From contig CANHRW010000001.1 of the NCBI GenBank assembly GCA_947462865.1, positions 1 through 42,476 of the forward strand: DNA of 42,476 bases. The letters run 5' to 3'. Source of the stretch: Bacteroidota bacterium. GTDB lineage: Bacteria; Bacteroidota; Bacteroidia; UKL13-3. Positions within the stretch are counted from its first letter, which is position 1, and every line of letters begins with the position of its first letter. The position numbers and the translations under genes were made by a program. The notes beneath the pieces are model-generated. The model was not told where the DNA came from, did no database searches, and saw only the letters and a program-made list of their open reading frames with translations. Of this stretch, positions 1 through 42,476 are shown in pieces.

Positions 1-196
1 ATACTTTAACAAGCATTTCTCTTTCAATTTGTGAAAGAATTGTGATTTGCTCTTCTAAAGACAATTGATTAATCAGTACAACCAAATCTTCTGGGTGTAA
101 CTGTGTCAATAAATTATTTAACTCGTTCAAAGAACCATTCCCGAGTAGTTCTTTGATGAGCTTAATGTAATTTTTATCAATTAAATTTAATTCCAT
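1..196 (-). CDS. mgtE: Magnesium transporter MgtE, N-terminal fragment (runs off the window start)
   Basis: Not in the ORF track. Hand translation of the minus strand from the ATG at 196..194 gives MELNLIDKNYIKLIKELLGNGSLNELNNLLTQLHPEDLVVLINQLSLEEQITILSQIEREMLVKV, with no stop down to position 1. The LHPEDL...L.LS.EEQ pattern resembles the MgtE N-terminal domain, and ksgA-mgtE adjacency is common in Bacteroidota. The call rests on only 65 aa. Confidence 0.55.
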   Translation of the reverse strand, partial: MELNLIDKNYIKLIKELLGNGSLNELNNLLTQLHPEDLVVLINQLSLEEQITILSQIEREMLVKV

Positions 197-972
197 TTCC
201 CGTTTAATTCTATCAAATTTACCAATTGAATAAAATCTTCCAAACTAAGCTCCTCTGCTCGTTTAGCTGCAAATCCTCCTAAATGTGCATCCGATAAACC
301 AAAAACTGAAACCGCATTCCTTAGTTTTTTTCTGCGCTGATTGAATGCTGTTTTAACTACCTTTTTTAATTTACCAATTGGAACAGGCAATTGGGTTGTT
401 TTCCTAACCATCCGCATCACACCTGATTCTACTTTTGGAGGAGGATCAAAAACATGTGGGGGAACTGTAAACAAATATTCTGTATGGTAATATGCTTGTG
501 TCAATACACTGATAATGCCATAGTCTTTTCCACCAGGTTTGGCACAAATACGTTCAGCTACTTCTTTCTGAAACATCCCTACCATCATTGGAATTTGCGA
601 CACATTGTCTAAAATTTTAAATACAATTTGAGAAGATATATTGTAAGGAAAATTACCAATAATTGCGAACTCTGATTGAAAAATATTTTTAAAATTCATT
701 TCTAAAAAGTCTTCACTTAACAAGCGATTTTCTAAAGCTGGAAAATGATTCGCTAAATAAACAACCGACTCTTTATCTATTTCTGAGGCCCATACCTGCA
801 AATGCGGAAAACGCAGTAACCTTTGTGTGAGAACACCCATCCCCGGACCAACTTCCAATACTGCAATTGAATTTACTTGGCTTTGCAAGGCATCTACAAT
901 TTCATCTGCAATAACCTCATCGGTTAAAAAATGTTGGCCTAAATGTTTTTTTGCTTTTACTTTTTCAGACAT
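187..972 (-). CDS. rsmA: 16S rRNA (adenine1518/1519-N6)-dimethyltransferase RsmA/KsgA
   Basis: 261-aa ORF. N-terminus KKHLGQHFL, SAM-binding VLEVGPGMGVLT and catalytic GNFPYNISS motifs are typical of KsgA. Confidence 0.95.
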   Translation of the reverse strand: MSEKVKAKKHLGQHFLTDEVIADEIVDALQSQVNSIAVLEVGPGMGVLTQRLLRFPHLQVWASEIDKESVVYLANHFPALENRLLSEDFLEMNFKNIFQSEFAIIGNFPYNISSQIVFKILDNVSQIPMMVGMFQKEVAERICAKPGGKDYGIISVLTQAYYHTEYLFTVPPHVFDPPPKVESGVMRMVRKTTQLPVPIGKLKKVVKTAFNQRRKKLRNAVSVFGLSDAHLGGFAAKRAEELSLEDFIQLVNLIELNGKWN

Positions 973-1075
973 GCTTGCAAATTCTCATATTTTGTTGGAA
1001 CATGAAAGGTTTTTATTTTTTAACCAAGCATCTGTCATCAATTCAACCATAGAACCAATTAACAGATTCGCATTC

Positions 1076-1109
1076 TTTGTTGATTAGCACATTTAAAAAA
1101 CTAAATTTG
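1076..1109 (+). promoter_or_regulatory. Candidate Bacteroidota sigma-A promoter for pepA (TTTG at 1076..1079, TAaaTTTG at 1102..1109)
   Basis: Exact TAnnTTTG -7 box ending 4 nt before the pepA ATG (1114). An upstream TTTG lies at a 22-nt spacing, slightly long for the usual 19-21 nt. Confidence 0.4.
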
Positions 1110-1113
1110 CTTT

Positions 1114-2550
1114 ATGATTGAAGTAAAATCTATTAAATCTATGGCAAAAAAATGTCATAGTCTATACCTGGTTGACAACAAAACAGATTTCAAGAAAATT
1201 GGATTGAGCCCTGAGGCCATCAAATTAATCCAATCAAAATTTGCAGACAAAACTTATTTTGTAGGCATTACGCTTTTGTCGGATAAATCCTATTTTCAAC
1301 ACAAAGATGGTCTCAAAACCAATACATATGAACGTTTAGAAGAACTGCGTTGTTTGGGAAACAAATTAAATGGTCTGCTTAACAACGATAAACAAACCCA
1401 ATTTCAAATTTCAGGTTTTAATACTGATGATGCCATGGCATTTGCTGATGGTTTTTTGTTGAGTAATTACCAATTTCTCAAATACAAAACCAAAGACAAC
1501 AAACCCAATACCCTAAAACAGTTGAGTATTCATACCCAGCTGAACATTGCGCAATCCATTGACAACTTAATCAGCGTTTGTGAAGCTGTGTTTATGGCCC
1601 GCGATTTGGTCAATGAACCCCAATCTTATTTATCTGCTACTAAATTAGCAGAAGAAATGGCTAAAATGGGTAAAAAGGCTGGTTTTAAAGTATCGGTTTT
1701 AAATAAATCACAAATTCAAACATTAAAGATGGGAGGATTACTTGCTGTCAACAAAGGCAGTAAAACGCCTCCTACTTTTACCATTGCAGAATACAAACCC
1801 GCTAAACCAATTAATAAAAAACCAATTGTGTTAGTAGGCAAAGGAGTGGTTTATGATACGGGTGGTTTGAGTTTAAAACCAACCAGTGGTATGGACACCA
1901 TGAAATGTGACATGGCAGGTGCTGCCGCTGTTGGTGCGGCGATGTATGCAATTGCCAAATCAAAATTAAATGTACATGTGATTGCATTGATACCAGCAAC
2001 AGACAACAGACCTGGAGAAAATGCTTATACGCCTGGTGATGTGATACATATGTATGACGGACAAACAGTTGAAGTATTGAATACTGATGCAGAAGGCCGA
2101 ATGATATTGGCAGATGCTTTGGCATATGCTAAAAAATACAAACCTGAATTGGTTTTAGACTTTGCTACATTAACGGGGGCTGCAGCTGCTGCTATTGGGC
2201 AATATGGAATTGTTTGTATGGGTAATGCTCCTGAAAAAACAAAGGAAAAACTCAAAGAAAGTGGCAACCAAGTACACGAAAGATTGGTAGAATTTCCATT
2301 CTGGGATGACTATGGAAAACTCATTAAAAGCGATATTGCCGACTTAAAAAACATTGGAGGGCCTGTAGGAGGCGCCATCACTGCTGGGAAATTCTTAGCC
2401 CATTTCACAGATTACGACTGGATGCACTTTGACATAGCAGGACCTGCATTTTTAGCTTCAACAGATCAATACAGAGGAAAAAATGGAACAGGTGTAGGCG
2501 TACGATTCATTTTTGATTTCATCCAAAACTACGTTAGCCCCAAAAAATAA
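1114..2550 (+). CDS. pepA: Leucyl aminopeptidase, M17 family
   Basis: 478-aa ORF with the M17 signature NTDAEGRMILADAL and the VGKGVVYDTGGLSLKP metal/active-site region. Confidence 0.9.
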   Translation: MIEVKSIKSMAKKCHSLYLVDNKTDFKKIGLSPEAIKLIQSKFADKTYFVGITLLSDKSYFQHKDGLKTNTYERLEELRCLGNKLNGLLNNDKQTQFQISGFNTDDAMAFADGFLLSNYQFLKYKTKDNKPNTLKQLSIHTQLNIAQSIDNLISVCEAVFMARDLVNEPQSYLSATKLAEEMAKMGKKAGFKVSVLNKSQIQTLKMGGLLAVNKGSKTPPTFTIAEYKPAKPINKKPIVLVGKGVVYDTGGLSLKPTSGMDTMKCDMAGAAAVGAAMYAIAKSKLNVHVIALIPATDNRPGENAYTPGDVIHMYDGQTVEVLNTDAEGRMILADALAYAKKYKPELVLDFATLTGAAAAAIGQYGIVCMGNAPEKTKEKLKESGNQVHERLVEFPFWDDYGKLIKSDIADLKNIGGPVGGAITAGKFLAHFTDYDWMHFDIAGPAFLASTDQYRGKNGTGVGVRFIFDFIQNYVSPKK

Positions 2551-3617
2551 TGAGTAAATTACCCATCATAGGAATCAGCATTGGAGACATCAATAGTATT
2601 TCTGTTGAGGTTATACTAAAAACCCTTCTAGATAATCGGATGCTGAATTACTGCACGCCACTGGTTTATGGCTCTCCCAAAACAATCGCATTTTGGAAAA
2701 AACACCTGAACCTAGGTGACGTTCATTTTCATCAAATACAATCATTGGAGCAGTTGCATCCTAAAAAGAACAACCTTAAAATAGTTTGGGATGAAGAAGT
2801 TGACATCAAACCTGGAGAAGCAAATGAAAACGGAGGCAAGTATGCTTTCAAATCATTAGAAGCCGCAACAAAAGATTTGGTTGAAGGTAAAATTCAGGCT
2901 TTGGTGACAGGCCCTGTCAATAAAAATAGCATTGTCATTCCTAATAGAAAATTTGCAGGACATACTGAGTACATTGCCGAAGAATGTGGGGCCAAACCTT
3001 TGATGATACTTGCAAGTCAAGAACTCAAGGTGGCCTTGGTTACCGGTCATATTCCAGTAAGTGAAATCAGCAAACAACTGACTAAAGAGGCCATTGTTAG
3101 CAAAATTAGGCTGTTCGCCAATAGCCTAAGAAGTGATTTTGGAATCAGCAAACCCAGAATTGCAGTATTGGGTTTGAACCCCCATGCCGGAGATGGCGGT
3201 TTACTAGGAAAAGAAGAAATTGAAGTAATTATACCAGCTGTTGAATCAGCACAACAAGAAAATATTGGTATTTTATTTGGCCCTTATCCTGCCGATGGAT
3301 TTTTTGGAGCAGGTATGCACCAAAAATATGATGGCATATTGGCTATGTATCATGACCAAGGATTGATTCCTTTTAAAGCTTCGGCATTTATGGATGGTGT
3401 AAATATTACAGCCGGTCTTCCTGTGGTAAGAACTTCACCTGACCATGGAACTGCTTTTGCAATAGCAGGTAAAAATGAAGCTAATCCTGCTTCATTCAGA
3501 AATGCCATCTATGCAGCATTAGATATTTTAAGAAAACGAAACATACACCAGGAAATAACACATGAACCTTTGCCAATGACTCCCTTTAAAAGAGAGCGTT
3601 TCCGGATTGATTTCTAG
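2550..3617 (+). CDS. pdxA: 4-hydroxythreonine-4-phosphate dehydrogenase PdxA
   Basis: 355 aa. GHTEYIAE, GLNPHAGDGG and RTSPDHGTAFAIAGKNEANP motifs are typical of PdxA. The start overlaps the pepA stop by 1 nt (TAATG). Confidence 0.93.
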   Translation: MSKLPIIGISIGDINSISVEVILKTLLDNRMLNYCTPLVYGSPKTIAFWKKHLNLGDVHFHQIQSLEQLHPKKNNLKIVWDEEVDIKPGEANENGGKYAFKSLEAATKDLVEGKIQALVTGPVNKNSIVIPNRKFAGHTEYIAEECGAKPLMILASQELKVALVTGHIPVSEISKQLTKEAIVSKIRLFANSLRSDFGISKPRIAVLGLNPHAGDGGLLGKEEIEVIIPAVESAQQENIGILFGPYPADGFFGAGMHQKYDGILAMYHDQGLIPFKASAFMDGVNITAGLPVVRTSPDHGTAFAIAGKNEANPASFRNAIYAALDILRKRNIHQEITHEPLPMTPFKRERFRIDF

Positions 3618-3685
3618 CAAAAAAACCTGTAACAATCTGACAATCAATAAAAAGTAAAAAGTTCTACTTTTTTGTAACATTTCTG

Positions 3686-3693
3686 TATTTTTG
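3686..3693 (+). promoter_or_regulatory. Candidate -7 box TAttTTTG upstream of yceD-rpmF
   Basis: Exact TAnnTTTG 12 nt upstream of the ATG at 3706. No well-spaced -33 TTTG was seen. Confidence 0.35.
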
Positions 3694-3705
3694 TAGGCTA
3701 AAAAA

Positions 3706-4221
3706 ATGGGTTTGGTGTCTAAGGCATATACAATTGAATTCAATAAACTTCAACACGGGTTGAATAAAGATGCATTTGTATTGGACCACTCGTTCATGGA
3801 GACATTTGAATTTTCACCTGTAAAAGCAATTTCGGTTACTGCAGCAGTTGAAATAGACAAATCAGAAAACATGTACGGGATTGAAATTGAACTAAAAGGT
3901 TGTGCAACAGTAAGTTGTGACAATTGTTTGGTTTCAATTGAATTGCCTATTCATCAAAATTTTAGTTTTCTCATTAAAATGAGTGAGGCCAATAATTTTG
4001 ATAACCCGGATATGATCTATCTCAATCGAAATGAAATTGGGTATGATTTGAAACAATACCTTTACGAAAGCGTATTGCTATCATTACCAACCAAAAGAGA
4101 TTGTGATGGTTTACCCGAACCAAAACCCTGTGACAAAGCTGTATTGAATAAGTACAGTGAAAATAATGAAAACGAAGAAAATGTTGACCCTAGATGGGAC
4201 AAACTAAAAGATATTTTATAA
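3706..4221 (+). CDS. yceD: DUF177/YceD-family protein (large-subunit rRNA accumulation protein)
   Basis: 171 aa, immediately upstream of rpmF as in the classical yceD-rpmF-plsX-fabH cluster. It has Cys pairs (CDNC, CDGLPEPKPC) and an acidic C-terminus (ENNENEENVDPRWDKL) typical of the family. Confidence 0.8.
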   Translation: MGLVSKAYTIEFNKLQHGLNKDAFVLDHSFMETFEFSPVKAISVTAAVEIDKSENMYGIEIELKGCATVSCDNCLVSIELPIHQNFSFLIKMSEANNFDNPDMIYLNRNEIGYDLKQYLYESVLLSLPTKRDCDGLPEPKPCDKAVLNKYSENNENEENVDPRWDKLKDIL

Positions 4222-4245
4222 TAAATTAACAAGGAGAAATAGACT

Positions 4246-4431
4246 ATGCCTCATCCAAAACGAAAAATCTCGAACTCACGCCGTGACAAACGCAGAACGC
4301 ACTACAAAGGTGCTACTCCAACTTTAACTGTTGAAGCTGCATCAGGTGAAACTCATTTGCGCCACAGAGTAACTGCCAATGGTTACTACAAAGGGAAATT
4401 AGCTTTCCCTGAAATGAAAAAAGATATTTAA
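4246..4431 (+). CDS. rpmF: 50S ribosomal protein L32
   Basis: 61 aa. The N-terminus [21 protein letters not shown] is characteristic of L32. Confidence 0.95.
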
Positions 4432-4458
4432 GCTTACCTAAGCACTAAGTGCACACAT

Positions 4459-5415
4459 ATGAAAATTGGTTTTGACATCATGGGGGGAGATTATGCCCCT
4501 AAAGAAGCAATTGCAGGTGCAATACAGGCTCACATAGAATTGGCAGGAACTGCCCGTATCGTATTTTTTGGAGACAAAGAACAAGCCATTTCTCTCATTC
4601 AAGAGCATGGAGCAGATGTGAATGATTTTGACTTTGTTCATACCTCAGAAGTAATTAGCATGGGGGAACATCCTACCAAAGCAATTTCACAAAAGAAAGA
4701 TTCGAGCATTTCTGTTGGTTTCGGCATGTTAGCTCAGAAACAAATAGATGCATTTGTAAGTGCTGGTAACACAGGAGCGATGTTAGTTGGATCTATGTTT
4801 TCAGTGAAGCCAATTGAAGGAGTAATCAGACCAAGTATCACATCTATAGTTCCAAAATTGAACGGAAAATTTGGGGTTGTATTGGATGTAGGTGCAAATG
4901 CTGATTGTAAACCAGATGTTCTTTTCCAATTTGGCATTCTTGGCTCTTTGATGATGAAGCATGTTTATGGAGTTGAAAATCCAAGAGTAGGCTTATTGAG
5001 CATTGGGGAAGAGAAAGAAAAAGGAAATTTAGTAACCATTGCTGCGCATCAAATGATGGCAGAAACAACTGCTTTTAATTTCATAGGCAATGTGGAAGGC
5101 CGAGATTTCTTATCTGACAAAGCCGACGTCATTGTATGTGATGGATTTACTGGAAATGTGGTACTCAAAACTTTAGAATCTGTTTACTATGTCATGAAAA
5201 AACGTGGTGTAGAAGACGATTTTATAAACCGTTTCAACTACGAAAACTATGGTGGAACTCCAATTTTAGGAGTGAATGCCCCAGTTATAATAGGACACGG
5301 CATTTCAAATGCGAAAGCATTCAAAAACATGATACTTTCAGCCAAGGAAGTTCAAAATTCAGACTTGGTTAATATTATTAAAACATCCTTTAAAAGTGTT
5401 GTTCTCCCAGTTTAA
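4459..5415 (+). CDS. plsX: Phosphate acyltransferase PlsX
   Basis: 318 aa. MKIGFDIMGGDYAP start, SAGNTGA motif and GFTGNVVLK motif. Position follows rpmF. Confidence 0.95.
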   Translation: MKIGFDIMGGDYAPKEAIAGAIQAHIELAGTARIVFFGDKEQAISLIQEHGADVNDFDFVHTSEVISMGEHPTKAISQKKDSSISVGFGMLAQKQIDAFVSAGNTGAMLVGSMFSVKPIEGVIRPSITSIVPKLNGKFGVVLDVGANADCKPDVLFQFGILGSLMMKHVYGVENPRVGLLSIGEEKEKGNLVTIAAHQMMAETTAFNFIGNVEGRDFLSDKADVIVCDGFTGNVVLKTLESVYYVMKKRGVEDDFINRFNYENYGGTPILGVNAPVIIGHGISNAKAFKNMILSAKEVQNSDLVNIIKTSFKSVVLPV

Positions 5416-5418
5416 AAA

Positions 5419-6417
5419 ATGAGTAAAATCACTGCTGCAATAACTGCCGTAAATGGCTATGTTCCTCCAACTATCTTGTCTAATAAAGACTTGGAAAAAA
5501 TGGTGGACACCAATGACGAATGGATCCTTAGCAGAACCGGAATCAAAGAAAGAAGGATTCTCAATGAACCAGGATTGGCTACTTCAGACATGGCGGTAGA
5601 AGCTGTGAATGGTTTACTCAAAAAAAGAGGCATCTCTGCAGAAGAACTAGACCTGATTATTTTTGCTACCGTAACCAGTGACCTCATATTCCCCTCTTCT
5701 GCTTGTTTACTCGCCGATAAAATCGGAGCTAAAAATGCTTTTGGTTATGACCTAGCCGCGGCTTGTTCTGGATTCTTGTTTTCACTAGAAACAGGTGCCC
5801 GATTTATAGAAAGTGGCAAATACAAAAAAGTATTGGTTGTAGGTGGAGATAAAATGTCTTCAATTATTGATTATACAGACCGCAATACCTGCATTATATT
5901 CGGTGACGGATGCGGGGCCGTTTTACTAGAGCCAAATGAAGAAGGATACGGTATTATAGATTCAGTATTGAAAATTGATGGCCATGGCCGTCATTTTCTT
6001 CACCAAAAAGCGGGTGGGTCTTTAAAACCGCCTACTCACGAAACCATAGATGCCAAAGAACATTTTGTTTTCCAAGATGGCAAAACAGTTTTCAAATTTG
6101 CTGTAACCGGAATGGCTGATGTTTCTGCCCAAATCATGGAAAGAAACCACCTGAGTGCTGATGACATAGCCTGGTTAGTTCCACACCAAGCCAATTTGAG
6201 AATTATTGACGCAACTGCTGATCGAATGGGCTTAGGCAAAGAAAAAGTGATGATTAACATCGATCATTTTGGCAATACCACCAACGGTACTTTACCACTT
6301 TGTCTTTGGGAATGGGAATCTAAACTTAAAAAAGGTGACAACTTGGTATTGGCTGCATTTGGTGGTGGATTCACTTGGGGAGCTATTTACATTAAGTGGG
6401 CCTATGACGGGAATTAA
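5419..6417 (+). CDS. fabH: 3-oxoacyl-ACP synthase III FabH
   Basis: 332 aa. Cys-His-Asn triad contexts are AAACSGF, VPHQANLRI and GNTTNGTLP. The start lies 3 nt after the plsX stop. Confidence 0.95.
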   Translation: MSKITAAITAVNGYVPPTILSNKDLEKMVDTNDEWILSRTGIKERRILNEPGLATSDMAVEAVNGLLKKRGISAEELDLIIFATVTSDLIFPSSACLLADKIGAKNAFGYDLAAACSGFLFSLETGARFIESGKYKKVLVVGGDKMSSIIDYTDRNTCIIFGDGCGAVLLEPNEEGYGIIDSVLKIDGHGRHFLHQKAGGSLKPPTHETIDAKEHFVFQDGKTVFKFAVTGMADVSAQIMERNHLSADDIAWLVPHQANLRIIDATADRMGLGKEKVMINIDHFGNTTNGTLPLCLWEWESKLKKGDNLVLAAFGGGFTWGAIYIKWAYDGN

Positions 6418-6454
6418 AATTTTCTCACACAAAACAATTCAAACATTTTTTTTA

Positions 6455-6462
6455 TAATTTTG
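6455..6462 (+). promoter_or_regulatory. Candidate -7 box TAatTTTG upstream of accB
   Basis: Exact TAnnTTTG 20 nt upstream of the accB ATG (6483). Confidence 0.35.
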
Positions 6463-6482
6463 ACTTTCTTAATCATTCATTT

Positions 6483-6977
6483 ATGGAATTAAAAGAAATC
6501 AAGGAACTAATTAAATTAGTTTCTGATGCAGGTGTAACCGAAGTAGAAGTTGAACGTGGAGATTTTAAAATCTCTATCAAAAAGACTGACGATAAAGTAA
6601 CCTATGTTCAACAAGCACCAATGGTAACTTCTGTTGCCATGACTGAACAAGCCAGACCGGCTTCTATTTCAGCTCCTGTTAACACTGAAAAGTTAGAAGC
6701 TCCTGCAGCTAAAACTGAAAGTGTCAATGGCAATTTCATTACCATTAAATCGCCAATGATTGGAACTTATTACAAATCGCCAGCTCCAGACAAACCAAAT
6801 TTTGTTCAAATAGGTGATGAAATCAAAGTTGGTCAGGTTTTGTGTATTGTAGAAGCCATGAAACTATTCAACGAAATTGAATCGGAAGTAGCTGGTAGAA
6901 TTGTAAAAATATTGGTTGACAATGCATCACCTGTTGAGTATGACCAACCATTGTTTTTAGTTGAGCCAATTAAATAA
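6483..6977 (+). CDS. accB: Acetyl-CoA carboxylase biotin carboxyl carrier protein AccB
   Basis: 164 aa. It has an Ala/Pro-rich linker and the biotinylation motif CIVEAMKLFNEIE. Confidence 0.93.
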   Translation: MELKEIKELIKLVSDAGVTEVEVERGDFKISIKKTDDKVTYVQQAPMVTSVAMTEQARPASISAPVNTEKLEAPAAKTESVNGNFITIKSPMIGTYYKSPAPDKPNFVQIGDEIKVGQVLCIVEAMKLFNEIESEVAGRIVKILVDNASPVEYDQPLFLVEPIK

Positions 6978-7029
6978 TTGGACCTCCATTTAAAAATTGG
7001 AATTCAACTCCATTCAAACAAAAAACAAC

Positions 7030-8376
7030 ATGTTTAAAAAAATACTGATTGCAAATCGGGGCGAAATTGCACTGAGGATCATTCGAACTGCAAAAGAAAT
7101 GGGCATTAAAACGGTGGCTGTATACTCTACTGCCGACCGAGACAGTTTACATGTTCGCTTTGCAGATGAGGCTGTATGTATAGGTCCTGCTCCATCTCCA
7201 CAATCTTATTTAAATATTGCCAATATCATTGCAGCTGCAGAAATTACCAATGCAGACGCCATTCATCCTGGCTATGGCTTTCTTTCAGAAAATGCAAAGT
7301 TTTCACAGGTTTGTAGAGACCATGGAATCAAATTTATTGGTGCATCTCCAGAAATGATCAATTCAATGGGTGATAAAGCCAGTGCAAAAGACACCATGAA
7401 AAAAGCAGGTGTTCCTGTTATTCCTGGCTCTGAAGGATTGCTGTCTGGACCTGATGAAGGCAGAAAATTGGCTAAAGATATTGGCTACCCAGTTATCATC
7501 AAGGCAACTGCCGGAGGTGGTGGTAGAGGAATGCGCATCATTTGGAATGACGAAGAATTTGAGAAACATTGGGACAGTGCCCGTCAAGAAGCAGCTGCTG
7601 CTTTTGGAAATGATGGCATCTACATGGAAAAGTATGTAGAAGAACCAAGACATATTGAAATTCAATTGGCAGGTGACCAGTATGGCAATGTTTGTCATTT
7701 GAGTGAAAGAGATTGCTCAATTCAAAGAAGACATCAAAAATTGGTAGAAGAAAGTCCATCTCCATTTATTGACGAGGAATTGAGAGAGAAAATGGGTGCT
7801 GCAGCAATTGCAGGGGCATCGGCCATTAAATATGAAGGTTTGGGAACCATTGAATTTTTGGTAGACAAACATAAAAACTTCTATTTCATGGAAATGAATA
7901 CCCGTATTCAGGTAGAACATCCAGTTACAGAGGAAGTCATTAATTTCGACTTGGTGAAAGAGCAGATATTAATTGCAGCTGGTGTGCCAATTAGTGGCAG
8001 AAACTATTACCCTATAAAACATGCCATTGAGGTTCGTATCAATGCCGAAGATCCGTATAACAATTTCAGGCCAACTCCTGGTAAAATAGAGTATTTACAC
8101 AAACCTGGTGGGCATGGTGTTAGAGTTGATACACATATTTATGCGGGCTATACCATTCCCTCAAATTACGACTCTATGATTGCCAAAATGATTGTAAGCG
8201 CACAAACCAGAGAGGAAGCAATCATTAAAATGGAAAGAGCCCTAAGTGAATTTATCATTGAAGGACCAGGACTCAAAACAACCATTCCTTTACAGATTAA
8301 ATTAATGCAAAATGAAGACTTCAAAAAAGGCAATTTCACAACCGCCTTTATGAATACCTTCGACATCAATAAATAA
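7030..8376 (+). CDS. accC: Acetyl-CoA carboxylase biotin carboxylase AccC
   Basis: ATP-grasp enzyme with [28 protein letters not shown] and [14 protein letters not shown]. The track ORF starts at a TTG (6997). The ATG at 7030 gives the canonical N-terminus, so I use it. Confidence 0.93.
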
Positions 8377-8384
8377 TTTACAAA

Positions 8385-8407
8385 AGCCCCGCAAGGGGCT
8401 TTTTTTT
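8385..8407 (+). terminator. Rho-independent terminator after accC
   Basis: Hairpin AGCCCC-gcaa-GGGGCT followed by a run of 7 T. Confidence 0.8.
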
Positions 8408-8418
8408 AGTACTCAAAG

Positions 8419-8664
8419 ATGGAACTACTCCCTTTATTGTTATTACATCCACCTATTTCAGGTTATTATGCCAAATCAAAGGGTCATTCTTTTTGGTTAT
8501 GGTTTATGATGGGCCTGTTTTTGCCCATCATTTCAAATGTGATTCTTTATTTCATCAAAGACAAACCACTGCCTATTGCTGTTGAAACAGCAACCTTGCA
8601 CGAACAAAAAGACAAAATAATATACCGCAAGCCAGGTTTTGAATACCAAATTAAAAACAGCTAG
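8419..8664 (+). CDS. Small hypothetical membrane protein (81 aa)
   Basis: ATG-initiated ORF right after the accC terminator, with one clear hydrophobic helix (FWLWFMMGLFLPIISNVILYFI). Its stop lies 1 nt before the next ATG. No recognisable family. Coding status is inferred from packing and hydrophobicity only. Confidence 0.4.
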   Translation: MELLPLLLLHPPISGYYAKSKGHSFWLWFMMGLFLPIISNVILYFIKDKPLPIAVETATLHEQKDKIIYRKPGFEYQIKNS

Positions 8665-8665
8665 T

Positions 8666-9226
8666 ATGCGCTTCAACTATCTTTTATGCATGCTGTTTAC
8701 AGGATTTGCCACAATTGCAATGGCACAAAAGCAAATTAGTGCTATACCCTTATACAATTTAAATAACCAGACCCAATACATTCAAGGTGCAGACGAGTTC
8801 AAAGCTACGGTATTGTGGTTTTATTCACCCGATTGTCCGCTATGTCAGCAATACACCCTTGTATTCAAACAGCTTCAGAAAAAATTTGGTAAAGCGGTGC
8901 AATGGTATGCCATATCAACGGATAAAACAGGTTCAAAAGCTGTAAAAAACTTTATAAAAACATACCAATTGAACATGACTTACCTCACGGATAAACACCT
9001 CCAATTGGTTCAATTATTAAAAGCACGAATTACCCCCGAAGTCTTTGTCTTGAATAGCAATTATAAGCTTATTTACAGTGGTAGAATAGACAACTGGGCC
9101 TATGCCCCTGGAAAAACCAGACCCCTTACGAGCATTCATGATTTGGAGATGCAATTGAAAAAATTGATACTAAATCAAAACATTCCATACACCTCTAAAA
9201 CCGCCATTGGATGTTTCATAGAATAA
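8666..9226 (+). CDS. Secreted thioredoxin-fold protein (TlpA/ResA/redoxin-like, CxxC)
   Basis: Signal peptide MRFNYLLCMLFTGFATIAMAQ and thioredoxin motif WFYSPDCPLCQ. The later ITPEVFVLN...IYSGRIDNW region is typical of periplasmic thiol-disulfide oxidoreductases. The track start 8639 is a TTG, so I prefer the ATG at 8666. Confidence 0.8.
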   Translation: MRFNYLLCMLFTGFATIAMAQKQISAIPLYNLNNQTQYIQGADEFKATVLWFYSPDCPLCQQYTLVFKQLQKKFGKAVQWYAISTDKTGSKAVKNFIKTYQLNMTYLTDKHLQLVQLLKARITPEVFVLNSNYKLIYSGRIDNWAYAPGKTRPLTSIHDLEMQLKKLILNQNIPYTSKTAIGCFIE

Positions 9227-10542
9227 ACATATTGCTGATTTGTTGTTTGCTCATATCGGCATGTCAATTAGATACAACGCCCAATTTCTCTGATGACATT
9301 GCTCCTATTGTTCAGCAGAAATGTATCAAGTGTCACCAACAAAATGGTGGAGGTCCTTTTCCTTTAACCAATTACCAAGAAATTGCTTCTAAAGGTCAAT
9401 TGATTGCCTATGTGGTTGAACAAAAAATAATGCCACCTTGGCCTGCTGATCCAGAATATGCCCATTTTACAGGAGAATTGGCGTTATCTGATAAAGAAAT
9501 TGATCAAATTCAAAAATGGGTTACAAGCGGAATGGCCCCTGGAGACAGTAGCCAGCAATTGGAATTACCCCAAAACCAACAAAATAACAACTCCAATTTT
9601 ATCGTTGTAAAACTGCCACAACCATTTTTAATTAAAGGCGATAACAAAGACCACTTTTTTGTAGCCAAATACCCCATTCAAGTACCAGCAAATACATACA
9701 TAGAGGCAATAGAGTTTGTACCACATCAATTAAAATTGGTACACCATATGAACGCACACTTAATTAATTATTCTGAAACACAAGCTATAAACACAACTAC
9801 CGCTCCGTATTGGGTCGACCAAAACCAAGAAGAAAGCCAACGCGTACACAAAGATTTAAAACTGTGCTATGCAAACGGAACATACCCTGAAATGACCCCC
9901 TCTGTCTGCAATTATTTACCAGGTGCGCAATTTTCCAAATACCCTGATGGTATCGGGGGATTTCCCCTTGCTAAAAATGCGGTTTTATACATCAATGACA
10001 TTCATTTTGGACCAAGCCCAATACCTGTTATTGATTCATCTTACTTCAAAATCTACTTAACAAACAAAGCACCTATTAGACCCGTAAGAGAGTTTCAGAT
10101 TGGCACGCTCGGATTAAGCCCAGTAAAGCCCGATTTGAGTATTCCAGCTAATCAGATCAAAACCTTTAAAATTGAATTTACAGTACCCGAAGATATTTCT
10201 ATCTTGAACATTGTTCCACATATGCACTTGATTGGTAAAAAATTCAAATCATATGCCATTAAACCAAGTGGAGATACCGTTCGTTTGATTGCAATCAACC
10301 AATGGGATTTTAGGTGGCAATATTTTTATAGACCTCCTCATTTATTAAAATTGCCTAGAGGTAGCCAAATTTATGTAGAAGCGGTTTATGACAACACTTC
10401 TCAAAACCCAAATAACCCGTTCTCTCCACCTCAATTGATTCGGGATAGAAACGGAAGTATGAGAACTACTGATGAGATGCTCCAACTCATACTCACCTAT
10501 GTTCCATACAAAAAAGGAGATGAAGACTTACCCAATGAGTAA
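9211..10542 (+). CDS. Lipoprotein with an N-terminal CxxCH haem-c motif fused to a copper type II (PHM/DBH-like) monooxygenase core
   Basis: 443 aa. Lipobox-like LLISAC. CIKCH at 9322..9336 with a downstream IMPPWP. Copper-ligand-like motifs are VHHM (9742..9747), IHFG (10003..10005), HMHLIGK (10219..10227) and TDEM (10477..10479). The start overlaps the upstream gene by 16 nt. The ORF itself is very likely coding. The functional call comes from motif matching by eye. Confidence 0.8.
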   Translation: MFHRINILLICCLLISACQLDTTPNFSDDIAPIVQQKCIKCHQQNGGGPFPLTNYQEIASKGQLIAYVVEQKIMPPWPADPEYAHFTGELALSDKEIDQIQKWVTSGMAPGDSSQQLELPQNQQNNNSNFIVVKLPQPFLIKGDNKDHFFVAKYPIQVPANTYIEAIEFVPHQLKLVHHMNAHLINYSETQAINTTTAPYWVDQNQEESQRVHKDLKLCYANGTYPEMTPSVCNYLPGAQFSKYPDGIGGFPLAKNAVLYINDIHFGPSPIPVIDSSYFKIYLTNKAPIRPVREFQIGTLGLSPVKPDLSIPANQIKTFKIEFTVPEDISILNIVPHMHLIGKKFKSYAIKPSGDTVRLIAINQWDFRWQYFYRPPHLLKLPRGSQIYVEAVYDNTSQNPNNPFSPPQLIRDRNGSMRTTDEMLQLILTYVPYKKGDEDLPNE

Positions 10543-10565
10543 GTCTTCATCATTCCGTTATATTT

Positions 10566-10985
10566 TTAGCAAAAAGTATCGAATGCAGCTTGTAAATGAG
10601 CTGAAATCATTTGTGCACTGCGTCCTTCTATCATGTGTCTTTCTACAAAATGTACCAATTCACCATTTTTAAACAACGCAATTGACGGTGAAGATGGAGG
10701 GTATGGCAATGTAAATTCACGTGCTTTGGCTACTGCATCGGATTCTTGTCCTGCAAATACAGTTAACAATTGAGCTGGTTTTTTTACTGACTTTTCAACG
10801 GCTTCAATGACTCCTGGTCTGGCAGTTCCTGCTGCGCAACCACAAACCGAATTGAAAACCAATAATTGAGTACCTTCTTTATTTGAAAAGGCTTGTTCTA
10901 CCTCCGATGGGGTCATCAAAGATTTGAATCCAACATTTTCTAATTGTTGTCTCATAGGAGCAACTAACATTTCTGGATATGCCAT
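10566..10985 (-). CDS. BrxA/BrxB-family bacilliredoxin (DUF1094, YphP/YqiW-like)
   Basis: 139 aa with the family-defining FNSVCGCAAG (CGC) redox motif. Confidence 0.85.
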   Translation of the reverse strand: MAYPEMLVAPMRQQLENVGFKSLMTPSEVEQAFSNKEGTQLLVFNSVCGCAAGTARPGVIEAVEKSVKKPAQLLTVFAGQESDAVAKAREFTLPYPPSSPSIALFKNGELVHFVERHMIEGRSAQMISAHLQAAFDTFC

Positions 10986-11123
10986 AGTGTGTCTGGTTTA
11001 AATTTGTTTGCTAAAGAACAAGCATTGAGCCAAAAAACAAAGCATGAAAGAATGTCAGCATAAATTTTACAATTAAAACCTCATTTGAACCCAATTTTAT
11101 TTTTAAAATCAGACTATTACACC

Positions 11124-11131
11124 TAATTTTG
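11124..11131 (+). promoter_or_regulatory. Candidate -7 box TAatTTTG upstream of ahcY
   Basis: Exact TAnnTTTG 23 nt upstream of the ATG at 11155. Confidence 0.35.
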
Positions 11132-11154
11132 AAGCCAATTTAATTTAAAGAGAA

Positions 11155-12468
11155 ATGTCAGAAGCAAAATCACAACTTCCTTACAAAGTAAAAGATATCT
11201 CGCTTGCCGAGTGGGGCCGTAAAGAAATCAAATTAGCAGAAGCAGAAATGCCAGGCTTAATGTCAATTCGTAAAGAATATGGACCAAAACAACCCTTAAA
11301 AGGAGCAAGAATCGCAGGTTGTTTACACATGACCATTCAAACTGCAGTTTTGATTGAAACATTGAAACACCTGGGTGCTGAGGTAACTTGGAGTTCTTGT
11401 AATATATTTTCTACTCAAGACCATGCTGCTGCTGCTATTGCTGCTGCTGGTATTCCAGTTTATGCTTGGAAAGGTCAAAATGAAGAAGAATTTGATTGGT
11501 GCATTGAACAAACTTTGTTTGCCTTTGAAGGCGGACAAGGATTAAACATGATTTTAGATGATGGTGGAGATTTAACCAACATGGTTTTAGACAGATACCC
11601 TGAATTGGTAAGCAATATCAAAGGTTTGTCTGAAGAAACGACTACTGGTGTTCACCGCTTGTACGAGCGCATGAGAAAAGGCACTTTGCCAATTCCTGCT
11701 ATTAATGTAAACGACTCTGTAACCAAATCAAAATTTGATAACAAATACGGCTGTAAAGAATCTTTAGTGGATGCCATTCGTCGTGCAACAGATATTATGC
11801 TTGCAGGTAAAGTAGCAGTGGTAGCAGGTTACGGAGATGTAGGTAAAGGATCAGCAGAATCTTTGAGAGGTGCAGGAGCAAGAGTTTTGGTAACTGAAAT
11901 TGATCCAATTTGTGCACTACAAGCTGCTATGGATGGATATGAAGTTGTAACCATGGAAGAAGCCTGTTCACGTGCCAATATTTTTGTTACGGCAACCGGT
12001 AATGTGAAAATTATCACAGACCGTCATTTTAATGCCATGCGCGATAAATCTATCGTTTGTAACATTGGTCACTTTGACAATGAAATTGATATGGCTTGGT
12101 TAAACGCAAATCATGGCAGCAGCAAATACACCATCAAACCTCAAGTAGATGTATTCAATGTAAATGGCAATGAAATCATTATTTTAGCAGAAGGACGTTT
12201 GGTGAATTTAGGTTGTGCTATGGGTCATCCTAGTTTTGTAATGAGTAATTCTTTCTCTAACCAAACATTGGCTCAAATAGAATTGTGGACCAATAGCAAT
12301 AGCTACGAAAACAAAGTGTATGTATTGCCTAAACATTTAGATGAAAAGGTTGCTGCTTTACACTTAGACCACATTGGTGCAAAATTAACCAAATTGGATC
12401 CTGAACAAGCCGAGTACATTGGTGTGAAAACAGAAGGTCCATTCAAATCAGAATTGTACAGATACTAA
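11155..12468 (+). CDS. ahcY: Adenosylhomocysteinase
   Basis: 437 aa. [16 protein letters not shown] start, [19 protein letters not shown]-binding GYGDVGKG and [10 protein letters not shown] motifs. Confidence 0.95.
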
Positions 12469-12485
12469 TTTAAAAACCCCGAAAA

Positions 12486-12512
12486 AGCCACCCTTACCGG
12501 GTGGCTTTTTTT
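12486..12512 (+). terminator. Rho-independent terminator after ahcY
   Basis: Hairpin AGCCACCC-ttacc-GGGTGGCT followed by a T run. Confidence 0.8.
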
Positions 12513-12541
12513 ATGTACAAAGCTTTCTCAACTAATTATTT

Positions 12542-13267
12542 ATGAGTGCCATGACTAAACTGAGTGTCAATATCAATAAAATTGCCTTAATCAGAAATTC
12601 AAGAATTGGAAACAATCCGAATGTCCTTGAAATGGCTTTACTGGCAGAAAAATTTGGAGCGAATGGGATCACCGTTCATCCAAGACCTGATGAAAGACAT
12701 ATCCGTTATGCTGATATTCCATTGTTAAAATATTCGGTTCAAACAGAATTCAATATTGAGGGCAACCCAATGGAAGCAAAATTTATTGAATTGGTATTGG
12801 CTAACCCACCACATCAAGTAACGCTAGTTCCTGACCATCAAAACCAATTAACCAGCGACCATGGCTGGGACACTATTCAACACCAGCATTTTCTGGCAGA
12901 AACCATTCAATTGTTTCAGTCAAAAGGCATTCGTACTTCAGTTTTTGTGGACCCCGAAATCAAACACATTGAAGGTGCAAAAAAAGCAGGTGCCGATAGA
13001 ATTGAACTCTATACAGAAGCCTATGCGAGTGGATTCAACACCCATAGAGCAAATGCAATAGCACCTTATTTGAAAGCGGCACAATTTGCTACCGAAATAG
13101 GGCTAGGTATCAATGCAGGTCACGACTTAAATTTAGAAAACCTGAGTTATCTAAAAGCAGGTATTCCTCAATTGATGGAGGTGTCAATAGGACATGCGCT
13201 AGTATGCGATGCACTCCTGTTCGGATGGGAAAATGCCATCCAACAATACAAAAGAGCTTTGTTATAA
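12542..13267 (+). CDS. pdxJ: Pyridoxine 5'-phosphate synthase PdxJ
   Basis: 241 aa. LSVNINKIALIRNSR, GITVHPRPDERHI, NIEGNP, ELYTEAYA and NAGHDLN motifs. Confidence 0.95.
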   Translation: MSAMTKLSVNINKIALIRNSRIGNNPNVLEMALLAEKFGANGITVHPRPDERHIRYADIPLLKYSVQTEFNIEGNPMEAKFIELVLANPPHQVTLVPDHQNQLTSDHGWDTIQHQHFLAETIQLFQSKGIRTSVFVDPEIKHIEGAKKAGADRIELYTEAYASGFNTHRANAIAPYLKAAQFATEIGLGINAGHDLNLENLSYLKAGIPQLMEVSIGHALVCDALLFGWENAIQQYKRALL

Positions 13268-14530
13268 TTATTTCAAAATGGTTTCTTCTCTGTCTGGACC
13301 TACAGAGATTACATTCACAGGAACACCAATTTGAGATTCAACATAATTCATGTAGGTTTTAAACGTTTCAGGCAATTCAGTATACGTTCTCATCTTACTC
13401 AAATCTCCTTGCCAACCTTCAAATTTGCTGTAGACAGGGTCTATGGTATAATCTTGAATTCCAAAAGGGATTTGCTGTATGCTAGTACCATTTAACTGAT
13501 AGGCATCACAAACCAACACCTCTTCGAATCCACTCAATACATCTGATTTGGTACAAATTAAATCGGTTACCCCATTTAACATGATTGCATACTTTAAACT
13601 TGGTAAATCTAACCAGCCTGTTCTTCTTGGCCTACCTGTAGTTACGCCAAATTCATGCCCAAGTTTTCTTAATTTTTCGCCGGTTTCATTTTCTTGTTCT
13701 GTAGGAAAAGGACCATTTCCAACTCTGGTACAATAGGCTTTAAAAATACCATATACCTTTTGAATATGTTGTGGTGCAATACCTAATCCAACACAAGCAC
13801 CACCTGTGATGGTATTAGATGAAGTTACAAACGGATAGGACCCAAAATCAATGTCTAATAAGGTTCCTTGAGCACCTTCTGCCAATATTTTTTTCCCTTG
13901 GGCAATTAACTCATTGATGTAATATTCACTGTTGATGATTTTAAACGTTTTTAGGAATTCAACCGCCTCAAAAAATGCAGGTTCATGCTCACTTAAATTG
14001 TATTCAAAATTCAAAGAATCGAGTAAAGTACAATGAATAGCTGTTGCATTGGTGTACTTCTCTTTAAAAATTGGGCTTAAAATATCGCCCACTCTTAAAC
14101 CGCTTCTTCCAATTTTATCTTGATATGTAGGGCTGATTCCTCTTAGCGTTGAACCTACTTTGTGTTCCCCTTTTTTAGCTTCGGATGCCGCATCTACCAA
14201 CCTGTGTGTAGGCAAAATTAAATGGGCTTTTTCTGAAATGTATAAGTTTTTGTGAATGTCTACTCCTGTGGTTTGTGCTTTTTCAATTTCTTTTTTTAAT
14301 TGAACTGGATCTACCACCACACCATTGCCTATGATATTGATACAATGTTCATGAAAAATACCTGAAGGAATGGTATTCAAAACATATTTATTGCCTCCAA
14401 ACTCCAATGAATGTCCAGCATTTGGACCACCCTGAAACCTGGCAACAACATCGTATTGCGGTGTCAATACATCTACAATTTTACCTTTTCCTTCGTCTCC
14501 CCACTGAAGCCCCAAAACTACATCTACCAT
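13268..14530 (-). CDS. purA: Adenylosuccinate synthetase
   Basis: 420 aa. GLQWGDEGKGK P-loop, GPNAGH and TTGRPRRTGWLD motifs. Confidence 0.95.
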   Translation of the reverse strand: MVDVVLGLQWGDEGKGKIVDVLTPQYDVVARFQGGPNAGHSLEFGGNKYVLNTIPSGIFHEHCINIIGNGVVVDPVQLKKEIEKAQTTGVDIHKNLYISEKAHLILPTHRLVDAASEAKKGEHKVGSTLRGISPTYQDKIGRSGLRVGDILSPIFKEKYTNATAIHCTLLDSLNFEYNLSEHEPAFFEAVEFLKTFKIINSEYYINELIAQGKKILAEGAQGTLLDIDFGSYPFVTSSNTITGGACVGLGIAPQHIQKVYGIFKAYCTRVGNGPFPTEQENETGEKLRKLGHEFGVTTGRPRRTGWLDLPSLKYAIMLNGVTDLICTKSDVLSGFEEVLVCDAYQLNGTSIQQIPFGIQDYTIDPVYSKFEGWQGDLSKMRTYTELPETFKTYMNYVESQIGVPVNVISVGPDREETILK

Positions 14531-14531
14531 A

Positions 14532-15044
14532 TTATTTTATATTTTTATGGCAAGCTATACACTCGCCTTCGCTGTTTAACTGTGGATTTCCAAATAAATA
14601 CAATGAATGGTTGGTGATTTCAAAATTCATCAACTCTCCAATAGTATCTTTTATTTGTTGAATTCTTGGATCACAAAATTCTCTGACCTCGTTGCAGGCA
14701 TTACATATTAAATGGTCGTGCTGCCTAAAACCATAGGCTTTTTCATACCTAGATATATTTCGTCCAAATTGATGTTTGATTACTAGGCCACAATCCAATA
14801 ACAAATCGAGGGTATTGTAAACGGTAGCTCTGCTTACCCTGTAATTCCTATTTTTCATGTGTTCAAACAAAGTCTCAACATCAAAATGTTCTTTGTTAGA
14901 ATAAATTTCATCGAGAATGGCAAACCTTTCTGGGGTTTTACGTTGCTGATGAAGCTCAAGAAATTCTACAAATTTTTGTCGTACTTCCTCTTTAATGGCA
15001 TCTGATGGACCGGGCAATGTTTGCATGAATTGTTTGAAAGGCAC
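14532..15044 (-). CDS. Fur-family transcriptional regulator
   Basis: Winged-helix core (RKTPERFAILDEIYS...RVSRATVYNTLDLL) plus Cys pairs (CNAC, CIAC). The track start at 15044 is a GTG, and an ATG alternative exists at 15026. The stop lies 1 nt before the purA start. Metal specificity (Fur/Zur/PerR) cannot be called. Confidence 0.85.
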   Translation of the reverse strand: MPFKQFMQTLPGPSDAIKEEVRQKFVEFLELHQQRKTPERFAILDEIYSNKEHFDVETLFEHMKNRNYRVSRATVYNTLDLLLDCGLVIKHQFGRNISRYEKAYGFRQHDHLICNACNEVREFCDPRIQQIKDTIGELMNFEITNHSLYLFGNPQLNSEGECIACHKNIK

Positions 15045-15117
15045 GAAGATAAGCCATGCAGGATGAATGAAAAAATGAAAATCAAATTTTAATCAAACCC
15101 CTGATTCTGAAGTTAAT

Positions 15118-17328
15118 TTAGTTTAAATCGACCCTACTTACACTGATCAATGGGCTTGCAGCTTTAATGGCGGTCATGATATTTTCTAATTGCTGGGTAT
15201 CGTGTACTTCCAAAAATACAGAACCTTCAAACATACCCTCATTAGAGCTGATAGAAATAGAGCGCATGTTTATTTTTAACTGCTTTGAAATGATGTCTGT
15301 AATGATACTCACAATTCCTACACTATCTATACCTGAAACTTTGATTGAAGTTAAGAAAGCTTTGCCTTTGTTGAAAGAATCATCGGCCCATTTGGCCTTA
15401 ATAATTCGATACCCGTAATTGCTCATTAAGCTCAAGGCATTTGAACAATTCGTTCTGTGAATTTTAACACCCTCCCCTACTGTTACAAAACCAAAAATTT
15501 CATCACCAGGAATGGGGTTACAACAAACTGAAAAAGCATAGGGCAAATCTTGTTCATTTTCACCTAACAACACCGCATCATTAGCGAGAGTTTTGCCATT
15601 TTTAGGCTTTGATTGAACCGACACTTCAGTAGATTTTGCTGCTTCCATCAATAAAATTTCGGCAATGTCTATTTTGGTGCGGTCAATTTTATCAGTAGCA
15701 ATTAAATAATACAAATCTGTAACTGCTTTTAATTTAAAGTGCTTGGTTAGGGCTTGTAAGGCCTCAGAAGTAAATGGCAATTTGGCATTTTTAAATTTCC
15801 GCTCAAGCATTTCTTTACCCATAGAGGCCGAACTCAATCTCAATTGCTTGAAATAATCGCGCACTTTTGCCTTTGCTTTGGCTGTAACCAAAAACTGCAT
15901 CCAATCTTCGTTTGGATTTTGTTTGGCACTCGTTAAAATTTCTACTTGATCACCATTGCTCAATTTGTGGTTAATTGGAACCAATTTGTTATTGAGTTTG
16001 GCTCCAATACACCTTAAACCCAAATCACTGTGAATTTCAAATGCAAAATCAAGTATACTAGCATCTGAAGGTAATTTTTTCAAATCACCTTTTGGCGTAA
16101 AAACAAAAATTTCATCTGTATAAAGTGCCAGTTTAAAATCGTCTAAAAACTCCAAGGCGTTGGCATCTGGATTTTCTAAAATTTCGCGAACTTTCAACAA
16201 CCAATTTTCCAAGCCATTGTCGGCAGCCTGGGCATTGTCTTTGTATTTCCAATGAGCAGCAAAACCTTTTTCGGCTATTTCGTCCATTCTTTTGCTTCTA
16301 ATTTGCACCTCTACCCACCTGCCCTTAGGCCCCATAACAGTTGTATGCAGACTCTCATAACCATTGGCCTTGGGCGTACTTACCCAATCTCTCAGCCTAT
16401 CGGGATTAGGCATGTAATGATCTGTTACTACAGAGTATACTTTCCAACAATCACTTTTTTCCAATTCAAAAGGAGAATCAACAATGATTCGAATGGCAAA
16501 CAAATCGTACACCTCTTCAAAAGGGATGTTTTGCTTGTTCATTTTTGTTAGTATAGAATGAATACTTTTAGGCCTCCCTTTTATTTCATAGCTTAAACCT
16601 GCATGGTCAATATCAGTTACAAGAGGTTCTATAAATTGTTTGATGTACTTATTGCGCTGGCTTTTGGTTTCGTTTAGTTTCTTTTTAACAAAATTGTACC
16701 TATCAGACTCAAGGTATTTAGTAGACAAGTCTTCTAATTCTGTTTTAATGGCATACAAACCTAAACGATGAGCCAATGGCCCATAAACGTACGCGGTTTC
16801 AGATGCTATTTTCAATTGAGATTTACCCGACATAGAATCGAGGGTTCTCATATTATGCAAGCGGTCTGCCAACTTAATAAGAATAACGCGCACATCGTCG
16901 CCCAAAGTAAGTAGCATTTTTTTGAAATTTTCAGCTTGGGCGCTTCTATCAGGCTGGTCAAAAACCCCTGATATTTTGGTGAGTCCGTCTATGATACGCA
17001 TGACTTTCTCGCCAAATTTCAATTTGATCAATTCGAGGGTAATGTCTGTATCTTCTACGGTATCATGTAACAAGGCACTGATAACGGAAGTAACCCCCAA
17101 ACCAATTTCTTCTGTACATATTTGAGCAACCGCCAATGGGTGCAGAATATAAGGCTCACCACTTTTTCTACGCATGTTTTTGTGCGCGTTTAAAGACAGG
17201 TCAAAAGCTTCCCTTATTTTTTTTCGATCTTGTGAGGTAAGTGTTCGCTTAATGCTTCTGAGTAAGGCCCTGTATTGCTTAACAATTAATTTATTTTCTG
17301 CTTCTATATCTATTTGGCTTGGTTCCAT
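15118..17328 (-). CDS. Bifunctional RelA/SpoT-homologue (p)ppGpp synthetase/hydrolase
   Basis: 736 aa. The HD hydrolase motif HDTVEDT is intact, followed by a synthetase domain (SIHSILTKM...YESLHTTV) and TGS- and ACT-like C-terminal regions. Confidence 0.95.
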   Translation of the reverse strand: MEPSQIDIEAENKLIVKQYRALLRSIKRTLTSQDRKKIREAFDLSLNAHKNMRRKSGEPYILHPLAVAQICTEEIGLGVTSVISALLHDTVEDTDITLELIKLKFGEKVMRIIDGLTKISGVFDQPDRSAQAENFKKMLLTLGDDVRVILIKLADRLHNMRTLDSMSGKSQLKIASETAYVYGPLAHRLGLYAIKTELEDLSTKYLESDRYNFVKKKLNETKSQRNKYIKQFIEPLVTDIDHAGLSYEIKGRPKSIHSILTKMNKQNIPFEEVYDLFAIRIIVDSPFELEKSDCWKVYSVVTDHYMPNPDRLRDWVSTPKANGYESLHTTVMGPKGRWVEVQIRSKRMDEIAEKGFAAHWKYKDNAQAADNGLENWLLKVREILENPDANALEFLDDFKLALYTDEIFVFTPKGDLKKLPSDASILDFAFEIHSDLGLRCIGAKLNNKLVPINHKLSNGDQVEILTSAKQNPNEDWMQFLVTAKAKAKVRDYFKQLRLSSASMGKEMLERKFKNAKLPFTSEALQALTKHFKLKAVTDLYYLIATDKIDRTKIDIAEILLMEAAKSTEVSVQSKPKNGKTLANDAVLLGENEQDLPYAFSVCCNPIPGDEIFGFVTVGEGVKIHRTNCSNALSLMSNYGYRIIKAKWADDSFNKGKAFLTSIKVSGIDSVGIVSIITDIISKQLKINMRSISISSNEGMFEGSVFLEVHDTQQLENIMTAIKAASPLISVSRVDLN

Positions 17329-17351
17329 GCATTTGCAATTTTAATGCTTTA

Positions 17352-17359
17352 CAAAGCTA
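17352..17359 (-). promoter_or_regulatory. Candidate -7 box (TAgcTTTG on the minus strand) upstream of the RSH gene
   Basis: The plus strand reads CAAAgcTA, 24 nt upstream of the start codon at 17328. Confidence 0.35.
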
Positions 17360-17449
17360 TTAAAAGCAGGGATGATGCCGAGAAATGGTTTCATTTTTTT
17401 TTATTTTGTTGTGCTAAAAAATAAGTTCTTTGGGATTTATGCATAAGAA

Positions 17450-17480
17450 TTTGGAATTCGTTCAAATAAGCATACATTTG
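17450..17480 (+). promoter_or_regulatory. Canonical Bacteroidota promoter (TTTG-N19-TAcaTTTG) upstream of tRNA-Leu
   Basis: TTTG at 17450..17453 and TAcaTTTG at 17473..17480, with a 19-nt spacer. The tRNA begins at 17519. Confidence 0.5.
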
Positions 17481-17518
17481 CAGTCCGATTTACGGAATAA
17501 AATAGTTCTTTAACAACT

Positions 17519-17600
17519 GCGGATGTGGCGTAATTGGTAGCCGTGCCAGACTTAGGATCTGGTGCCGAAAGGCGTGGGGGTTCGAGTCCCTCCATCCGCA
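17519..17600 (+). tRNA. tRNA-Leu (anticodon UAG)
   Basis: Hand-folded cloverleaf. The acceptor GCGGATG pairs with CATCCGC. The anticodon stem is CCAGA/TCTGG with loop CTTAGGA (anticodon TAG). There is a 13-nt class II variable arm (tGCCgaaaGGCgt), a T arm GGGGG-TTCGAGT-CCCTC and discriminator A. CCA is not encoded. Confidence 0.9.
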
Positions 17601-17618
17601 CGATTTTTTTTAATCAGC

Positions 17619-19043
17619 ATGAATTTAACATTTGACAAAAAAGATGAACTGAATGGTACCATTTCAGTTTCAATTGAGCCTAACGACTTCTTACCTTCTT
17701 ACGAAAAAAAGTTAAAAGACTACGGCAAAAAAGCTAACATACCCGGCTTCAGAGCTGGACAAGCACCTAAAGGCGTGGTTGAGAAAATGGTTGGCCAAAG
17801 TTTACTATTAGAAGAAGTAAATGGTTTTGCCAGCAAAGCATTATTTGATTACATAGACGAAAACAAATTACATATTTTGGGCCAGCCAGTAATGACTGAA
17901 GACACCAAAATTGATGAATTGACCAAAACCAGTTCATATACTTTCTCATTTGATATTGGCTTGGCTCCTGAATTTGAATTAAATATCAGCAGCTCGGACA
18001 AATACCCATACATTTCAGTTCAAGTTACCGAAACCATGGTAAATGATGAAATTGACAGACTCAAAAAACAAATGGGTGTTTTAACTGATGTTGACCAAAT
18101 GGAAGAAAACGATTTGGTTTACGTTACCTTAACTGAATTAAACGAACAATCAGAAGTTCTGGAAAATGGGGCATCAGCACCATCTGTTCCGTTGGCGTTG
18201 AACACCATTAAAGATGCTGATTTGAAAGCTGAAATCTTAAAATTAAAGATAGAAGGCAGTATTCAGGTGAATGTATTTACCTTGTTTAACAACGACGAAC
18301 AAGAAATGAGTCATGCCTTAAACATTCCAAAACAAGGCATTGCTGATTTGAACCAAACTTTCAATCTTACTTTGAATCAAATCAAAAGAACCACTGCTGC
18401 TGAAATGAATCAAGAATTCTTTGACAAAGTTTACGGAAAAGACACTGTTAAGAGTGTAGAAGAATTACAAGCTAAAATCAAGGAAGAAATTTCTGCTTAT
18501 TTTAAACAACAAGCCGATCATTTGTTGGAGCATGAATTGTTTGACAGTTTGGTAACCAAACACAATATTCAATTACCTGAGGCATTCTTAAAAAGATGGT
18601 TATTGGACAGACACTCTGAAAAATTCAACGCTGCGAATGTAGATACAGCCTTCCTTCCAGAAGCCAATTATTTGAGAAACCATTTATTGGAAGAAAAGAT
18701 ATTGGTTTCAAACAATATCAAAATAGACGAAAACGACATCAAAGCTGCTGCAAAATCATACACCATGCAAATGTTTGGTGGATACAATATGGGCAACCTA
18801 AGCGATGATATTTTGAATAGCATTATTGAACCGCAACTTCAAAAAGAAGAGTTCAGAAGCAGAATGATCAATGTTGCTGCAAGAAAGAAAGTCAACGAAT
18901 TCTTATTGAACACCATCACCAAAGATGTGAAAGAAGTAAGTGTAGAAGAGTTCAATCAAATCATTACAGCTCACAACCACAAACATCACCATGACCATGA
19001 TCATAGTGAAGACCACGAAGCAGCTGAATTTGAAAATAACTAA
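17619..19043 (+). CDS. tig: Trigger factor with a His-rich C-terminal tail
   Basis: It carries the ribosome-binding signature GFRAGQAPKG (GFRxGxxP), sits upstream of clpP-clpX, and is about 475 aa. The track ORF start (17562) lies inside the tRNA, so I use the ATG at 17619 (MNLTFDKKDELNG). Confidence 0.9.
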   Translation: MNLTFDKKDELNGTISVSIEPNDFLPSYEKKLKDYGKKANIPGFRAGQAPKGVVEKMVGQSLLLEEVNGFASKALFDYIDENKLHILGQPVMTEDTKIDELTKTSSYTFSFDIGLAPEFELNISSSDKYPYISVQVTETMVNDEIDRLKKQMGVLTDVDQMEENDLVYVTLTELNEQSEVLENGASAPSVPLALNTIKDADLKAEILKLKIEGSIQVNVFTLFNNDEQEMSHALNIPKQGIADLNQTFNLTLNQIKRTTAAEMNQEFFDKVYGKDTVKSVEELQAKIKEEISAYFKQQADHLLEHELFDSLVTKHNIQLPEAFLKRWLLDRHSEKFNAANVDTAFLPEANYLRNHLLEEKILVSNNIKIDENDIKAAAKSYTMQMFGGYNMGNLSDDILNSIIEPQLQKEEFRSRMINVAARKKVNEFLLNTITKDVKEVSVEEFNQIITAHNHKHHHDHDHSEDHEAAEFENN

Positions 19044-19048
19044 TTTAA

Positions 19049-19073
19049 AAGCCCAACTTGTTGGGCTTTTTTT
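19049..19073 (+). terminator. Rho-independent terminator after tig
   Basis: Hairpin GCCCAA-cttg-TTGGGC flanked by an A run and a 7-T run. Confidence 0.8.
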
Positions 19074-19165
19074 AGGACCTCATTTTCCAATCAAAAAAAA
19101 AATTAACGCTATTGCACTATTTTATTTGAAGCAAATGAGTACTTTTAGACACAAAGAAAAATAGA

Positions 19166-19858
19166 ATGAATATGAATATAGGAAATGAATTTCGCAACTA
19201 TGCGATTAAGCACAAAGGTTTTAGCAGCATAAAAGTTGATGCTTACATTGAAAGTTCAATGGAAAACATGACAAGAACCGTAATTGAAGAAAGACCGATG
19301 AACTTTAGAGAAATTGACGTTTTCTCTCGATTAATGGCAGACAGAATTATTTTCATGGGCATGCCTATTGATGACTATGTGGCCAATATCATACAAGCAC
19401 AATTGTTGTTTCTAGATTCTATGGATGCGCGAAGAGACATTCAAATGTATATCAACAGCCCGGGCGGCTCTGTATATGCAGGATTGGGTATTTATGACAC
19501 CATGCAATGGGTAAACCCACATGTGGCTACCATCTGTACAGGCTTAGCAGCATCAATGGCTGCAGTATTATTGTGCGCAGGAGAAAAAGGAAAACGTTCT
19601 GCATTGCCACATGCCAGAGTAATGATTCACCAGCCTCTTGGTGGTGCGCAAGGTCAGGCTTCTGATATTGAAATTACAGCACGTGAAATTCAAAAACTAA
19701 AGAAAGAACTATATGAAATTCTTTCTGTTCATAGCGGACAACCCATTGAAAAGGTTGAGGCAGATAGTGACCGAGATTACTGGATGATTGCAGCAGAAGC
19801 CAAAGCATACGGAATGATTGACGATGTGTTGTTGAAAAACAAACCAGAATCAAAATAA
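19166..19858 (+). CDS. clpP: ATP-dependent Clp protease proteolytic subunit ClpP
   Basis: 230 aa. [15 protein letters not shown], catalytic Ser context GLAASMAA and MIHQPLGG. It has the N-terminal extension common in Bacteroidota ClpP. Confidence 0.95.
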
Positions 19859-19869
19859 AAATTGATGAA

Positions 19870-19897
19870 AGCTGTCCAATAGGGCAGCTTTTTTTTT
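19870..19897 (+). terminator. Rho-independent terminator after clpP
   Basis: Hairpin AGCTGTCC-aata-GGGCAGCT (one G-U pair) followed by 9 T. Confidence 0.75.
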
Positions 19898-19915
19898 AAT
19901 TGTAGCGGACTCAAC

Positions 19916-19923
19916 TATCTTTG
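19916..19923 (+). promoter_or_regulatory. Candidate -7 box TAtcTTTG upstream of clpX
   Basis: Exact TAnnTTTG ending 6 nt before the clpX ATG (19930). Confidence 0.35.
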
Positions 19924-19929
19924 TGTTTA

Positions 19930-21174
19930 ATGGCAAAGAAAAAAGAAGACAACTGTTCATTTTGCGGCAGAACAAGAAAAGAAGTCAATTACCTGATAGC
20001 AGGTATGGAAGGTATGATTTGTGAAAATTGCATTTCACAAGCCCATAAAATAATTAGCGAAGACGCAACACATACAGGTGCAAATGCAACAGCAAATTCA
20101 AAGCCAGTTAAATTGCTTAAACCATCAGAAATAACTGCACATTTAAACGAATACGTAATAGGCCAAGAAGAAGCCAAAAAAGTAATTTCTGTTGCAGTTT
20201 ACAACCATTTTAAACGCATCAATGCGCAATCAAACGCCAAAGAAGTTGAAATAGAAAAATCAAATATTTTATTAGTTGGTGAAACCGGAACTGGTAAGAC
20301 ACTTTTGGCCAAAACACTTGCAAAAATATTAGCTGTTCCTTTTTGTATTGCAGATGCAACTGTATTAACTGAAGCAGGCTATGTAGGCGAAGATGTTGAA
20401 ACCGTTCTGACACGTTTGTTGCAAGCAGCCAATTATGATGTCAATGCTGCTGAAAGAGGCATTATTTACATTGATGAAATCGATAAAATCAGCAGAAAAA
20501 GCGATAACCCTAGCATTACCAGAGATGTCAGTGGAGAAGGTGTTCAACAGGCCTTGTTAAAAATTTTAGAAGGCACAACTGCCAATGTACCCCCTCAAGG
20601 TGGCAGAAAACACCCCGATCAAAAAATGATACAAATTAACACCCAACATATTTTGTTTATATGTGGTGGTGCTTTTGATGGAATAGATAAAATTATTTCG
20701 AGGAGATTGCAAACACAATCTATTGGCTTTAAAGCTGCCGACCAACTAGAAACAGCCAATGACCCAAATATTTTGAATTATATTACCCAAGCAGATATAA
20801 AAACCTATGGTTTGATTCCTGAAATCATTGGACGTTTGCCAGTACTTTGCCATTTAAATCCTCTAGATAAAACTGCACTCAAAAATATCTTAATTCAACC
20901 TAAGAATGCCTTGATTAAACAATATGAGTATTTGTTTGCCCTTGAAGGTATTGATTTAAAAATTGACGATGCTGTTGTTGATTTAATTGTAGATACTGCA
21001 TTTGAATTGAAATTAGGAGCCAGAGGATTGAGAAGTATTTGTGAATCGTTAATGCTTGATTATATGTATGAGTTACCTGATTCAAACAACACAGAAAAAA
21101 AATTACATATAGGCTTGAAACAGGCTGAAGCCAAAATGAAAATTATTCGTTTCAAAAATCAGGTTGCGGCATAA
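19930..21174 (+). CDS. clpX: ATP-dependent Clp protease ATP-binding subunit ClpX
   Basis: N-terminal zinc ribbon CSFCG...CENC, Walker A GETGTGKT and Walker [10 protein letters not shown]. The track start 19921 is a TTG. The ATG at 19930 gives [13 protein letters not shown]. Confidence 0.95.
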
Positions 21175-21227
21175 GCACAACTTAACCAAATGTAAAAAAG
21201 TGAGTGGAATTGGTTATTTTGCAATGA

Positions 21228-22631
21228 ATGGAAAGAACATTAAATGACCCTAAAGTTACAAAGGCCTGGACCATGTATGACTGGGCCAATTCTGTATTTT
21301 CATTAACTATTGCAACAGCAATATTTCCGCTTTATTATGATTCTGTAAGTGAAGCAACGGCTCTGGCCCAAGGTAATTACGTAGATAAAGTTTACTATAT
21401 CAACATTGGCCCATTTAAAATTGTCAATTCTGCATTGTATTCATATGCATTGTCAATTGGGTTCTTAATCATTACCTTCTTATCTCCAATTTTATCAGGC
21501 ATAGCAGACGCCAAACAGAATAAACTTTCTTTCATGAAGTTTTTCTGTTACCTAGGCTCATTGAGTTGTGTCATGATGTATTTTTTCACCCCCGAAAATT
21601 TTTATTTAGGATTGGTTTTGTTCATAATTAGCTTGGTTGGTTTTGGGGGGAGTATTGTGTTTTACAATGCCTTTTTACCTGAAATTGCCTCTGAAGACCA
21701 GTTTGACCAATTGAGTGCAAAAGGATTTTCTATGGGCTATATCGGATCGGTATTGTTGCTCATTATAAACTTGATTTTAATTATGAAGACCGATTGGGTT
21801 TTTCCGGTTGCAAGTAAGGCCGAAAGTCTTATGAATGAAGGCCTAACAGCTTCTAAAGCCTTAGAAAAAGCCACCGCTTATTACAAACTCATGGCTACTA
21901 AATTGAGCTTTGTCAGTGTGGGAATTTGGTGGGCAGGATTTGCACAAATAAGTTTTAAACATTTAAAGGAATATCCTAAAAAAGACACCTCCAGCAATGC
22001 CAATAATTTAAAAAAGGGTTTCCATGAATTACAACATGTTTTCAAAGAAATCAAACAATCAGGTTCTGGTAGAATTGGGTATTTTTTAATTGGTTATTTC
22101 TTTGCAAGTATGGGCATTCAAACTGTAATGTATGTGGCTAGTTTGTTTGGCTCATTGGAATTAAAAATGGAAACAACTGAACTCATTGCAACTATTTTAA
22201 TTATACAATTAATTGCCATAGTTGGGGCTAAAGCATTTGCTTTACTTTCAGCAAAAATGGGAAACATTTATAGCCTAATGACTATGCTACTGATTTGGAT
22301 AGGCATTACCATAGGGGCCTATTGTGTTCAAACATCCATTCAGTTTTATGTATTAGCCTTAGTAGTTGGCATAGTGATGGGAGGTATTCAATCAATGTTC
22401 AGGTCTACGTTTGCAAAAATAATTCCTGAGCATACCACTGACCATGCCTCTTATTTTAGCTTTTATGATGTATGCGAAAAACTGGCAACTGTACTAGGTA
22501 CATTTGTATTTGCCTTTATCAATACGCTAACTGGCAATATGAGAAGTTCTGTGTTGGTATTGATGGTATTTTTTTTAGTAGGTTTGTTTTTTGTATCTAG
22601 AATTAAAAATTTTATCGGTAAAACAGCATAA
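21228..22631 (+). CDS. MFS transporter, UMF1 (Atg22-like) family
   Basis: 467 aa and polytopic. The N-terminal signature WTMYDWANSVFSLTIATAIFPLYY is typical of the UMF1/Atg22 family. Confidence 0.85.
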   Translation: MERTLNDPKVTKAWTMYDWANSVFSLTIATAIFPLYYDSVSEATALAQGNYVDKVYYINIGPFKIVNSALYSYALSIGFLIITFLSPILSGIADAKQNKLSFMKFFCYLGSLSCVMMYFFTPENFYLGLVLFIISLVGFGGSIVFYNAFLPEIASEDQFDQLSAKGFSMGYIGSVLLLIINLILIMKTDWVFPVASKAESLMNEGLTASKALEKATAYYKLMATKLSFVSVGIWWAGFAQISFKHLKEYPKKDTSSNANNLKKGFHELQHVFKEIKQSGSGRIGYFLIGYFFASMGIQTVMYVASLFGSLELKMETTELIATILIIQLIAIVGAKAFALLSAKMGNIYSLMTMLLIWIGITIGAYCVQTSIQFYVLALVVGIVMGGIQSMFRSTFAKIIPEHTTDHASYFSFYDVCEKLATVLGTFVFAFINTLTGNMRSSVLVLMVFFLVGLFFVSRIKNFIGKTA

Positions 22632-22633
22632 CA

Positions 22634-23365
22634 ATGGCCGCCATAAAAGTTGAAATTTCAATCCCCTGTTTTGTAGATCAATTCAAACCTGAAATTGGTT
22701 TAGACATGGTAAAAGTGCTTGAAAAAGCCGGATGTACCGTTATTTACAATCCTGAGCAAACATGTTGCGGGCTGCCTGCTTTTCATGCAGGACATTGGGA
22801 TGATGCTAGACAAATTGCTGAAAAATTTATCAATGAAGTTTCTAACGACAAAACATTGATTGCGGGTGCTGGCGCTTGCACTTCAATGATCCGAAACTCT
22901 TATGATTTATTGTTTCAAAACTCGAGCTACCATAATAAATTCAGAAACCTTCAAAAACGCACTTTTGAATTCAGTGAATTTTTAAACGATGTTTTAAAAA
23001 TGGGCTTTATTGGCTCACAACTCCAAGGTAAAGCAGTTTTGATTGATGCCTGCCAAGCAACAGGTCAATGTGGTATTTCTCAACAGCCCAGAAACTTGTT
23101 AAAATTAGTGGAAGGATTAGAGCTGATTGAACTACCTAAACAAGGATTATGCTGTGGCTTTGGTGGAACTTTTTCTATAAAATCAGAAACTCTTTCTGTG
23201 AATATGGCCAAAGAATTGATTGACCAAATTTTAACTACGGGAGCGCGATATGTTATTTCTACTGACTATACGTGTTTAATTCAATTAGACAGTGTTCTAA
23301 AGAAGCAGGGCATTCAACAACTAGAAATGCTTCATATTGCAGAAGTTTTAGCCAGTGGAATATAA
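22634..23365 (+). CDS. LutA/YkgE-like (Fe-S) oxidoreductase with two CCG domains
   Basis: 243 aa with two cysteine-rich CCG motifs (QTCCGLPAF and GLCCGFGGTF) in the LutA arrangement. It starts 2 nt after the MFS stop. Confidence 0.85.
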   Translation: MAAIKVEISIPCFVDQFKPEIGLDMVKVLEKAGCTVIYNPEQTCCGLPAFHAGHWDDARQIAEKFINEVSNDKTLIAGAGACTSMIRNSYDLLFQNSSYHNKFRNLQKRTFEFSEFLNDVLKMGFIGSQLQGKAVLIDACQATGQCGISQQPRNLLKLVEGLELIELPKQGLCCGFGGTFSIKSETLSVNMAKELIDQILTTGARYVISTDYTCLIQLDSVLKKQGIQQLEMLHIAEVLASGI

Positions 23366-23368
23366 GCC

Positions 23369-24442
23369 ATGAGCACTGCCGTTTTTTCTTATGCTGATTT
23401 GCTTGCTTTTACAAAAGGCGTATTTGTTCATTTTGGCATGCAACAAGAAGCTGCAGAAATTGCAGCCAAGAACTTAATTCTTGCAGACTTAAGAGGAATC
23501 GATTCTCATGGAATTGCCCGTTTGAGTGGCTATATCCGTTTACAAAAAGCAGGAAGAGCCAATTTTAAACCCAACTTTCAAATTCTGCACCAAACCCCTT
23601 CTACAGCTACACTCGATGCCGACCAAGGATTGGGACTTAACAGTGCACATGAAGGCATGTTGCTTGCAATAGAAAAAGCCAAGCAGGTTGGCTCTGGCTG
23701 GGTTGCAATTCAAAATAGCAATCATTTTGGTATTGCAGCTGCGCACGCCTTATTGGCGCTTGAGCATGACATGATTGGATTTGCCTTGACCAATGCCAGC
23801 CCATTGGTTACCCCAACTAATGGCAAAGAACGCATGCTGGGTACCAATCCCATTTGCATTTGCTTTCCGAGCAACCGAAGTCAAGCCTTTGTTTTAGATA
23901 TGGCTACAAGCGCTGCAGCCAATGGCAAACTTGAAATAGCACAAAGATTGGGAAAAGATTTGCCGCCAAATTGGGTACAAAGTTCAGAAGGAATGGCCAG
24001 TAACAATGCCCATGAATTAAAAGACGGAGGGGCATTGCTTCCTCTAGGTGGACACAAAGGTTATGGGCTTGCCTCAATGGTTGATATTTTATCGGGGGTA
24101 TTATCTGGGGCCAATTACGGACCATGGGTCCCTCCATTTGTTGCATTTCTAGACCCATTGGAAAATTTACCCGGAAAAGGAATTGGTCATTTTGTTGGTG
24201 CTTTGCGCATAGATGCATTCAGACCTGCAACCGATTTTAAAAACCATATGGACAATTGGATTGATCGGTTCAAGCAAACAAGCCCAATCAATGAAAACAA
24301 ACCTGTTTTAATTCCCGGGGAACTTGAATATTTAGAGGCCAATGAACGCATGAAAAATGGCATTCCACTGCATAACCTTGTATTGGAGAGTATGCTTGAA
24401 TTGTCAAATGAAACAGGCGTAACAATGCCCATTCAACTATAG
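23369..24442 (+). CDS. Ldh_2-family (malate/L-lactate/sulfolactate/ureidoglycolate-type) NAD(P)-dependent dehydrogenase
   Basis: 357 aa. GIDSHGIARL, QNSNHFGIAA and LPLGGHKGYGLA motifs are typical of the type-2 malate/lactate dehydrogenase family. It starts 3 nt after the upstream stop. Confidence 0.85.
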   Translation: MSTAVFSYADLLAFTKGVFVHFGMQQEAAEIAAKNLILADLRGIDSHGIARLSGYIRLQKAGRANFKPNFQILHQTPSTATLDADQGLGLNSAHEGMLLAIEKAKQVGSGWVAIQNSNHFGIAAAHALLALEHDMIGFALTNASPLVTPTNGKERMLGTNPICICFPSNRSQAFVLDMATSAAANGKLEIAQRLGKDLPPNWVQSSEGMASNNAHELKDGGALLPLGGHKGYGLASMVDILSGVLSGANYGPWVPPFVAFLDPLENLPGKGIGHFVGALRIDAFRPATDFKNHMDNWIDRFKQTSPINENKPVLIPGELEYLEANERMKNGIPLHNLVLESMLELSNETGVTMPIQL

Positions 24443-25333
24443 CCAACCTTTACGTTTAAACCAGATCCAAATTATAAGGCTGATAGCTACCATGCAAATC
24501 AAAACCATTGGATAGCCGTAATTTAATTTCAGTTCGGGCATAAATTCAAAATTCATTCCATATACGCCTACAACAAATGTGAGTGGTAAAAAAAATGCAG
24601 AAAACGCAGTTAAAATCCGCATCACTTCGTTGGTCTTCTGAGAAGAGATGCTGAGGTATACATGCAACAATGATTGACTGCTGTCATAAATTTCATCCGT
24701 TAAAGTTTCGAGCCCAATGAAATAGTCGTGTAAATCGCCGTAAAATGGAGATTTATCTTCATTCATTGGCATCAAGTCTATGACCATTTTATTGATTAAA
24801 TTCAGGCGTTTCATTAAGTAGGTTTTCCGCTTTATGGCATAGAGTTTTTGGAGTAAATCTGGGATTCTTTTCTTTAAAAAAATACGTTCTTCATACACGT
24901 CTATGTCTCGGTCTATGAGGTATAAAGGAGATTGAAATGTTTCCAAAACATTTTTATACAATTTGCATACCAGTTCATATGGGCGCAGTGTTTGCGAATT
25001 GTTTGCATACTTCAGGGCTACTTTTTCTACAATATCAGTTGGGCATCGGTGAATGGTTAATAAAAAGTCATTGGTGTAAAACACCGCCAATTTACGGGTC
25101 AATTGCTGAAAACTAGCGGCATTGGATTCCGCATTTACATCAAACATTCTAAAAATTGCAAAGTTGTATTGGCCTATCTGTTCAATTTTAGGCAAATGAC
25201 CAGATTGCATACAATCACTCACTGCAGTTAACGGCAAGTTGTATTGCATTGCTAGTGTTCGTAAATCGGCGTCTGTTGGCATGCTCACATCAACCCAATT
25301 AAATTTGAACCCATTCAATTGTTGTATATTCAT
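24437..25333 (-). CDS. corA: CorA-family divalent cation transporter
   Basis: It has two C-terminal TM helices with the YGMNF signature (VGVYGMNFEFMPEL). The track start 25375 is a TTG, so I use the ATG at 25333 (MNIQQLNG). Confidence 0.85.
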   Translation of the reverse strand: MNIQQLNGFKFNWVDVSMPTDADLRTLAMQYNLPLTAVSDCMQSGHLPKIEQIGQYNFAIFRMFDVNAESNAASFQQLTRKLAVFYTNDFLLTIHRCPTDIVEKVALKYANNSQTLRPYELVCKLYKNVLETFQSPLYLIDRDIDVYEERIFLKKRIPDLLQKLYAIKRKTYLMKRLNLINKMVIDLMPMNEDKSPFYGDLHDYFIGLETLTDEIYDSSQSLLHVYLSISSQKTNEVMRILTAFSAFFLPLTFVVGVYGMNFEFMPELKLNYGYPMVLICMVAISLIIWIWFKRKGWL

Positions 25334-25471
25334 CTTGATTAGCTCTTTTACAGACAAGATAGGTAATTTCAACAACTATGGATTTTGAATTATGCGACAA
25401 TGCCCTTTTGAATGTGTATAAATTCCCTGTGTAATAAGTTGTGAATCAAACCAAAAAAGAAGGAAGCATGG

Positions 25472-25479
25472 TACTTTTG
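25472..25479 (+). promoter_or_regulatory. Candidate -7 box TActTTTG upstream of the 881-aa gene
   Basis: Exact TAnnTTTG 25 nt upstream of the ATG at 25505. Confidence 0.35.
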
Positions 25480-25504
25480 TTATCATTCAAAAACTGACCA
25501 AATT

Positions 25505-28150
25505 ATGCTTAAACATGTTTGCCTTATCACGCTAATTGTCATTGCTTTTTCTATGCCTCAAAGTCTTGCACAATTAAGTACTAGGAATGCTGGAGTAACT
25601 TTTAGGTTCGACGATTATCAAAGTCCGGCTAAACTTGAAAAACTGAGAGCTGTATTTAACAAACATGGCAAAAAAATGGTGTATGCTTTAAACAGTCAAT
25701 TGGGCGAATTAAGAGGAGATGCTAACTATTTCTCAACACTAAAGAAAATGGCTGAAGAGGGCCATGAATTGGCCGATCAAAGCCCCAATGATGTAACCCA
25801 ATATATTGGATTTTCTAACAGTTCAGATATTAGTTATTACCAAGGGAAAGCCGGCGTACAATCAGTGAACTTAAGTACTAAAAAAATACTTTTTAAGTAT
25901 TACCTTAAAAACAATAAAGGAGTTGGAGATGAAGGTAAAGTAAGGATAACTCCACAATATTTGATTTCTGAGCAGGCTGGAGAATGGGAGCAAAATAAAA
26001 TATGGAGCAATTATTTTACACATGTTTATTTGCCCAGTTTAAATGAAGTGGTTGAAATAAACTATATCAACAACAGAAATCCACTTGATCCAGATACGCT
26101 TTATTTTAAATCGTTTTGGAGCGAAGAAATTACCTTAAACAGTGTAAGTTCAACCGAATACAAAAAAGTCTCTCCATATGATTTGGGTGTTCACGATGAT
26201 GCCATTCGTTTAATGGCTGAATTGAGCTTAAAAATATTTGCCAAATACCAGCTCCCTCAACCCAAGGTATTTATTCATCCGGGAGGTTCAATCCCATACA
26301 TCAGTGCAGATGTCATTTCAAGAATTTATGGCAATGAATTTCATTACGATTGTGGCAGCACCTACCCACAAATCTTTAATACTTATTTACATGCAAACAG
26401 AAATGGATTCAATCATTTTGCCATACCTGGAGGAGATTTTACAGAGGAATACAAGTCAACCAATGAAATTAAAAAAATTATCAGCGATAACAGAGCAAAC
26501 CATACTCACAGCATCAGTATTAACCACTTAAATACATGGGGCAACGTAGCCCCAATAGACACCATTTGTAAGCGCATCGATGAATTGCTAACCTGGTGTG
26601 AGGCGAATCAAATTCCAGTTAGAACATATCATGAGGTTTACGAAGAATTGTATTTGAAAAATTTAAATCTGAGTGAAAATATATTCCCAAAAACCAACCT
26701 CGATTTGAATGCAGATGGCTCACCAGATGGCGTTATCATGAGGTCTGCTACACACGAGCCAGATGCGGGTGTAGATTCAACCCACCCAGATGCTTTTAAA
26801 TGCACTCAGTCTGCTCAAATGATGATTGTGAAACAACTCGGCGGATTGACAAAAGGATGGAATACATTCAGCATTTATAGCAAGGGTGCTGCAAATGACT
26901 GGGACAATGTGGGCATTTACCTTTCTCTACCAGAAGCAGATTACAGCGTTGTGCTGCCTGTAAACGCCAATTCTATTGATTATGTCAAACACAGCTATCG
27001 GTTTTATGTACCTGACAACGTCTCTTATCTATCTATGTATTTTAATTGTAATAACAGCTCTAAAAGCAGTATTTATATTAGTGGTATGGAAATTAGAGCA
27101 GATGCAAAACCAAGCATTTTGCTAAAAAATATTACCCGTAATGCAAATGAAGTTTTTGCAGTTAAAGATCTCCGTAAAGAAGTGCGAGACCTGAACTTTT
27201 CTCCTGGACTCATTAATTGGAAAATACATAGAAATGCCTTGTACAATAACGCCACTTTGGTTTTTGGGAACCAACTCCGAATTATTCCTAATCAAAAATT
27301 TTGGATTGGCGAGGACAGCATTGTATTGATTGCAAAAAATGCAGCGGGAAATGCCGATACCAGTACCGTATTTATTTACTCTTACCAAGCAAATGGATGT
27401 ATTGGTAAAGCCAACACCATTGCTATCAATCCGTTGGCAAGCGATTCCGCATATGTATGGTATGCTATGCCTGTTGACGATTCTCTTGAATTCAAACAAA
27501 GTCCTGTTATTGTAGTTTATCCAACCCAAAACACCAATTACTTTTTAGATATCTATTCGAGAAACAATGGAGGCATGCTCACACACGAATTGCCCCTGAA
27601 TGTAAACCTGTCAAAACAAATTGGAATAGCCACCAAAGAAATTGCTTTTGGCAAGCAAGACACTTTGGTTCTCACTTATGACGATTTAAATATACCTAGG
27701 TGTTTTAGTCAGTGTCAGTTGAAAAATGTAAACACCAGCCATTCTATAAAAATATACCAATCGGCTAATCAATTAGACAGCGTCGTCATTATTAGAGATA
27801 GTTTATTACGGAACTTCTCTGACTTTACGCTTTCATTGAGTTCTGTTACTTGTGACGATGCCAGTTGGAAAATTATTTTAAATGCGGCTCCAGTTGGCTT
27901 AGCCAATGCAACTACAAATGCGCTTAAACAACCTATTATTGGACCCAATCCTTTTGCTAGGTCTTTGATGGTATTCTCAGCACCAGCGGAATCACAATTT
28001 TACTTGTATGACTTAAATGGGAAATTAATGGGCAAATTTAACAAGACAACACTGGAACAAACAGACTTTTCTGGTTATGAAAACGGATGCTATTTAATGC
28101 AGGTAAAGGCTCAAGACAGTGTGTTTAATTTAAAACTCATTAAGGAATAA
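25505..28150 (+). CDS. Large secreted protein with a T9SS type-A C-terminal sorting domain; N-terminal region weakly polysaccharide-deacetylase-like
   Basis: 881 aa. Signal peptide MLKHVCLITLIVIAFSMPQSLAQ. The C-terminal ~75 aa (GPNPFARSLMVF...FYLYDLNGKLM...GCYLMQVKAQDSVFNLKLIKE) match the T9SS CTD pattern. The N-terminal VTFRFDDY...GHELADQS only loosely resembles NodB motifs. Confidence 0.85.
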   Translation: MLKHVCLITLIVIAFSMPQSLAQLSTRNAGVTFRFDDYQSPAKLEKLRAVFNKHGKKMVYALNSQLGELRGDANYFSTLKKMAEEGHELADQSPNDVTQYIGFSNSSDISYYQGKAGVQSVNLSTKKILFKYYLKNNKGVGDEGKVRITPQYLISEQAGEWEQNKIWSNYFTHVYLPSLNEVVEINYINNRNPLDPDTLYFKSFWSEEITLNSVSSTEYKKVSPYDLGVHDDAIRLMAELSLKIFAKYQLPQPKVFIHPGGSIPYISADVISRIYGNEFHYDCGSTYPQIFNTYLHANRNGFNHFAIPGGDFTEEYKSTNEIKKIISDNRANHTHSISINHLNTWGNVAPIDTICKRIDELLTWCEANQIPVRTYHEVYEELYLKNLNLSENIFPKTNLDLNADGSPDGVIMRSATHEPDAGVDSTHPDAFKCTQSAQMMIVKQLGGLTKGWNTFSIYSKGAANDWDNVGIYLSLPEADYSVVLPVNANSIDYVKHSYRFYVPDNVSYLSMYFNCNNSSKSSIYISGMEIRADAKPSILLKNITRNANEVFAVKDLRKEVRDLNFSPGLINWKIHRNALYNNATLVFGNQLRIIPNQKFWIGEDSIVLIAKNAAGNADTSTVFIYSYQANGCIGKANTIAINPLASDSAYVWYAMPVDDSLEFKQSPVIVVYPTQNTNYFLDIYSRNNGGMLTHELPLNVNLSKQIGIATKEIAFGKQDTLVLTYDDLNIPRCFSQCQLKNVNTSHSIKIYQSANQLDSVVIIRDSLLRNFSDFTLSLSSVTCDDASWKIILNAAPVGLANATTNALKQPIIGPNPFARSLMVFSAPAESQFYLYDLNGKLMGKFNKTTLEQTDFSGYENGCYLMQVKAQDSVFNLKLIKE

Positions 28151-28154
28151 AAAC

Positions 28155-28189
28155 AAACGAGGCGTGCGGCAAAGCCGCGCGCCTCGTTT
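28155..28189. terminator. Strong GC-rich hairpin between convergent genes (bidirectional terminator candidate)
   Basis: 16-bp stem AAACGAGGCGTGCGGC-aaa-GCCGCGCGCCTCGTTT (one G-U pair). The AAA/TTT flanks form part of the stem. It lies between the stops at 28150 (+) and 28208 (-). Confidence 0.7.
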
Positions 28190-28207
28190 AACACGCGTAT
28201 ATCCCTC

Positions 28208-29599
28208 TTATAAATGAATGCACTCCCCATAAGCTTGGGCAGCTGCTTCCATAATGGCTTCACTCATGGTTGGGTGTGGGTGAACCGACTTGATAATTTC
28301 CATGCCTGTTGTTTCTAATTTTCTGGCAACAACTACTTCAGCAATCATTTCAGTTACATTGGCACCTACCATATGTGCACCTAAAAATTCACCATATTTG
28401 GCATCAAAAATTAACTTGATGAAACCTTCTTTTGCACCAGCAGCACTTGCTTTTCCGCTGGCACTGAATGGGAATTTACCCACTTTAATTTCGTAACCAG
28501 CTTCTTTAGCAGCTTTTTCGGTATAACCAACTGAAGCCACCTCAGGTGAACAATAAGTACAACCAGGAAGATTGTTGTAGTTTAAAGGCTCAGGGTGGTG
28601 ACCCGCAATTTGTTCTACACATATAATGGCCTCAGCACTGGCAACGTGTGCCAAAGCAGGACCTTTTACTATATCACCAATGGCATATACGCCTTTTACA
28701 TTTGTTGCATAATAATCATCTACCAATACTTTGCCTTTATCGGTTTTGATACCTAAAGCTTCTAAACCTAAGTTTTCTAAATTGGTTTGAATACCTACTG
28801 CCGACAATACAATATCTGCTTCCAATTCAACAACACCGGTGGCAGTTTTCACTTTCACTTTGCAGCCAGCTCCTTTGGTATCAACAGACTCTACAGATGC
28901 AGAAGTCATGATTTCTATACCTGATTTTTTGAAAGATTTTGCCACTTCTTTAGAAACATCTTCGTCTTCAATTGGCAGAATATTTGGCATAAATTCTACA
29001 ATAGTTACTTTGGTACCCATGCTATTGTAGAAATAAGCAAACTCACAACCAATGGCACCAGAACCCATTACAATCATAGATTTTGGTTGCTCAGGCATAA
29101 CCATTGCTTCTCTGTAGCCAATAACTTTTTTGCCATCAATTTTTATATTTGGCAATTCTCTGCTTTTTGCTCCAGTAGCTAAAATAATCTGCTTTGCTTC
29201 AACTGTTTTTTTAGTTCCAGCAGCTTCTGTCACTTCAACTTTACCAGCAGCCAATAATTTACCAGTACCGGCAATAACATCTATTTTGTTCTTTTTCATC
29301 AAGAATGCAATGCCTTTACTCATGCCATCAGCCACACCCCTGCTTCTCTTAATAACCGATTCAAAGTTATGTGTAGTTCCGGCGGGCACTTGAATGCCAT
29401 AATCAGCAGCATGTTTAATGTATTCAAAAACCTGTGCTGATTTTAAAAGTGCTTTGGTTGGTATGCACCCCCAGTTTAAACAAACACCACCCAATTCTGC
29501 TTTTTCAATGATAGCTGTTTTTAAACCCAATTGACTGGCGCGAATGGCAGCCACATATCCACCAGGACCGCTACCTATAACTATTAAATCGTAACTCAT
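28208..29599 (-). CDS. lpdA: Dihydrolipoyl dehydrogenase
   Basis: FAD motif DLIVIGSGPGGY, redox-active disulfide GGVCLNWGCIPTK and C-terminal HPHPTMSE. The track start 29656 adds 19 non-conserved residues. The ATG at 29599 gives the canonical MSYDLIVIG. Confidence 0.93.
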   Translation of the reverse strand: MSYDLIVIGSGPGGYVAAIRASQLGLKTAIIEKAELGGVCLNWGCIPTKALLKSAQVFEYIKHAADYGIQVPAGTTHNFESVIKRSRGVADGMSKGIAFLMKKNKIDVIAGTGKLLAAGKVEVTEAAGTKKTVEAKQIILATGAKSRELPNIKIDGKKVIGYREAMVMPEQPKSMIVMGSGAIGCEFAYFYNSMGTKVTIVEFMPNILPIEDEDVSKEVAKSFKKSGIEIMTSASVESVDTKGAGCKVKVKTATGVVELEADIVLSAVGIQTNLENLGLEALGIKTDKGKVLVDDYYATNVKGVYAIGDIVKGPALAHVASAEAIICVEQIAGHHPEPLNYNNLPGCTYCSPEVASVGYTEKAAKEAGYEIKVGKFPFSASGKASAAGAKEGFIKLIFDAKYGEFLGAHMVGANVTEMIAEVVVARKLETTGMEIIKSVHPHPTMSEAIMEAAAQAYGECIHL

Positions 29600-29759
29600 A
29601 CTGTTCTTATTTTTGGCAAAATAACTGAATTCCACCGACAATTCAATAAAATACATCGGCTAGAGCACCTAAGTAGAATTCTTCTTAAACTTTTGATTTT
29701 ATAACGAATATTTTTCTTCTCCTACTCAATTTCCATTAATTTGCAGAAAAATATATCTC

Positions 29760-30197
29760 ATGAGATCCGCAGAAATACATACCAACAAAGGAATTTTAAA
29801 AATTGAATTCTTTGAAAACGATGCCCCCAAAACAGTAGATAACTTTTGTAAACTAGCCGAAAGCGGCTACTACAATGGGGTTAAATTTCACAGAGTTATT
29901 CCTGCATTTGTGATTCAAGGTGGGGACCCAACTGGTACTGGAGCTGGTGGACCAGGGTATACCATTCCTTGTGAATTAACAGGCAACAACCAGTACCACG
30001 ATAGAGGGGTCTTGAGCATGGCTCACAGAGGAAGAGATACCGGAGGTTCGCAATTTTTTATTTGCCACAACAGATCAAACACCCAACATTTAGACCGTAA
30101 CCATACCTGCTTTGGCAAAGTGGTTGAAGGCATAGAATTGATTGACCTCATTGAACAAGGTGATGTCATGGAACAAGTGATTGTAAACAAGAACTAA
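29760..30197 (+). CDS. Cyclophilin-type peptidyl-prolyl cis-trans isomerase
   Basis: 145 aa. [25 protein letters not shown] and [16 protein letters not shown] motifs. Confidence 0.93.
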
Positions 30198-30214
30198 AAA
30201 AGATTCATAGCAGT

Positions 30215-31486
30215 ATGTTACAAATACACACCCTCAGAGAAAATTTAGAAGAGGTAAAAAGGAAACTTGCAAAAAAACAAGTCAAACACCTTTCTGACCT
30301 CGACACCATCGTGCATTTGGATGACAAAAGAAAACACTTGAAAGTTGCCCTAGAAGCCAATTTAGCAGAAGCCAATGGCATTGCAAAAAAAATGGGTGAA
30401 TTGATGAAAACAGGAGCTAAAGATGAAGCTGAAAAACTCAAAGCCCGTTCGAGTGAGCTCAAAGAACAATCAAAAAGCCAAGAAGAGCAGCTCAAAGAAC
30501 TTGACAACCATATTTACCAGTTATTGGTTACTTTTCCAAACCTGCCGCACGACAGTGTTCCTGAAGGTAAAACTCCCGAAGACAACGCCAATGTTTACGA
30601 GTGGGGAAGTATTCCAACCTTATATGAAGGAGCCGTACCTCATTGGGATTTGATCAAGAAATATGATTTAATTGACTTTGAACTAGGTGCAAAAATTACG
30701 GGTGCAGGTTTTCCTGTTTATAAAAACAAAGGAGCTAGGCTACAAAGAGCCATGATTAATTTCTTTTTAGACGAGGCTGTAAAAGCAGGCTACAAAGAAG
30801 TGATGCCGCCAATATTGGTAAATGCCGATTCAGGTTTTGGAACAGGACAATTGCCAGACAAAGAAGGTCAGATGTACCATGTAAATGTAGACGACCTATA
30901 CTTAATTCCAACCGCAGAGGTGCCTATTACCAATTTGTACCGCGATGTGATTTTAAAAGAAGAAGACTTACCCATAAAAAATGTAGGGTATACTCCATGT
31001 TTTAGAAGAGAGGCTGGAGCTTGGGGTGCACACGTTCGCGGCTTAAACAGGTTACACCAATTCGACAAAGTAGAAATTGTACAATTGGTTCACCCCGACC
31101 AATCTTATGCAGTTTTAGAAGATATGGTAAAACATGTACAAGGTTTATTAGAAAAATTAGAACTGCCTTATAGAATATTGCGCTTGTGTGGTGGCGATAT
31201 GAGTTTTTCTTCAGCCCTTACTTACGACTTTGAAACATACAGTGCCGCGCAAAAACGTTGGTTAGAGGTAAGTTCAACTTCAAATTTTGAGAGTTTTCAA
31301 TCCAACAGAATGTTGTGTAGGTTCAAACCCAAAGAAGGTAAAAACCAATTGGTACATACCCTAAATGGCAGTGCTTTGGCCTTGCCTCGAATTGTTGCTA
31401 CCCTATTGGAAAACAACCAAACCAAAGACGGCATACACATTCCAAAAGCCTTACAACCCTATACTGGTTTCGATTTTATAGATTAA
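30215..31486 (+). CDS. serS: Seryl-tRNA synthetase
   Basis: 423 aa. It has an N-terminal coiled-coil arm and class II motifs (LIPTAEVPITN, CFRREAGAWG, GSALALPR). Confidence 0.95.
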   Translation: MLQIHTLRENLEEVKRKLAKKQVKHLSDLDTIVHLDDKRKHLKVALEANLAEANGIAKKMGELMKTGAKDEAEKLKARSSELKEQSKSQEEQLKELDNHIYQLLVTFPNLPHDSVPEGKTPEDNANVYEWGSIPTLYEGAVPHWDLIKKYDLIDFELGAKITGAGFPVYKNKGARLQRAMINFFLDEAVKAGYKEVMPPILVNADSGFGTGQLPDKEGQMYHVNVDDLYLIPTAEVPITNLYRDVILKEEDLPIKNVGYTPCFRREAGAWGAHVRGLNRLHQFDKVEIVQLVHPDQSYAVLEDMVKHVQGLLEKLELPYRILRLCGGDMSFSSALTYDFETYSAAQKRWLEVSSTSNFESFQSNRMLCRFKPKEGKNQLVHTLNGSALALPRIVATLLENNQTKDGIHIPKALQPYTGFDFID

Positions 31487-31492
31487 CAAAAA

Positions 31493-31515
31493 GCCCCGCT
31501 TCGCGGGGCTTTTTG
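31493..31515. terminator. Bidirectional rho-independent terminator between serS and the convergent 292-aa gene
   Basis: Hairpin AGCCCCGC-ttc-GCGGGGCT with a 5-A run upstream and a 5-T run downstream. Confidence 0.8.
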
Positions 31516-31516
31516 T

Positions 31517-32395
31517 TTACTTTTGGTTTTTAGCAACCTGGTCTTTTAATTCCTTGAGTTCTTTTAAGTCTTTGGCCTCACACTTGCATTTTTCAGGTGA
31601 AGTGCTGTAAAAATACATGAGTTCACTGTTGGCTGCAGTTACAAATAACCTATTGCAGGTTTTTTCATCCTTGGCATAAAAGAAATACATCAAATCTTTG
31701 TCTTGATTTTTAATGGCTTGTTGAATGGTTTCAGCATCGGCCTCTACATCTATATCTCCATTAAACAAAGTAGCAGGATCATCTTTTCCTTTTAATACAT
31801 ACTGACTATTTTCTATGAGCAATTTCAAATCAATCATGAGACTTTTATCGCTTGGGTAATCGCTCATCATGGCACTTTCGGTCATACCACTGTTTTTACC
31901 AACCTGAATTGCGGCATTGAAATAGTTGTTTAGCAACTGAACACCTCTAATAGTTTCTGTTTCCCAATCGTTGGTATCAATTTTATTGTTACAAAAAGCA
32001 TAGGCCAATAAATTGTCTTTGGTAACCCTTTTAGAGAACTTATTAATAATTGCCAAACCATTAAAATCTTCTTCTGAAGAACCCAATTTAGCTTTGTTCT
32101 TTGAGCCTTTAGCTTTACTAAAAATTAAAAACGCATAATTACCTTTTTTATACTTCTGAATATCGCGTTGTATATCTATATCAAAAGCGTATTCAACCGC
32201 AGTAAATGACCAATACTTGTTCATGGCACTTTCTATAGAGGCGCTGTATGCGCTATCTTGAAACAAAACCACCACCAATTTGGTATCTTTAAAAGCATCT
32301 AAACTTTCTTTGGTTTTAAATGTGCCAAACTGAGCAAAAGCAGCGTTTAAACACAAACTTAAAAAGAGTATTAAATTTATTTTTTTCATATTCAA
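31517..32395 (-). CDS. Hypothetical secreted protein (292 aa)
   Basis: Long ORF with a clear signal peptide MNMKKINLILFLSLCLNAAFAQ and a Lys/Glu-rich C-terminus with a CKC motif. I recognise no family. Confidence 0.7.
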   Translation of the reverse strand: MNMKKINLILFLSLCLNAAFAQFGTFKTKESLDAFKDTKLVVVLFQDSAYSASIESAMNKYWSFTAVEYAFDIDIQRDIQKYKKGNYAFLIFSKAKGSKNKAKLGSSEEDFNGLAIINKFSKRVTKDNLLAYAFCNNKIDTNDWETETIRGVQLLNNYFNAAIQVGKNSGMTESAMMSDYPSDKSLMIDLKLLIENSQYVLKGKDDPATLFNGDIDVEADAETIQQAIKNQDKDLMYFFYAKDEKTCNRLFVTAANSELMYFYSTSPEKCKCEAKDLKELKELKDQVAKNQK

Positions 32396-32433
32396 TTGGG
32401 TTCAATTAAAATGGAACTCCATACAATCATACT

Positions 32434-32459
32434 AAAAAAGCAGCTCAAATTGAACTGCT
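32434..32459 (-). terminator. Candidate terminator after the ECF sigma gene
   Basis: On the minus strand, an imperfect 8-bp hairpin (AGCAGTTC...GAGCTGCT, one mismatch) is followed by 6 T. Confidence 0.45.
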
Positions 32460-32487
32460 TTTAGAATTAAATATTGTAATTGACAAC

Positions 32488-33024
32488 CTATTGCATTTCT
32501 GCCTTTTCCATCCCATAATGTTTTCCATATGGATGCAAAGATTCTCTGAGTATTCTTCTGGCCACAAATATTCTGGTTTTGACAGTACCAATTGGAATAT
32601 GAAGTATTTCTGCAATTTCGTGGTATTTGAAACCTTTGAAGTTCATTGTAAAGGGCTTCTTCAAGTTGCTTGGTAATTTTTCTATTGCAGATTCAATGTC
32701 CTTCATCACAAACTTTTGTTCGCCTGCATTTTTCACACTGCTGCTCACCGAGTCTAAATAAAAATCATTGTCGGTTTGGTCAATGAATGTATTGCGCTTC
32801 ACCATTCTTCTGTAATTGTTGATGAAGGTGTTTTTCATAATGGTGTATAACCAACCTTTTAAATTGGTTCCATCTTCAAACTTTTCTTGATAAATAAATG
32901 CCTTCAACATGGTGTCTTGCAACAAATCGTTGGTATCTTCTACATTTCTTGTTAACTGGTAAGCATATTGCCTGAGTGGTCTGCTTTCTTTTTCTACAAG
33001 GTTTTTGAATTCTATGGCAGTCAT
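32488..33024 (-). CDS. RNA polymerase sigma-70 factor, ECF subfamily
   Basis: 178 aa. Region 2 is DLLQDTMLKAF...WLYTIMKNTFINNYRR. Region 4 is an HTH, KYHEIAEILHIPIGTVKTRIFVARR. Confidence 0.9.
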   Translation of the reverse strand: MTAIEFKNLVEKESRPLRQYAYQLTRNVEDTNDLLQDTMLKAFIYQEKFEDGTNLKGWLYTIMKNTFINNYRRMVKRNTFIDQTDNDFYLDSVSSSVKNAGEQKFVMKDIESAIEKLPSNLKKPFTMNFKGFKYHEIAEILHIPIGTVKTRIFVARRILRESLHPYGKHYGMEKAEMQ

Positions 33025-33052
33025 TGTTTAACGTTTTAAGTGATTTGTTAAA

Positions 33053-33060
33053 CAAAGATA
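33053..33060 (-). promoter_or_regulatory. Candidate -7 box (TAtcTTTG on the minus strand) upstream of the ECF sigma gene
   Basis: The plus strand reads CAAAgaTA, 29 nt upstream of the start at 33024. It overlaps one copy of the TTGTTAAACAA palindrome. Confidence 0.35.
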
Positions 33061-33315
33061 GAAATTCGAATGAAAGAATCAAGTATTTTGTTTAACTTTT
33101 TTATATTTTTATTAAACAAGCGTAATTATTTGTTTATCTGACATTTAAAATATTTTAAGCCTATTTTAAGGGCGTTACAACAAGAAATAAGCCACAATAA
33201 GTTGAATTATTTTACCTAATTGTTAAACAATACATAACAAATCTTGTTCAATCTATTAGTTCAAACAATTAAACACCTACAAACCATAAATAGATTATAC
33301 CTAACTTGCCTAACA

Positions 33316-33732
33316 ATGGAAATTACAGTTTCAAGAAAAGCACATTTTAATGCAGCCCATCGTTTACATGTAGACGCATGGACAGATGAAGTGAATCGCA
33401 ATTTCTTTGGTTTGTGCAACAATAAAAACTACCATGGGCACAATTATGATTTTACCGTTTCTTTAACTGGCCAAATAGATCCTGTTTCAGGTTATTTATT
33501 CGACATGAAAGAACTCGCTACAATCATTAAGCTTGAAGTTGAAGATTGCTTTGACCACAAAAATTTAAACCTGGATACAAAAGAATTTAAACAACTCAAT
33601 CCAACTGCAGAAAACATTGCAATAGTTATCTGGAATAAATTGAGGGCTAAACTTCCAAACAGACTCAAACTAAAAATTACACTGTATGAAACCGAAAGAA
33701 ACTTTGTTGAATACCAAGGAAACCCCCAATAA
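33316..33732 (+). CDS. 6-pyruvoyl-tetrahydropterin synthase family protein (PTPS; Cx5HGH type)
   Basis: 138 aa from the ATG at 33316 (the track start 33244 is a TTG). FNAAHRL, CNNKNYHGHNY (Cys 33415..33417, HGH 33433..33441) and a C-terminal YETERN are typical of the PTPS/QueD fold. Confidence 0.9.
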   Translation: MEITVSRKAHFNAAHRLHVDAWTDEVNRNFFGLCNNKNYHGHNYDFTVSLTGQIDPVSGYLFDMKELATIIKLEVEDCFDHKNLNLDTKEFKQLNPTAENIAIVIWNKLRAKLPNRLKLKITLYETERNFVEYQGNPQ

Positions 33733-33745
33733 ACAAGAAGAAGAA

Positions 33746-34381
33746 ATGGAATTAGACCACAGCTTTTTCTCAATGGAAACACCGTTGAGAGCAGATGCCT
33801 TTGAATTAGACGATGATTTAAAAGTTGAATTGATTGAAAAACATTTCAAAGAAATCATGCAAATTTTAGGCTTAGACTTAAATGACGATAGCTTAAAAGG
33901 TACGCCAAATAGGGTGGCTAAAATGTATGTGAAAGAGTTGTTCAAAGGATTGAACCCTAAGAACATGCCTGAGGCCAAACTTTTCGATAACAAATACAAT
34001 TACAAAAACATGTTGGTTGAGAAAAACATTTCCTTCCACAGTGTTTGTGAACACCACTTTGTACCCATTATTGGCAAAGCACATGTGGCTTACATTCCAA
34101 ATAAAGAGGTAGTAGGCTTGAGTAAACTCAATAGGATTGTAAGGTATTTTGCCCAAAGACCGCAGGTACAAGAACGCATGACCATGCAAATAGCCAATAT
34201 GCTCAAAGAGGTGTTGAATACCCAAGATGTAGCTGTTATTATAGAAGCCGATCACTTGTGTGTGGCCATGAGAGGCGTTCAAGATATCACTAGCAGCACT
34301 GTTACATCAGAGTTTTGCGGTAAATTCCAAGACGCCAAAACCAGAGAAGAACTGCTCAATTATATTGCGTTAAAGGGTTAG
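33746..34381 (+). CDS. folE: GTP cyclohydrolase I FolE
   Basis: GTPNRVAKMY, SVCEHHFVPIIGKAHVAYIP, RPQVQERMT and HLCVAMRGV motifs. There are two ATG candidates. 33686 overlaps the upstream gene by 47 nt, and 33746 lies 13 nt after its stop. I prefer 33746, with low certainty on the start. Confidence 0.9.
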   Translation: MELDHSFFSMETPLRADAFELDDDLKVELIEKHFKEIMQILGLDLNDDSLKGTPNRVAKMYVKELFKGLNPKNMPEAKLFDNKYNYKNMLVEKNISFHSVCEHHFVPIIGKAHVAYIPNKEVVGLSKLNRIVRYFAQRPQVQERMTMQIANMLKEVLNTQDVAVIIEADHLCVAMRGVQDITSSTVTSEFCGKFQDAKTREELLNYIALKG

Positions 34382-34384
34382 GCT

Positions 34385-35656
34385 TTAGAAACCAACATGT
34401 ATGCTGTTGCCTTTAACAATTGCTGTTTCTACCGAAGGCACCCCAAATGAATAAGGCAAGTAAGCTAATGAAGGAATTTCTTTGGTAATAAATACATTGC
34501 CAACCTTACCTTTGCTAATGCTGCCATGTGTTTTACTCAATTCAAGTGCATAAGCACCATTAATGGTTGCTGCATTTAAGGCTTCTTCTGGTGTTAATTT
34601 CATTTGAATGCAAGCTAGGCTAATTACAAAACCCATACGGCCATTTGGTGAGCTTCCTGGGTTGTAATCGGTGGCCAAACAAACAGGTAAGCCAGCGTCT
34701 ATCATTTGACGAACTGGGGCATAAGGTAAACCCAAAAAGAATGAACAATTGGGCAATGCAACAGGCATAGTAGCTGAATTTATCAAACAATGAATTTCAT
34801 CCTCACCTATGTGTTCCAAATGGTCAACACTCAAGGCTTGGTGTTTTACGGCTACCTGAACGCCTCCTGTAACACCCAGCTCATTGCCATGTATTTTTGC
34901 TTTAATATTGTACTTACTGGCAGCCGTTAACAATTGGTCCGTTTCGTCTACAGTAAAAAAACCTTGATCACAAAATACATCAAAATAATCGGCCAGGCCC
35001 TCCCCAGCAACAACAGGCAACATTTTGTCGATAACTAAATTAATGTATTCGGCTCTGTTGTTTTTATATTCCATTGGAATGGCGTGCGCACCTAAAAAAG
35101 TTGCTTTAATTTCTATGGGAGAAACAGCTTTCAATTGCTGAATGACACGCAACATTTTAATCTCGTCTTCAAAAGTTAAACCATAGCCACTTTTAATTTC
35201 AATGGCTCCAGTACCATATTTCATTACCTCTAACAAACGGGTATAAGCCCCTTGCATCAGTTCATGTTCAGACATGGCCCTGAGTTTTGCCGCGGAATTT
35301 AAAATACCCCCTCCTGCTGCAGCAATTTCTTCGTAAGATTTGCCTTTAATACGCATCACAAACTCCTCTTCTCTACTTTTAGCAAATACCATATGGGTAT
35401 GCGAATCAACAAAACTTGGCAGTACATATTTACCAGTTGCATCTTTAATTTCCATGTCTTTGCAATGGGTAAAACGGTCGGCAAATAAATTCAGCTCAGC
35501 CATGCTACCGTATTCCTCTATCATGCCATCTTTGATCCAAAGCCAGGCATTATCTATGCAAGTAAACTCTTGCATTTCTTTGCCTTTTTTTAATAAGCGA
35601 TTGCTTTCATCTACACCACAGAGTGCCTTGATATTTTTAATTAATACATTTCCCAT
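34385..35656 (-). CDS. hutI: Imidazolonepropionase
   Basis: 423 aa amidohydrolase. SFVDSHTHMVFAKSREEEF...YEEIAAAGGGILNS is the characteristic HutI N-terminal metal site and loop. Confidence 0.9.
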   Translation of the reverse strand: MGNVLIKNIKALCGVDESNRLLKKGKEMQEFTCIDNAWLWIKDGMIEEYGSMAELNLFADRFTHCKDMEIKDATGKYVLPSFVDSHTHMVFAKSREEEFVMRIKGKSYEEIAAAGGGILNSAAKLRAMSEHELMQGAYTRLLEVMKYGTGAIEIKSGYGLTFEDEIKMLRVIQQLKAVSPIEIKATFLGAHAIPMEYKNNRAEYINLVIDKMLPVVAGEGLADYFDVFCDQGFFTVDETDQLLTAASKYNIKAKIHGNELGVTGGVQVAVKHQALSVDHLEHIGEDEIHCLINSATMPVALPNCSFFLGLPYAPVRQMIDAGLPVCLATDYNPGSSPNGRMGFVISLACIQMKLTPEEALNAATINGAYALELSKTHGSISKGKVGNVFITKEIPSLAYLPYSFGVPSVETAIVKGNSIHVGF

Positions 35657-35764
35657 AGCCTGACAAAATAAAAGAATTTAATTCTCAAAATACAAGACTC
35701 CCCCATTTTAAATGAAATAGTAACTGAAAGTAATTTTTTAGGCTTGAAATTGTACTTTTATGCC

Positions 35765-38242
35765 ATGTTAAAAACCAGACTATTGGGTTGCCTAATTTTT
35801 GCATTTATACTGGCGGTATGTTCAAAAGCACATTCACAAGAAATTCAGTCAGACGCTTCCATTGCAGCACAATTTAAACAATTGAAACAAGGACTATCTG
35901 TGTTGTACATTGCAGCACACCCCGATGATGAAAACACGCAATTACTTACCTACTTATCGAAAGTAAAACATTTTAGAACGGCCTATTTGTCGCTGACCCG
36001 AGGCGATGGTGGACAAAATTTAATTGGCTCAGAACAAGGCATTGCATTGGGCATTGTCAGAACACATGAATTGGCCCAAGCACGTAAAATAGATGGCGCT
36101 GAACAATTCTTTACCCGAGCCTATGATTTTGGTTATAGTAAAACAGCAAAAGAAACCTTTCAAAACTGGAATAAATCTGCGTTGCTAGCAGATGTGGTTT
36201 TTGTAATCAGAAAATTTAAACCAACTGTCATCATTACTCGGTTCGATTCAGACGGATCAGGTGGACACGGACAACATACAGCCTCTGCTATACTCGCATA
36301 TGAGGCTTTTAAATTGGCTGCAGACCCTCATCAATTTCCTGAACAATTGAAATATGTTGATACACATCAATGCAAAAGACTATTTTACAACAGTATAGCC
36401 AATTGGCAACCATTCTCAACCAACAAAGCCAATTTAATGGCTTTAGAAATTGGTCAATTTATTCCAGAGTTAGGAAAAAACACAGGAGAAATAGCTGCTG
36501 AAAGCAGAAGTATGCACTTGAGTCAAGGATTTGGAACCGAGAAAAGAAGAGGCTTACAAACAGAATATTTTAAAGCCATTGCTGGCGATACCACAAACTT
36601 ATTTGGTGATTTATTCAAGGGCATTCCAAGTGAATCTGAAAGCATCGACCTAACACTCGCTTTCAAAAAATACATACAAAAAGCAGAAAAAGCGTGGCAA
36701 ACTAAACAGTTAAAACAGTGCAATACTTTCTTGTTTAAAGCCCGCCATCAACTTATTAAATTAGGCATTCAACCAAAGCATCATTTGCATAAAAACATTC
36801 AAAATCTTCTTTTGGCTGTGAATGGTATTTATATAGAATCGGTATACAAACAACAAGAACTACCTGTTGCTGGCGACTCTATAGCTATTGAAGTTGAAAT
36901 CAATTCCCGTCAATCCAACCAAGTTGTACTAAAAAACATTGCCATTGGTAACAAGCCATTCATTTTAAAACAAGCACAAGTATTGTCAAAAAACACAGCC
37001 TATGCCTATCAGACACAAATTTTGCTGGATACAGTTAACGCTTCAAATTTATATTGGCTCAACAAAGGTTTAAATCAAAATTTATATGCTATTGATTTGC
37101 CTGAAATTGGTACCGATATCGGTTCTACTTTTTCGATACCCGTTAGTTGGTACCTTCAAATTGGTAAAGATTCTTTGTATATAGAAAGCTCCGTGAATCA
37201 GAAAATAGTGACCCCTCAATCTGGTGAAACGTATAGAACACTCTTTGTAAACCCACCCCTATTACTGAGCCTTCCTAAACAATTATTCATTGCCCCAAAA
37301 GGGCAAAAACATACGTTAGCATTAGGCTTAAAAGCATTTAAAAACTTGCAATCAATACATCTCAATATTCAGGCCCCATTTGGGTGGAAAATAAATATAC
37401 CCAACCCAGAAACTACACTCTCAAAAGCAGAATTTAAAACTGTAAAAATTGAACTTATCGCTTCAGATTCTGCCCAAACAGGGCTACTTTTAGTTGAAGC
37501 AACTGATAGCCTTCAAACTTATTCACTGCAACAAGAAATCATTGAATATACGCATATTGGAAAACAGGTATACTATTTGCCAGCACAACTAAAACTATAC
37601 CCATATAACCTTCTGAGCAGTCACAAAAAAATCGGGTATATTACTGGAGCAAAAGACCTAACGCCAAGCATTTTAAAGGAACTTGGCTATGCTGTTGAAT
37701 TGATAAATGCCGACAAATTTGCCGAAATCCAATTAAGCGATTATGATGTATTGATATTTGGCATCAGAAGTTTTAATCTTTACCCACAACTTCATCAATA
37801 CAGAGAAAAATACTTGTCATTTGTGCAAGATGGTGGCAATTTATTGGTTTTATACCAAACCAATAGTTTTAGCAACAATCTTGATAAAACCATAGGTCCA
37901 TACCCATTTGGCATTTCAAAGGAGCGAACCACTAACGAAAATGCACCTGTACAATACAATGCGCAATCTGTATCATTTTTATCTAAACCCAATGCAATAG
38001 GAGCCGCCGATTTTGACAACTGGGTTCAAGAAAGAGGAATTTATTACGCCAATGAAATAGACAATGCATATAAAACCCCTTTACTCATTTCGGATTTTAA
38101 TGAATCACCCAATACCGGAGCAGTCATTCAGTGTAATTATGGAAAAGGAAAATTTACCTATACCGGGCTATCGTTTTTTAGACAACTACCTGCAGGGGTA
38201 AATGGAGCCGTTAAGTTGTTGCTAAACTTAATTGAACAATAA
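35765..38242 (+). CDS. Large PIG-L/LmbE-family deacetylase fusion protein (about 825 aa)
   Basis: Signal-like N-terminus. LmbE zinc motifs YIAAHPDDEN and GGHGQHTAS. A long middle region of unknown fold. The C-terminal part (YDVLIFGIRSFN...GGNLLVLYQT) resembles ThuA/class-I-amidotransferase-like folds. The track start 35744 is a TTG, so I use the ATG at 35765. Confidence 0.85.
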   Translation: MLKTRLLGCLIFAFILAVCSKAHSQEIQSDASIAAQFKQLKQGLSVLYIAAHPDDENTQLLTYLSKVKHFRTAYLSLTRGDGGQNLIGSEQGIALGIVRTHELAQARKIDGAEQFFTRAYDFGYSKTAKETFQNWNKSALLADVVFVIRKFKPTVIITRFDSDGSGGHGQHTASAILAYEAFKLAADPHQFPEQLKYVDTHQCKRLFYNSIANWQPFSTNKANLMALEIGQFIPELGKNTGEIAAESRSMHLSQGFGTEKRRGLQTEYFKAIAGDTTNLFGDLFKGIPSESESIDLTLAFKKYIQKAEKAWQTKQLKQCNTFLFKARHQLIKLGIQPKHHLHKNIQNLLLAVNGIYIESVYKQQELPVAGDSIAIEVEINSRQSNQVVLKNIAIGNKPFILKQAQVLSKNTAYAYQTQILLDTVNASNLYWLNKGLNQNLYAIDLPEIGTDIGSTFSIPVSWYLQIGKDSLYIESSVNQKIVTPQSGETYRTLFVNPPLLLSLPKQLFIAPKGQKHTLALGLKAFKNLQSIHLNIQAPFGWKINIPNPETTLSKAEFKTVKIELIASDSAQTGLLLVEATDSLQTYSLQQEIIEYTHIGKQVYYLPAQLKLYPYNLLSSHKKIGYITGAKDLTPSILKELGYAVELINADKFAEIQLSDYDVLIFGIRSFNLYPQLHQYREKYLSFVQDGGNLLVLYQTNSFSNNLDKTIGPYPFGISKERTTNENAPVQYNAQSVSFLSKPNAIGAADFDNWVQERGIYYANEIDNAYKTPLLISDFNESPNTGAVIQCNYGKGKFTYTGLSFFRQLPAGVNGAVKLLLNLIEQ

Positions 38243-38899
38243 TTATGCGTTGTTTTTGGCATGGTCTGCCAAGAATTGAGCCAATCCACTGTCTGTTAAT
38301 GGATGCTTCAATAATGCTAAAATACTGTTCAATGGGCTAGTAATTACATGCGCACCTACCTGAGCAGACTTTACAATATGTACAGGGTTTCTGATAGAAG
38401 CTGCTAGTATTTGTGTTTGATAGCCTTGCACAGCAAATATTTGTGATATTTCTGCAATAAGTTGTATGCCGTCGAATGAAATGTCATCTAAGCGGCCTAC
38501 AAATGGGCTAATGTAGGTAGCACCTGCTTTGGCAGCTAGTATGGCCTGACCAGAACTAAACACCAACGTGCAATTGGTTCTTATGCCTTTAGAAGTTAAA
38601 TATTTAATGGCTTTGATACCATCTTTAATCATCGGAATTTTTACAACTATGTTTTCATGGAGGGCTGCTAATTTTTCGCCTTCGGCAATCATTTCATTGT
38701 AAGTAGTAGCAATTACCTCTGCACTCACATCTCCATCTACAATATTACAGATGTCGACATAGTGTTTCAATACAGCTGCTTCGCCTTTAATACCTTCTTT
38801 TGCCATTAAAGAAGGGTTGGTTGTTACACCATCTAAAATACCTAAGTCGTTTGCTTCTTTAATTTGATCAAGATTTGCTGTATCGATAAAAAATTTCAT
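38243..38899 (-). CDS. fsa: Fructose-6-phosphate aldolase / type 3B transaldolase
   Basis: 218 aa. MKFFIDTANLDQIKEA start, GVTTNPSL and Schiff-base Lys context VVKIPM. Confidence 0.93.
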   Translation of the reverse strand: MKFFIDTANLDQIKEANDLGILDGVTTNPSLMAKEGIKGEAAVLKHYVDICNIVDGDVSAEVIATTYNEMIAEGEKLAALHENIVVKIPMIKDGIKAIKYLTSKGIRTNCTLVFSSGQAILAAKAGATYISPFVGRLDDISFDGIQLIAEISQIFAVQGYQTQILAASIRNPVHIVKSAQVGAHVITSPLNSILALLKHPLTDSGLAQFLADHAKNNA

Positions 38900-38919
38900 G
38901 TGTTTGATTTTAATGCATG

Positions 38920-38927
38920 CAAAGATA
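38920..38927 (-). promoter_or_regulatory. Candidate -7 box (TAtcTTTG on the minus strand) upstream of fsa
   Basis: The plus strand reads CAAAgaTA, 21 nt upstream of the start at 38899. Confidence 0.35.
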
Positions 38928-38971
38928 CTTTTTTGGCAATAAGTCTGAAAATGAAAACAAAAATAAAACGC

Positions 38972-39003
38972 AAAAAAAGTCCGATTGGTTACCCAATCGG
39001 ACT
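38972..39003 (-). terminator. Rho-independent terminator after the 58-aa ORF
   Basis: Perfect 11-bp hairpin AGTCCGATTGG-ttac-CCAATCGGACT. On the minus strand it is followed by 7 T. Confidence 0.8.
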
Positions 39004-39023
39004 TTTAAATATTTGAAATATAA

Positions 39024-39200
39024 TTATTTCTTTTTAAAACCTAGCAATGCAGCTCCTGTAGCCAAAAGACCAATAGCTGCATCAACAGGCACATCTATTG
39101 GGTCTCCACCATTATCTGGTACACCTTGTGCAAATAACTGATTTGCAAAAAGAATACCCAGCATTGTTAAAACAGTTACATACAATTTGATATTTTTCAT
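39024..39200 (-). CDS. 58-aa mini-protein: signal peptide plus PEP-CTERM-like (PID...hydrophobic...KKK) sorting tail
   Basis: Not in the ORF track (below 60 aa). Hand translation gives MKNIKLYVTVLTMLGILFANQLFAQGVPDNGGDPIDVPVDAAIGLLATGAALLGFKKK followed by a stop. It is ATG-initiated, has its own downstream terminator, and lies 72 nt downstream of the 768-aa gene on the same strand. Confidence 0.55.
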   Translation of the reverse strand: MKNIKLYVTVLTMLGILFANQLFAQGVPDNGGDPIDVPVDAAIGLLATGAALLGFKKK

Positions 39201-39272
39201 AATTATTCCTATTATCTACTTTTAAAATTAAACACTCTATATTTTGAATATGATTTAATAACCTACTAATGT

Positions 39273-41579
39273 TTAATTTTTAACAACTTTTGCAGTATTG
39301 ATTTTACCTAAAGTATCGGCAATTTCTATAAAATAAACGCCTGCGCTTTTTGAAGACAAATCAATTTCTATTCCTTTATTCAGGTTTGCATTCAAAACGG
39401 TGCCTTGTTGTACCAATTGACCTAAATTATTGAACAATTTATAATTGTATGTACCTTCAACACTGTTTAATTGAGTTGAAAGTGTTACCATTTGCTGAAC
39501 AGGATTTGGCATTACAGTCAATTGATTGGTTTTGTTAAATACAGCTGCTAAGTTTTTTAAATATTCAGCATTGCCTTTGTTTACAAAAACAATTTCGAAC
39601 CTGTTTTCACCTTTACTAGCCGCATCTGTATTAATTTCAAATTCAACCATTGGTTTTTCATTTAACAATGAAATTACCCCTAAATAATGGTCAACCAACA
39701 ATAAATCATATTGAGTAAAGTCTTTCTCCCCTTTTACAGTAAAAGTATGTTTACCTGTAAAATTTGAAGTAATTCCTAAGGGAATAGTTACTTGCTCCGA
39801 TACTGAAGGAATAGAATGAATACCATTTCTGTAAGGCTTACTAATGGCGTAAACGTTTAGAGAAGGGTTCATCATTTTTTCAGAATCAAACGCATCTTGT
39901 GCATCTGCAATACCTGGAATTATACCAAATAAAGCTTCATCTTGTAGTTGTCCATGCTTAACCAAAGACAACCTTAAAAATTGGCCTTGATTTTTAAACA
40001 ATTTAGTTGAAGGAGCTGCTGTTGCTTTAACAGATTCAATTGCAGTTAAAACAGGAGAAACTGCATTTGCCTTAACAAAAAACGCGCTGCCCGACTCTAT
40101 TAAATTAGACCCCCCATTGATACCTTGACCTATTGTTACATTGTAATTGGCATAGGCATTTGCCGAAGGGTTAAATATCCAGATAGCAGGATCAATATTG
40201 GTTTTGGTCCAACCTGCAGCATCCCAATTGATAGGTGATGGGTAAGGATTGCCAACCAAGTTCCATCCATTGCCATTAGATGCGTTGTAGGTAACTGGCA
40301 AATTAGTAGAACCAGATTGAATGGTTCCTGTTGCACTTAGAGTCACATCATTTGGAGAAACCACCGAGCCATCTAACAAAGTACAACCTTGCGCTCTATT
40401 GCCTCTTACAAAAACCCTGTAACCAACACCCGAAGTTAAATTGGTGGCATTTGTAGAAGAAATAGCTGTCCATGCATTGTTGTAAACTGTTGCACCTGTA
40501 TTTACAGCAGTTGCTGTATTGTCAACCACTGCAGTAGCTTCATTGAATGTATGCATAGATGGGCTGTTGTTAACAGTAGCATCAAACCCATTTGCATGTG
40601 CAGTTAATGTAGGACAGGCAGTACCACCTGAACCATTTCCGGTAATGTGAATTTGTTGTTGCCAACTCGAATCTATGCGAGCACCTGAATTGAATGGTGC
40701 AGAAAGAAATCTGAACCTTCTTCCGCTCGAGCCTGGAATGTATCTTTCTACAGTAAACTTATTCCCAATAATTCTAGCACTTGCAGGTAATTCTGCTAAT
40801 TGAGCAGTTCCTAAAATTGTTGATCTAAAAATACAATTTCCATAACTAGCCAAAGCAGTTCTTACTTTCAAAGTATTGGTATCTGCAACATTGTACGTTC
40901 CACCTGGGCCAATTACCAATGAGCGCACACCTAAAGAACCTGTATAAGTTCCTGCAAAAATGACTGCATCAGTTGTATCTTGTGGTAAGTTTTTATTCCA
41001 AGTAGTTCCATTCCAGTAATTGGGTGTTTTGCAATTTTTCTGACCTGCTGTTAATGTGTTGTTTGCAATTGGCGTATTGACACTTGCTACATATGCAGAT
41101 ACCAATGAATTTGGTGATGCCCATCTCCAGGTTAAGTTTGGAGCAGCTGTAGTTGAAAAACTAACTGTATTGGTTAAACGCATTCGGATAACTCTTTTAC
41201 CAGCTTGGTCAATTATGGTTCCTGCACCCGCACCCGGAGGAGTCTTAGCAGCAATAATTACATAATTACTGTTATTATAAGATACTGAAGTTGGTACTTG
41301 AGCGGCTAGTAAATCTGACGTTCCTGTAACTACACTGGCAGTAATGGTACCTGCATTTCTGAAGGATGCATTCATGTTCAAATAAAAAGTACCTGTAGAA
41401 TACTCCCATGTGGTTGTAGCTCCAGTAGCATACAATCTCACATCAAACTCATAAGTTGTGGCAGTAGGAAATGTTTCGTTTTCTACACGGCATTCGAACG
41501 ATTGTGCTGAAACAATTGAGTTCATAGCACTCAACACAAGTATCAAAAGTATTAATGATATTTTAGAAAAATTTCTCAT
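39273..41579 (-). CDS. Large secreted protein of unknown function with a T9SS type-A C-terminal sorting domain
   Basis: 768 aa. Signal peptide MRNFSKISLILLILVLSAMNSIVSAQ. The body is rich in Thr/Asn/Ser/Gly and contains the WNLVGNPYPSPINW motif. The C-terminal ~80 aa (VMPNPVQQMVTLS...YKLFNNLGQLV...GVYFIEIADTLGKINTAKVVKN) match the T9SS CTD pattern. Confidence 0.85.
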   Translation of the reverse strand: MRNFSKISLILLILVLSAMNSIVSAQSFECRVENETFPTATTYEFDVRLYATGATTTWEYSTGTFYLNMNASFRNAGTITASVVTGTSDLLAAQVPTSVSYNNSNYVIIAAKTPPGAGAGTIIDQAGKRVIRMRLTNTVSFSTTAAPNLTWRWASPNSLVSAYVASVNTPIANNTLTAGQKNCKTPNYWNGTTWNKNLPQDTTDAVIFAGTYTGSLGVRSLVIGPGGTYNVADTNTLKVRTALASYGNCIFRSTILGTAQLAELPASARIIGNKFTVERYIPGSSGRRFRFLSAPFNSGARIDSSWQQQIHITGNGSGGTACPTLTAHANGFDATVNNSPSMHTFNEATAVVDNTATAVNTGATVYNNAWTAISSTNATNLTSGVGYRVFVRGNRAQGCTLLDGSVVSPNDVTLSATGTIQSGSTNLPVTYNASNGNGWNLVGNPYPSPINWDAAGWTKTNIDPAIWIFNPSANAYANYNVTIGQGINGGSNLIESGSAFFVKANAVSPVLTAIESVKATAAPSTKLFKNQGQFLRLSLVKHGQLQDEALFGIIPGIADAQDAFDSEKMMNPSLNVYAISKPYRNGIHSIPSVSEQVTIPLGITSNFTGKHTFTVKGEKDFTQYDLLLVDHYLGVISLLNEKPMVEFEINTDAASKGENRFEIVFVNKGNAEYLKNLAAVFNKTNQLTVMPNPVQQMVTLSTQLNSVEGTYNYKLFNNLGQLVQQGTVLNANLNKGIEIDLSSKSAGVYFIEIADTLGKINTAKVVKN

Positions 41580-41583
41580 AATT

Positions 41584-41591
41584 CAAATTTA
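41584..41591 (-). promoter_or_regulatory. Candidate -7 box (TAaaTTTG on the minus strand) abutting the 768-aa gene start
   Basis: The plus strand reads CAAAttTA. On the minus strand the sequence is TAAATTTGAATTATG, so the box ends 4 nt before the ATG. Confidence 0.3.
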
Positions 41592-41770
41592 TTAAAAATT
41601 GTCAAAATAAATACATATTGATTTGAACAATTTATTTGATTGATGTTAAAACAATTGTTTCTTGATAAAAACTAAAGTTCCTCAAATTAATTAAAAGCCA
41701 AATACCAAATTGTAAAGTTTGTATCAATTCAATATGAAACTTTTGATTAAATATATTTTGAAACCTGTTT

Positions 41771-41805
41771 AAAAAAATAATGCCGGCGCTATGCGCCGGC
41801 ATTAT
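41771..41805 (-). terminator. Strong GC-rich rho-independent terminator after the dockerin-like protein gene
   Basis: 13-bp hairpin ATAATGCCGGCGC-tat-GCGCCGGCATTAT. On the minus strand it is followed by 7 T. Confidence 0.85.
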
Positions 41806-41875
41806 TTAGTTGATTAGTTTGATATCATTTTAAGAATTCAATTGCTTCTTAATGATTCACTAATTTTTAAATTGA

Positions 41876-42476
41876 CTATGGTCTGGCTATACCAATGAAG
41901 TTACTGTTGTTGTTATCGATAACAATAAAGTCGTTACCATCAACAAACGCATCTCCGTTAGCATCGGTGTAGAGGTAACCTGAAGCAAAGTTCGAGTTAT
42001 CGTTATCTACATCAATAAAGTCATTACCATCAATAAATCCGTCTTGGTTAATATCACCAGAGTAGATTAAGAATACGCCATTGCCATCGTCAACCATGTT
42101 TGCTCCATAAGCTTGAGTAGCTCCTGTAGAGAAATCATAAGTATTGGTTGCACCAATGGTTACAGCTGCTGCTGACCATGTTTCAATTGAGTTTCTGTGT
42201 TTGATAGCAATGTAGTAATCGTTACCAATTGCACTACCAGGTAAATCAACTTGAACATCACCATTCACGTCTACAGTTGCAACAATTGAGTAATCTGTGT
42301 TATAGAAACCAGATAAATCTTCGTGCAATTCAACTATAATGGTATCTGCAATAGTCATTGGCATAGCGTTGTCTGCATTGAAAGGAGCAGAAGTCATTGC
42401 ACCACCACCTAAGTACAATCCTTGTAAGAATGCTTTTAAGTTTAAAGTAGCACCAGCAGCAGTTGTAGTTTGGTCG
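41876..42476 (-). CDS. C-terminal part of a secreted/surface protein with tandem dockerin/EF-hand-like calcium-binding repeats (runs off the window end)
   Basis: The reading frame is open from the window edge (...DQTTTAAGATLNLKAFLQGLYLGGGAMTS...). The track start at 42418 is an internal TTG. The protein ends in GDINQDGFIDGNDFIDVDNDNSNF... / TDANGDAFVDGNDFIVIDNNNSNFIGIARP. Confidence 0.75.
   Translation of the reverse strand, partial: DQTTTAAGATLNLKAFLQGLYLGGGAMTSAPFNADNAMPMTIADTIIVELHEDLSGFYNTDYSIVATVDVNGDVQVDLPGSAIGNDYYIAIKHRNSIETWSAAAVTIGATNTYDFSTGATQAYGANMVDDGNGVFLIYSGDINQDGFIDGNDFIDVDNDNSNFASGYLYTDANGDAFVDGNDFIVIDNNNSNFIGIARP
41879..42058 (-). repeat. Two tandem 90-nt (30-aa) repeat units encoding DxNxDGxxDGNDFIxxDNxNSNF
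   Basis: Units 41879..41968 and 41969..42058 align at the protein level with about 16 of 30 identities. They are also visibly similar at the DNA level (gttatcgataacaataaagtcgttaccatcaa vs gttatctacatcaataaagtcattaccatcaa). Confidence 0.7.

What the first reader, a model, noticed from the sequence alone, without database searches (positions are those of the whole stretch)
9211..10542. Lipoprotein fusing a CxxCH haem-c module to a complete PHM/DBH-type two-copper monooxygenase ligand set
**Seen in the sequence.**
- An N-terminal lipoprotein-like signal (MFHRINILLICCLLISAC).
- CIKCH at 9322..9336, followed about 35 aa later by IMPPWP. A Met-Pro-Pro after CxxCH is the pattern of the planctomycete-type cytochrome c domain, where the Met is the axial ligand.
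- Then, in order: VHHM (H178/H179, 9742..9747), IHFG (H265, 10003..10005), HMHLIGK (H337/H339, 10219..10227) and TDEM (M423, 10477..10479).

**Established knowledge.** In peptidylglycine alpha-hydroxylating monooxygenase the CuH site uses H107/H108/H172, in HHM and VHYG contexts. The CuM site uses H242/H244/M314, in HTHxLGK and DEMC contexts. All six ligands, their order and their local contexts are mirrored here.

**Inference.**
- Eukaryotic members of this family draw electrons from ascorbate.
- A covalently attached c-type haem could act as a built-in electron donor. That would give an ascorbate-independent, cell-envelope copper monooxygenase.
- No PAL-like lyase partner and no obvious substrate gene is adjacent, so the substrate is open. 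It could be a peptide C-terminus, an amine or a lipid headgroup.
- I cannot tell from here whether this fusion family has been characterised.
Basis: partly seen in the sequence, partly recalled or inferred. Interest (0 to 1): 0.7.

Follow-up and report, generated by a model that had tools for sequence, protein, structure and literature searches.

The report
Haem-c-fused bacterial PHM-type copper monooxygenase
A freshwater Bacteroidota gene encodes a membrane-anchored protein that joins a cytochrome c domain to a bacterial version of the two-copper enzyme fold animals use to make amidated neuropeptides and noradrenaline; it belongs to a very large family for which I found no functional study, and it is nearly always paired with a thioredoxin-like gene.

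Summary
Window 9211..10542 (+) encodes a 443-aa lipoprotein. It has CIKCH (C38/C41/H42), MPPWP (M74), VHHM (H178/H179), H265, HMH (H337/H339) and M423, all invariant in 28 homologues.

- **Fold.** The AlphaFold model matches only human DBH and rat PHM at high significance (Foldseek E 4e-13 to 5e-10; next hit 3.5e-5).
- **Ligands.** A profile alignment puts all six residues in register with PHM H107/H108/H172/H242/H244/M314. They stay essentially invariant across 150 distant cluster representatives.
- **Haem domain.** Scanned alone, it passes Pfam's Cytochrom_C cut-off. It is not PSCyt1.
- **Family.** At least 3,000 clusters at 50% identity (E<=1e-10). The 80 genome loci I read are labelled almost entirely Bacteroidota. 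Sources call it "hypothetical" or "cytochrome c". NCBIfam has no model, and nine literature searches found no functional study.
A thioredoxin-fold CPLC gene (8666..9226) overlaps the start codon by 16 nt. It sits directly upstream in 70/80 loci and is fused to the enzyme in a marine lineage. An exported MsrA neighbours the pair in 29/80 loci.
- **PHM itself.** Its peptidylglycine-carboxylate residues are not conserved, so the substrate differs.

Best reading: an ascorbate-independent PHM-type monooxygenase of the cell envelope, fed through its own haem c. The substrate is unknown and the chemistry is untested.

The parts
8666..9226 (+). Thioredoxin-fold partner gene (about 186 aa from the ATG at 8666; the ORF listing starts it at the TTG at 8639). 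It has a signal peptide and a CPLC active site, and an invariant C-terminal GC. Its last 16 nt overlap the start of the target gene.
   Evidence: - Pfam AhpC-TSA 48.5 bits and Redoxin 40.7 bits, both above cut-off.
- Best PDB sequence matches are 2cvb and 2ywi, which share the C-terminal AIGCxI.
- Present directly upstream in 70/80 genome loci.
- CPLC in 62/70 and CPLS in 3/70. C57 is 97% conserved and C183 100%.
- A 16-nt overlap with the target start in 50/68 loci.
9211..10542 (+). Target gene: a 443-aa lipoprotein made of a cytochrome c domain followed by a PHM/DBH-like two-domain copper module.
   Evidence: - ORF and translation.
- 3,203 homologues at E<=1e-3.
- AlphaFold model with pLDDT 82.6 and pTM 0.75.
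9211..9264 (+). Signal peptide with lipobox (ISAC); C18 is the predicted lipidated cysteine.
   Evidence: The sequence is read directly. C18 is invariant in 28/28 homologues.
9286..9540 (+). Class-I c-type cytochrome domain (about residues 26-110). CxxCH lies at 9322..9336. The predicted axial Met74 lies in MPPWP at 9430..9444.
   Evidence: - C38, C41, H42 and M74-P78 are invariant.
- Scanned alone, the domain scores 22.5 bits on PF00034 against a cut-off of 21.3. All 15 members hit Cytochrome_CBB3 and Haem_bd.
- A structure search with the isolated apo-domain model was inconclusive.
9592..10104 (+). N-terminal beta-sandwich of the copper module, equivalent to the CuH domain. Predicted ligands are H178/H179 (9742..9747) and H265 (10003..10005).
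   Evidence: - Foldseek matches to DBH 4zel and to PHM.
- hhalign places H178/H179/H265 opposite PHM H107/H108/H172.
- The residues are invariant.
- The distant relative P0202 passes the Pfam PF01082 cut-off, 42 bits against 30.
10105..10515 (+). C-terminal beta-sandwich of the copper module, equivalent to the CuM domain. Predicted ligands are H337/H339 (10219..10227) and M423 (10477..10479).
   Evidence: - PF03712 scores 19 bits in the window protein, below the cut-off of 23.
- All 28 family members hit PF03712, with a best E-value of 3e-7.
- hhalign places H337/H339/M423 opposite PHM H242/H244/M314.
- The residues are invariant.
8382..8403 (+). Terminator-like hairpin after accC. It marks the upstream boundary of the transcription unit that holds the thioredoxin-like gene and the target gene.
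   Evidence: Terminator scan and the sequence itself.
10519..10551 (.). A 15-bp perfect hairpin that spans the stop codon of the target. It is followed on the minus strand by a T-run. It is a probable terminator for the convergent bacilliredoxin gene and may work in both directions.
   Evidence: Terminator scan.

Best explanation
The gene encodes a lipid-anchored protein of the cell envelope (exported by its signal peptide). It works as a self-contained PHM/DBH-type two-copper monooxygenase, the 'noncoupled binuclear' kind.

**Proposed mechanism**
1. An N-terminal c-type cytochrome, with His42 and Met74 as predicted axial ligands, takes single electrons from outside the protein.
2. The haem passes them to a His3 copper site (CuH: H178, H179, H265).
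3. From there they reach a His2Met site (CuM: H337, H339, M423).
4. At CuM, O2 is activated and a C-H bond of a substrate is hydroxylated.

The haem replaces the ascorbate (regenerated through cytochrome b561) supply of the animal enzymes.

**The partner protein**
- The enzyme is made together with an exported thioredoxin-fold CxxC protein. That gene overlaps its start codon.
- I read the two as one functional module. The partner most likely acts as an envelope reductant.
- It could feed the two electrons needed per turnover to the haem. It could instead keep the enzyme, or its substrate, in the reduced state.

**The substrate**
- It is not a glycine-extended peptide in the PHM sense, and it is unknown.
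- An envelope or secreted peptide or protein is the most likely class.

**Shown here:** the domain architecture, the fold, the in-register and conserved ligand set, the lipobox, the operon partner and the natural fusion.
**Inferred:** metal and haem occupancy, the direction and source of electron flow, O2-dependent hydroxylation and the substrate class.
For: **Fold**
- The full-length model has pLDDT 82.6.
- Its top 30 PDB matches are only DBH (4zel) and PHM, at E 4e-13 to 5e-10 and target-normalised TM about 0.55-0.65. The next hit is at 3.5e-5.

**Ligands**
- A 244-column hhalign alignment to rat PHMcc aligns HH, H, HxH and M with H107/H108, H172, H242/H244 and M314.
- The PHMcc sequence was verified against 4e4z.
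- All six residues are invariant in 28 homologues. They are 122-147 of 123-148 in 150 distant representatives.

**Sequence link to the family**
- All 28 members hit PF03712.
- Relatives found at E about 1e-48 with the copper-domain profile pass Pfam cut-offs. P0202 scores 42 bits on PF01082 and 24 bits on PF03712.

**Haem domain**
- CxxCH and MPPWP are invariant.
- PF00034 is above its cut-off when the domain is scanned alone.
- The spacing from CxxCH to MPP is 36 residues in nearly all relatives that have both motifs.

**Partner**
- The thioredoxin-fold gene is directly upstream in 70/80 loci.
- The overlap is exactly 16 nt in 50/68 loci.
- A natural Redoxin + cytochrome c + copper-domain fusion, P0123, is carried by at least 24 contigs. 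The four places shown come from four different samples, two of them TARA Oceans.
- The same type of Redoxin gene sits next to three such modules in a 62%-GC NRPS locus.
- An exported MsrA, an enzyme that needs a thioredoxin-like reductant, neighbours the pair in 29/80 loci in three different arrangements. This supports a reductant role for the partner.
Against: - No experiment exists; haem, copper and activity are all inferred.
- The window protein itself is below Pfam's curated cut-off for PF03712 (19 bits against 23) and has no PF01082 hit.
- Sequence searches against PDB did not find PHM.
- hhalign probability against a single PHM sequence is very low (0.33, E 0.18) although the alignment is in register.
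- The Cu-Cu and haem-CuH distances could not be measured, because model coordinates are not exposed.
- The isolated haem-domain model gave no significant structural match.
- Electron transfer from a thiol to a haem c would be unusual.
- The CP-x-C motif is also typical of oxidising Dsb proteins (my own knowledge).
- About 10 of the 80 loci lack the partner, so it is not obligatory.
- No substrate gene is conserved nearby.
Confidence: 0.6

Rival explanations
1. Thiol oxidase or electron-sink reading. The thioredoxin-fold CPLC protein is an oxidising, Dsb-like protein or a redox buffer. The cytochrome c-copper protein re-oxidises it. Electrons go from the dithiol through haem and copper to O2, or out through the haem to the respiratory chain. 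No organic substrate is hydroxylated.
For: - The two genes are tightly coupled and sometimes fused.
- CP-x-C resembles the DsbA, DsbG and DsbL active sites rather than the WCxPC of ResA or TlpA (sequence; the comparison is from my own knowledge).
- A dithiol supplies exactly two electrons, and no substrate gene is conserved nearby.
Against: - The complete CuH/CuM ligand set, including the Met that is specific to substrate-hydroxylating PHM-type sites, is invariant over a very wide family.
- Members without any thioredoxin-like neighbour exist.
- Some partners carry CxxS, which cannot form the usual active-site disulfide.
- The MsrA neighbourhood points to a reductant, not an oxidant.
Confidence: 0.15
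2. Oxidative-stress defence reading. The module is a haem/copper peroxidase or peroxygenase of the envelope. It consumes H2O2 or O2-derived oxidants with electrons from the thioredoxin-like protein, and it works alongside exported MsrA.
For: - MsrA adjacency in 29/80 loci.
- The partner has AhpC/TSA-Redoxin family hits.
- A bacilliredoxin gene lies next to the pair in the window.
- PHM itself can run on H2O2 through a peroxide shunt (my own knowledge of the PHM literature).
Against: - The bacilliredoxin neighbour is conserved only in close relatives, 22/80 loci.
- MsrA is absent from the whole 42-kb window.
Confidence: 0.12
3. Non-catalytic reading. The protein is simply a membrane-anchored respiratory cytochrome c. 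Its C-terminal beta-sandwiches are a copper-binding, chaperone or scaffold module without oxygenase chemistry.
For: - Source annotations call it 'cytochrome c'.
- The sequence similarity to the PHM Pfam models is weak.
Against: - Near-absolute conservation of all six catalytic-type ligands over thousands of clusters.
- A rare paralogue that has lost them (P0267) shows the ligands are otherwise under selection.
- The family is diverse in architecture, with secreted forms, tandem forms and forms embedded in a biosynthetic cluster.
Confidence: 0.06

Closest known systems
Peptidylglycine alpha-hydroxylating monooxygenase (PHM, catalytic core of PAM; PDB 1PHM/1OPM/1SDW)
   Same: - The two-beta-sandwich fold (Foldseek E about 1e-12, target-normalised TM about 0.6).
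- CuH (HH...H) and CuM (HxH...M) ligands in the same order and in register, with similar local contexts: VHHM, HxG, HxHxxGK, DEM.
   Different: - It is bacterial and lipid-anchored, and has an N-terminal haem-c domain.
- None of PHM's cysteines is matched by a conserved Cys, so PHM's disulfide pattern (five disulfides, from my own knowledge) cannot be kept.
- There is an insertion of about 22 residues between the HH pair and the third His. It contains a helix and two His residues that are invariant only in the closest subfamily (H183, H213).
- The carboxylate-binding residues R240/Y318 are replaced by V335/I427, and N316 by Q425.
- No PAL-like lyase partner is present.
- Sequence identity is only about 15%.
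Dopamine beta-hydroxylase / tyramine beta-monooxygenase (PDB 4ZEL)
   Same: It is the best structural match (E 4e-13). It has the same catalytic core and ligand set.
   Different: - The window protein has no DOMON domain and no C-terminal dimerisation domain.
- The animal enzymes use ascorbate. Here a covalent haem c is fused in place of the DOMON-position N-terminal domain.
Built-in or partner cytochrome domains that feed copper oxygenases (for example the cytochrome domain of cellobiose dehydrogenase reducing LPMOs; cytochrome b561 regenerating ascorbate for PHM/DBH)
   Same: The logic is the same: a one-electron haem carrier delivers electrons to a mononuclear copper oxygen-activating site. 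This comparison rests on my own knowledge.
   Different: Here the haem is c-type and sits on the same polypeptide as a PHM-type enzyme. I found no described example of that combination.
Envelope thioredoxin-fold proteins coupled or fused to the enzyme they serve (Neisseria PilB Trx-MsrA-MsrB; TlpA/ResA/CcmG; the structural-genomics proteins 2CVB and 2YWI)
   Same: - An exported thioredoxin-fold protein with a CxxC motif.
- A genetic fusion to its client enzyme in some lineages.
- MsrA in the neighbourhood.
- The closest solved relatives, 2cvb and 2ywi, share the C-terminal AIGCxI motif.
   Different: - The client is a haem-copper protein.
- The motif is CPLC, sometimes CPxS, plus an invariant C-terminal Cys.
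- The function of the 2cvb/2ywi group is itself unknown.

Membership tests
PHM/DBH copper type II monooxygenase superfamily | Two tandem beta-sandwich domains with the PHM catalytic-core fold | tested here: met
   The AlphaFold model has pLDDT 82.6. Its top 30 Foldseek PDB hits are exclusively DBH and PHM, at E 4e-13 to 5e-10 and probability 1.00.
PHM/DBH copper type II monooxygenase superfamily | CuH site: three His (HH pair plus a distal His) | tested here: met
   H178/H179/H265 align with PHM H107/H108/H172. They are invariant in 28 homologues and in 122-140 of 123-141 aligned representatives.
PHM/DBH copper type II monooxygenase superfamily | CuM site: HxH plus a Met | tested here: met
   H337/H339/M423 align with PHM H242/H244/M314. 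They are invariant and hold in 145-147 of 146-148 representatives.
PHM/DBH copper type II monooxygenase superfamily | Scores above Pfam's curated cut-offs for PF01082 and PF03712 | tested here: inconclusive
   - Window protein: PF03712 scores 19 bits against a cut-off of 23, and PF01082 gives no hit.
- All 28 family members hit PF03712, with a best E-value of 3e-7.
- The homologue P0202, found at E about 1e-48, scores 42 bits on PF01082 (cut-off 30) and 24.1 bits on PF03712 (cut-off 23).
PHM/DBH copper type II monooxygenase superfamily | Two copper ions about 11 A apart across a solvent cleft; O2-dependent hydroxylation | not testable with these tools
   Model coordinates are not exposed to the scripting tool. 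No biochemistry is available.
PHM sensu stricto (EC 1.14.17.3) | Residues that bind the peptidylglycine carboxylate and backbone: R240, Y318, N316 (identities from my own knowledge of the PHM-substrate structure) | tested here: not met
   In the hhalign alignment these positions are V335, I427 and Q425. I427 and Q425 are invariant in the family and V335 is at least 90% conserved.
PHM sensu stricto (EC 1.14.17.3) | Conserved disulfide framework and a PAL lyase partner | tested here: not met
   No conserved Cys lies in the copper module. No lyase-like gene lies in the window neighbourhood or among the recurrent neighbours.
Class I c-type cytochrome domain | CxxCH haem-attachment motif with a distal Met ligand | tested here: met
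   C38, C41, H42 and M74 are invariant. The spacing is 36 residues in nearly all relatives that have both motifs.
Class I c-type cytochrome domain | Pfam Cytochrom_C score above the curated cut-off | tested here: met
   The domain alone scores 22.5 bits against 21.3 and covers profile positions 7-88 of 90. In the full-length scan it scores 19.2 bits, below the cut-off.
Class I c-type cytochrome domain | Cytochrome c fold | tested here: inconclusive
   The isolated apo-domain model has pLDDT 80.7, but only one of the five models is confident. Foldseek gave no significant hit; cytochrome c555 ranks 5th at E 0.83.
Planctomycete cytochrome c domain PSCyt1 (PF07635) | A match to the PF07635 profile | tested here: not met
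   There is no PF07635 hit in any of the 28 full-length members at E<=0.1 or in the 15 isolated domains at E<=10.
Bacterial lipoprotein | Signal peptide ending in a lipobox with an invariant Cys | tested here: met
   LISAC, with C18 invariant in 28/28. Which membrane it is anchored in, and whether it faces the periplasm or the cell surface, was not determined.
TlpA/ResA/AhpC-TSA-type thioredoxin fold (the partner gene) | Thioredoxin fold with a CxxC motif, and export | tested here: met
   - PF00578 scores 48.5 bits against a cut-off of 26.
- CPLC is present in 62/70 loci.
- The N-terminal signal-like segment is read directly from the sequence.
- Whether it acts as a reductant or an oxidant was not tested.

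The most novel reading that the evidence does not exclude
The thioredoxin-fold protein, the haem c and the CuH/CuM core form a three-part, ascorbate-independent PHM-type monooxygenase system. Reducing power comes from envelope thiols or from the respiratory chain. It is metered one electron at a time through the haem into the copper sites, which hydroxylate envelope or secreted peptides or proteins. [quoted passage not shown] This widespread bacterial system would represent the prokaryotic form of the enzyme family that animals use for neuropeptide amidation and catecholamine synthesis.
Probability: 0.3. Interest if true: 0.85.

Novelty: new variant of a known kind. Interest (0 to 1): 0.66.

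Why it matters
- PHM, DBH and TBM are textbook copper enzymes, studied almost only in animals. A 2025 review from that field lists only PHM, DBM, TBM and the plant BURP cyclases as relatives.
- Here the same two-copper ligand set sits in a very large bacterial family: at least 3,000 clusters at 50% identity with E<=1e-10.
- The loci come largely from lake, pond and ocean metagenome-assembled genomes labelled Bacteroidota, with one related locus at 62% GC.
- The enzyme is hard-wired to a c-type haem, and usually also to a thioredoxin-like protein.
- If active, it would show how this chemistry runs without ascorbate.
- It would also offer a tractable bacterial model of long-range CuH-to-CuM electron transfer, with a built-in and spectroscopically visible electron donor.
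- It would open a search for hydroxylated or amidated peptides, proteins or other envelope molecules in Bacteroidota. [quoted passage not shown]
- It also bears on where the eukaryotic enzymes came from.

Tried and rejected
1. **Sequence searches against PDB.** Neither the protein nor the 28-sequence profile found PHM or DBH. Homology had to be shown by fold, by family-wide Pfam hits and by transitive links.
2. **hhalign against one PHM sequence.** It gave an in-register alignment, but at probability 0.33 and E 0.18. I use it only for residue correspondence, not as proof of homology.
3. **Metal-site geometry.** I tried to read the model coordinates to measure Cu-site and haem-site distances. 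Only FASTA files are exposed.
4. **PSCyt1 assignment.** Rejected.
5. **Separate model of the haem domain.** A model plus PDB fold search gave no significant hit. This is probably because the model has no haem.
6. **Substrate gene by neighbourhood clustering.** In 55 loci that lack the window's accC, bacilliredoxin and AhcY neighbours, only the thioredoxin-like gene and MsrA recur. The other recurrent neighbours are L21, an SDR, a STAS-like protein and a ClpC-like protein, which I read as inherited housekeeping synteny.
7. **accBC, bacilliredoxin and AhcY neighbours of the window.** They are conserved only among close relatives, in 18-22 of 80 loci. I treat them as synteny, not as function.
8. 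**Naming the wider relatives.** Cluster look-ups returned only 'hypothetical protein'.
9. **Literature.** Nine full-text searches and one review found no functional study. Papers in subscription journals are not covered.
10. **Assembly artefact behind the Redoxin fusion.** Rejected. P0123 is carried by at least 24 contigs, and the four places shown come from four different samples.
Full report
**1. The observation**

The ORF listing and translate confirm a 443-aa ORF at 9211..10542 on the + strand.
- MFHRINILLICCLLISAC, a signal peptide ending in a lipobox Cys18
- CIKCH (C38/C41/H42, 9322..9336)
- IMPPWP (M74)
- VHHM (H178/H179)
- IHFG (H265)
- HMHLIGK (H337/H339)
- TDEM (M423)

In an alignment of 28 homologues at 49-71% identity, all of these residues and C18 are invariant.

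**2. What the C-terminal three quarters are**

Sequence evidence for the window protein alone is weak.
- Pfam Cu2_monoox_C scores 19 bits against a cut-off of 23, and Cu2_monooxygen gives no hit.
- NCBIfam has no family for it.
- Neither the protein nor a family profile finds PHM in PDB by sequence.

The family view is clearer.
- All 28 members hit PF03712, with a best E-value of 3e-7.
- A profile of the copper module finds 5,509 representatives of 50%-identity clusters at E<=1e-3, 3,002 at E<=1e-10 and 430 at E<=1e-30.
- Among these, P0202 (found at E about 1e-48) passes Pfam's cut-offs for both PHM domains: 42 bits on PF01082 and 24.1 bits on PF03712. It also carries a Cytochrome_CBB3-type hit.

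Structure settles the point.
- The AlphaFold2 model has mean pLDDT 82.6 and pTM 0.75.
- Its only strong PDB matches are human dopamine beta-hydroxylase (4zel, E 4e-13) and about 28 rat PHM entries (E 8e-13 to 5e-10, target-normalised TM 0.55-0.65).
- The next hit is a viral capsid protein at 3.5e-5.

I checked my recalled rat PHMcc sequence against PDB; it is identical to 4e4z_A. I then aligned it to the family profile with hhalign.
- The statistics are poor with a single-sequence template (probability 0.33, E 0.18).
- The 244-column alignment nevertheless places H178/H179 on H107/H108, H265 on H172, H337/H339 on H242/H244 and M423 on M314.

In the 150 best representatives the six positions hold wherever aligned: H 123/123, H 122/123, H 140/141, H 147/147, H 147/148, M 145/146. 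One outlier, P0267, has lost several of them. Such conservation across a family this wide argues for a working two-copper site rather than a relic.

**3. What the N-terminal quarter is**

- CxxCH and MPPWP are invariant.
- In the wider family CxxCH is present in 110/150 representatives. Most of the rest are under 400 aa with the N-terminal part missing.
- Where both motifs occur, MPP nearly always starts 36 residues after the first Cys.
- Scanned alone, the window domain scores 22.5 bits on Pfam Cytochrom_C (cut-off 21.3) over profile positions 7-88 of 90.
- All 15 domains tested hit Cytochrome_CBB3 and Haem_bd, 12 hit PccH, and none hits PSCyt1.
- A profile search of PDB returns almost only c-type cytochromes around the CxxCH (CcoP, the haem domain of hydrazine synthase alpha, PccH, mitochondrial cytochrome c), at non-significant E-values.
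- A separate model of the domain has pLDDT 80.7, with only one of five models confident. It found no significant structural neighbour. I count that test as inconclusive; haem-free models of cytochromes often pack poorly.

Conclusion: this is a monohaem class-I-like cytochrome c domain with predicted His/Met ligation. It is not the planctomycete PSCyt1 family by profile.

**4. Context in the window**

- The window is an ordinary low-GC (37%) Bacteroidota chromosome segment.
- It carries pdxA, plsX, fabH, accB, accC, ahcY, pdxJ, purA, fur, relA/spoT, tig, clpP, clpX and serS, plus two proteins with type IX secretion tails.
- Its closest genome match is a metagenome-assembled 'uncultured Bacteroidetes bacterium' (91% identity).
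- A terminator-like hairpin follows accC at 8382..8403.
- Next comes a small 81-aa ORF.
- Next comes a thioredoxin-fold gene (probable start 8666) whose last 16 nt overlap the target's ATG.
- A 15-bp hairpin spans the target's stop codon.
- A BrxA/B bacilliredoxin gene converges from downstream.

**5.

What the upstream protein is:
- It is exported and has an AhpC-TSA/Redoxin-type fold (48.5 and 40.7 bits) with a CPLC motif.
- Its best solved relatives are the structural-genomics proteins 2cvb and 2ywi, which share its C-terminal AIGCxI motif.

How tightly it is linked to the target:
- Among 80 genome loci that encode homologues of the target, a homologue of this protein sits directly upstream in 70.
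- The 16-nt overlap is exact in 50 of 68 loci.
- The motif is CPLC in 62/70 and CPLS in 3/70.
- The first Cys is 97% conserved and the C-terminal Cys 100%.
- In a marine lineage the two genes are fused into one 627-aa protein, P0123 (Redoxin + CxxCH domain + copper module). Its thioredoxin motif reads CPIS.
- P0123 is carried by at least 24 contigs. The four places shown come from four different samples, two of them TARA Oceans.
- In a 62%-GC locus, a Redoxin gene of the same type (CPVS, GRIDD, C-terminal GC) precedes three cytochrome c-copper modules inside an NRPS cluster.

This is classic fusion-plus-synteny evidence that the two proteins work together. It is not obligatory: some divergent loci lack the partner.

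**6. Other neighbours**

I clustered the neighbours in the 55 loci that lack the window's accC, bacilliredoxin and AhcY neighbours. Only one other partner recurs.
- It is an exported, lipoprotein-type MsrA (PF01625, E 1e-65), present in 29/80 loci.
- It is usually divergent from the thioredoxin-like gene.
- Once it lies downstream (L034).
- Once it lies directly upstream on the same strand, in place of the thioredoxin-like gene (L060).
- It is absent from the window.

MsrA needs a thioredoxin-type reductant. This tilts the partner towards a reductant role and places the module in envelope thiol and methionine redox maintenance. No substrate-encoding or lyase-like gene is conserved.

**7. Architectural diversity**

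- Many relatives of about 510-535 aa add a C-terminal type IX secretion sorting domain.
- Others add PKD/Ig, Kunitz or EF-hand-like repeats, or duplicate the whole module.

So there are anchored forms, secreted or cell-surface forms, and forms embedded in a biosynthetic cluster.

**8. Mechanism proposed**

- Shown: the architecture, the fold, the ligands, the lipobox, and the operon or fusion with a thioredoxin-fold protein.
- Inferred from established PHM/DBH chemistry: CuH accepts electrons one at a time and passes them to CuM. There O2 is activated and abstracts a hydrogen atom from the substrate. Two electrons are needed per turnover.
- Inferred here: the fused haem c is the entry point that replaces ascorbate. 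Its donor is either the respiratory chain (c-type cytochromes or alternative complex III) or the thioredoxin-like dithiol, which conveniently holds two electrons.

The substrate is unknown. PHM's carboxylate-binding R240 and Y318 align to V335 and I427, and N316 aligns to Q425 (I427 and Q425 invariant, V335 at least 90% conserved). A glycine-extended peptide bound in the PHM manner is therefore unlikely. I give about 0.9 to the structural identity and about 0.6 to the full functional statement.

**9. Rivals**

- (a) A thiol oxidase or electron sink that re-oxidises the CP-x-C protein (0.15).
- (b) A peroxide-consuming defence enzyme that works with MsrA (0.12).
- (c) A respiratory cytochrome c with a non-catalytic copper-binding module (0.06).

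The evidence for and against each is given in the Rival explanations section.

**10. Comparison and novelty**

- The protein works like PHM or DBH in its ligand set and fold, and it belongs to that superfamily.
- It fails the tests for PHM proper: substrate residues, conserved cysteines and a lyase partner.
- It differs from all characterised members in having a covalent haem-c domain, a lipid anchor and a thioredoxin-fold partner.
- Sources name the family 'hypothetical protein', 'cytochrome c' or 'mono/diheme cytochrome c family protein'.
- NCBIfam has no model.
- Nine full-text searches found nothing on bacterial cytochrome c-PHM fusions. A 2025 review of the field lists only PHM, DBM, TBM and the plant BURP cyclases.
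- The paper library omits most subscription journals, so a prior functional study cannot be excluded.

I rate it a new variant of a known kind, with interest 0.66. A specialist in copper enzymes would be surprised by the size of the family and by its fixed link to a haem c and, usually, a thioredoxin-like protein. Function remains untested.

**11. Limits**

- Metal-site geometry could not be measured because no coordinates are accessible.
- The taxonomic breadth beyond Bacteroidota rests on one high-GC locus.
- The direction of electron flow and the role of the partner are inferences.

Noticed in passing
L012:4623-5303 (-), L060:5262-5888 (+), L034:7416-7934 (-), and 26 further loci: An exported, lipoprotein-type MsrA (PF01625, GCFWC motif) lies next to the thioredoxin-like + cytochrome c-copper pair in 29/80 genome loci, in three different arrangements. 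It is absent from the window.
   Followed up: partly
L081:5001-6884 (protein P0123): A natural 627-aa fusion of Redoxin, cytochrome c and the copper module, carried by at least 24 contigs. The four places shown come from four samples, two of them TARA Oceans. Its thioredoxin motif is the monothiol CPIS.
   Followed up: partly
L086:4582-10195: In a 62%-GC contig, a Redoxin gene (CPVS) is followed by three cytochrome c-copper modules: a 584-aa protein and the tandem 1064-aa P0152, both with EF-hand-like repeats. They sit between NRPS genes (condensation, adenylation, thiolation, sulfotransferase and thioesterase domains). This hints at peptide natural-product tailoring.
   Followed up: partly
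proteins P0151, P0164, P0169, P0218, P0220 (relatives, not in the window): Many relatives of about 510-660 aa carry a C-terminal type IX secretion sorting domain, some with PKD/Ig domains. This implies haem-copper enzymes that are secreted or displayed on the cell surface.
   Followed up: no
window 9757..9759 (H183) and 9847..9849 (H213): Two extra histidines are invariant in the 28 close homologues but are not conserved in the wider family. They lie just after the HH pair (H183) and in the subfamily-specific helix between it and H265 (H213). Their role is unknown.
   Followed up: partly
window 9211..9226: The start codon of the target sits inside the Gly-Cys codons (GGATGT) of the partner's conserved C-terminal GCFIE. 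The same 16-nt overlap occurs in 50/68 loci. The two reading frames therefore constrain each other here.
   Followed up: yes
window 8419..8664 (+): A small 81-aa hydrophobic ORF lies between the accC terminator and the thioredoxin-like gene. It has no Pfam hit and is detectable in only 8 closely related loci.
   Followed up: partly
window 10566..10985 (-) and 10519..10551: A BrxA/B bacilliredoxin gene (PF06491, 199 bits) converges on the target. A 15-bp perfect hairpin spans the target's stop codon. The bacilliredoxin neighbour is kept only in near relatives, 22/80 loci.
   Followed up: partly
protein P0267 (relative, not in the window): A family member that keeps CxxCH and MPP but has lost several copper ligands (HRDLLHHV at the eight positions checked). 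It looks like a degenerate paralogue.
   Followed up: no
window 25505..28150 (+) and 39273..41579 (-): Two large proteins have C-terminal Por_Secre_tail domains and no other Pfam hit. They are type IX secretion substrates of unknown function.
   Followed up: no
L003, L051, L056 (record titles): Some MAG records that carry this gene family are titled Vulcanococcus limneticus or Bifidobacteriaceae. L003 shares the accC/bacilliredoxin/AhcY synteny with the window. The titles look like mislabelled bins.
   Followed up: no

Follow-up and report, generated by a model that had tools for sequence, protein, structure and literature searches.

Introduction

Exosortases have a Cys/Arg/His triad and substrates with tripartite sorting signals, and they include one-to-one, 'dedicated' systems (bioRxiv 10.1101/2023.06.07.544157). 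In the PEP-CTERM/XrtA and PGF-CTERM/ArtA systems, a signature, a helix and a basic cluster are paired with a polytopic membrane enzyme of the Cys/Arg/His type; these systems are one-to-many, with large targets and a basic cluster that is usually Arg-rich. ArtA couples the attachment of a lipid to the removal of the helix (bioRxiv 10.1101/2023.06.07.544157). The design is more extreme in PExPT-CTERM, the XrtJ target (TIGR04200, a 57-position model), where the entire protein, some 57 aa long, is made of an export signal and a sorting tail and is served by one dedicated enzyme.

Two further systems are close to the locus studied here. The first is PID-CTERM/XrtX, whose domain, exosortase and partner protein are already curated in NCBIfam (NF046080, NF046081 and NF046082, respectively). 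In its tiny protein, a signal peptide is followed by a short Gly/Asp/Pro linker, then by a P-[IVL]-D signature and, at the end, by a Gly/Ala-rich helix and Lys/Arg. The protein occurs together with an XrtX/XrtF-group exosortase, behind whose gene comes an overlapping one for a small polytopic membrane protein. Our literature search returned no paper on PID-CTERM or on XrtX as an exosortase, and no experimental report of cleavage for any PID-CTERM protein. The second is XrtF (TIGR04128; Fjoh_1448/Fjoh_1449 in Flavobacterium johnsoniae). When xrtF or its partner was deleted, F. johnsoniae colonised surfaces less, made far less biofilm and formed no zorbs, and the substrates of XrtF are stated to be unknown (PMC10936215). 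Since XrtF has never had a substrate assigned to it, a link between this enzyme and PID-CTERM tails is not established knowledge.

Here we analyse a 58-codon ORF from the genome of a freshwater Bacteroidota bacterium (1.99 Mb in 253 contigs, 80% complete). It lies on contig 1, in a stretch of 42,476 nucleotides that we call the window. Like a PID-CTERM protein, the product (the mini-protein) has a signal peptide, an acidic linker, a P-[IVL]-D signature, a helix and a basic end, and the genome holds an exosortase of the XrtX/XrtF group with an overlapping small membrane-protein gene behind it. This enzyme groups with bona fide XrtF and, as in the XrtF system, it is found beside sugar-nucleotide/polysaccharide genes and is followed by an overlapping membrane protein of about 140 aa. 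The mini-protein resembles PExPT-CTERM in being little more than export signal and sorting tail, but differs from it in signature and enzyme subfamily; it has the signature-helix-basic cluster order of PEP-CTERM and PGF-CTERM proteins, but its basic cluster is made of Lys. Since the gene is real, conserved and encodes little more than an export signal and a diverged PID-CTERM tag, we consider the mini-protein to be a likely substrate of the genome's single exosortase.

Results

The ORF is a real and strongly conserved gene

The mini-gene has no entry in the supplied annotation, and its orthologs appear in public sources as 'hypothetical protein' or without a name. Translation, from an ATG start to a TAA stop, gave exactly the 58 residues that the initial annotation had quoted for it (Table 1). 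A search of a collection of 5.8 billion proteins retrieved seven homologs, 72-100% identical to the mini-protein. All seven are exactly 58 aa long, so that the reading frame, whose conservation had been put forward as a test, is indeed kept. A codon-level comparison with three orthologs (those of the closely related genomes G011 and G049, and one from a metagenome contig) yielded a dN/dS of about 0.09 (range 0.07-0.15), which denotes strong purifying selection. Among the close orthologs, residues 25-58 have undergone 12-17 synonymous changes against 0-1 non-synonymous ones; residues 28-58 are near-invariant among the homologs, and the signal-peptide half is the variable part, the dN/dS of the signal peptide being 0.18-0.30. 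Full-length matches to tiny ORFs were obtained in 8 of 17 genera, and the architecture, at 58-71 aa, is seen across many genera and families. A library-wide profile search with our alignment gave two matches at E <= 0.001, the profile being too narrow to size the gene family. We conclude that the 58-codon ORF is a real gene, strongly conserved, which escapes annotation because it is short and falls under the curated PID-CTERM cut-off.

Table 1. Features of the mini-gene locus (positions in the window; residues are those of the mini-protein)
Feature	Position	Strand	Remarks
T9SS type A cargo gene, 768 aa	39273..41579	-	TIGR04183, PF18962; usual upstream partner of the mini-gene
Spacer, 72 nt	39201..39272	-	between cargo gene and mini-gene; 39233-39272 is the site of the relatives' ~195-aa tail-bearing paralog gene
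Mini-gene, 58 aa	39024..39200	-	MKNIKLYVTVLTMLGILFANQLFAQGVPDNGGDPIDVPVDAAIGLLATGAALLGFKKK; stop at 39024-39026; based on translation, homologs and dN/dS
Signal peptide, residues 1-24	39129..39200	-	basic n-region MKNIK, hydrophobic core, c-region QLFA; predicted, read from the sequence
Acidic Gly/Pro/Asp linker, residues 25-36	39093..39128	-	QGVPDNGGDPID; nearly the whole would-be mature peptide
Diverged PID-CTERM tail, residues 37-58	39027..39092	-	V-P38-V39-D40-A-A, hydrophobic helix AAIGLLATGAALLGF, then KKK
Intrinsic terminator hairpin	38975..39006	-	14-bp stem, GUAA loop, then U-run

The mini-gene trails a T9SS cargo gene

The gene upstream of the mini-gene encodes a protein whose C-terminal domain scores 30.7 bits on TIGR04183 (cut-off 23) and 36.4 bits on PF18962 (cut-off 27). 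Both parts of the initial description, namely a T9SS cargo gene on the same strand and a distance of 72 nt, are thus verified. A promoter belonging to the mini-gene itself was sought and rejected: the spacer holds no TAnnTTTG box (the Bacteroidota -7 box) and sigma-70-type matches were not above shuffle expectation. The spacer holds no terminator either and, for want of both terminator and TAnnTTTG box, we infer that the mini-gene and the cargo gene are probably co-transcribed. Downstream, the terminator hairpin has a folding energy of -21.8 kcal/mol (z = -7.2 against shuffles) and is conserved in relatives, as seen in the sequence of the ortholog's metagenome contig and in a blastn alignment. 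The hairpin reported initially is therefore real; however, it had been placed at 38972..39003, which is 3 nt off, and only the 11 core pairs of its stem had been counted. No Rfam family reached its gathering score at the locus, and the weak matches, far below that score, all fell on this hairpin.

The pairing with a T9SS cargo gene recurs elsewhere. In the cassettes of genus g16, the tiny gene is preceded by one that also carries a T9SS type A domain and is homologous to the 768-aa cargo (29-32% identity over about 185 aa, E 1e-13 to 1e-16). In three genomes of the window's genus (g1) and one of g8, there are tandem units in which every T9SS cargo gene, very large at 1,150-3,700 aa, has a PID-CTERM gene of 59-62 aa behind it. 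Scores in these units are 50-63 bits for the C-terminal domains of the cargo and 34-42 bits for the tiny genes. Not every lineage shows the pairing: in g2, g11, g13 and g14 the upstream gene resembles, by its sequence, a methionyl-tRNA formyltransferase.

The mini-protein ends in a diverged PID-CTERM tail

Signal peptidase I is predicted to cut between A24 and Q25. Q25 is one of four residues that are invariant across genera, together with D36, P38 and K56, and as the first residue past the predicted cut it agrees with the Q-rule of Bacteroidetes, by which a Q stands right after the signal-peptidase cut (PMC5837995, PMC10653852). The linker is unchanged among close orthologs; across genera, only its acidic, Gly-rich character and a D-x-P-x-D lead-in to the signature are retained. 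The extreme C-terminus then reads VPVD / AAIGLLATGAALLGF / KKK / stop codon, which is the succession of short motif, helix and basic cluster that had been described at first. The motif itself has to be moved: P34-I35-D36 had been taken for it, but positions 1-21 of NF046080 align to residues 37-57, which puts the signature at P38-V39-D40.

A PID-CTERM model, whose existence had been suggested with some doubt in the initial annotation, does exist, and NF046080 is the best model for the mini-protein; the score of 12.6 bits (13.4 bits in the genome scan) is under the curated cut-off of 26 bits. In PID-CTERM proteins, P-[IVL]-D is followed by Gly-Gly. Here P38-V39-D40 is present and is followed by Ala-Ala (PVD-AA, not PID-GG), which accounts for the low score. 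The syntenic 58-aa ortholog of G049, 72% identical, has DVPIDGA where the window has DVPVDAA, and passes with 27.8 bits; the tiny relatives in other genera reach 33-54 bits. With this ortholog over the cut-off, and with higher scores still in more distant tiny relatives, the window ORF is, judging from sequence relationships, a diverged PID-CTERM member by descent despite failing the curated threshold. No Pfam family matched the ORF or its relatives, and no PEP-CTERM model matched the ORF. One relative has a weak match to TIGR04200 (12.9 bits for a cut-off of 40), so far below that the PExPT-CTERM likeness is an analogy and not a membership.

The same tail is carried by other secreted proteins

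In the closest relatives (six, with G011 and G049 among them), the cargo gene and the mini-gene have between them a gene for a secreted low-complexity protein of 186-200 aa. The stop codon of this paralog gene stands 2 nt ahead of the mini-gene start or overlaps it, and the protein ends ...PDDPGDVPVNSAVYILVIAGAYLGFKFKRSLMY, the same kind of tail as that of the mini-protein. Other species of the genus have several proteins of about 190-210 aa ending ...DNGDDPNDVPLDGGISILGLAAAAYGFRKFKK, one of which passes the NF046080 cut-off with 38 bits. The tail thus appears, from these sequences, to be a transferable sorting tag, as it is found on unrelated secreted proteins of about 190-220 aa of the same genus.

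In the window, the paralog gene has been cleanly deleted: blastn shows 40 nt (39233..39272) where five relatives have about 597 nt, and homology restarts 32 nt before the mini-gene ATG. The initial annotation had proposed a scan of this genome for further proteins with C-terminal PID-type tails. Neither a regular expression nor a custom tail HMM found a second carrier among the 20,705 ORFs of the 80%-complete assembly.

A single exosortase homolog falls in the XrtF clade

The initial annotation had made its reading depend on an exosortase gene in the genome, and one homolog is indeed present, at positions 4512-4991 of contig 59. It passes the general exosortase/archaeosortase signature (TIGR04178, 49.2 bits for a cut-off of 23), falls 3.5 bits short of the XrtF cut-off (TIGR04128, 86.2-86.5 bits against 90) and is below that of XrtX (NF046081, 90.1 bits against 170); PF09721 (Exosortase_EpsH) found nothing in the window genome. 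The triad Cys77, Arg118 and His137, invariant in the alignment, is intact. A maximum-likelihood tree of 27 exosortases of the taxonomic family separates two clades with 100/99 support. One holds enzymes with 125-171 bits on XrtX, and the other a bona fide XrtF (135.9 bits on the XrtF model) together with the enzymes of g1, g3 and g8. The contig-59 exosortase belongs to the XrtF clade, not to the XrtX clade.

A 140-aa polytopic membrane ORF overlaps the stop codon of this exosortase, and an LIC_10190-family membrane protein is encoded next. The combination of xrtF and partner gene, proposed initially as a check, is found in part: an XrtF-clade enzyme is followed by an overlapping small membrane gene, but the latter matches neither TIGR04127 nor NF046082, and BLASTP gave no similarity to the partners of XrtX cassettes, which makes it a positional analogue only. 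The LIC_10190-family gene is a further difference from the XrtF system of F. johnsoniae.

Each of the two clades has its own type of cassette. The X-type consists of a tiny PID-CTERM gene, XrtX and an overlapping partner of 122-146 aa. The F-type consists of sugar-biosynthesis genes, the exosortase, a partner of 129-151 aa and an LIC_10190-family protein, with no adjoining tiny gene. The window genome differs from the X-type in that no tiny gene precedes the exosortase, the mini-gene on contig 1 being unlinked to the enzyme on contig 59; as the assembly is 80% complete, a second exosortase or more substrates could be absent from it. Apparent in-frame stops in the XrtX genes of three other genomes proved to be ordinary terminal stop codons, past which the HMM match had run.

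Tail and exosortase co-occur

Among 101 genomes of the taxonomic family, 72 combine tail and exosortase and 19 lack both; the enzyme alone occurs in 4 and the tail alone in 6, half of which are at most 85% complete. There is essentially one exosortase homolog per genome. Genera g5, g6, g7 and g15 are devoid of both tail and enzyme, and both are also absent from four genomes that lie inside genera otherwise positive for both. We extended the comparison to a class-wide sample of 121 genomes, each at least 90% complete. A tail match at E <= 1e-4 was found in 56 of them (55 over the cut-off, in open frames that are nearly all of 63-120 aa) and an exosortase homolog in 78. An enzyme is present in all 56 tail-bearing genomes, and the 43 genomes that lack an enzyme also lack a tail. 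In 37 of the 56 (coordinates counted by hand), a tail ORF precedes the exosortase by 39-143 nt on the same strand; in the other 19 the two genes are unlinked. The exosortase-substrate link proposed at the outset is thus supported by a tight co-occurrence (10 discordant genomes in the family, none among the 56 of the class), with the reservation that the genomes are related and the counts overstate their statistical independence.

Discussion

The reading that we favour, and hold to be reasonably probable, is that the product of the ORF is a 'cargo-less' PID-CTERM mini-protein, which serves an exosortase-family enzyme as a dedicated substrate; its two cleavages, any transfer, the acceptor and the role are what we infer. 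The mini-protein would be exported by Sec and cut by signal peptidase I after A24, and the exposed Q25 would be cyclised to pyroglutamate, as is usual in Bacteroidota. Anchored by its Gly/Ala-rich C-terminal helix, the remaining stretch of 34 residues would stay in the inner membrane, KKK facing the cytoplasm. The XrtF-clade exosortase of contig 59 could then recognise the D-x-P-x-D-V-P-V-D segment and cut there, which would remove the helix. By analogy with archaeosortase A, the resulting acidic peptide of 13-16 residues may be passed to a lipid or glycan acceptor, and its form would be pyroGlu-GVPDNGGDPIDV(P)(V)(D) with a C-terminal adduct. Such a mini-protein would probably work together with the T9SS cargo family of surface proteins.

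The most serious competitor, to which we give a clearly smaller but real chance, keeps the tail on. The product would be a single-pass inner-membrane micro-protein of 34 residues that serves the exosortase, or the handling of the neighbouring T9SS cargo, as subunit, regulator or specificity factor. It stays alive because the helix is the most conserved part of the protein: conservation is strongest in the signature and the helix, which the favoured reading would have discarded. G44, G49 and G54 have the regular small-residue spacing typical of helix packing, and the 'mature' part is too short, and too variable across genera, to look like a functional cargo. Furthermore, the gene is tightly coupled to its neighbours, adjoining or overlapping the exosortase start or trailing cargo genes. 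However, the presence of the same tail on the unrelated secreted proteins of the genus does not fit a membrane subunit, and the tripartite C-terminal design is that of known cleaved signals (bioRxiv 10.1101/2023.06.07.544157).

If processing of the tail is nevertheless accepted, as in our favoured reading, the enzyme could be another one. A canonical XrtX, absent from the 80%-complete assembly, might do the work of the contig-59 exosortase. Adjacency of tiny gene and enzyme is indeed seen mostly with XrtX-clade enzymes, and in genome G067, of the same genus, a 1.8-kb contig bears a further, partial match to an exosortase (103.6 bits). In addition, the three strongest XrtF genomes of the class sample (195-224 bits) have no PID_CTERM match at E <= 1e-4. 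This explanation is nonetheless improbable, as G011 and G049 (100% and 99% complete), the nearest relatives with an orthologous mini-gene, each have exactly one exosortase, which is of the XrtF clade. In the same way, genera g1, g3, g8 and g10 have enzymes of the XrtF clade only, bar the partial match of G067, and yet PID-CTERM tails occur in about 36 of their 39 genomes; four further genomes combine an enzyme scoring higher on XrtF than on XrtX with unlinked PID-CTERM tails. A decaying remnant, be it the tail left over from a once larger PID-CTERM protein or a frame that is open by chance within a 3' untranslated region, is disfavoured and hardly credible, since the missing annotation, the sub-threshold score and the deletion of the neighbouring tail-bearing gene in the window genome are outweighed by a dN/dS of about 0.09 with synonymous change saturating, a constant 58 aa in all homologs, a 58-71-aa architecture shared by many genera and families, and a conserved terminator of its own.

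What is particular to the window case is the conjunction of a sub-threshold tail, no linkage to the enzyme, and one XrtF-clade exosortase facing one candidate substrate, which makes for a very clean hypothesis. It leads to a wider suggestion, that XrtF-clade exosortases have tiny PID-CTERM-type peptides as their long-sought natural substrates, and that a functional tie exists between these peptides and the T9SS surface proteins that they trail. We regard this generalisation as speculative and rather unlikely. One of the three strongest XrtF genomes mentioned above does have a tiny ORF of the same design (MKIINKIATVFLMLFGILSAFA...PPPPPAPIDGIGLWILIFAAILLGIYVIYKYKLKTKALV), which scores 11 bits.

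In conclusion, the PID-CTERM/exosortase system is widespread, with about 45% of the sampled class genomes over the cut-off, and NF046080 under-calls a diverged sub-lineage with PVD-AA and PVN-SA tails, such as that of the window genome and its closest relatives. The repeated pairing of the tiny gene with one T9SS cargo family hints at cross-talk between two surface-sorting pathways. If the wider suggestion were true, an exosortase-processed acidic peptide, linked to lipid or glycan, could anchor, mature or organise this cargo family on the cell surface, and it would connect two sorting systems of the Bacteroidota that have so far been treated as separate.

The mini-gene and its neighbourhood

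In all close relatives, the interval between the T9SS type A cargo gene and the 58-aa PID-CTERM mini-gene encodes a secreted low-complexity protein of ~195-200 aa, which itself ends in a PID-CTERM-like tail (...DVPVNSAVYILVIAGAYLGFKFKRSLMY). The window genome has cleanly lost this gene, the deletion site being 39233..39272. The tail escapes NF046080, the NCBIfam PID_CTERM model, and the protein of the relatives has no Pfam or NCBIfam family match. There is also a family of secreted proteins, ~190-210 aa long and often encoded by tandem pairs of genes. The N-terminal part of these proteins is acidic, a ...(I/F)DYS... motif is conserved among them, and the helix is preceded by ...APRN(M/I)DAVPDNGD(D/E)PNDVP(L/I)DGG...; the tail aside, they have no family assignment.

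Cargo and PID-CTERM genes also occur as tandem arrays, in which every unit pairs a very large gene for a T9SS type A cargo protein (1,150-3,700 aa) with a downstream PID-CTERM gene of 59-62 aa. The cargo proteins of these arrays have in common a pre-CTD module with G(E/K)NRFE(L/I)(I/V)(F/L), and the 768-aa protein of the window also carries it. On the other side of the mini-gene, two Bacteroidota-type -7 boxes fall between its terminator and the transaldolase-family gene (38243..38899, minus strand), and are probably the promoter of the latter.

Locations of the features described (L, locus; G, genome; C, contig)
Feature	Location	Details
~195-200-aa secreted low-complexity protein gene	L005:2692-3279; L009:896-1498; L010:1677-2282	cargo gene/mini-gene interval
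~190-210-aa secreted family	L011, L014, L016, L017, L018 (G037, G025, G079, G074, G084)	
Tandem arrays, cargo and PID-CTERM gene	L048 (G037:C1:255500-272500); L049 (G059:C393); L050 (G007:C6); L051 (G025:C28)	
-7 boxes, n=2	window 38920..38927 and 38958..38965 (-)	TATCTTTG, TATTTTTG
LIC_10190-family polytopic membrane protein	L003:2401-3465 (G000:C59)	NF047510, 219 bits
Tiny ORF, PID-CTERM-like design	L056 (G153:C6:146438-146701)	11 bits on NF046080

Exosortase cassettes

In F-type cassettes (L003 and those among L033-L045), the XrtF-clade exosortase and its partner are regularly followed by a LIC_10190-family polytopic membrane protein. X-type cassettes of genera g2, g11, g13 and g14 have instead a ~350-380-aa membrane protein, with no NCBIfam match in the single copy scanned (L024). 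One genome with a canonical XrtF (G153, 224 bits) also contains a tiny ORF, unlinked to xrtF. Its signal peptide is joined by a proline-rich linker to APIDGIG, after which come a helix and the tail KYKLKTK. Finally, in G067, of the same genus as the window genome, a 1.8-kb contig bears a second, partial exosortase match (G067:C58:1434-1817; 103.6 bits, XrtX model positions 42-166), and at least one member of this genus may therefore have two exosortases.
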